From Octopus bimaculoides (taxonomy: Eukaryota), in assembly GCF_001194135.2 (NCBI RefSeq), contig NC_068987.1, forward strand, positions 12,187,828 to 12,251,827: a stretch of DNA of 64,000 nt, written 5' to 3'. The number at the start of each line of letters is the position of its first letter. Positions within the stretch are counted from its first letter, which is position 1. Below are positions 1-64,000 of the stretch, piece by piece. The translations under genes were made by a program, and so were the position numbers. The notes under the pieces were generated by a model. That model saw nothing but the letters and a program-made list of their open reading frames with translations, did no database searches and was not told the DNA's origin.

Positions 1-12620: not shown

Positions 12621-13392
12621 CAAGTTGGACATAGCATAGCTAAAATATAGAAATCTATGAACAACATCTCAAAGTTTTAACAAAACTATAGTAATCTATC
12701 TACAGAACATCACATTGTATTTACGATAAAGGAATCTATCTATGGAACATTCACATAGTTAAGACATAAAAATCTAAAAATATCTCAAAGTTTTAGCAAG
12801 CATATAGACGATTCTCTAAAAAACATCTCAAATCTTTGAATCACACACAGTGATATTTCATAGTATGAAGTAATTAGAAAAAGGCTCACACATTTTTGGG
12901 GAATCATTAAATAGCCATTCTATCATTGTGGTTGCTTATAGCAGCACTGAAGACTGAGTGGGAAACGAGGTGAAAGAGAGAGAGGGGGGGTGAAGAGGAA
13001 ACAGATATAAGCTCACTGTAATTCCAGTGTGGGGACAGATTTATGTATAGAAATCTAGATTTTTGAGGAGTATCACCAAGTTGGACATAGCACAGCTAGG
13101 ATATAGGGATCTATGAACAACATCTCAAATTTTTAACAAAACTATAGTAATCCATCGATAAAATATCACATCATATTTACAATAAAGGAATCTATCTATG
13201 GAAAATCATATCATAGTTAAGATATAAGAATCTATAAACATCTCTAACTTTTAGCAAACATAGACAATTCTCTAAAAAAAACATCTCAAATCTTTGAATC
13301 ACACAGTGATATTTCATAGTTTGAAGTCATAGAAAAGGCTTATACATTTTGGGGAACCAATAAATAGCCATCCTATCATCATGGCTGCTGCT
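12621..13392. repeat. Diverged direct duplication of ~320 bp (offset 456 bp)
   Basis: caagttggacatagca...ctatcat at 12621-12937 and 13077-13392. Confidence 0.85.
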
Positions 13393-13449
13393 TCTCACCA
13401 CCACCACCACCACCATCGTTATTGTTGTTATTATTATTATTATTATTAT

Positions 13450-13481
<32 letters not shown>

Positions 13482-13530
13482 TTGCCCTTGTGGAAAATAA
13501 ATGAAATCATTATTATTATTATTAAATTAG

Positions 13531-13625
13531 GTCTTTCAGCGAAAGAAGTAGAAATGCTTGAATCTTCTCTTCGGCGACCAGGAGAAAAAGATATGGAATA
13601 TTTTGAACGTCGGTATCAGGAACGA
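13531..13625 (+). CDS. FAM221A: FAM221A coding exon
   Basis: aattag|GT CTT...GAA CGA|gtaaga; 95 nt, phase 1->0; SSLRRPGEKDMEYFERRYQER resembles FAM221A SSLRRPEEDDMAFFERRYQER; an alternative in-frame acceptor would start the exon at 13540. Confidence 0.9.
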
Positions 13626-14442
13626 GTAAGAGAAACATTAACAATATTATTAATCCTGCCCACTCTCTCCATTTATTTCCAGTTTCCAAGAAACTGTATC
13701 AATAGATATGTATGATAAGATATATGCATAATGTAATATATGTGTATAACATCGTTGCCTCACTGTATCAACCAGACCAGAAAATATGTATATATCGTAT
13801 GTTTCTGTCATGTGTTAAAATGCCACCAATCAGAAAATGGTACAAACTTTTCTTCCAATGCATATATATACGTATAAGAAGGGATGACCACTAGGTGGAC
13901 ATCCAATATGCTAGAAAGAGGTCATCAACACCCCAACCACAAAGAAAAATCATGTTCTCCAGAAAAAAAATTCAGCAAACACCAGAGCATAGGTGGGCAG
14001 GACAAAATGAAAAATATAGAAAATAAAGAATTAATTGTGTACCGGTTTCGCCATCGACTCTTTTACTTACGTAAAAACGTCTGTGGTTCGTCAGCACAAT
14101 CGTTCTAATATATAGAAGTAAGGGCCTAAATCCTTCAAAGGTATGTTTAACATCCAAGTCCATCAGTTCAATCCATAGCAAAGAATATATATGAAAATCT
14201 ATATATTCCATATTGACACAATAAAGAAAGGAAAAATAGAAGTGTAGACATTACTTGGTACATATATCCAATAAGAACTCTACAAGTTGTTTCCAAACCT
14301 AATTAATTCAAAACAAAATGAAATATAATCCTTTTGAAATCACAAATTAGGCTCTTCCTCGGAAATTCATTTTTGGAATGAATAGGTTTTACCACCAAAA
14401 ATATAAAGACCTTTACAATAGTCCAGAAAAGAGCAAACAATA

Positions 14443-14591
14443 GTGCTGGCCCTTTTAAGCATGTCTCAATATACTAACATGAAATAACTAATGTAAAAGT
14501 GTTATCTAAAGCTAATATATAAATATATATAAGACTTTTATATTGGTTATTTGATGTTAATATATTGAGACATGCTTAAAGGAGCCAGCAC
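14443..14591. repeat. ~150-bp inverted repeat / MITE-like hairpin
   Basis: gtgctggcccttttaagcatgtctcaatatactaacatgaaataac versus gttatttgatgttaatatattgagacatgcttaaaggagccagcac. Confidence 0.88.
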
Positions 14592-15283
14592 ATTGTATAA
14601 CGTAAAATATAAGAAAACCTGTAACCTATGGGTCAAGGTTCCATACTAAAATAAGACAGAATTGGACAAATGAGAAAGCTTTTATATGGTCACTCAACTT
14701 GCTGAAATAGTAGTTAAATCTCCCTAAAACCACAGGCTACTGCCTTAAAACTAAAGAAATAGTGTGTAATGTGGTCTGAGTAAATTATTCTTTGAAAAGA
14801 ATTGGATAGCCACAGCTGAGATATCTTTGAACTGAGATCTGCTCAATCAGGGCTGATTAAGGGCTAAATGGAGGCATAAGACAAGATTTACAGAATAATC
14901 TTATCATCAGATACTGGCATGACTATGTGGTTAAGCAGCTTGATTTGTTACCATGTGGTTTTAGGTTCAGTCCCACTGCATGGCACCTAGGGCAATTGTC
15001 TTCTATGGTAGCCCTGTATCAACCAATGCTTTGTGGGAGAATTTGGTAGCTGGAAACCCTTCAAGGCAGTGCCCCAGCATGGCCATTGTTCTATGATAGA
15101 AACAAGTAAAAAAAAAGTTAAAATATCAAAACACGCTTCAAATATTAATTGTAATAAAAATAAAAACTCAAAAATATTTTTTAAGAAGATATATTAAAAA
15201 TTTTTATGGCTTTTTTCAAAGATTTTTTTTTCTGCAAAGTAGATTATTGTCATGTTGAAATTGTCAATTTTCATAAATTTCAG

Positions 15284-15379
15284 CTTAAAGAGAAGAATAC
15301 TGCTCTGCCAAATCTTGCACTGCCAAGTACTTCACAAGATACTTCAAAAAAGTATAAAAGAACTACTTCAAATAAATAA
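15284..15379 (+). CDS. FAM221A: FAM221A probable terminal coding exon
   Basis: tttcag|CTT AAA...AAA TAA; phase 0, LKEKNTALPNLALPSTSQDTSKKYKRTTSNK*; phase fits, low sequence conservation. Confidence 0.7.
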   Translation, partial: LKEKNTALPNLALPSTSQDTSKKYKRTTSNK

Positions 15380-16373
15380 AATCTTCGATTGTAAAATGCT
15401 GCATATATTCCTATGAATTCTACATTCTTTGTAAATACAATCTGAACAACTCCCATGGTCCTATGTAGCCACACCAAGAGAAAACAGTTTTATGCCAAGA
15501 TTTAAAATTTTTAAAAACTTAAGCTCATTTTGTTGATGGAAATTTTTCAAACCAAATACAGTTGGTTCTGCTTAATTACCTATTGGATAATTTCATAATT
15601 TGGTTAATTGCATCACTTTTCCACACACACAACTTCTGAGTCTCAAATCTTTATAAAATTTGTCAATTAATTGCATATGTAAATTCATCAACTTTGCTTA
15701 ATTGCATAATCTGGTCTGTGACTTTTAGTAAAAATTGACAAAATCTAACATAAGACTGAACATTTTGATTTGGTACAGAAGAAAGTCATTTTGGAAGCTT
15801 CCAATTTCATAATGAGTTCAAATCACAGCCAATACTTCATGCTTGCAATCAACTGGTGCCAAAAGAATCAAATGTATTCAAATTATTTTTATCATTTCAA
15901 TAAATATAATACAATCAAAGTTCAGATTCTGTTGCGTTTTTCTTATCATGTCATAAATTTCTCTGATAAATAAATCATCATTGTAGATAAAATTATGAAA
16001 ACATAACTTTGAATCAGTCAAGGAATAAATATTTTGTTGGAGTATGGAGAGAACTTGTGCAGTGTATTGTTTATGTTTGAATGCACAAGAGCATGTTAAA
16101 GATAAGTGCACATAGCTTTATTCCATTCAATGTTACTTGGTGCATGTCTAATAAATTTATTTCAGCTTGACAAAGGTTTCTGCACATCAGCGAACATACT
16201 ATTTGCTAAAGTGATAGTATGTTGTCAACTTAATGTGACAGTCCAATGAAAGGGAAGAATGCTACTGTTATTTTGAGTAGATATGAAGAATAATAATAAA
16301 TAATGGAGCAAAACGCGTATGATCAATAAGGAACTTATTGATCATTCGCATTTTGCTCCATTTATTATTATTC

Positions 16374-16441
<68 letters not shown>

Positions 16442-16833
16442 GCAGTTTTTATGTACTGTATCCACTCACAAGGCTTTTGGTTAGCCCAGAGCTATTAGAA
16501 GGCATGTACCCAAAGTGTCATGCAATGCGACTGAATTTGAAACCCTGTGGTTTGGAAGCAAACAAATTAGTCACACAGCCATCATATATGAATAAAACAT
16601 ACTCCAGCACCACTGTGTGGCTGAGCACATTTGGTCCCGGAATGAAACTCAAGAAACAAAATATAAATTCTTAAAAAATTTGTTTTACATAAACAGGAAA
16701 TTGCAATGAAACAGACTCTAACAAAAAGACAATTCAATAACGTATAAGTAAATATTTTTATTATGTAAAATATTCAAGATATGTTAAGCAGATCTTACTG
16801 GTTCATGTTTGAGACTTTTAGTTCCCCAGTCAC

Positions 16834-16881
<48 letters not shown>

Positions 16882-17314
16882 AAAATAATATTTACAAGCA
16901 TTCTTTTTTTCTGTACAATTTTGTGAGTTGATAATTGCTGACCTTAGAATGCATAATATACAACTTGTACTTAAATTAAACTTTAAACCTTGAACATTTA
17001 AACTGACCATATCCAGCAAAAGTATCCTATCTGTTTTATGTTCAAACTAGCGAGATCTCTCACCCCTAACCTACAATGTCATTTTAAATTATTGAAAAGT
17101 CAAAGCTACAAGATAATGCATGATTAATTCAAACAATGTGGATAAATAGGCATTACATTTGATAAAGTAATCTGAATACTAAATGGATCAATGCTTATTA
17201 CTGAACAAATTTTCAGAAATTGCACTACAGAAATTGAATTATAATTTACTATAACTTCAAACAGATTAAAAAAATGTTATCATAAACAGTCATGTTATAT
17301 ATATATGTATATAT

Positions 17315-17382
17315 ATCTGTAATATAATATGTGAAAATTATTCGGTTGTAACCGAATAATTGTCACATATTATATTACAGAT
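17315..17382. repeat. 68-bp near-perfect palindrome
   Basis: 33-bp arms with one mismatch and a 2-nt loop (gt). Confidence 0.92.
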
Positions 17383-18038
17383 AAATTCCTCTATTTACAT
17401 AATATCGAGGTCTCATTCATTTTTTTGTTGTCTTACCTTTTCTATCAATATATATATATATATATATTGTAATAAACAATGTTTTCATTGTATTCAAAAC
17501 TACCACCATAATCTTTCAGGGGAAAAATAACTTTACATAAGCTAATATTAAACATAAGTTAATATTAACCGCTGCATTTTCTTTTAAAACGTTTTCTCCA
17601 AGTAGTTTTGACAATAATGAAGTATTTAGTAGAATAACTCTAATTAGCAGGGTGCTGTTTAGAACATAATTTAACATGAAATTTTGATGGAGGTTTTTAA
17701 TTTAGATAATTTGAAAACAGGCTATTTGTATATCATAGAACTAAGGATAGTCTTGAACAAGTTGGTATCAAAAGGCTGAAGATATTTTCTTATCACATAT
17801 TTGCTAAACAACTGTTAAAAAAAAAAATATATTCAGACAGAGTGTGCAAGTAAATTAGAATTATTATTACTTTTATTTATTTACTTTTTGTTTTGTTTAA
17901 TAAATAATTTTAAATGTGATGTTTTTTGTCTTTTTCCTCTTGTAATTTTGCCCTTTAAAAACTGCAATTATTGGAAAAATTTAATTTAAATAAAACTTCT
18001 CCAAATATTTCTAAACAGTTATATCCAGTTAGCATCTT

Positions 18039-18116
<78 letters not shown>

Positions 18117-18639
18117 AATTCATAAGTATTGACATCTAAATATTAAATCCACCTCAGATCATTTAGAATATTGCTTCAACAACTTGTGAGAAAAATGAAG
18201 ACAGAGTAAATGGGGAAACATCCATAGCAAACCGTATCCTATAAGTGGAATAACAGTTGAAATTCCACTAGGATCTTCACTAATCTTCATAGCCAGTCCT
18301 TCCCTCCCAGAGCATCGGCCCTCTGGAATTCCCTCCCTGTTCATATCTTTCCCTCAGAGGCCGACTTACAAAGGTTCAAAAAAGAAAAAAACATTCATGG
18401 CATCAGTCTTCATTAGACTGGAAGGGTCTGCGAAGGCCATGGGCACTGCCTCATCTTCCAAACCTAGTAAGTAAGGCAAGAAGGGAAAAACCCCCACAAA
18501 ATTTACTACATTCGATATATAGCATTAAAATATTTAGGCTGCTAAAATTACCAATGCTTTAGGTTTACTACAGAAAACAAAAAGGGGACGACAACCCTCC
18601 ATTTCATGAACAAGTGAGTTACATTGACATTTTTAAACA

Positions 18640-19090
18640 CTACATACTCTGAAGGCTGTTTTACCTATGAGGTACAAGAAGTGAATATTAAATGTTGACG
18701 AAAAGTATGATTGTGAATGTGAAGTAGCTGAAGTGGGGTTTCTTCGCAGGATCTCTAAAGTAAATGTTATTTGATAGGGTGCATAACTTGGAGATAAGGG
18801 AATCTCCAGATTGAGACACCACTACTGTTTTTGCATTGAGAATTTACAGCTATGTTACTATGGACATGTGATTAGAATGTCACAAGAAAGAATTGGATTC
18901 TTCAAGCCGAAGCAACTGGCAGGAGATGTAGGGTAGCGGTAGACCAAGAATGAGATGCTTGGATAATATTGACAGCCTCAGATGGCTATGCTTGGGAATC
19001 AAGCTGGAAAGTCTAATGACAGCTATTTCTGATAGGCCCTTATGGAGAAGGTGCCCAAGGACTCTATCCCTATGACTCTCCTAAAATCAA
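18640..19090 (+). mobile_element. Decayed RTE-clade LINE ORF 3' fragment; similar remnants at ~10430-10750 and 23590-23760
   Basis: Frameshifted AEVGFLRRIS...DRVHNLEIRE...QLCYYGHVIRM...GRPRMRCLDNI resembles the C-terminus of RTE/Expander ORFs. Confidence 0.65.
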
Positions 19091-19800
19091 GGGTGGGAAA
19101 ACCAGAGGGATACAGGAAATATTGGCATAGTATACTGTATTTGATAGCATATAAGACGCTTTTCCCAAATCAATGTCTCACAAAAATCAACCCAGGCCCT
19201 ATACACAAAGTTACTTTAAACATTAGATACTTTGATGCACTAAAATATTTTTCTCCTAAATATGTGCTGCTGAAATTGAGGTGAATCCAATATGCTCAAG
19301 CATCTTTTATGCCATTTGATATGATGTATAAAGAGTGTTATGGCTTATTAGAAGATCATATACGTAAATTTTGAGATTCTTAACAACAGTAAAATGCAAC
19401 ATATCTCCTATGATGATATTGCAGTATTTACTATCGTGAAACAGTGTGTCCTCTGAAAATCAAGAATATAATATATAATTAGTAACGTTAGAATAAGTTG
19501 ACAAGGACAGCTAGCAGCTAAACGAACTAAGAAGGGAATGTGAAAATGTCAAAGATTTTGGATTAGTGTTGGTTAAAACATGCATAACATGAATTTAGAT
19601 AAATATGAAATTATTGTGTGACAAAATCTCATTCGCTTTTAAACGGACTAAAAAATTAAAATTAATGATGTAATTTAAATATGCAGATATGTGTAAACAT
19701 TAATACAACATTTAGAATATAGATTGATTGCTATATACATCTAAAAAGAGAAGAAAATGCATTGAGAACTACATACATATAAATATACACATGTATATAA

Positions 19801-19843
<43 letters not shown>

Positions 19844-21641
19844 GACACATGCACATGTGTATTATGTAAATAATGAATTGTGTCAAATGAATGAGAGAAG
19901 ATGTTGTAGAGTATATGGTTTATTAAAATTGAATGTTTATTTTGCAATCTGAGTTTCATGCTGCAGTGAAATTCAGGCATGAGCATTCTCACCTGAAGAT
20001 TGTAGTGGCATGAAACTTGAAGAGTGAGATAACCATTCAGTTTTGATAAACTACATTAAGATACATTATTATTTGAGTAAAGGATCATAGATTGACACTA
20101 TATGAAAGACAGAGTTTATGATCCATGCTTACACGGATATCACATGTATAGATTTGTAGTCGACAGGTAAATATTTCCATTGGAACAAAAACTATCATCA
20201 TCCAATTTACATTACACAACACAATCTTGATTCTGTTTTGTCTTTCTTTTTCAACAAATATTGTGAGGTGAGATCAAAAGGAAAATAAGAGAAATATTAA
20301 TGAAGAAATATATAGAAATATTCCAGTTTGTTTTTGACATCTGATATGTTATCAAGGACATTTCTAAAATACAAACCCCAATGAGTGTCAAGAAATAATA
20401 TCTTTAAAAAAAAGGAAAAAAAAAAAAGAAAAAATGTTTGATGATATATAAACATAGAACTACATATAAAGTTACAATTACCTTGCATGATACTATTTTT
20501 AAAATATTAAAATAATATAAACTTTTATCAATAAATTGAATAAAGAGTTTAAATTTTTGTTTTAATAAAAATTAATGAGATTCTTATTATGTCAAAATTC
20601 ATCTCCAGTAAAATGCGGCGTTGAATTCTATCTGAAATGTTGTTTATAGTAGGAAGACAGGTTTATAAAATGCTCAGCTTCTTCTGTGATGCCCTTTTCA
20701 TTGAAGGAGTAAATATTTGCATAAGTTTTAAATGCTTATCATAATAAAAAATGTAATACACAAATGCATAAGGAACTTTCATTTCTGAGATTTGTCAAAA
20801 ATGTTTCATCATAACAAATCTAGTTATTCCCCTTGATTAAAAGACATCCACTTAAAAGATCCAGCATATAAAACTGCTGGATTTGTTCAGGTTGGTGCAA
20901 AGATTTTTTTATTAACTTTTTTTTTTAACTAAACAGATTGAAACTTTGTATACTTGTGGTAACATTTATTAGAGATGACCCAGAAGTTGTTCCTCTTCGA
21001 TTGCTATCACAAACAGCAGTAACTTTTTTCAGCTAAATACACATCGTTGATTGGTTGAAATTACCCAAATACGACAACACAAAATAACTTTTAAAATACC
21101 AAATTTTGTCAAAAATGGTCAAAGTATACCATGTTCTGCATGAGACATTCCACCAGTATATGAAGTCAAAAAACATTAATTAAAAAAATCTGTGAACCAA
21201 ATCGAACAGATCCAAACTGATTCTCTAGGAAAATGAATTCTTAAAATTTAGGGACACTTAGTACACACATGCACTCAAATATACACACACATGGTATTAT
21301 ATATACCTTTTTACTTTCTAATTTTAAAGAAAGATAAATTCAGTATCCACGTTTCTTTAAACAACTTGATTTTTGCTAAAAACCAGTCACATTATTTGTC
21401 TTTAACCATAAATAAGGATGGATGCTTGCAAGATATTACTGTCAGTAATATGCACTGATAAAAGTTATTTAATAAATGCAGAATGGGTTTCATATTTACA
21501 TTTCCTAACCCAGGTGCTGGTTTATTTAGAAGATTGTTTACTTTTTCATTTTCCTTTATTTTAATTTTGTTTTTTTTAATCAATTATAAATCTTTGAATA
21601 TATAACTATATAGGTTTCTTTTTAACTGGCATTCTTTGATA

Positions 21642-21729
21642 TCAGCTGCAACATTTTTTTTTAATAGATGATTCACTATTCAGTTCCAAAACTTTTTCCA
21701 GTTCTTCATCCTCTTTCTCTTTCAAAACA
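21642..21729 (-). CDS. CRACR2A: CRACR2A-like terminal exon with CCX prenylation motif
   Basis: ttttcag|T GTT TTG...TGC AGC TGA; VLKEKEDEELEKVLELNSESSIKKKCCS*, cf. recalled Rab46 end FLKEQED...KKKSCCG; the 15 exons total 1401 nt, a multiple of 3. Confidence 0.93.
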
Positions 21730-21784
21730 CTGAAAAGTGAATAAAAATAGATAAATAAATAATGTTTCACTTAACTGTAACAAA

Positions 21785-22245
21785 GACGCAAGTGAAATCA
21801 AAATCGAATTAAATTCGACGACTGGCACCCATGCCAACGTCGTCTCCTTCATTGGACACTAAACTCGGCTTGCGAAGACCTGTTGGGGCAAGCGAAAGTG
21901 AAATTGTGATGGTGCACTTGTGCTGGTGGCACGTGTAAAGACATTCAAGCGAGGTCATTGCCAGTGCCGCTGGACTGGTTCCTGTGCAGGGGGAACGTAA
22001 AATACACCATTTTGAGCGTGGCCGTTGCCAGTACAACCTGACTGACCCTTGTGCTGGTGGCACGTAAAAGCACCCACTACACTCTCGGAGTGGTTGGCAT
22101 TAGGAAGGGCATCCAGCTGTAGAAACTCTGCCAGATCAGATTGGAGTCTGGTGTAGCCATATGATTCGCCAGTCCTCAGTCAAATCGTCCAACCCATGCT
22201 AGCATGGAAAGCGGACGTTAAATGATGATGATGATGATGATGATG
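21785..22245 (+). mobile_element. (GAT)n-tailed non-LTR retroposon (family A), long copy
   Basis: Common 3' end ...gtcaaatcgtccaacccatgctagcatggaaagcggacgttaaa(tga)n; copies are variably 5'-truncated; internal ~65-bp subrepeats. Confidence 0.85.
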
Positions 22246-22465
22246 TTTGTTTTGAGCCTTCAGGTCCCTTAGACTCTGGAGCAGAGTCCAGTCTCCACAG
22301 AATTTAAGCCTTGTGAGTGGATTTGGTAGACGGAAACTGAAAGAAGCCCGTCGTAAANNNNNNNNNNNNNNNNNNNNNNNNNNNNNNNNNNNNNNNNNNN
22401 NNNNNNNNNNNNNNNNNNNNNNNNNNNNNNNNNNNNNNNNNNNNNNNNNNNNNNTATATGTATAC

Positions 22466-22501
<36 letters not shown>

Positions 22502-22763
22502 ATATGTTTGTATGTCTGTGTTTGTCCCCCAACATCGCTTGACAACCGATGCTGGTATGTTTACGTCCCTGTAACTTAGCGGTTCGACAAAAGAGACCGA
22601 TAGAATAAGTACTAGGCTTACAAAGAATAAGTCCTGGGGTCGATTTGCTCAACTAAAGGTGATGCTCCAGCATGGCCACAGTCAAATGACTGAAACAAAT
22701 AAAATGAAAAAATAGATAAATAAATAAAATAAAGTGATTTATAATGGCACTTGTGCCACTTAC

Positions 22764-22840
22764 CATGCCATAGCATGCATTGCTTCAAACACCCGGCTTC
22801 CATCTTTTGCACTTGTCTCATAAAGTAGAGCATTATTTTC
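22764..22840 (-). CDS. CRACR2A: CRACR2A-like Rab domain exon (G5)
   Basis: ttgtag|GAA AAT...GCA TG|gtaagt; 77 nt, 0->2; ENNALLYETSAKDGSRVFEAMHAMA(C). Confidence 0.95.
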
Positions 22841-24227
22841 CTACAACAATACAAAGTATTCGTAGTCAAAGAGAATAACAAAAAGTGTATATTTTAACAT
22901 ATAGGCACAGGCATGGCTGTGTGATAAGAAGCTGGTTTCCTAACTACAAGGTTCCAGGTTCAGTTCCACTGAATGGCACTTTGGACAAGTGTCTTCTACT
23001 ATAGCTTCAGGCTAACCAAAGCTTTGTGAGTGGATTTGGTAGATGGAAACTGAAAGAAGCCTGCCGTATATATGTATATATATATGTATATATAATTAAT
23101 AATATCGAAGGGGAATAGAAATATTAGAAATTTCTACTACCGGTGGCCTAGCGTGTAATTTTATAATCTTAATTTTTTATGCTGTTGCAATATTTTCGTT
23201 AAGCCCCTTGTTCTGAAAACACAACCTTCAGTAAGGTATGATCGCTTGACTAATAAATTGGAAAAATCATTACCATATTAATTTTTTAATATTTAAACTA
23301 TTTAAACTATATTTAAGACCAAATATTTTATCTGTTTTATGTTAAAATTGGCCAAATCTGGCCTCTCTCACCTACTCGACAATGTCATTGTAAAAATAAT
23401 CACATCATTGAAACCTCAATGCTATGAGATAATGCAAGATTAATTAAGAAGAATGTGAATAAGTAAGCATCACATTTTACAGAGTAATCTGTATGCTAAA
23501 GGGTTAAGTCAACTGTTACTTTGATGCATTTAATCATAACTCTCATTTCCTTTCTTTTAAATTTTCATGTTTTTGTCAATTGGAAGATAGAGGCGAGGGC
23601 TCAGTAGGTGAGGGCTCAGTAGGTGAGGCAGATCTGTCCATACTTGGCTGAGGACTATGGAAGGGGATCAGACCTAAGAATAGGCTCATAATGTCAGATA
23701 TGGACCAAGCAAACAAGCTAGGTAGAGGTCTCGCAAGGCCTAATGCTCCATGATAAGTGAGAAGAAATAAAACCAAGACTCTTAAGTTTCACGTATATAA
23801 TATATCATATATATGTGTGTGTCTTTGTGTCTGTGTTTGTGCAACACACACTACCACTGCTTGACAATCGGTGTTGGTTTGTTCACATCCCCATTATCGA
23901 GCAGTTCAGCAAAAGAAACTGATAGAATAAGTGCCAGACTTAACAAAAGAACATAAGTTCCAAGGTCAAAAGAACATCAGCTCAAAGAACAAAAGAACAT
24001 AAGTTCCAGGGTGGGTCAATTTGCTCAACTAAAACCCTTTAAAAGGGATACCCCAGCATAGCTGCAGTGCAATGACTAAAGCAAGTAAAAGAAGATAGAA
24101 CATTAGCACCCCAATTGGAATGGTGAAATGAAAGGAATGCTGGGATGTCAGATCGGATGTCTTGTCTTATTTAGTTTGAGGCTCTTTATGTTCAGAGTTC
24201 AAATCCTACCAGATGCAGTTGGCTTAC

Positions 24228-24338
24228 CTCAGCAAGTCTGGATGCCATCTTGAACTGTCTTGATTGCTCATTGTCATCTGTATACAAATCTGTTTTGTTA
24301 CCAACAATAACGATAACTGTGTTTGGATCAACAGTTTC
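24228..24338 (-). CDS. CRACR2A: CRACR2A-like Rab domain exon (G4)
   Basis: cttccag|GAA ACT...GCT GAG|gtaagc; 111 nt, 0->0; ETVDPNTVIVIVGNKTDLYTDDNEQSRQFKMASRLAE. Confidence 0.94.
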
Positions 24339-24649
24339 CTGGAAGAAAGAAAAAGACTGGTTATGCTCGTAGACAGAGTAAATGCTTGAGCTGAGAGAAA
24401 GGAAGCAGAAAAGGAATTGAAGTAGGAGTGTAGGCAGGGAGAAAGAGATAGAGATAGAAAAAGAGGGAGAGAGAGAGAGAAAGATGGTGGGAGGAATGTG
24501 GTGTAAGATTAATGGTCTGGATTGCAAGATGAATAAAGAGGAAGTATTTAATGGAACATTAAAACAAGAAAATTGCACCAAAGCTGCATGACAGTGGTGT
24601 CAAGCATGGCATGTAGACCATCACAATTAGTTTGACATGCACATGACAT

Positions 24650-25150
24650 TTTTAATCTTCACTTTCATTTTATTTTGATAAGCGCATTGTGTTTATATTC
24701 TTCACTTTCATTTTATTTTGACACATGCAATGCGTTTTTATTCTTCACTGACTGGTTCCCCATGCCGATAGCACGTAAAAAGCACCATCTGAACGTGGCC
24801 AATGCCAGTGCCGCCTGACTGGCTCCCATGTTGGTGGCATGTAAAAAGCACCCACTACACTCTCAGAGTGGCTGGGCGTTAGGAAGGGCATCCAGCTGTA
24901 GAAACATTGCCAGATTAGATTGGAGCCTGGTGCAGCTTCCTGGCTTGCCAGTCCCCAGTCAAACAGTCCAACCCATGCCAGCATGGAAAACGGACGTTAA
25001 ACGACGATGATGATGATGATGATGATGACTTCTATTTTATTTGGACATACGCAATGCATTTTTAATCTTCGCTTCCATTTTATTTTGACATAGGCATTGA
25101 GCTTTTATTCTTCACTTCCATTTTATTCTGACAAGTGCATTGCGTTTTTA
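24650..25150. repeat. 43-bp minisatellite interrupted by a family A insertion
   Basis: Unit ~actttcattttattttgacacatgcaatgcgtttttattcttc at 24661, 24704 and 24747, resuming after 25028. Confidence 0.8.
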
Positions 25151-25671
25151 TTCGTCCCTTCCATTTTATGAATCCAGTATTTCACATGCACATTGCATGT
25201 TTATTACTTCTCTTTCTGGTTCTGACTCAAAACTCTTTACAGATTACAACCATGTCACAAACCTTGGCTGTGAGGAGCACTTCACACTCCAATGTATGTG
25301 AAAGAGTATTATGTAGAATATAAGTTTGAGAGAGAAAACAATTATTATATTATGAAAGTATGTGTAGCTTCCACTTGCAAGCAAGTACATATGCACAAAC
25401 ACACACACAATGGGCTTCGTTCAGTCTCCATTGCCCAAACCTACTTAGAATGCTGTGGTTGGCCCAAGGCTGATGTAGAAGGTACTTGCCCACAGTGTCA
25501 TGCAGTAGGAGAGAACCTGAAACCACATGGTTGCGAAGCAAATTTCATAACCACACAACCATATCTGCATGTTACACACACTACACACACACACACACAC
25601 AACATATATATATGTTTCAGCCACTTATTATGGGAGCACTTTGCAAATCCAAGACGTGTATATCAAATAGG

Positions 25672-25900
25672 TCATACAGACTCAAAGGGGCCAGTTTCCC
25701 ATGGCGTATAAACTCCCCACCTGGATTGGAAGCTGGTCTGTTACAGGATTAGTCATTTTTACCAGTGGAGTGGACTAGAACTATGTGAAATGAAGTGTTT
25801 TGTTCAAGAACACAATGTGCTGCCTGGTCCAGGAATTGAAACCACAATCTTATGATCATGAGCCCAACACTCTAACCATCGAGCCACGCACCTCCACAGT
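25672..25900 (-). mobile_element. Family E (V-SINE-like) copy; further fragments at ~4935-5070, 6180-6335 (+), 10890-11510, 52805-52910, 55385-55510, 63815-64000
   Basis: Shared gtggactggagcaatgtgaaatgaagtgttttgctcaagaacacaa...aatcgaaaccac...gatcatgag motif. Confidence 0.75.
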
Positions 25901-26604
25901 ATATCAAACAGGTATATTATAATCCTCAAAGAGTGAATAACAAAAGTTTTAATTCAGGAACAGTAGGCAAGTGTCTTCTACTATAGCCCAAGACACCAAT
26001 GCTTCGTTAATGAATTTGATAGATGGAAACTATGTGGAAGCCCATTGTGTGTATGTATATATATATATATATATGCAAGTGTGTATGTCTGTGTATTTGT
26101 GTTTGTTCCCCACTTGACAACCAGTTTGGTTCATTCTTTTTACTTGTTTCAGTCATTTGACTGTGGCCATGCTGGAGTACTGCCTTTAGTCAAACAAATC
26201 AACCCCTGGACTTATTCTTTTTTAAGCCTAATACTTATTCTATTGGTTTCTTTTGCCAAACTGCTTAGTTACGGGAACATAAACACACCAACATCGACTG
26301 TCAAGCCATAGAGGAGGATACAGACACACAAATACATACATACATATATACTGGAGAAGCAGGTTACTGTCAATCCCTATATATTTATGATTATACATAT
26401 ATATATATATTATGATTGACCGTTGACTGAACACTATTCAATTTTTTTTCTCCGTGTTTTTCTCCTTGTCTCCGTATTCTTTCTGTTGAAGAGCGTAGCT
26501 CGAAACGTCAAAGACTTTCCGTATTCCCGAGCGTCATACTAATATATACTTTTGTTATTTACACCACCTGTCCTCGTCTGTTGTTATTTTTTGTATATTC
26601 TCCC

Positions 26605-26658
<54 letters not shown>

Positions 26659-27032
26659 GTATATACATGATGGGCTTCTTTCAGTTTCCACCTACCTCAT
26701 CGACTTACAATGCTTTGGTCAACCCGTGGGTATAGTAGAGGACAGTTTCCAAAGGTGCCATGCAGTGGGACTGAACCCAAAACCATGAGGTTGAGCAGCA
26801 AGCTTCTTACCACACACCCACTCTTGCGTTTGTGTACATCTATATAATTTAGTGTTTAAGGGACTTATAGTTTACCAGACTTAGAAATAAAAACAATGTA
26901 CTATGGTTGATTTGTTTAATTAAAACCCTTCAAGGTGGTACCCCCAGTATCGCTGCAGTCCAATGATTGAAACCAGTAGAAGGAATAAGATTCAAATGAA
27001 GCGAATGCTGTATAAAAGGTTTTTCTACTTAC

Positions 27033-27147
27033 ATTCACACTTGTCATCCAGTTACGAACATTAACTAAGGAGTGCTCAGAAGTTACATCATACATAATCA
27101 AAACACCATCTGCCTTCCGAAAGTACTGCTTTGTGATGCTTCGAAAT
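27033..27147 (-). CDS. CRACR2A: CRACR2A-like Rab domain exon
   Basis: ttcaag|A TTT CGA...GTG AAT|gtaagt; 115 nt, 2->0; [38 protein letters not shown]. Confidence 0.96.
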
Positions 27148-28794
27148 CTTGAAATAAAGAAAACGTTTTTGTCTTAAATAACAGCAATGAACAATAAATT
27201 TCTACAATAGGCACAAGGCCTGAAATTTTGTGTGGGGTGGGGTGTCACATAACTAGCGCCTGTGCTGGTGGCACGTAAAAAGCACCTTTCGAGTGTGGGG
27301 CATTGTGGAGGCAATGACAAATGACCGAGACCTTTGACAACATGCTGTGCTTGAGAAGAAGACCCATCGAGCCAAGTGAAATTGTAGTCGTGGCAGATAT
27401 TGATGTCACACAACTGGCACCTGTGCCAATGGCATGTAAAAGCACCCATTGCACTCTTGGATTGGTTGGCGTTAAGAAGGGCATCCAGCCATCTAAACCA
27501 TGCTGAATCAGACTGGAGTCTGGTGTCAGCCCTGATCTTGTCTCAACTTGCCAGCCCTGGTCAAACCATCCAACCCATGCCAGCATGGACAATGGGTGCT
27601 AAATGATGATGATGATGATGATATGGCTAGTTGATTACATTAACCCCCAGTACTCAACTGGTACCTACTTTATAGACTCCAAAAGGAAGAAAGGCAAAGT
27701 CTACCTCGGCATAATAATAAAATTATTATATGATAACAATATATAATAGTTCAGTTTCCATGCTTATCCTTACCCATGGTCATGAATGTTGGATAATGCC
27801 TGAATAATACTTTGTTTGATGTGTAAGGTAAGTGAGCAGGTTCGACAGAGTGCCACTGTTCTGAGAGAGAAGTTGGTTGCTGTGTGCAAGAGAAAAGACT
27901 GCTTCAGTTTTTCTAAACCCTGTAAAACAACTCGGAAAGTTGGGCTTCCAACCAGGCCTTTCATGATACCCTTAAAGCCAGGAACTTATCAGCACTCCCT
28001 TTTGTGTATACACACACACACACACACACACATATTTACAATCTCTGTCAACCTAGTTCCACTCAATGTATTTAGTTTGATCTCTGACTGTGGAAAAAGA
28101 TATTTGTCCAAGCTGTCATTCAGTGAGGTGAAGCTTGACATTTCGTGACTGCAACACAAATGTCTTAACAACTTGTAATACATTTATTCAATCAGGCATG
28201 AAACAGTGTCACACATACAATGAAATATGAAAGCCAGTCATACAATAAATGATTTGTACTAGTTTTGAAATATGAGGCATTCATCTACCATAACCTATAC
28301 TGTAAACAAAATCATATAGGCACAGACATGGATGTGTAGATAAAAAGTTCACAGTGTAATGATGTGGTTTTGAGTTCAGTTCAACTGTGCAGTATCTTGA
28401 GCAAGTATCTTCTACTATAGCCCTGGGTCCACTAATGCCTTGTGAGTGAATTTGTTAGATGGATAACATGAGGAAGCCTACTATGTATGTATGTGTATGC
28501 ATATGTGAGTGTGTATGTATGTATGTATGTATGTATGTGTATGTATGGATGGGTGTGTGTGTGCATGTCTTTTGTGTTTGTCGTCTACATCTCTGCACAA
28601 CTAGTGTTGGTTTGTTTACGCCCCTGTTACTAAAACAGTATGAGTTGAATTTGTTTAACAGAATCCTTCAAGGTTCTGCTCCAGCATGGCTGCTGTCCAA
28701 TGACTGAAACACATAAAACACAAGGATGCAATGTTTCATTAAATCTTACAACAGAAATATTCAGTCTATTTTTTACTATTATGGCCAAGTTCAG

Positions 28795-29015
28795 GGCAGC
28801 AAGCTGGCACAATGGGCAAACTGCTTAGTGCCAATTAATTCATTCATCTTTGCATTCAGAGTTCAAATCCCGCCAAGGTCGACTTTACCTTTCATCCTTT
28901 CGGGGTTGATGAAATAAGTACCAGTGAAACACTGGGGTTGATGAAATAAGTACCAGTGAAACACTGGGGTTGATGTAATTGACTTGACTCCCTCCCACCA
29001 AATTTTGGGAGGGAG
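28795..29015 (+). mobile_element. Family C SINE with internal 32-bp tandem duplication
   Basis: ggggttgatgaaataagtaccagtgaaacact repeated twice. Confidence 0.82.
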
Positions 29016-29329
29016 TGCCAACAACAACCTGAAACCACTCCTGGTTCCATAATATAAACTCCCTGTCTTAAAAAGAATGAAACTGAAATGTTTCATCAAA
29101 ATTTCATTTTAATTTATGTTCCAAACAGCAGCTTAACCCTTTAACACTCAGATCACCTTATTAAATGTAATGCTAATTTATTCATATTGTTTCCAGTTAA
29201 TCATACATTGTCTTGTAGCCTTCAGATTTTAATGTGATTGTTTAGTTTTAGAATGATATTGTAGGGTAGATGTGATAGACCAGATTTGCTCAGTTTGAAC
29301 ATAAAGCATGTAGAATATTTGAGTCAAAT

Positions 29330-29709
29330 GTTGGCACTCCATCGCTTACGACATCGAGGGTTCCAGTTGATCCGATCAACGGAACAGCCTGCTTGTGAAA
29401 TTAACGCGCAAGTGGCTGAGCACTCCACAGACACGTGTACCTTTAACGTAGTTCTCAGGGATATTCAGCATGACACAGTGTGACAAGGCTGACCCTTTGA
29501 ATTACAGGTACAACAGAAACAGGAAGTAAGAGTGAGAGAAAGTTGTGGTGGAAGAGTACAGCAGGGTTCGCCACCATCCCCTGCTGGAGCCTTGTGGAAC
29601 TTTAGGTGTTTTCACTCAATAAACACTCACAATGCCCGGTCTGGAAATCGAAACCACGGTCCTATGACCGCGAGTCCGCTGCCCTAACCACTGGGCCATT
29701 ATGCCTCCA
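29330..29709 (-). mobile_element. Family D SINE nested in a piggyBac-type MITE
   Basis: Reverse complement of the 10953-11331 element over its whole length. Confidence 0.87.
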
Positions 29710-29890
29710 CTTGGGTCGAATATGGCTGGTTTAAATGTTAAAGGGTTAATAATGACAAAAGTTATTTTACTAAATTCTTCATTATTTTGAAAATCACCTA
29801 AAATAAAGGCAGAGTATTTCAAGAGAAAATAAAACAGCAAAAGGGATTTTATGCATGATAAGATCACATTTGTATAAAACATGGATTTAC

Positions 29891-29972
29891 CTCTCTTGTC
29901 CTGCAGTGTCCCACAGTTGCAAAGCAAACAAATGGCCACCAACTTCAATGGATTTTATTCGGAAATCAACAC
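29891..29972 (-). CDS. CRACR2A: CRACR2A-like Rab domain exon (G3)
   Basis: gtccag|GT GTT GAT...GAG AG|gtaaat; 82 nt, 1->2; VDFRIKSIEVGGHLFALQLWDTAGQE(R). Confidence 0.96.
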
Positions 29973-30084
29973 CTGGACGTGCAAATGAATGAATGTTTAT
30001 TAGCTTAAGTTTAAATCTTGAAGAATTCGTTTTTTGGTTTAGAAATTTATTTTTCTATTACAGTATTCATAAATAGTAAAAAGT

Positions 30085-31265
30085 AAATTTCCTTCCCGAG
30101 TCATACAGACTCATAAGGACCAGTTTCCCAATTTCCATGGAGGCAAAGTGGATGATACCAGTGGCATGTGAAAAGCTCCTCTCAAGTGTTAGGCCTCATG
30201 GAGGCAACGAGCAAGATCTTTGGCATTATGGCGTGCTTGAGAAGAAGACCCATCAAGCCATGTAAAATCGCAGTCGTGGCAGATGCTAGCATCATGCAAA
30301 TGACACCCATGCTGATGGCACGTATAAGCACCCATTACACTCTCAGAGTGGTTGGTAAGAGGATGGACATCCAACTGTAGAGACCATGCCAAATCAGACT
30401 GGAGTCTGGTGCAGCCTTAAAACTTGCCAGCTTTGGTCAAACCATCCAACCCATGCCAGCATGGACAACAGACGTTAAATGATGATGATGATGACGATGA
30501 TAATATATTCCCCACCTGGATGGGATGCCAGTCTGTCGCAGAATTACTCATTTTTGCCAGCTGGGTGGATTGGAGCAATGTGAAATGAAGTGCTTTGCTC
30601 AAGAACACAAAGCGTCGCTCGGTCCAGGAATCGAAACCACAATCTTACGATCATGAGTCCAACTCCCTAACCATTAAGCCACACTGAGTGGACTGGAGCA
30701 ATGTGAAATGAAGTGCTTTGCTCAAGAACACAAAGCGTCGCTCGGTCCAGGAATCGAAACCACAATCTTATGATCATGAGTCTAACTCCCTAACCACTAA
30801 ACCACACTGAGTGGACTGGAGCAATGTGAAATGAAGTGTTTTGCTCAAGAACACAATGCGTCACCCCGTCTGGGAATCGAAACCACAATTTTATGATCAT
30901 GAGTCCAACTCCCTAACCACTAAGCCACACTGAGTGGACTGGAGCAATGTGAAATGAAGTGTTTTGCTCAAGCACACAAGGCGTCACCCCGTCTGGGAAT
31001 CGAAACCACAATTTTATGATCATGAGTCCAACTCCCTAACCACTANNNNNNNNNNNNNNNNNNNNNNNNNNNNNNNNNNNNNNNNNNNNNNNNNNNNNNN
31101 NNNNNNNNNNNNNNNNNNNNNNNNNNNNNNNNNNNCCACACTGAGTGGACTGGAGCAATGTGAAATGAAGTGTTTTGCTCAAGAACACAATGCGTCACCC
31201 CGTCTGGGAATCGAAACCACAATTTTATGATCATGAGTCCAACTCCCTAACCACTAAGCCATGTG
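30085..31265 (-). mobile_element. V-SINE-like element (family E), interrupted by a family A insertion, with tandemly amplified head
   Basis: V-domain-like GTGTTCTTGAGCAAAGCACTTCATTTCACATTGCTCC and CTGCGACAGACTGGCATCCCATCCAGG; 3' part at about 30085-30140. Confidence 0.75.
30565..31263 (-). repeat. 123-bp tandem array of SINE heads (at least 5 units, gap inside)
   Basis: Units start at 30565, 30688, 30811, 30934 and 31145; each has A box TGGCTTA(A/G)TGG and B box GGTTTCGATTCC on the minus strand. Confidence 0.9.
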
Positions 31266-31326
31266 TCACCATGTTCATGAATAAATATTTAAAAAAGAAA
31301 AGATAACAAAAAAAGACAGAATTTAC

Positions 31327-31444
31327 CTATTGTTGCAGCAAATGTTGGTTGAAAATCATCATTACAAAATCGATGAATGAAACTGCTTTTCCCAACACCT
31401 GAGTCACCAACAAAAACTATTTTGAACACTCTCTCTGGCGTTTT
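31327..31444 (-). CDS. CRACR2A: CRACR2A-like Rab domain exon (G1 P-loop)
   Basis: ttattag|AAA ACG...ATA G|gtaaat; 118 nt, 0->1; [39 protein letters not shown]. Confidence 0.96.
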
Positions 31445-31624
31445 CTAATAAATGAGAAAAAGAACAAAATAAAAAAAATTAAATAAAGGTGGTGCTCCAG
31501 CATGGCCACAGTCAAATGACTGAAACAAGTAAAAGAGTAGAAAGAGTAAAGAGAATATTTGAAATATTACTCAAAAATGATTTCATTTTAAAGTTTTGAC
31601 TATTATATTACAGCTTATTCAGAA

Positions 31625-32010
31625 GACATGGCTGTGTGGTAAAAAGCTTGCTTCTCAACCACATGGTTCTGGGTTCAGTTCCACTGCATGGCATCTTGGG
31701 CAAGTGTCTTCTACTATAGAATATAGGCCGGCCAAAGCCTTGTGAGTGGATTTGGTAGACAGAAACTGAAAGAAGCCTGTCATGTGTGTGTGTGTGTGTG
31801 TGTGTGTGCGTGCGTTTCTGTTTGTGTTTGTCCCTCCACCACCACTTGACAAACAGTTATCCCTGAAACTTAGTGGTTCAGTAAAAGATTCTGATAGAAT
31901 AAGTACCAGGCTTGAAATATAAGTACTGGGGTCCATTCTGCCAAAAATTCAAGGTGATGCCCCAGCATGGCCACAGTCTAAAGACTGAAATAAGTAGCAG
32001 ATAAAAAAGA
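31625..32010 (+). mobile_element. Family B SINE; other copies at ~9450-9620, 14920-15110, 22308-22730, 22905-23070, 25965-26135, 28318-28720, 36600-36870, 42045-42210, 57943-58230, 58830-59140 (+) and 26140-26830 (-)
   Basis: Same head, CORE-like segment, internal (TG)n and 3' end gctccagcatggccacagtc.aatgactgaaac. Confidence 0.82.
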
Positions 32011-32316
32011 TAAAAGAGTCGTTCCATATAACATATTAAGCTTAGATTACAAAATACAGTTAAGTTCCGAGATTTAAAATTTAGAACAAAAGCTACAAGA
32101 CATCCTGTTCAACGTTATAAAGACTCTGCTACTCTACTACTATAGACTGGTTATTCCTTTATTGACAGAAAGAATGAAAGACATAAGAACTGAAGTGAAA
32201 TTGCAGAAGACTTAAGGAGTGGGTACTGGTTAGTTCAATCTGTCATCAAAAAATATGTTGGACTGACAAAAGTTTGGGAAATGTTGTGTCACACAAAGGA
32301 AAATAAGCATACTTAC

Positions 32317-32350
32317 AGCAGACTCACCAGCTTTCCCTGCCAGGGAGTTC
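32317..32350 (-). CDS. CRACR2A: CRACR2A-like 34-nt micro-exon preceding the Rab domain
   Basis: ctttatag|G AAC TCC CTG GCA GGG AAA GCT GGT GAG TCT GCT|gtaagt; 2->0, bridges the phases of 39920 and 31444; a competing donor would end the exon at 32328. Confidence 0.72.
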
Positions 32351-32599
32351 CTATAAAGAAAATATCAATCAGGTTATTTCAAAGTTGCAAAACATCCAGT
32401 TAATGGTATATGGAGTACTGCTTTCTTCAATTACACTGCCAGAATGGCATAGTAAATAAAAGAGTGAAGGGAGGATGAATGATGAAGGGATCAAGTTGCA
32501 TGTATTCATGACATACATATGTCAAACTATCCAACCCATGCCAGCATGGAAAACACCTATTAAATGGTGATGACCATAATAATACACACACACACACAT

Positions 32600-32654
<55 letters not shown>

Positions 32655-33100
32655 NNNNNNNNNNNNNNNNNNNNNNNNNNNNNNNNNNNNNNNNNNNNNN
32701 NNNNNNNNNNNNNNNNNNNNNNNNNNNNNNNNNNNNNNNNNNNNNNNNNNNNNNNNNNNNNNNNNNNNNNNNNNNNNNNNNNNNNNNNNNNNNNNNNNNN
32801 NNNNNNNNNNNNNNNNNNNNNNNNNNNNNNNNNNNNNNNNNNNNNNNNNNNNNNNNNNNNNNNNNNNNNNNNNNNNNNNNNNNNNNNNNNNNNNNNNNNN
32901 NNNNNNNNNNNNNNNNNNNNNNNNNNNNNNNNNNNNNNNNNNNNNNNNNNNNNNNNNNNNNNNNNNNNNNNNNNNNNNNNNNNNNNNNNNNNNNNNNNNN
33001 NNNNNNNNNNNNNNNNNNNNNNNNNNNNNNNNNNNNNNNNNNNNNNNNNNNNNNNNNNNNNNNNNNNNNNNNNNNNNNNNNNNNNNNNNNNNNNNNNNNN

Positions 33101-33395
33101 NATATTTTATTCTGGACTGTTTTTATTCTGAATTCTACACTCTCCGGCTGCACCTCTCCTACCCACGGATTACACTGGACCTATCTACTGATTTGAAATC
33201 ACCGCAATATACCACGACGTCTAAAACTTTTGAACTTTTCCACTTCTCCTTGTTTTTCTCCTTATTTCTTTCTGTTGAAGAGCGTAGCTCGAAACATTAA
33301 AAACTTTCTCTATTCCCGAGCGTTAAACTAATACATCCTTTTGTTGTTTACACAACCTGTCCTTGTCTGTTGTTTTTTTTGTAAATTCTCCCATG
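33101..33395 (+). mobile_element. Penelope-like element 3' remnant; related copy at ~26410-26605
   Basis: ...LSGCTSPTHGLH... resembles the end of PLE GIY-YIG ORFs, followed by the shared ttgaagagcgtagctcgaaac terminal motif. Confidence 0.5.
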
Positions 33396-33403
33396 TAAAT
33401 ATT

Positions 33404-34650
33404 TTATAATTATATACATAATTATAACAAGAGATCAGCTTTACGCCTCACCATGCACTACAAGAAATACACGCTAAAGCCTCTATTACCACCTTAAAAT
33501 CTCCAAGAATAACACACTATATTGTAGGCGAGCTAAAGAAAAATAATGAATCAACAAGGTTCGGTTAACTGCATACAAGATCGTGTTTCAAGCTTAAAGT
33601 AAAAATATTTTACATACTGCTCTCAGCCACAACAGTATTTTTATTTCTACACTGACCACCTGGTAAAATTATTATTGATTTTATCCTTTTATTATAATTA
33701 ATATTTGAATAAATTTACTCCATGATTGAAACTGTAGTGTTTTATTCTCAGAGATTTTAAAGTAGTAACAGGGGCTTTAGCGTCTATTTCTTGCAGTATG
33801 TGGTGAGGCGTAAAGCTAATCCTTTGTTATAATTATGTATATAATCATAAAATATATAAAATATTTTGCAAAATTTACCTATGAGGTTTTTATTTCTGCA
33901 CTGATTATTAATTTTATCCCTTTATTATAATTACTATTTGAATAAATTTACTCCATGATTGNNNNNNNNNNNNNNNNNNNNNNNNNNNNNNNNNNNNNNN
34001 NNNNNNNNNNNNNNNNNNNNNNNNNNNNNNNNNNNNNNNNNNNNNNNNNNNNNNNNNNNNNNNNNNNNNNNNNNNNNNNNNNNNNNNNNNNNNNNNNNNN
34101 NNNNNNNNNNNNNNNNNNNNNNNNNNNNNNNNNNNNNNNNNNNNNNNNNNNNNNNNNNNNNNNNNNNNNNNNNNNNNNNNNNNNNNNNNNNNNNNNNNNN
34201 NNNNNNNNNNNNNNNNNNNNNNNNNNNNNNNNNNNNNNNNNNNNNNNNNNNNNNNNNNNNNNNNNNNNNNNNNNNNNNNNNNNNNNNNNNNNNNNNNNNN
34301 NNNNNNNNNNNNNNNNNNNNNNNNNNNNNNNNNNNNNNNNNNNNNNNNNNNNNNNNNNNNNNNNNNNNNNNNNNNNNNNNNNNNNNNNNNNNNNNNNNNN
34401 NNNNNNNNNNNNNNNNNNNNNNNNNNNNNNNNNNNNNNNNNNNNNNNNNNNNNNNNNNNNNNNNNNNNNNNNNNNNNNNNNNNNNNNNNNNNNNNNNNNN
34501 NNNNNNNNNNNNNNNNNNNNNNNNNNNNNNNNNNNNNNNNNNNNNNNNTAACCAAACCTTGTTGATTCATTATTTTACTTTTGCTCGCCTACAATATAGT
34601 GTGTTATTCTTGGAGATTTTAAGGTGGTAACAGGGGCTTTAAGGTGGTAA
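33404..34650. repeat. Complex foldback region with long inverted arms around an N gap
   Basis: ~33404-33515 is the reverse complement of ~33741-33850; ~33480-33570 is the reverse complement of ~34550-34640; direct repeat ~33640-33730 / ~33890-33961. Confidence 0.8.
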
Positions 34651-34808
34651 TATTCAGTACTTCAGTACACTCTGTAAAGTGGTTGGTGTTAGGAAGGACA
34701 TAGAGCCATAGAAACCATATCAAAGCTGTTATTGATGTTTGACACAGTCTTCTGGCTTGTTAAATCCTGTTCAATCATCAGCATGGAAGACAATCGTTAA
34801 AATGATGA

Positions 34809-34842
<34 letters not shown>

Positions 34843-37800
34843 GATGATGATGATGTATTTTGTCAAGTTTTACTGAAATAAATGAATAAATAAATAAATA
34901 GTTCTAAAACTCCTACGTTAACTAAACATATGAAAATTTGAATTGAAGAAACGGATTAATAAAAACGCATCTGCTATGATGCTCTAGTGATACTGCTTGG
35001 TCATATAAATAATATCTATTACTTGACTTCATGGAACAATAAACAAATACATAAATAAATAGATAAATAAATAAATAAATAAATAAGATTCAAAAGATAC
35101 ACTGAGTTTTGTTTTACTCATTCAAACACTGAAGATTTTACGTTTTACTTGTCTGGTAAAAGATGGATATTGTCAGTCTTTTGTAACATCAATTAACTTC
35201 TCTCAAAAGGGATTTACAGATATATTATATATGACAAACTTTCCTTATACTGACTAATTTAATCTATCACGGATAAGTAATTAGAGTTTTGTGCATTGCA
35301 AATAAACACACAATTTCTGATCTCATGGGCAATGTTTTGGTTAACATCGTAAATATACTGTTATGACATAAATTAAACCCAGTTAAATGTGTTTTGGTAC
35401 AAAACAAAGAAAGGAAGTTGTGTTGTACATAAAATGTATGAAATATATATTGTTAAATGCTTATATAAGTAAAGATTAGTACAAGCATGCAAGAAAATTT
35501 ACATCGATAACTGTCATATATATAAATATATTTAAGTCACAATAGTAACAGCTATACAAAGGTGTTAATAAACTGCTTTATATATGGATAGGCACAGGCA
35601 TGATTGTGTGGTTAAGAAGTTTGCTTCCCAACTTCTTAATCCAGGTTCTAACTACTAAATCCACTCACAAGGTTTGGGTTGGTTTGGGACTGTTGTAGAA
35701 GACACTCGCTTGAAGTGTCACACAGTGAGACAGAACCCAGAACCATCTGGTTGGGAAGCAAACATCTTATCACACAGCCATTCCTGCATCTATTAGTGGA
35801 AATTATTAAAAAAATATTTTTTCAGAACCTGTTGGGACAAGCAGGCAAGAAAGATTACATTGATGACTCTCATATATATAAATATATTTCAATCACAATG
35901 GTAACACCTACACAAAGGAGTTAATATACTGCTTTATATATGACCAGGCATAAGTGTGGCTGTATGGTTAAGAAGCTTACTTCCCAACCTCTTAATTCAG
36001 TTTCCATCTACCAAATCCACTCGCAAGGCTTTGGTCAGCTTGGGACTGTAGAAGAAGGCAATTACCCAGTGTCATGCAGTGGGACTGAACTTGAAACTAT
36101 GTGGTTGGGAAGCAAGTTTCTTAACAACACAGCCACATCTGCACCTATAAAAACATATTTAAAAATATTTTTTCATATTTTAAAACTAAGCAGTGATACA
36201 GATTCAAAGACCATATGTAGGACAAATTAAATGGAATAAAACCTTCGGTAGCACTTTGTATATATTAAAGAAATCCAACAGTAATAGCTGGACATTTCAT
36301 TTGGTTCTCTTTCTTGTGTGACCTGTATTTCTATTCATACTTAGAGTAAAAATACAAAAAAACTATTCTTTCTTCAATTGTATGTTAATCATAAAAGAAT
36401 TTAATGGAAGTATAATTTGTATTCTGTTACATGAAAAAAATATAGTATTGTTTCTTGATTATATTTCAAGAGAAAACTTACAGCTGTGCTTGGGGATATG
36501 TTTAGAAAGAGTTATATATCAAAATAAAATATTCATGAAGAATAACACAAAATATTTGGATAAACTAGTAAAAAAACAACAATAAAATCAATATATATAT
36601 ATAGGCATGTTTGTGTGGTTCAGAAGTTCACTTTGCAACCACATGCTTCTGAGTTCAGTCCTACATGTAGTATTATGGGCAAGTGTCCTATGCCTTGTGA
36701 TTGGATTTGGTAGTTGGAAACTGTGTGGAAACCTGCTGTGTGTGTTTGTGTGCACGTATTTGTCACCCCCACTGTTTGACAACCAGGTTTCATTTGTTCA
36801 ATTAAACCTTTCAAGGTGGTGCCCCAGCATGGCCACAGTCTGATGATTGAAACAAGTGAAGAATAAAAGGTAAAACAAAGTCACGCAATTATATTAAAAA
36901 AAATAAAGTTTTTCATTACATAATATTTTAATAATAAAAGTGCAAATATTAAAACAGAAAAAAAAAACAAAGTGATTTTTCAAAAGAAATTCAATTCCCT
37001 TAGCAATGGACATTACAGGAAAGATACTTTACATACTTTTGTGATATCCTCTTTTCATTATTACAATGTAAAGCATTTGGGTTCCTTTTTGATGAATGTG
37101 TATTTAGCTCTTGAAGTTCTCTAATGTAGAAAAGGAAATATTTCTTGCCATTTACTTGAACAATCAGACAGGGATGAACTGATATAAACCCACCTAATTT
37201 TTCCATTTTTTTTTTTTTATAATCTCTTGCTTGTGATATTTTTTATATTGGGTTCCATGTATGAATGTTCAAGCTAAATTGTTTTTAACAAACTCAAATA
37301 CACACACACCTACACAGACACACACAGACACAGACAGACACACACACAAAGACACACAGGCACACCACTGATTTTGGCAACTGTTGACTCAGTACTACTT
37401 TCAATCCAGACATAATTAAGCTAAATTTCTTGCAACCATTGTTAATAACATTTTTTTTACAATCAAGCCTTCATGACACACAAGTTTATTTGCTAGTAAG
37501 ATATCATGAAGATGGAAACATTCTCCATATACTTAACTATAATAATATAAAGATGTGGCTGTTTAAAACTAAATTTAATGTCACATGCTAACCCCTTAAA
37601 AACCCTAACTTCTTTCACTGCAAAGAATACAGTATCCCATTATGAAAAACACAAATGGGAATATTGTCCTCATCCTTTACAGTAATGCTTCAAATGAAGA
37701 TCCAGTAGGGGCCTAGAGTCAGAGTTAGATTATCACATGATTTTAGATTTTGTTTTAAATATTTGTGCCTTCATATTATTATAGTTGAAAGGTTGAGTGA

Positions 37801-51730: not shown

Positions 51731-51953
51731 CCCTTTTGATACCAACCCGGCTGAAACCGCCTCTGGCTCTGTAGTACAAATGCCTTGTTTTCAAAAAGTT
51801 TTTAATTAAAATATTCCACCAAACCTCAGTCACAATTTACGTTCCTAACACCAGCTTAATGATAACTAAGTTATTTTACTAAATTCTTTATTATATTTAA
51901 AATTAGTTGAAAGAAACACAGAGCATCTCAATAGAAATATGGTAACAAAAGGG
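51731..51953. mobile_element. piggyBac-type MITE (P2); other copies at ~1690-1905, 17570-17780, 29025-29830 (interrupted), 44010-44230
   Basis: TTAA on both sides; TIRs CCCTTTTGATACC / GGTAACAAAAGGG. Confidence 0.87.
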
Positions 51954-52977
51954 TTAAGGTATATTGTAAATTAATATTGTTATACAAGTCTGCCAAAAGT
52001 TGAAAATGAAAGTTTTAATTTTCTTTATGAGTATATAATCTTTTTTTTAATGATTTTAAAATATGGAACATTTTATTTGATTATTATTAGATTTTGAATT
52101 TGGAAAATTCATGCCTATGAATTTTAAATATAATCACTCTTATATGTATGAACTGTAATTTTAAACTTAGTGACTCTGTATGAAACAGATAAACAAATCA
52201 GATTTTTAAAAATCTCCAAAATTGTTTTGCTATTTTATTCAGTTAAGGTTAGACAAACAGCATATAAATGACCTGTGGTAGAAATTTAACCCATAATAAA
52301 TTAATATATTTTTACTATCAATGACAAATCACACAAACTTAAAAGATTTGAAGAATATAAAGAGAGATAATAAAAGGTAGATCTTTAGAAAAATTTCACC
52401 AAAATGCCAAAAAAAAAAAATGAAAAAAATATTGAGACACTAAAAAGGAAGAGATAAAAGGATAGATTTTAAAAATTCAAAAATTGTTATTTTTTTATTA
52501 TTTTACAAATAAAAGTGGTATCATTTAATTGTCTATTCAGGTAAAAAGTTGAAATAGTAATGGGCGTAATAATTTAAAGAGAGAAAAAATAAAACAGAAT
52601 ACTTGCATTTCTAAAATAATAACATGAATGATAAGATGAATCTATAGGATATAATCACAACAAGATTAACTAAGTAATGTTGCCAGGAAGACAATTCTAG
52701 AAATAATCTTTTAATTAATTTAAAAGCGGTATAACTATTTTTTATAGATAAGCAGCTACGATCATAGCATTTCCTTTCCCCATTTAATAAATTGTTACTA
52801 CTTATATGCTCATTCCTTCTCGAGCTATGCCTGGCTCATAAGGTCTGGTTTCCTGGTTTCATTGGCGTATAGGTTCCCCACCTAGATGGAACGTCAGTCC
52901 ATTGCAGTTACTATTTATATATGTATATTAATATACACATCTTTTACTATCTTCATTTATTGAGGACATGCTTGTGG

Positions 52978-53056
<79 letters not shown>

Positions 53057-53411
53057 GATAGATAGATAGATATATGTATATATTATATAAGTGTGTATGT
53101 ATGCATATGGTGCTCATTTTGTCATAATTTTGCTAAATTTACTCAAATTAGTTTTCATTTGCTATTCTTTTGATAATGTTATTATAACTAGTGTAAAATA
53201 TTATGAGTGACAATAAATCTACTTCATACTTGATCAAATTACATGTCACAAGAACTCTACATGTTTCTGATAAACTTCAAAACAGATTGATTCAAGAGGT
53301 TTTCTGATGAAGAAATATTTTCGTATATTGTTCTGCTTATGATTGAAATAAAATTTTAATACTATTAAAAAAATTAAAATCAAAATAATCATAATGGTTT
53401 TTGCCTTATTG

Positions 53412-53647
53412 CAGTGGTTCTCAACCATTTTTTGCCTATGGAATGCTTTAATTCCTATTCCACTTAGATGAACCCTCATAACCATTCAATATTTAAAAGA
53501 TCCTATTTTATTTTTATTTTTAGACATTATAAGGAATCGTATAAAAAACATTGTGAAAATATTTTGAGTATTGCAGAAGTATAACCAATTTATTGCACGT
53601 AAATTTTAATTACAAAATCTTTTATAGGCTCCAGGTGAGAACCACTG
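53412..53647. mobile_element. hAT MITE, 236 bp
   Basis: TIRs CAGTGGTTCTCA / TGAGAACCACTG; 8-bp TSD ccttattg / ccttaatg (7 of 8 match). Confidence 0.88.
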
Positions 53648-53705
53648 CCTTAATGGATAAGGATGACTAAAACTAGAGTTAATGTCCTACATATGCATAT
53701 ACAAT

Positions 53706-53900
53706 AATATTTAACATGTTCATGTACACTTGAACATGGGAATACCTTTCACTGTGGAAACAGTCTTGGGAGAAATTTCTTCTCACTCATAGTGCAATAT
53801 GTTTTTCACACATATTTTTGTCTACAAGGAGAAATTTTTCCGGAGATTATTTCCACAGTGAAAGGCTTTCTATGTCTGAGTGTATATGATGTCTTGAATA
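53706..53900. repeat. Imperfect inverted repeat with ~75-bp arms
   Basis: cctttcactgtggaaacagtcttgggagaaatttcttct versus aggagaaatttttccggagattatttccacagtgaaagg. Confidence 0.75.
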
Positions 53901-54123
53901 TAATTATATATACATATATTTCATCCACAGCTTCATGCAACTCTATTCAATTAAAATCTGATATATTGAGAAGAAGTGATCTTAAAATATAGCAATAAAA
54001 AGAAATTTCCCATTTAGTTATTCTGGATAAAATTATGAAAATAAAATAAGAATAATTTCCAAATGAAAAAGTAGAAGAAAAGTACACCCATGCATCTCCA
54101 AAAACATTACAATTACAAAATAC

Positions 54124-54159
54124 CTCAGACAGTTCATCCTGAAGATTCAACAATTGGTC
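54124..54159 (-). CDS. CRACR2A: CRACR2A-like small exon
   Basis: ttgccag|GAC CAA...TCT GAG|gtattt; 36 nt, 0->0; DQLLNLQDELSE. Confidence 0.72.
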
Positions 54160-55165
54160 CTGGCAATATTGATGAACAAAATGTTAAATTGCCAATTTTT
54201 ATAATAATTTAACAGACAAGAAATTTAACATTGATTATAGATACATACCCAGCATTAGAATATAACACATTAAGAAAAATGAGATTCATTAAGTTTTGTT
54301 AATGGATAAGAATTTGGATATGTTTAGGATAATGCAAGTTCCCAAAAAATTATTTAGTAACAATTCAAGTAATAATTTAAGATCATCAAAAATGTATCAC
54401 TGAAGTATATCAAAGTGAAATTCAATTTTTATTGTCATCAACCTGTTTATAATAAACACACAACAATTTAAATCATTCCTAAAAAAAAAAATATAAAAAA
54501 ACGATTCGAAACACAAGTATTCAAACAAAAGAATAACATGCATTTATCATTCCTGTTCTTTATATAATATATATATATATATANNNNNNNNNNNNNNNNN
54601 NNNNNNNNNNNNNNNNNNNNNNNNNNNNNNNNNNNNNNNNNNNNNNNNNNNNNNNNNNNNNNNNNNNNNNNNNNNNNNNNNNNNNNNNNNNNNNNNNNNN
54701 NNNNNNNNNNNNNNNNNNNNNNNNNNNNNNNNNNNNNNNNNNNNNNNNNNNNNNNNNNNNNNNNNNNNNNNNNNNNNNNNNNNNNNNNNNNNNNNNNNNN
54801 NNNNNNNNNNNNNNNNNNNNNNNNNNNNNNNNNNNNNNNNNNNNNNNNNNNNNNNNNNNNNNNNNNNNNNNNNNNNNNNNNNNNNNNNNNNNNNNNNNNN
54901 NNNNNTTTTTTTTTTTTTTTTTTTTCTTACAAGCAACATAATGTTGACCCTTTACTAGAGGTGAATGAACTCACTGAAGGAAAATATATTATTACTCACA
55001 AAAACCAGATTATTCTAAAAAATGGCCAAAAATGCATCACAAAGGCCAGCTATGTTTCCTTCTATAGAGCTAAAAAAATTCTTTAAAACTCTAACTTGTA
55101 CAATGCTTTACAAAATCTACAACAGAACTTTGGAAAAATTATACATCTCTATATGTGTGTGTGTT

Positions 55166-55199
<34 letters not shown>

Positions 55200-55509
55200 C
55201 ATACATATATATACATGCATCATGATACTGACCAGATTATAGGATGTGGTTATACATCACTGGTCATCATGCGCTTCACATTGTTTTAACCTTTGAATGA
55301 TGCCATCCAATTGGTTAGATGAGCAGACCAACATCCCTCCTGATTGGAATTGGAAGACTATTCCATCACAGAGTTACCTATTAACAGTGGACTGGGGCAA
55401 CGTAAAATGAAGTGTTTTGCTCAAGAGCATAAAGTGGTACCTGGCCCAGGAATTGAACCCACAACTTAACAATCATGTGTGCAACACTCTAACCACTAGG
55501 CCACATGCC

Positions 55510-55551
<42 letters not shown>

Positions 55552-55909
55552 AAAAATAATTGCATATATCAGTTTGATCAAAGGAAATAACTGTGTAACA
55601 ATGCAATGGCAATGAAAAGAATCGATGTATAAGTGAAGCTAGATATAAAGTAAGGAATAGAGCCAGATCCGAAATGTTGTTACTAACATGCTGAAAAGCT
55701 CAGATATTAGCATTTAATCATAAAAATGAAGCATAAACAGAAAGGATGGAAAGGTTTATGACTGTTCATAACATTTAGAATGAAATCATGCTTGGTTTTA
55801 AATAATTTTAAAGCCCTTATTAAGTTGCAATTAATGGCATTTGAACATGCATTAAATCACTGAATCTTGGATGCTGGTGAAAATACATAGTGTTTTGATA
55901 GTAGTGAAC

Positions 55910-55947
<38 letters not shown>

Positions 55948-56261
55948 CCAGATGTTAATAGATATGAACTACAAATGCTTGCTTTCATTGATAGTAACAA
56001 CACTAGAGTTTCTCGAGTCAGTGAGGGGTGTCTCTACATAGTCACTCAACTTGTTAGAAATAACAGCCAGATATCCCTCAGATCAGACTTTTTCATTTCC
56101 AGTTCTAGATAATGTTAGAAGATTGAATGTATGTGTGCAACCCTACACAAAGGGGACTGGAGAGTCTTGGCAACCGGATTCCCATGACAGGAAGGATCCC
56201 TGGCTTGATGATGATTGTTAAAAAGATCGATGATCATAGCCTGTATAAAAATTCTTTTCTA

Positions 56262-56466
56262 CTCTAGACACAAGGCCCGGAATTTTTGGGGGAGGAGTAA
56301 GTCGATCAGATCGACTACGGCACGCAACTGGTAATTATTTTATCGACTCCGAAAGGATGAAAGACAAAGTCAACCTCGGCGGAATTTGAACTCAGAACGT
56401 AACGGCAGATGAAATACCGCTAAGTATTTCACCCGGCGTGCTAACGTTTCTGCCAGCTCGCCACCC
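56262..56466 (-). mobile_element. Family C SINE (second tail type)
   Basis: Same head and central domain; tail ...CTCCCCCAAAAATTCCGGGCCTTGTGTCTAGAGTAGAAAAGAA. Confidence 0.85.
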
Positions 56467-56501
56467 CCAGTAACATTTTAAATACTATAATATATGTATC
56501 T

Positions 56502-56789
56502 TATTTCTTTATTGCCCACAAGGGGCTAAACATAGAGGGGACAAACAAGGACAGACAGTGCGTAACAACCCCAGTGCGTAACAACCTCAGTGCGTAACTG
56601 GTACTTAATTTATCGANNNNNNNNNNGCGTAACAACCTCAGTGCGTAACTGGTACTTAATTTATCGACCCCGAAAGGATGAAAGGCAAAGTCAACTTCGG
56701 CGGAATTTGAACTCAGAATGTAATGGCAGACAAAATACCGCTAAGCATTTCGCCCAGCATGCTAACGTTTTTGCCAGCTCGCCACCTTA
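56502..56789 (-). mobile_element. Full-length family C SINE with perfect 16-bp TSD
   Basis: TSD tataatatatgtatct at 56486-56501 and 56790-56805; internal short tandem duplication and a 10-N gap. Confidence 0.9.
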
Positions 56790-57676
56790 TATAATATATG
56801 TATCTGTATATAATATATATGTATCTGTATTATGAACATTAAAGTGAATTCATTTCATTAGAATTAAGGTAAACTGTTATTGTTAAAGTCTACATGCTTT
56901 AGTTTTCAGGTCAATATCCATATAACGAGCAATGAATAGCTAGTTAATGATGTTATTTCATCTATCATTCCAAACACGATGCATCTTTTATAACTTTGGG
57001 TCAATAAATGCAGGATTCAATCCAGAATGGTTATACTTCTTGCCATTCTTTAAAATTAATTACTTTCTTTCTAATTAATGCAGAAAACAGAAACATGCAC
57101 ACATTCACAATAGTGAATGTGTTAGGAAATTTTTTTAATTTTTTTAATTTTTTTATGAGCTCACCTAATTTAATCTGTTTATGACTTCAAACACTGAAAG
57201 AAAAGAGCAATCCCATAACAATACACAATTGCAGAGGTTTGGGGCGCAAAATATAGACCTACAAGGGATAGATCCTTCTCTGAACTTTAGCGAATACTAA
57301 GAATGCATCAACACAAAACTTGACAGCACCCAAGAATAAAATCTCTAAATCATGATGAGATAGATGATTCTAATATAACAAAACAAGAGAACATTTTCTT
57401 TTTTATACAAAATAAAATTTAATTTTCTAAGAACTATTAAAATAAAAACCTTTATATATGATACAAAAAAACAGAAATATTGAAAAAATATATTTAAAAT
57501 GCAGAAGCAAAGCCTAAAATTATTATATATTGAATTCCTGTATTAAAAGTATTAGAAAAGTATTTCATTAAATATATAAGTTGCTAAACGCAAAAAATTT
57601 TTTAAAAGCCATAATTTTCTAATAAAAAAAATTCACTCCTGATGAGTGTTTATTTGTATCATAAATGTATATATAC

Positions 57677-57728
57677 CCGCCTTGCTTCAGCTTCATCTTT
57701 GTCATCTTGTAGTTTACGATTAATATTT
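57677..57728 (-). CDS. CRACR2A: CRACR2A-like exon
   Basis: tttacag|A AAT...AGG CGG|gtatat; 52 nt, 2->0; NINRKLQDDKDEAEARR. Confidence 0.88.
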
Positions 57729-58443
57729 CTGTAAATTAAAAAAAATTTTAAAAAAAAGGAAAATAAGCTTTTAGATCATTTCTTGTAAAAATATCAATAT
57801 TACATTTAATAACTTAATCCATCAGTGTTACTTTTATTTTTAATGCTAAATTAAAATTAATTTTGTAGTGTTTATTGAATTGTACCAAAGTCCTAGTGTT
57901 CAAATATTAATAACAAAAAAAAAAACAAAGTATTTTGTGTGACACCTTGGGCAAGTGTCTTCTACTATAGCCCTGGGCCGACCAAAGCCTTGTGGGTGGA
58001 TTTGGTAGACGGAAACTGNNNNNNNNNNNNNNNNNNNNNNNNNNNNNNNNNNNACAACCGATGCCGGTGTGTTTACGTCCCCATAACTTAATGGTTCGGC
58101 TAAAGAGACCGATAGAATAAGTACTAGGCTTACAAAGAATAAGTCCTGGGGTCGATTAGCTCGACTAAAAGGTGGTGCTCCAGCATGGCCACAGTCAAAT
58201 GACTGAAACAAGTAAAAGAGTAAAAGAGTATATGGTCAAGATATCAACAGTATATTAATTCCAATATTAAGAAGGTTTAATTTGCACACTTAAGTTTTGT
58301 TGTACTTCTTGATTTGGAATATTACACTTGTTTAAACAATTCTGACTAGCATTTCAAAATAAACTACAAACGCTGTTTATATCTTTCTTTAAAGCAATTT
58401 CTTGTTGTAGTTAAAATATATATTAATTTAACATTTACTATAC

Positions 58444-58515
58444 CTGAGATGATCCAATTGTTTGACTAGACTTTCTCTTTCTATTGCTATTCCTTCAGTT
58501 AGCTTCAATGCTATT
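58444..58515 (-). CDS. CRACR2A: CRACR2A-like coiled-coil exon
   Basis: aatacag|A ATA GCA...CTC AG|gtatag; 72 nt, 2->2; IALKLTEGIAIERESLVKQLDHL(R), cf. recalled CRACR2A VTESLQREKAGLLKQLDFLR. Confidence 0.9.
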
Positions 58516-59623
58516 CTGTATTAAAAAAGAAAAAAAAAATATATATAGTTACAATATTTCCATCATCAAAGTTTTAAAATGTCATTTTATGTTTTGCATA
58601 GAGTAGAGCAATGTGGAGAATTAAGCTTAAAATCTGTAAAAATCACTGTATAAAGTGTTATTGAAACTTCTTAAATCATTAAAATAAAGAAACAAAAATT
58701 AAAACATTGCAGCTTATTGTACACTCGAAAATTTTTTAAGATAATTACTATACAAGACTTGGATGTGGTACTGAAGAAAGAGCAAGAATTCCTGAAATGT
58801 GCATATACACCTATTGCCTATCTATAGGTGCAGATGTAGTTGTGTAGTAAGAATCTTGCTTCCCAACCATATGGTTCCAGGTTCAGTTCCACCGTGTGGC
58901 ACCTTGGAAAAGTGTCTTTGACTATAGTTTCAAGCCAATCAAAGCCTTGTGGGTGGATTTGTTAAACAAAATCTGATGGAAGCCTGTCGTCTATATGCAT
59001 GTGTGATGTGTGTGTGTGTCTTCACGTCTGTGTTTGTCCCCCTCCACCACTTGACAACTGGTGTTGGTGTGTTTACATCCCCATAACTTAGCAGTTCAGC
59101 AAAAGAATAAGTACCAGGCTAATAAAAAACAAAATAAAAAGTAAATAATGGGGTTGATTCCCTAAGGTTAAATGGAATCAAGATGGCAATCTTCATAAGA
59201 GAAGCTCTTCACCAAAAAGTTGCAACTAGTGAGTCAAAATTGCTAGCTGTCCAAAGAATAGAACAGTCAACAATCAATAAAAGTATTTGATTCCAGAAAG
59301 GAGCACGGTTTTGCCATTGAAGTCTCAGGAGGAACTAGATAAAGTACTTTTCATTAACAATTCATCATCATCATCGTTTAACGTCCGCCTTTCATGCTAG
59401 CATGGGTTGGACGATTTGACTGAGGACTGGCAAACCAGAAGGCTGCACCAGGCTCCAATCTGATCTGGCAGAGTTTCTACAGCTGGATATCCTTCCTAAC
59501 GCCAACCACTCCGAGAGTGTAGTGGAAAATAAACTGACATGACACAGTCTAATGACAAAAAGAAATAACTATAGAAATATCAATAAATAGCTTAACATGA
59601 TAGTCACTATACACACTAGTATA

Positions 59624-59777
59624 TAGTCATGGCCAAAAGTTTGGAACATAGGTCCAAAAATTAGAATTTTTATATTAAATGTCTAAATTTATACATTGTA
59701 TACATTTGAAGTGACTTGTACTTGGGCATAACAATCTTAATTTTTAAAAAAATGTTCCAAACTTTTGGCCACAACTG
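59624..59777. mobile_element. Tc1-like MITE, 154 bp
   Basis: TIRs tagtcatggccaaaagtttggaaca / tgttccaaacttttggccacaactg, flanked by TA. Confidence 0.85.
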
Positions 59778-59855
59778 TATGGATGTAACATTAAGTCTTT
59801 GAGAAGAAATGGAATAAATTTATATGTTATGAAAATAAAGAATTGGTAAACTTAC

Positions 59856-59971
59856 TTTGATCTTTCCCTTTTTTCATCCTTTTGCTGTTGGTGTAGTTGT
59901 TGAATATAGCTGCTTTGTTCTTCTATACATTCTTGGGACTGCTTTAACCTGTACAGCAATTCATCTCTGTC
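59856..59971 (-). CDS. CRACR2A: CRACR2A-like coiled-coil exon
   Basis: taaaag|GAC AGA...TCA AA|gtaagt; 116 nt, 0->2; DRDELLYRLKQSQECIEEQSSYIQQLHQQQKDEKRERS(K). Confidence 0.87.
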
Positions 59972-60098
59972 CTTTTAAGAACCAGAATAATAAATCGTTA
60001 ATAAGGTCATTTCAGATTTAATGTTTTTTATTACGATTGTAACTAGCAATAACAATTTCTAATGATTGCACAGGGATTTTGTAAGCAGTGCAGTTTCT

Positions 60099-60332
60099 TA
60101 TTTCTTTATTGCCCACAAGGGGCTAAACTTCGAGGGGACAAACAAGGACAGACAAAGGGATTAAGTCGATTACATCGACCCCAGTGCATAACTGGTACTT
60201 AATTTATCGACACCGAAAGGATGAAAGGCCAAGTTGAACTCAGCGGAATTTGAACTCAGAATGTAACGGCAGACGAAATACCGGTAAGCATTTCGCCCGG
60301 CGTGCTAACGTTTCTGCCAGCTCGCCGCCTTT
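60099..60332 (-). mobile_element. Full-length tRNA-headed SINE (family C, Meta/Inv-like central domain), 3' part of the 5.8S chimera
   Basis: Head GGCGGCGAGCTGGCAGAAACG, B-box-like GAGTTCAAATTCC, central GCCTTTCATCCTTTCGG.GTCGATAAATTAAGTACCAG, tail AATAAAGAAATA; same family as 56502-56789. Confidence 0.9.
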
Positions 60333-60338
60333 GAAAAA

Positions 60339-60495
60339 GACTCTCGACCGGATGGGGCCCCGGGACGATGGGATCCTGGGGCCGCAATGTGCGTTCAAGG
60401 TGTCGATGTTCACTGAGTCCTGCAATTCACGTCAGTTCATGTGGATAGCCACGCTCTTCATCGACTGACAAGCCGAGTGATCTCCCGTCCAATAA
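60339..60495 (-). rRNA. Solitary, essentially full-length 5.8S rRNA copy (retroposed, probably a pseudogene), 5' part of an rRNA-SINE chimera
   Basis: Minus strand reads ...GGACGGGAGATCACTCGGCTTGTCAGTCGATGAAGAGCG...GTGAATTGCAGGAC...GAACATCGACACCTTGAACGCACATTGCGGCCCC...CCCGGGGCC...GAGAGTC: the conserved 5.8S motifs in order, including GAATTGCAG; no 18S/28S or long ITS flanks. Confidence 0.93.
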
Positions 60496-61380
60496 GCAGT
60501 AAGCAATGCAGTTTCTGTTGACCAAATCCACTCAAGGTTTTGGCATGAGACTATAGGAGAAAATATTTGCCTATGGTACCATGTACCATGCAATCAGACT
60601 GAACTCAGAACCACATGGTTCTTAACCAGAGACAAATAAAATGTAATGTCAGTTCTCATAGAATTTCAACTCAGAGTGAAAAAAATATGTAAAAGAGTAA
60701 ATTATCCTAAGCCAAAAATATACATAGCTCCGTACTACTCTGTTGAGGTCTAACAAACCAAAATAGATGTCCATATTTGTATCTTGACTGCAAGAATCAA
60801 ACTGTCCTTTGGTTAAACATGTAAATTAACTAACAAAATTTATTCCTAATTTCTTTAAATTAATACACCTTTCTCCTTGGAAGTCATTAACAACTACAAT
60901 AAGTAATTCCCCCCCACCACACACACACACATTCCTGTTCTCAGAGAAGTATTTTAATAAATTAAGAATTTATCATGTATGGAATTCCATAGAGTTCCAA
61001 AAAAGGAAGCCATGATTACTATTGTAAGGTTAGCAAAGTCAATTCTCATGTTATCAGAGTAAATGGATTTAAAGCATTGTTGTGTATATTTAATAGCCAC
61101 CTTTATATATATATATTTACAGAGAAACAGACATACAGACAGAGACAGAGAAAGGGAGAGATGTAAATATGTATATATGAATCCATGTACACACACACAC
61201 ACACACACACAATAACTGTATTCCTTTCAAATAAGTTTCATGCCACAGCAATCATCAGGTGAGAACTTACCTGATAATCACAGTAGTGTGAAACTAAGTT
61301 GCAAGAAAGAAATCTAGTTTAAAAAAAACCATATACACTACACCAAGTATTGAGTATTCTCTTCTTCAGTAGCTTTTGAA

Positions 61381-61427
61381 AACACACACACACACACATA
61401 CATATATATATTCAATCCTACACATAA

Positions 61428-61484
<57 letters not shown>

Positions 61485-61798
61485 NNNNNNNNNNNNNNNN
61501 NNNNNNNNNNNNNNNNNNNNNNNNNNNNNNNNNNNNNNNNNNNNNNNNNNNNNNNNNNNNNNNNNNNNNNNNNNNNNNNNNNNNNNNNNNNNNNNNNNNN
61601 NNNNNNNNNNNNNNNNNNNNNNNNNNNNNNNNNNNNNNNNNNNNNNNNNNNATACATATATATATATACATACATACACACATATACATGCATATACATA
61701 TACACATATATACATACAAATACATATATATATATATATATACATAGCTAAGTACTTATCTACAGACATATATACATGAGTACATCATATATATACAT

Positions 61799-61837
<39 letters not shown>

Positions 61838-61971
61838 TACATATACATACATATATATATATATATGCACATACATATACATACATATATACAAACACAC
61901 ACATATACATGCATACATGCATACCTACATACATACATAGATAGATACACACACACACACACACACACATG
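61381..61971. repeat. Large compound (TA)/(CA)/(TACA) microsatellite; representative of many simple repeats in the window (e.g. 1-80, 16377-16436, 18044-18112, 39496-39542, 63168-63255)
   Basis: Directly visible dinucleotide and tetranucleotide runs, often adjoining N gaps. Confidence 0.95.
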
Positions 61972-62040
61972 CAAGGAGAGAAATCTAAGTTAAGTTATGC
62001 AAATACATGTGCAGACATTTCAAATGTAAATACCACTTAC

Positions 62041-62112
62041 TTTAGCAAGGCGGTCATTGGTTGTTTTAGCTTCCATTTCTGAATAATTAATGTCCTTCAG
62101 TTTTTGTTCCAT
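62041..62112 (-). CDS. CRACR2A: CRACR2A-like coiled-coil exon
   Basis: cttttag|ATG GAA...GCT AAA|gtaagt; 72 nt, 0->0; MEQKLKDINYSEMEAKTTNDRLAK. Confidence 0.85.
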
Positions 62113-62642
62113 CTAAAAGTAAAGCAACACAAGAGAATTAATTAACAATTGATAAATGATTGTTAATTAGAAAACAAATATAATTTGACAAAAGGTATGC
62201 AAATTTAATGAATTTTAAGAAATACTTGTTTCTCACATATGCACATAAGCATTGAGATTTGATAAAGATCACTTATTTTAGTTCCATGTTCATTGGTTGT
62301 TTCAGGATGGAAAGTTAATACATATAACTTGAATTTCTTTCTCTTTTTAAGTTTTCAAATATATAAGAGAAATGAAAGTTAAATGTTTTCAATTCAGGAC
62401 AATCAAAACCTGTTTGTAGACTCCACCACACACTAGAGAAACTTAGAAGCACCCTAAGTCACTTTATTGAAATATAATGAAAGCTTAAGAATTTTAAAAT
62501 TATTTCTCTCAGTAAACATGAGATAGATTTCAATATGAATAGGGCTTAGTGTTTAACTAAAAAACAAAAAACCTTGGAGAGTATAATGTTTTATGAGAAA
62601 AGAAAAATGTGGGTTAAGGTAAAAAGTAAGTAAAACAATTAC

Positions 62643-62738
62643 TTCTTTCTGTCTTGTAATTAAGTTGTGAAGTTGGTATTCTTTCTCATATAATTCCTTT
62701 TCCATTTCCTCTCTGAAATTACTTTCTTTGGTCTTCTC
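62643..62738 (-). CDS. CRACR2A: CRACR2A/EFCAB4B (Rab46)-like large Rab GTPase, coiled-coil exon (most 5' exon found in window)
   Basis: ttttcag|GAG AAG...AAA GAA|gtaatt; 96 nt, phase 0->0; EKTKESNFREEMEKELYEKEYQLHNLITRQKE. Confidence 0.85.
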
Positions 62739-63164
62739 CTGAAAATTATAATAGAGAAAGAAGAAAAAAAAATTAGTATAATTTTAGAAGACATTTGACT
62801 GTAGAAAAAAAACATAAACCCATCAGTACCGAAAAACATTCTGTTTTTTTCTTAAACTCATAGTAAAAATAAATAAAAGAATGCAATCTCATGAAAATGA
62901 ACTGCTTACTTCAAAATTAAATGTTGACAAATTTTATAATTAGAAACGATCTCTTTATTTTATAACAGTTAAATTTGTAAAATAATCTAACAATGTTTAA
63001 CCGTCACAAAATCCAATTAGTATGAAAATTGTATGAGAAATTAAACTGTTGAAACAGAAACCTAACGAACACACACTGTTAATAAATGTTCTTCTTTTAG
63101 CTGGACCTGATCAATGATTAAACTAAGAAAATGTTGATATAGTGCTTTTATATATATATGTGTG

Positions 63165-63259
<95 letters not shown>

Positions 63260-64000
63260 ATGCATGTGCAGATATAAATAAAAAAAAATCAGGAGTGCCA
63301 TTATTTCCGTAACAATGCTCACTTTCTCAACATATTTGACTAAAATCTACTACTTTTATTCAGCTGAAAGACATCACATAATAAATAAATAAATAAACAG
63401 ATAAATAAATAAATTAGATACAAACATTTCTTTCATGAAGAACTGGTTTCTCATGACATTATTACATTGACCTAAGCTATTTCGTATGAAATGAGTGCAA
63501 CTAACTTGCTTATACCTTTCAGACATATATGGAAAAATTGCAAATCAAACTACATTTTATTATTGTTAAAAGAAAGCTTTGAGATTTGACTGACTCAAAT
63601 ATGTTATGGCAATTAACAGAGCTTCCTATGGAAGTGTATATAAGAACATTACATAACAGGGTGGATATACCCTTTAAAAATTGACCATTCAGAAGAATTT
63701 GGTTTAACTTACTATTAGTTTAGGATCTGTTATGATCCTTAGGACTCATAAGACTGGAACTTAGCCTAATTTACATAGGGTACAAGAGACTGAGATCACA
63801 ACACCACCTCCTGAACAGGTTGCTAGTCCATCATAGGGTTAACTTCCCAACTATTGCTGGAATTAAATTTATAGCTGAGTGGACTGGAACTGTGAAATGA
63901 AGTAGTTTGCTCAGGAATACAATGCACTACTCTTTCCGGGAATCAAAACTAAGATCTTATAATCATGAGGGCAAACACTCTAACCATTAGACCATGCACA

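What the first reader, a model, noticed from the sequence alone, without database searches (positions are those of the whole stretch)
60081..60516. Chimeric 5.8S rRNA-SINE retrocopy inserted as one unit (18-bp TSD)
Seen: on the minus strand an essentially complete 5.8S rRNA (~60495->60339) is followed by TTTTTC-AAA and then a full-length family C SINE from its first bases to its AATAAAGAAATA tail (60329->60099). The whole 400-bp composite is flanked by gtaagcagtgcagtttct (60081-60098) and gtaagcaatgcagtttct (60499-60516), 17 of 18 identical. The SINE tail overlaps the target by AGAAA microhomology, as expected for target-primed reverse transcription. An ordinary copy of the same SINE (56502-56789) has its 16-bp TSD directly at the head, which serves as an internal control. 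Established: U6-L1 and similar chimeras arise by RT template switching or RNA ligation. Inference: a LINE RT copied a Pol III SINE RNA and then a Pol I-derived mature 5.8S RNA, or a pre-ligated 5.8S-SINE RNA. If the junction recurs, it would be a 5.8S-headed SINE subfamily or a recurrent rRNA-capture pathway; I know of no description of this in cephalopods but cannot search. It lies sense to the host gene, ~110 nt upstream of the acceptor at 59972.
Basis: partly seen in the sequence, partly recalled or inferred. Interest (0 to 1): 0.85.

Follow-up and report, generated by a model that had tools for sequence, protein, structure and literature searches.

The report
5.8S rRNA–SINE chimeric retrocopy
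An intron holds a dead DNA copy of a complete 5.8S ribosomal RNA fused head-to-tail to a complete SINE and inserted in one event; this is a clear example of a known reverse-transcriptase template-jumping by-product with an RNA partner I did not find reported, not a new kind of element.

Summary
On the minus strand, Rfam's 5.8S model matches end to end (60496→60338, 86.9 bits). A ≤6-nt bridge follows, then a full-length copy of a multi-copy SINE (60332/60331→60099). The 400-bp composite is flanked by a 17/18 direct repeat, the only isolated repeat of that quality in the window at comparable spacing.

Neither half has its own duplication. The first 8 nt of the repeat belong to an older host SINE and reappear, detached from it, after the new SINE's tail, as a real target-site duplication would. 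An ordinary copy of the same SINE has a 16/16 duplication directly at its head. Both halves have decayed by about 6%.

The best explanation is one target-primed reverse transcription event. A LINE reverse transcriptase copied the SINE RNA to its 5' end, jumped to the 3' end of a mature 5.8S rRNA and copied that to its 5' end. This is the known class of single-TSD chimeric retrocopies (U6–L1, WEIRD–MgSINE, B2–U6–L1).

I found no report of 5.8S as a partner. Recurrence of the junction could not be tested, because no searchable collection holds this organism. A T5 run at the junction and the lack of a Pol III promoter in 5.8S argue against a propagating 5.8S-headed SINE. I rate it a new member of a known kind, of modest interest.

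The parts
60499..60516 (-). 5' copy of the target-site duplication (AGAAACTGCATTGCTTAC on the minus strand)
   Evidence: It matches 60081-60098 at 17 of 18 positions and is the only isolated repeat of this quality in the window. Its first 8 nt (AGAAACTG) are the end of an older host SINE copy.
60497..60498 (-). 2 nt (TG) between the TSD and Rfam model position 1. They are either the first bases of the 5.8S or extra nucleotides. Together with the bases either side they form a 6/7 microhomology: TGCTTAC at the TSD end against TGCTTAT at the 5.8S start.
   Evidence: Read directly from the sequence.
60338..60496 (-). Complete 5.8S rRNA retrocopy (Rfam model positions 1-154)
   Evidence: RF00002 at 86.9 bits, E = 3e-20, not truncated. 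Of 25 model pairs, 21 are standard pairs, 3 are broken, and 1 is non-standard in the consensus itself. Four pairs are doubly compensated relative to the Rfam consensus.
60333..60337 (-). Bridge TTTTC. The T's are probably the native 3' end of the 5.8S. The last 1-2 nt are either non-templated or derived from ITS2. With 60338 the T's form a T5 run, which resembles a Pol III terminator.
   Evidence: Sequence. This is the only run of 4 or more T in the composite. Assigning the T's to the 5.8S rests on analogy with the human 5.8S 3' end, which is my own knowledge.
60099..60332 (-). Full-length SINE ('family C'): head (T/A)AAGGCGGCGAGCTGGCAGAAACG..., a B-box-like AGTTCAAATTCC, and tail ...CCCCTTGTGGGCAATAAAGAAATA
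   Evidence: At least 8 other copies or fragments in the window at 77-90% identity. Head and tail limits were set from the alignment and from the control copy's TSD. It differs from the window consensus at 14 of 171 positions.
60081..60098 (-). 3' copy of the target-site duplication (AGAAACTGCACTGCTTAC on the minus strand)
   Evidence: It begins with AGA, as do the sequences that follow this tail in the other two copies.
60517..60640 (-). Older, 3'-truncated copy of a different SINE family (...GAGTGGATTTGGTCAAC|AGAAACTG) that served as the insertion target
   Evidence: It matches copies at 31657, 42090, 22973, 36056, 9559 and 57982. The matches run 8-12 nt into the 5' TSD copy and stop there.
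56486..56805 (-). Internal control: an ordinary copy of the same SINE (56502-56789) with a perfect 16-bp TSD abutting its head and tail

Best explanation
This is a dead-on-arrival bipartite chimeric retrocopy made in one target-primed reverse transcription event.

Proposed steps:
1. A LINE endonuclease/reverse transcriptase nicked the target, which lay in an old SINE inside an intron.
2. It primed on the 3' tail of a Pol III SINE transcript, helped by AGA microhomology, and copied that RNA to its 5' end.
3. Instead of finishing, it jumped end-to-end onto the 3' end of a free, mature (or a few-nt 3'-extended) 5.8S rRNA and copied it to its 5' end.
4. The cDNA was joined to the other side of the staggered break, possibly through a 6-nt microhomology, which produced the 18-bp duplication.

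What is shown: the architecture, the single TSD, the completeness of both RNA copies, the end-to-end junction, and the similar decay of both halves. What is inferred: the identity of the reverse transcriptase (by literature, an RTE-type or other LINE that shares the SINE tail), template jumping rather than prior RNA ligation, and the germ-line timing.

The element has no evident function and cannot propagate with its 5.8S part. The SINE's internal promoter starts transcription downstream of the 5.8S, and a T5 terminator-like run separates the two halves.
For: - The full-length 5.8S match is bounded within 2 nt by the TSD on the 5' side and within 6 nt by the SINE head on the 3' side. Copying a mature RNA molecule gives this result; capturing an rDNA fragment or pre-rRNA would not.
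- The SINE is complete from head to tail.
- A 17/18 TSD encloses both parts and is unique against the window background. Neither part has internal duplications.
- Eight nt of the host SINE are duplicated away from its body.
- An ordinary copy has a 16/16 TSD directly at the SINE head. The extra 5.8S therefore sits inside the insertion unit rather than outside it.
- Decay is similar in both halves. The 5.8S has 3 broken pairs in 48 paired nt, about 6%. The SINE differs at 14 of 171 positions, and about 4 of those are CpGs that the focal copy retained and the others lost, giving about 6%. One difference in the 18-bp TSD fits the same age.
- Four compensated pairs show that the 5.8S template was a functional, lineage-specific rRNA.
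- Precedent: single-TSD chimeras arising by LINE RT template switching are documented in mammals and a fungus, including small-RNA-SINE fusions (PMC2104539; 10.1101/2025.02.02.635956). Template switching has been proposed for SINE head exchange (PMC5729268; PMC4758252).
Against: - No orthologous empty site, second individual or long read could be examined, so the single-event inference rests on anatomy alone.
- No authentic 5.8S or ITS sequence from this organism was available. The exact mature ends and the origin of the 2-3 bridge nt are therefore not fixed.
- In mammalian L1 chimeras the 3' partner is usually 5'-truncated, whereas here it is full length. This points to a run-off end-to-end jump rather than an internal switch.
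- Nucleolar RNAs are reported as under-represented among retrocopies (PMC5322556), which lowers the prior for 5.8S as a partner.
- The window comes from a gap-rich draft assembly.
Confidence: 0.8

Rival explanations
1. RNA ligation came first. A 5.8S rRNA 3' end was ligated to the 5' end of a SINE RNA, in the way U6-L1 RNAs are joined by RtcB, and the LINE RT then copied the joined RNA in a single pass.
For: It gives the same architecture: a single TSD and two complete RNAs joined end to end. RNA ligation is listed alongside template switching as a candidate mechanism for sense-oriented LINE-1 chimeras (10.1101/2025.02.02.635956). That RtcB-type ligation has been shown for U6/L1 RNA is my recollection, not a tool result.
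Against: These points are my own knowledge and were not tested here. RtcB-type ligation needs a 2',3'-cyclic phosphate or 3'-phosphate donor and a 5'-OH acceptor. Mature 5.8S 3' ends are made by exonucleases and carry 3'-OH. Primary Pol III SINE transcripts carry a 5'-triphosphate. The 1-3 unassigned bridge nt fit non-templated addition at a jump better than a clean ligation.
Confidence: 0.1
2. Two independent insertions. The SINE inserted first and made the 18-bp TSD. A 5.8S retrocopy or rDNA fragment later landed exactly between the 5' TSD copy and the SINE head.
For: Nested insertions do occur in this window. For example, the SINE at 44486-44711 sits inside the head of an older copy.
Against: The second insertion would have to hit a 1-3-nt interval. 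It would also have to leave no TSD, no tail and no deletion, and carry exactly a complete 5.8S. Both halves show the same decay. The reverse order is excluded, because the SINE's TSD partner lies upstream of the 5.8S and not at the SINE head.
Confidence: 0.03
3. A copy of a pre-existing composite template. One version is an rDNA unit or orphan 5.8S locus with this SINE inserted right after the 5.8S, transcribed and then retrotransposed through the SINE tail. Another is an established 5.8S-SINE master element, meaning a subfamily.
For: It cannot be excluded, because the genome could not be searched. rRNA-derived modules do exist in some SINEs: 5S-derived SINEs and SINE28 (PMC10946416; PMC4994717).
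Against: - The 5' end coincides with the mature 5.8S 5' end, to within about 2 nt of Rfam model position 1. A read-through or Pol II transcript would not be expected to start there.
- There is no room for the 16-18-bp TSD that a SINE insertion next to the 5.8S would have left between the two parts.
- 5.8S has no internal Pol III promoter (established knowledge), and a T5 run lies at the junction.
- There is no second 5.8S copy in the 64 kb, although the window holds at least 8 other SINE copies or fragments.
Confidence: 0.05
4. Assembly artefact: short-read assembly wrongly joined rDNA-derived reads to a SINE.
For: The assembly is gap-rich, with 13 N runs in 64 kb, and both components are high-copy sequences.
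Against: A misjoin would not place a complete 5.8S precisely inside a matching TSD pair. The 5.8S copy carries decay mutations such as broken pairs and a CpG-to-CpA change in the GC hairpin, so its reads would differ from rDNA reads. The region lies within one ungapped contig.
Confidence: 0.02

Closest known systems
Bipartite and tripartite chimeric retrogenes formed by LINE RT template switching (U6-L1, U3-L1, 5S-L1, 28S-L1 and Alu-L1 in mammals; WEIRD-MGL 'MINE', WEIRD-MgSINE and WEIRD-MgSINE-MGL in Magnaporthe; B2-U6-L1 in mouse)
   Same: Two unrelated transcripts are fused in the same orientation. The 5' partner is a full copy of an abundant small non-coding RNA and the 3' partner is a LINE-mobilised element with an intact 3' end. 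One TSD of 12-18 bp encloses the whole unit (PMC2104539; 10.1101/2025.02.02.635956).
   Different: The 5' partner here is 5.8S rRNA, which appears in none of the lists I could read. The 3' partner is a full-length SINE rather than a 5'-truncated LINE or SINE, so the switch happened at the very 5' end of the first template. The host appears to be a cephalopod with non-L1 LINEs; the taxon rests on my recollection of octopus SINE sequences and was not tested.
End-to-end template jumping by non-LTR reverse transcriptases (R2 RT in vitro; my own knowledge: Bibillo & Eickbush)
   Same: The RT runs off the 5' end of one RNA, adds a few non-templated nucleotides and continues on the 3' end of another RNA. 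The focal junction, with both RNAs complete and 1-3 unassigned nt between them, has this signature.
   Different: This was shown biochemically for R2. Here it is inferred from a genomic fossil, and the enzyme involved is unknown.
rRNA-derived SINE modules (5S-headed SINE3, AmnSINE1 and MEG; 28S-derived SINE28)
   Same: A piece of ribosomal RNA is joined to a SINE/LINE-type 3' module (PMC10946416; PMC4994717).
   Different: Those are multi-copy families. In the 5S-headed ones the rRNA part supplies an internal Pol III promoter. Here there is a single copy in the window, the 5.8S part has no Pol III promoter, and a T5 run follows it, so it works as cargo and not as a head.
PittSINE-type head replacement by template switching in passerine birds
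   Same: It is proposed to arise when the RT copying a SINE RNA switches to a small RNA, giving a new 5' module flanked by one TSD (PMC5729268).
   Different: In PittSINE the switch replaced the old head with a tRNA that brought a promoter, and a new family was born. Here the complete old SINE is kept and the added RNA is not a Pol III gene.

Membership tests
Template-switch chimeric retrocopy (U6-L1 / MINE class) | Two unrelated RNA-derived segments fused directly in the same orientation | tested here: met
   5.8S (60496-60338) and the SINE (60332-60099) are both on the minus strand and at most 6 nt apart.
Template-switch chimeric retrocopy (U6-L1 / MINE class) | One TSD flanks the whole composite and no TSD flanks either part alone | tested here: met
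   The 17/18 TSD is unique against the window background. No direct repeat of 5 nt or more abuts either part alone.
Template-switch chimeric retrocopy (U6-L1 / MINE class) | The 5' partner is a copy of a cellular RNA that ends at its own 3' terminus at the junction | tested here: met
   The Rfam model is matched 1-154 of 154 without truncation. The exact mature termini of this organism's 5.8S were not available, which leaves about 3 nt of uncertainty.
Template-switch chimeric retrocopy (U6-L1 / MINE class) | The 3' partner is a LINE-dependent element with an intact 3' end, showing TPRT hallmarks | tested here: met
   The intact tail AATAAAGAAATA is shared with two other copies. AGA follows the tail in all three. 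The control copy has a 16/16 TSD.
Template-switch chimeric retrocopy (U6-L1 / MINE class) | Absence of the whole unit at the orthologous empty site | not testable with these tools
   No cephalopod genome is searchable. Paralogous copies of the host SINE end at the insertion point, so they cannot stand in for an empty site.
Functional 5.8S rRNA gene | Lies in an rDNA unit between ITS1 and ITS2, with 18S and 28S nearby | tested here: not met
   The flanks are a TSD and a SINE. No SSU or LSU rRNA match exists anywhere in the window, even at relaxed E-values. Three pairs are broken.
rRNA-headed SINE family (SINE3 or SINE28 type) | Many dispersed copies share the same rRNA-body junction | not testable with these tools
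   There are 0 further copies in the 64 kb. The junction pattern gave 0 hits in the metagenome and prokaryote-genome collections, and a SINE-head control also gave 0 hits, in the prokaryote-genome and viral collections (it was not run on the metagenomes). The organism therefore appears to be absent from these collections.
rRNA-headed SINE family (SINE3 or SINE28 type) | The head supplies an internal Pol III promoter, so the whole element is transcribed | tested here: not met
   5.8S is a Pol I product with no internal Pol III promoter (established knowledge). The only T-run of 4 or more in the composite, a T5 at 60338-60334, sits between the 5.8S and the SINE. The B-box-like motif lies downstream, in the SINE part (sequence).
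tRNA-derived SINE (octopus OK/OR1/OR2 type) | A multi-copy dispersed element of 150-350 bp with TSDs | tested here: met
tRNA-derived SINE (octopus OK/OR1/OR2 type) | A recognisable tRNA-related head | tested here: inconclusive
   ARAGORN found no tRNA in the window, and no Rfam tRNA match reached E <= 10 in 59900-60700. Only a B-box-like AGTTCAAATTCC is readable by eye.

The most novel reading that the evidence does not exclude
Capture of 5.8S rRNA at SINE 5' ends is recurrent in this genome. Either there are many independent 5.8S-SINE chimeras, which would imply that the SINE/LINE RNP carries out reverse transcription in contact with nucleolar or pre-ribosomal RNA, or this composite spread as a subfamily through read-through transcription. 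Either case would be a first for a Pol I-derived 5.8S.
Probability: 0.07. Interest if true: 0.6.

Novelty: new member of a known kind. Interest (0 to 1): 0.35.

Why it matters
This is an unusually clean natural record of end-to-end template jumping. Both RNAs are complete, the TSD is long, and an ordinary copy 3.5 kb away serves as an internal control. It would extend the list of RNAs captured by LINE machinery to 5.8S rRNA, and the phenomenon to a mollusc with non-L1 LINEs. That would suggest the SINE/LINE reverse-transcription complex can meet free 5.8S rRNA. As a single decayed intronic copy, it has no evident consequence for the host gene or for TE evolution. It would become interesting only if a genome-wide survey showed recurrence.

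Tried and rejected
- Exact look-up of two junction-spanning ORFs (72 aa and 61 aa) in public assemblies, to find independent assemblies of the locus: not on record.
- Homology search with a 76-aa open frame across the junction, to detect other loci with the same junction: no candidates, not even for the SINE half. The collection does not index this organism's repeats, so the result is uninformative.
- Exact-pattern scans for the junction (metagenome and prokaryote-genome contigs), for a conserved 5.8S core (metagenome and viral contigs) and for the SINE head as a presence control (prokaryote-genome and viral contigs): all returned 0.
- Homology search with three concatenated host-gene exons, to name the gene and species: no hit. 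Pfam gave only a sub-threshold Ras match.
- Full-text search for diagnostic SINE strings, to tie the families to a taxon: 0 papers.
- Using paralogues of the host SINE as a surrogate empty site: rejected, because the host copy ends at the insertion point and does not continue into the downstream flank.
- A relaxed Rfam scan of the whole window for other degraded small-RNA copies next to SINE heads: only microsatellite-driven miRNA false positives.
- The 7-nt CAGAAAC shared between the TSD region and the SINE head: considered as a possible private TSD and rejected, because it lies 21 nt from both 5.8S borders.

Full report
**What is in the sequence**

Read on the minus strand, the region runs as follows:
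- an 18-nt repeat, AGAAACTGCATTGCTTAC (60516-60499)
- TG
- a complete 5.8S rRNA
- TTTTC
- a complete SINE that ends AATAAAGAAATA at 60099
- the repeat again, AGAAACTGCACTGCTTAC (60098-60081)

This was read. Rfam's 5.8S model (RF00002) matches 60496-60338 over all 154 model positions at 86.9 bits, against a gathering score of 42. It is the only family above threshold in the 64 kb, and it remains the only credible small-RNA match in a relaxed scan.

The 3' part belongs to a repeat family with at least eight other copies or fragments in the window, at 77-90% identity. Four ordinary copies begin TAAGGTGGCGAG, whereas the focal copy begins AAAGGCGGCGAG. It is therefore full length to within one nucleotide.

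**Is the flanking repeat a real target-site duplication?**

I scanned the whole window for direct repeats of at least 17/18 at spacings of 300-600 bp. Every hit except the focal pair was a microsatellite or a pair of transposon or tandem-repeat copies. The focal pair is the only isolated one.

I tested this. The upstream flank (60517-60640) is an old copy of a different SINE family, and alignment to six other copies shows that it runs through the first 8 nt of the 5' repeat copy (AGAAACTG) and then ends. The same 8 nt reappear 400 bp away, directly after the new SINE's tail, with no other host-SINE sequence around them. Duplication of the target explains this. Two copies of a repeat would not.

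As an internal control, the ordinary copy at 56502-56789 carries a perfect 16-bp duplication (56486-56501 and 56790-56805) directly abutting its head and tail.

**One event or two?**

No direct repeat of 5 nt or more abuts the 5.8S part alone or the SINE part alone.

If the SINE had inserted next to an existing 5.8S copy, its duplication partner would lie at the SINE head. It lies upstream of the 5.8S instead.

If the 5.8S had arrived second, it would have had to land in a 1-3-nt interval between the duplication and the SINE head. It would also have had to leave no duplication, tail or deletion, and be exactly one complete 5.8S.

The two halves have also decayed to a similar degree:
- In the 5.8S half, 3 of 24 informative model pairs are broken, which is about 6% per paired nucleotide.
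- In the SINE half, 14 of 171 positions differ from the window consensus. About four of these are CpGs that the focal copy retained and the other copies lost, which leaves about 6%.
- One difference in the 18-nt duplication fits the same age.

These estimates have low statistical power, but they agree.

**What the 5.8S template was**

Four helix pairs differ from the Rfam consensus on both sides and still pair. The template was therefore a functional, lineage-specific 5.8S and not a random look-alike.

The copy is bounded within 2 nt at its 5' end and within about 6 nt at its 3' end. By analogy with the human 5.8S 3' end (...GAGCGTCGCTT, my own knowledge), three of the junction T's are probably native, which leaves 2-3 nt unassigned. 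Mature termini at both ends point to a processed RNA molecule as the template, not an rDNA fragment or a long pre-rRNA.

**Mechanism**

The best-supported model is target-primed reverse transcription with an end-to-end template jump:
1. Priming on the SINE RNA tail. In all three copies that carry this tail, the next bases are AGA, which indicates priming microhomology or a target preference.
2. Synthesis to the SINE 5' end.
3. A jump onto the 3' end of a 5.8S rRNA, with one to three extra nucleotides added.
4. Synthesis to the 5.8S 5' end.
5. Joining at the far side of an 18-nt staggered break. A 6/7 match there (TGCTTAC against TGCTTAT) suggests microhomology-assisted joining.

The architecture is shown directly. 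The enzyme, and the choice of jump over prior ligation, are inferred. Prior RNA ligation would give the same DNA, but it is less likely on chemical grounds: a 3'-OH on mature 5.8S and a 5'-triphosphate on a Pol III transcript (my own knowledge).

**Comparison with known systems**

Single-duplication chimeras between an abundant small RNA and a LINE or SINE are well documented:
- U6, U3, U5, 5S, 7SL, 28S, tRNA and Y RNA fused to L1 in mammals (10.1101/2025.02.02.635956)
- WEIRD-MgSINE and a WEIRD-MgSINE-MGL tripartite element in Magnaporthe, and B2-U6-L1 in mouse (PMC2104539)

Template switching is also the accepted route for SINE module exchange (PMC5729268; PMC4758252).

A 2024 review's table of rDNA pieces found inside transposable elements lists 5S and 28S but not 5.8S (PMC10946416). 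One survey of tailless retropseudogenes found nucleolar RNAs under-represented (PMC5322556). I found no report of a 5.8S chimera in the searchable library. That library omits most subscription journals.

The finding is therefore a new member of a known kind.

**Could it be a 5.8S-headed SINE family?**

This could not be tested. No searchable collection holds this organism:
- The junction pattern gave no hit in metagenome or prokaryote-genome contigs.
- A 5.8S core gave no hit in metagenome or viral contigs.
- The SINE head alone, used as a presence control, gave no hit in prokaryote-genome or viral contigs.
- The protein collection returned nothing for a junction-spanning frame, or even for host exons.

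Anatomy argues against propagation. 5.8S has no internal Pol III promoter. The SINE's promoter elements lie downstream of the 5.8S part. The only T-run of four or more in the composite, a T5, sits exactly between the two halves.

**Context and caveats**

The element lies in an intron, sense to a minus-strand gene. An open coiled-coil exon begins at 59971, after AG at 59973-59972. A weak, sub-threshold Ras-family exon lies near 24.3 kb. No effect on the gene is evident.

The assembly is gap-rich, but the element lies in an ungapped 3.4-kb contig, and its private mutations make a misjoin unlikely.

No tool confirmed it here.

Noticed in passing
window 44480-44860 (+): A full SINE-C copy (44486-44711) is nested in the head of an older copy of the same family. 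Old head nt 2-8 (AAGGTGG) lie just upstream, and the old copy resumes at about nt 17 (AGAATCATTAGCATGCC) right after the new tail. About 9 nt of the old head are missing and no TSD is visible. A further diverged copy follows at 44909-45099.
   Followed up: partly
window 60099, 56502, 44711 (tail ends): All three SINE copies with the tail AATAAAGAAATA are followed by AGA (AGAAAC, AGATAC, AGAATC). This suggests either that the true RNA 3' end is ...ATAAGA, or a target and priming preference of the partner LINE.
   Followed up: partly
window 1128-1293, 39177-39342, 56294-56465 versus 44487-44711, 56502-56789, 60099-60332: The SINE family has two tail variants on the same head and body: ...CCTTGTGCCTAGAGTAGAAAAGAA and ...GTCTGTCCTTGTTTGTCCCCTC...AATAAAGAAATA. 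This is a module exchange that implies two LINE partners. No LINE carrying either tail is present in the window.
   Followed up: no
window 60517-60640 and copies near 31657, 42090, 22973, 36056, 9559, 57982: A second abundant SINE family has a core (CCTTGGGCAAGTGTCTTCTACTATAGCC) that resembles the MIR/CORE-SINE core from memory, so it may be the octopus OR2 CORE-SINE. It produces a sub-threshold mir-218 Rfam match at 60564-60638.
   Followed up: no
window 55149-55230, 61651-61926, 19785-19862, 41354-41428 and others: Numerous sub-threshold Rfam hits to mir-297, mir-466, mir-1277 and mir-3149 all fall on TA/TG microsatellites and are false positives.
   Followed up: yes
window 24192-24581 (-), 39799-40434 (-), 59855-59971 (-): Minus-strand coding exons of the host gene: a coiled-coil exon (DRDELLYRLKQSQECIEEQSSYIQQLHQQQKDEKRERSK), an acidic and serine-rich exon, and a GTPase NKxD exon (IVIVGNKTDL; Pfam Ras E = 0.014, below the cut-off). 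The layout resembles a large coiled-coil Rab GTPase, but no homologue was retrievable.
   Followed up: partly
window 56617-56626 within SINE copy 56502-56789: The control SINE copy contains a 10-N gap flanked by a short internal duplication of its body (…TCGATAAATTAAGTACCAGTTACGCACTGAGGTTGTTACGC…, repeated). This is probably an assembly or scaffolding artefact within the repeat.
   Followed up: no
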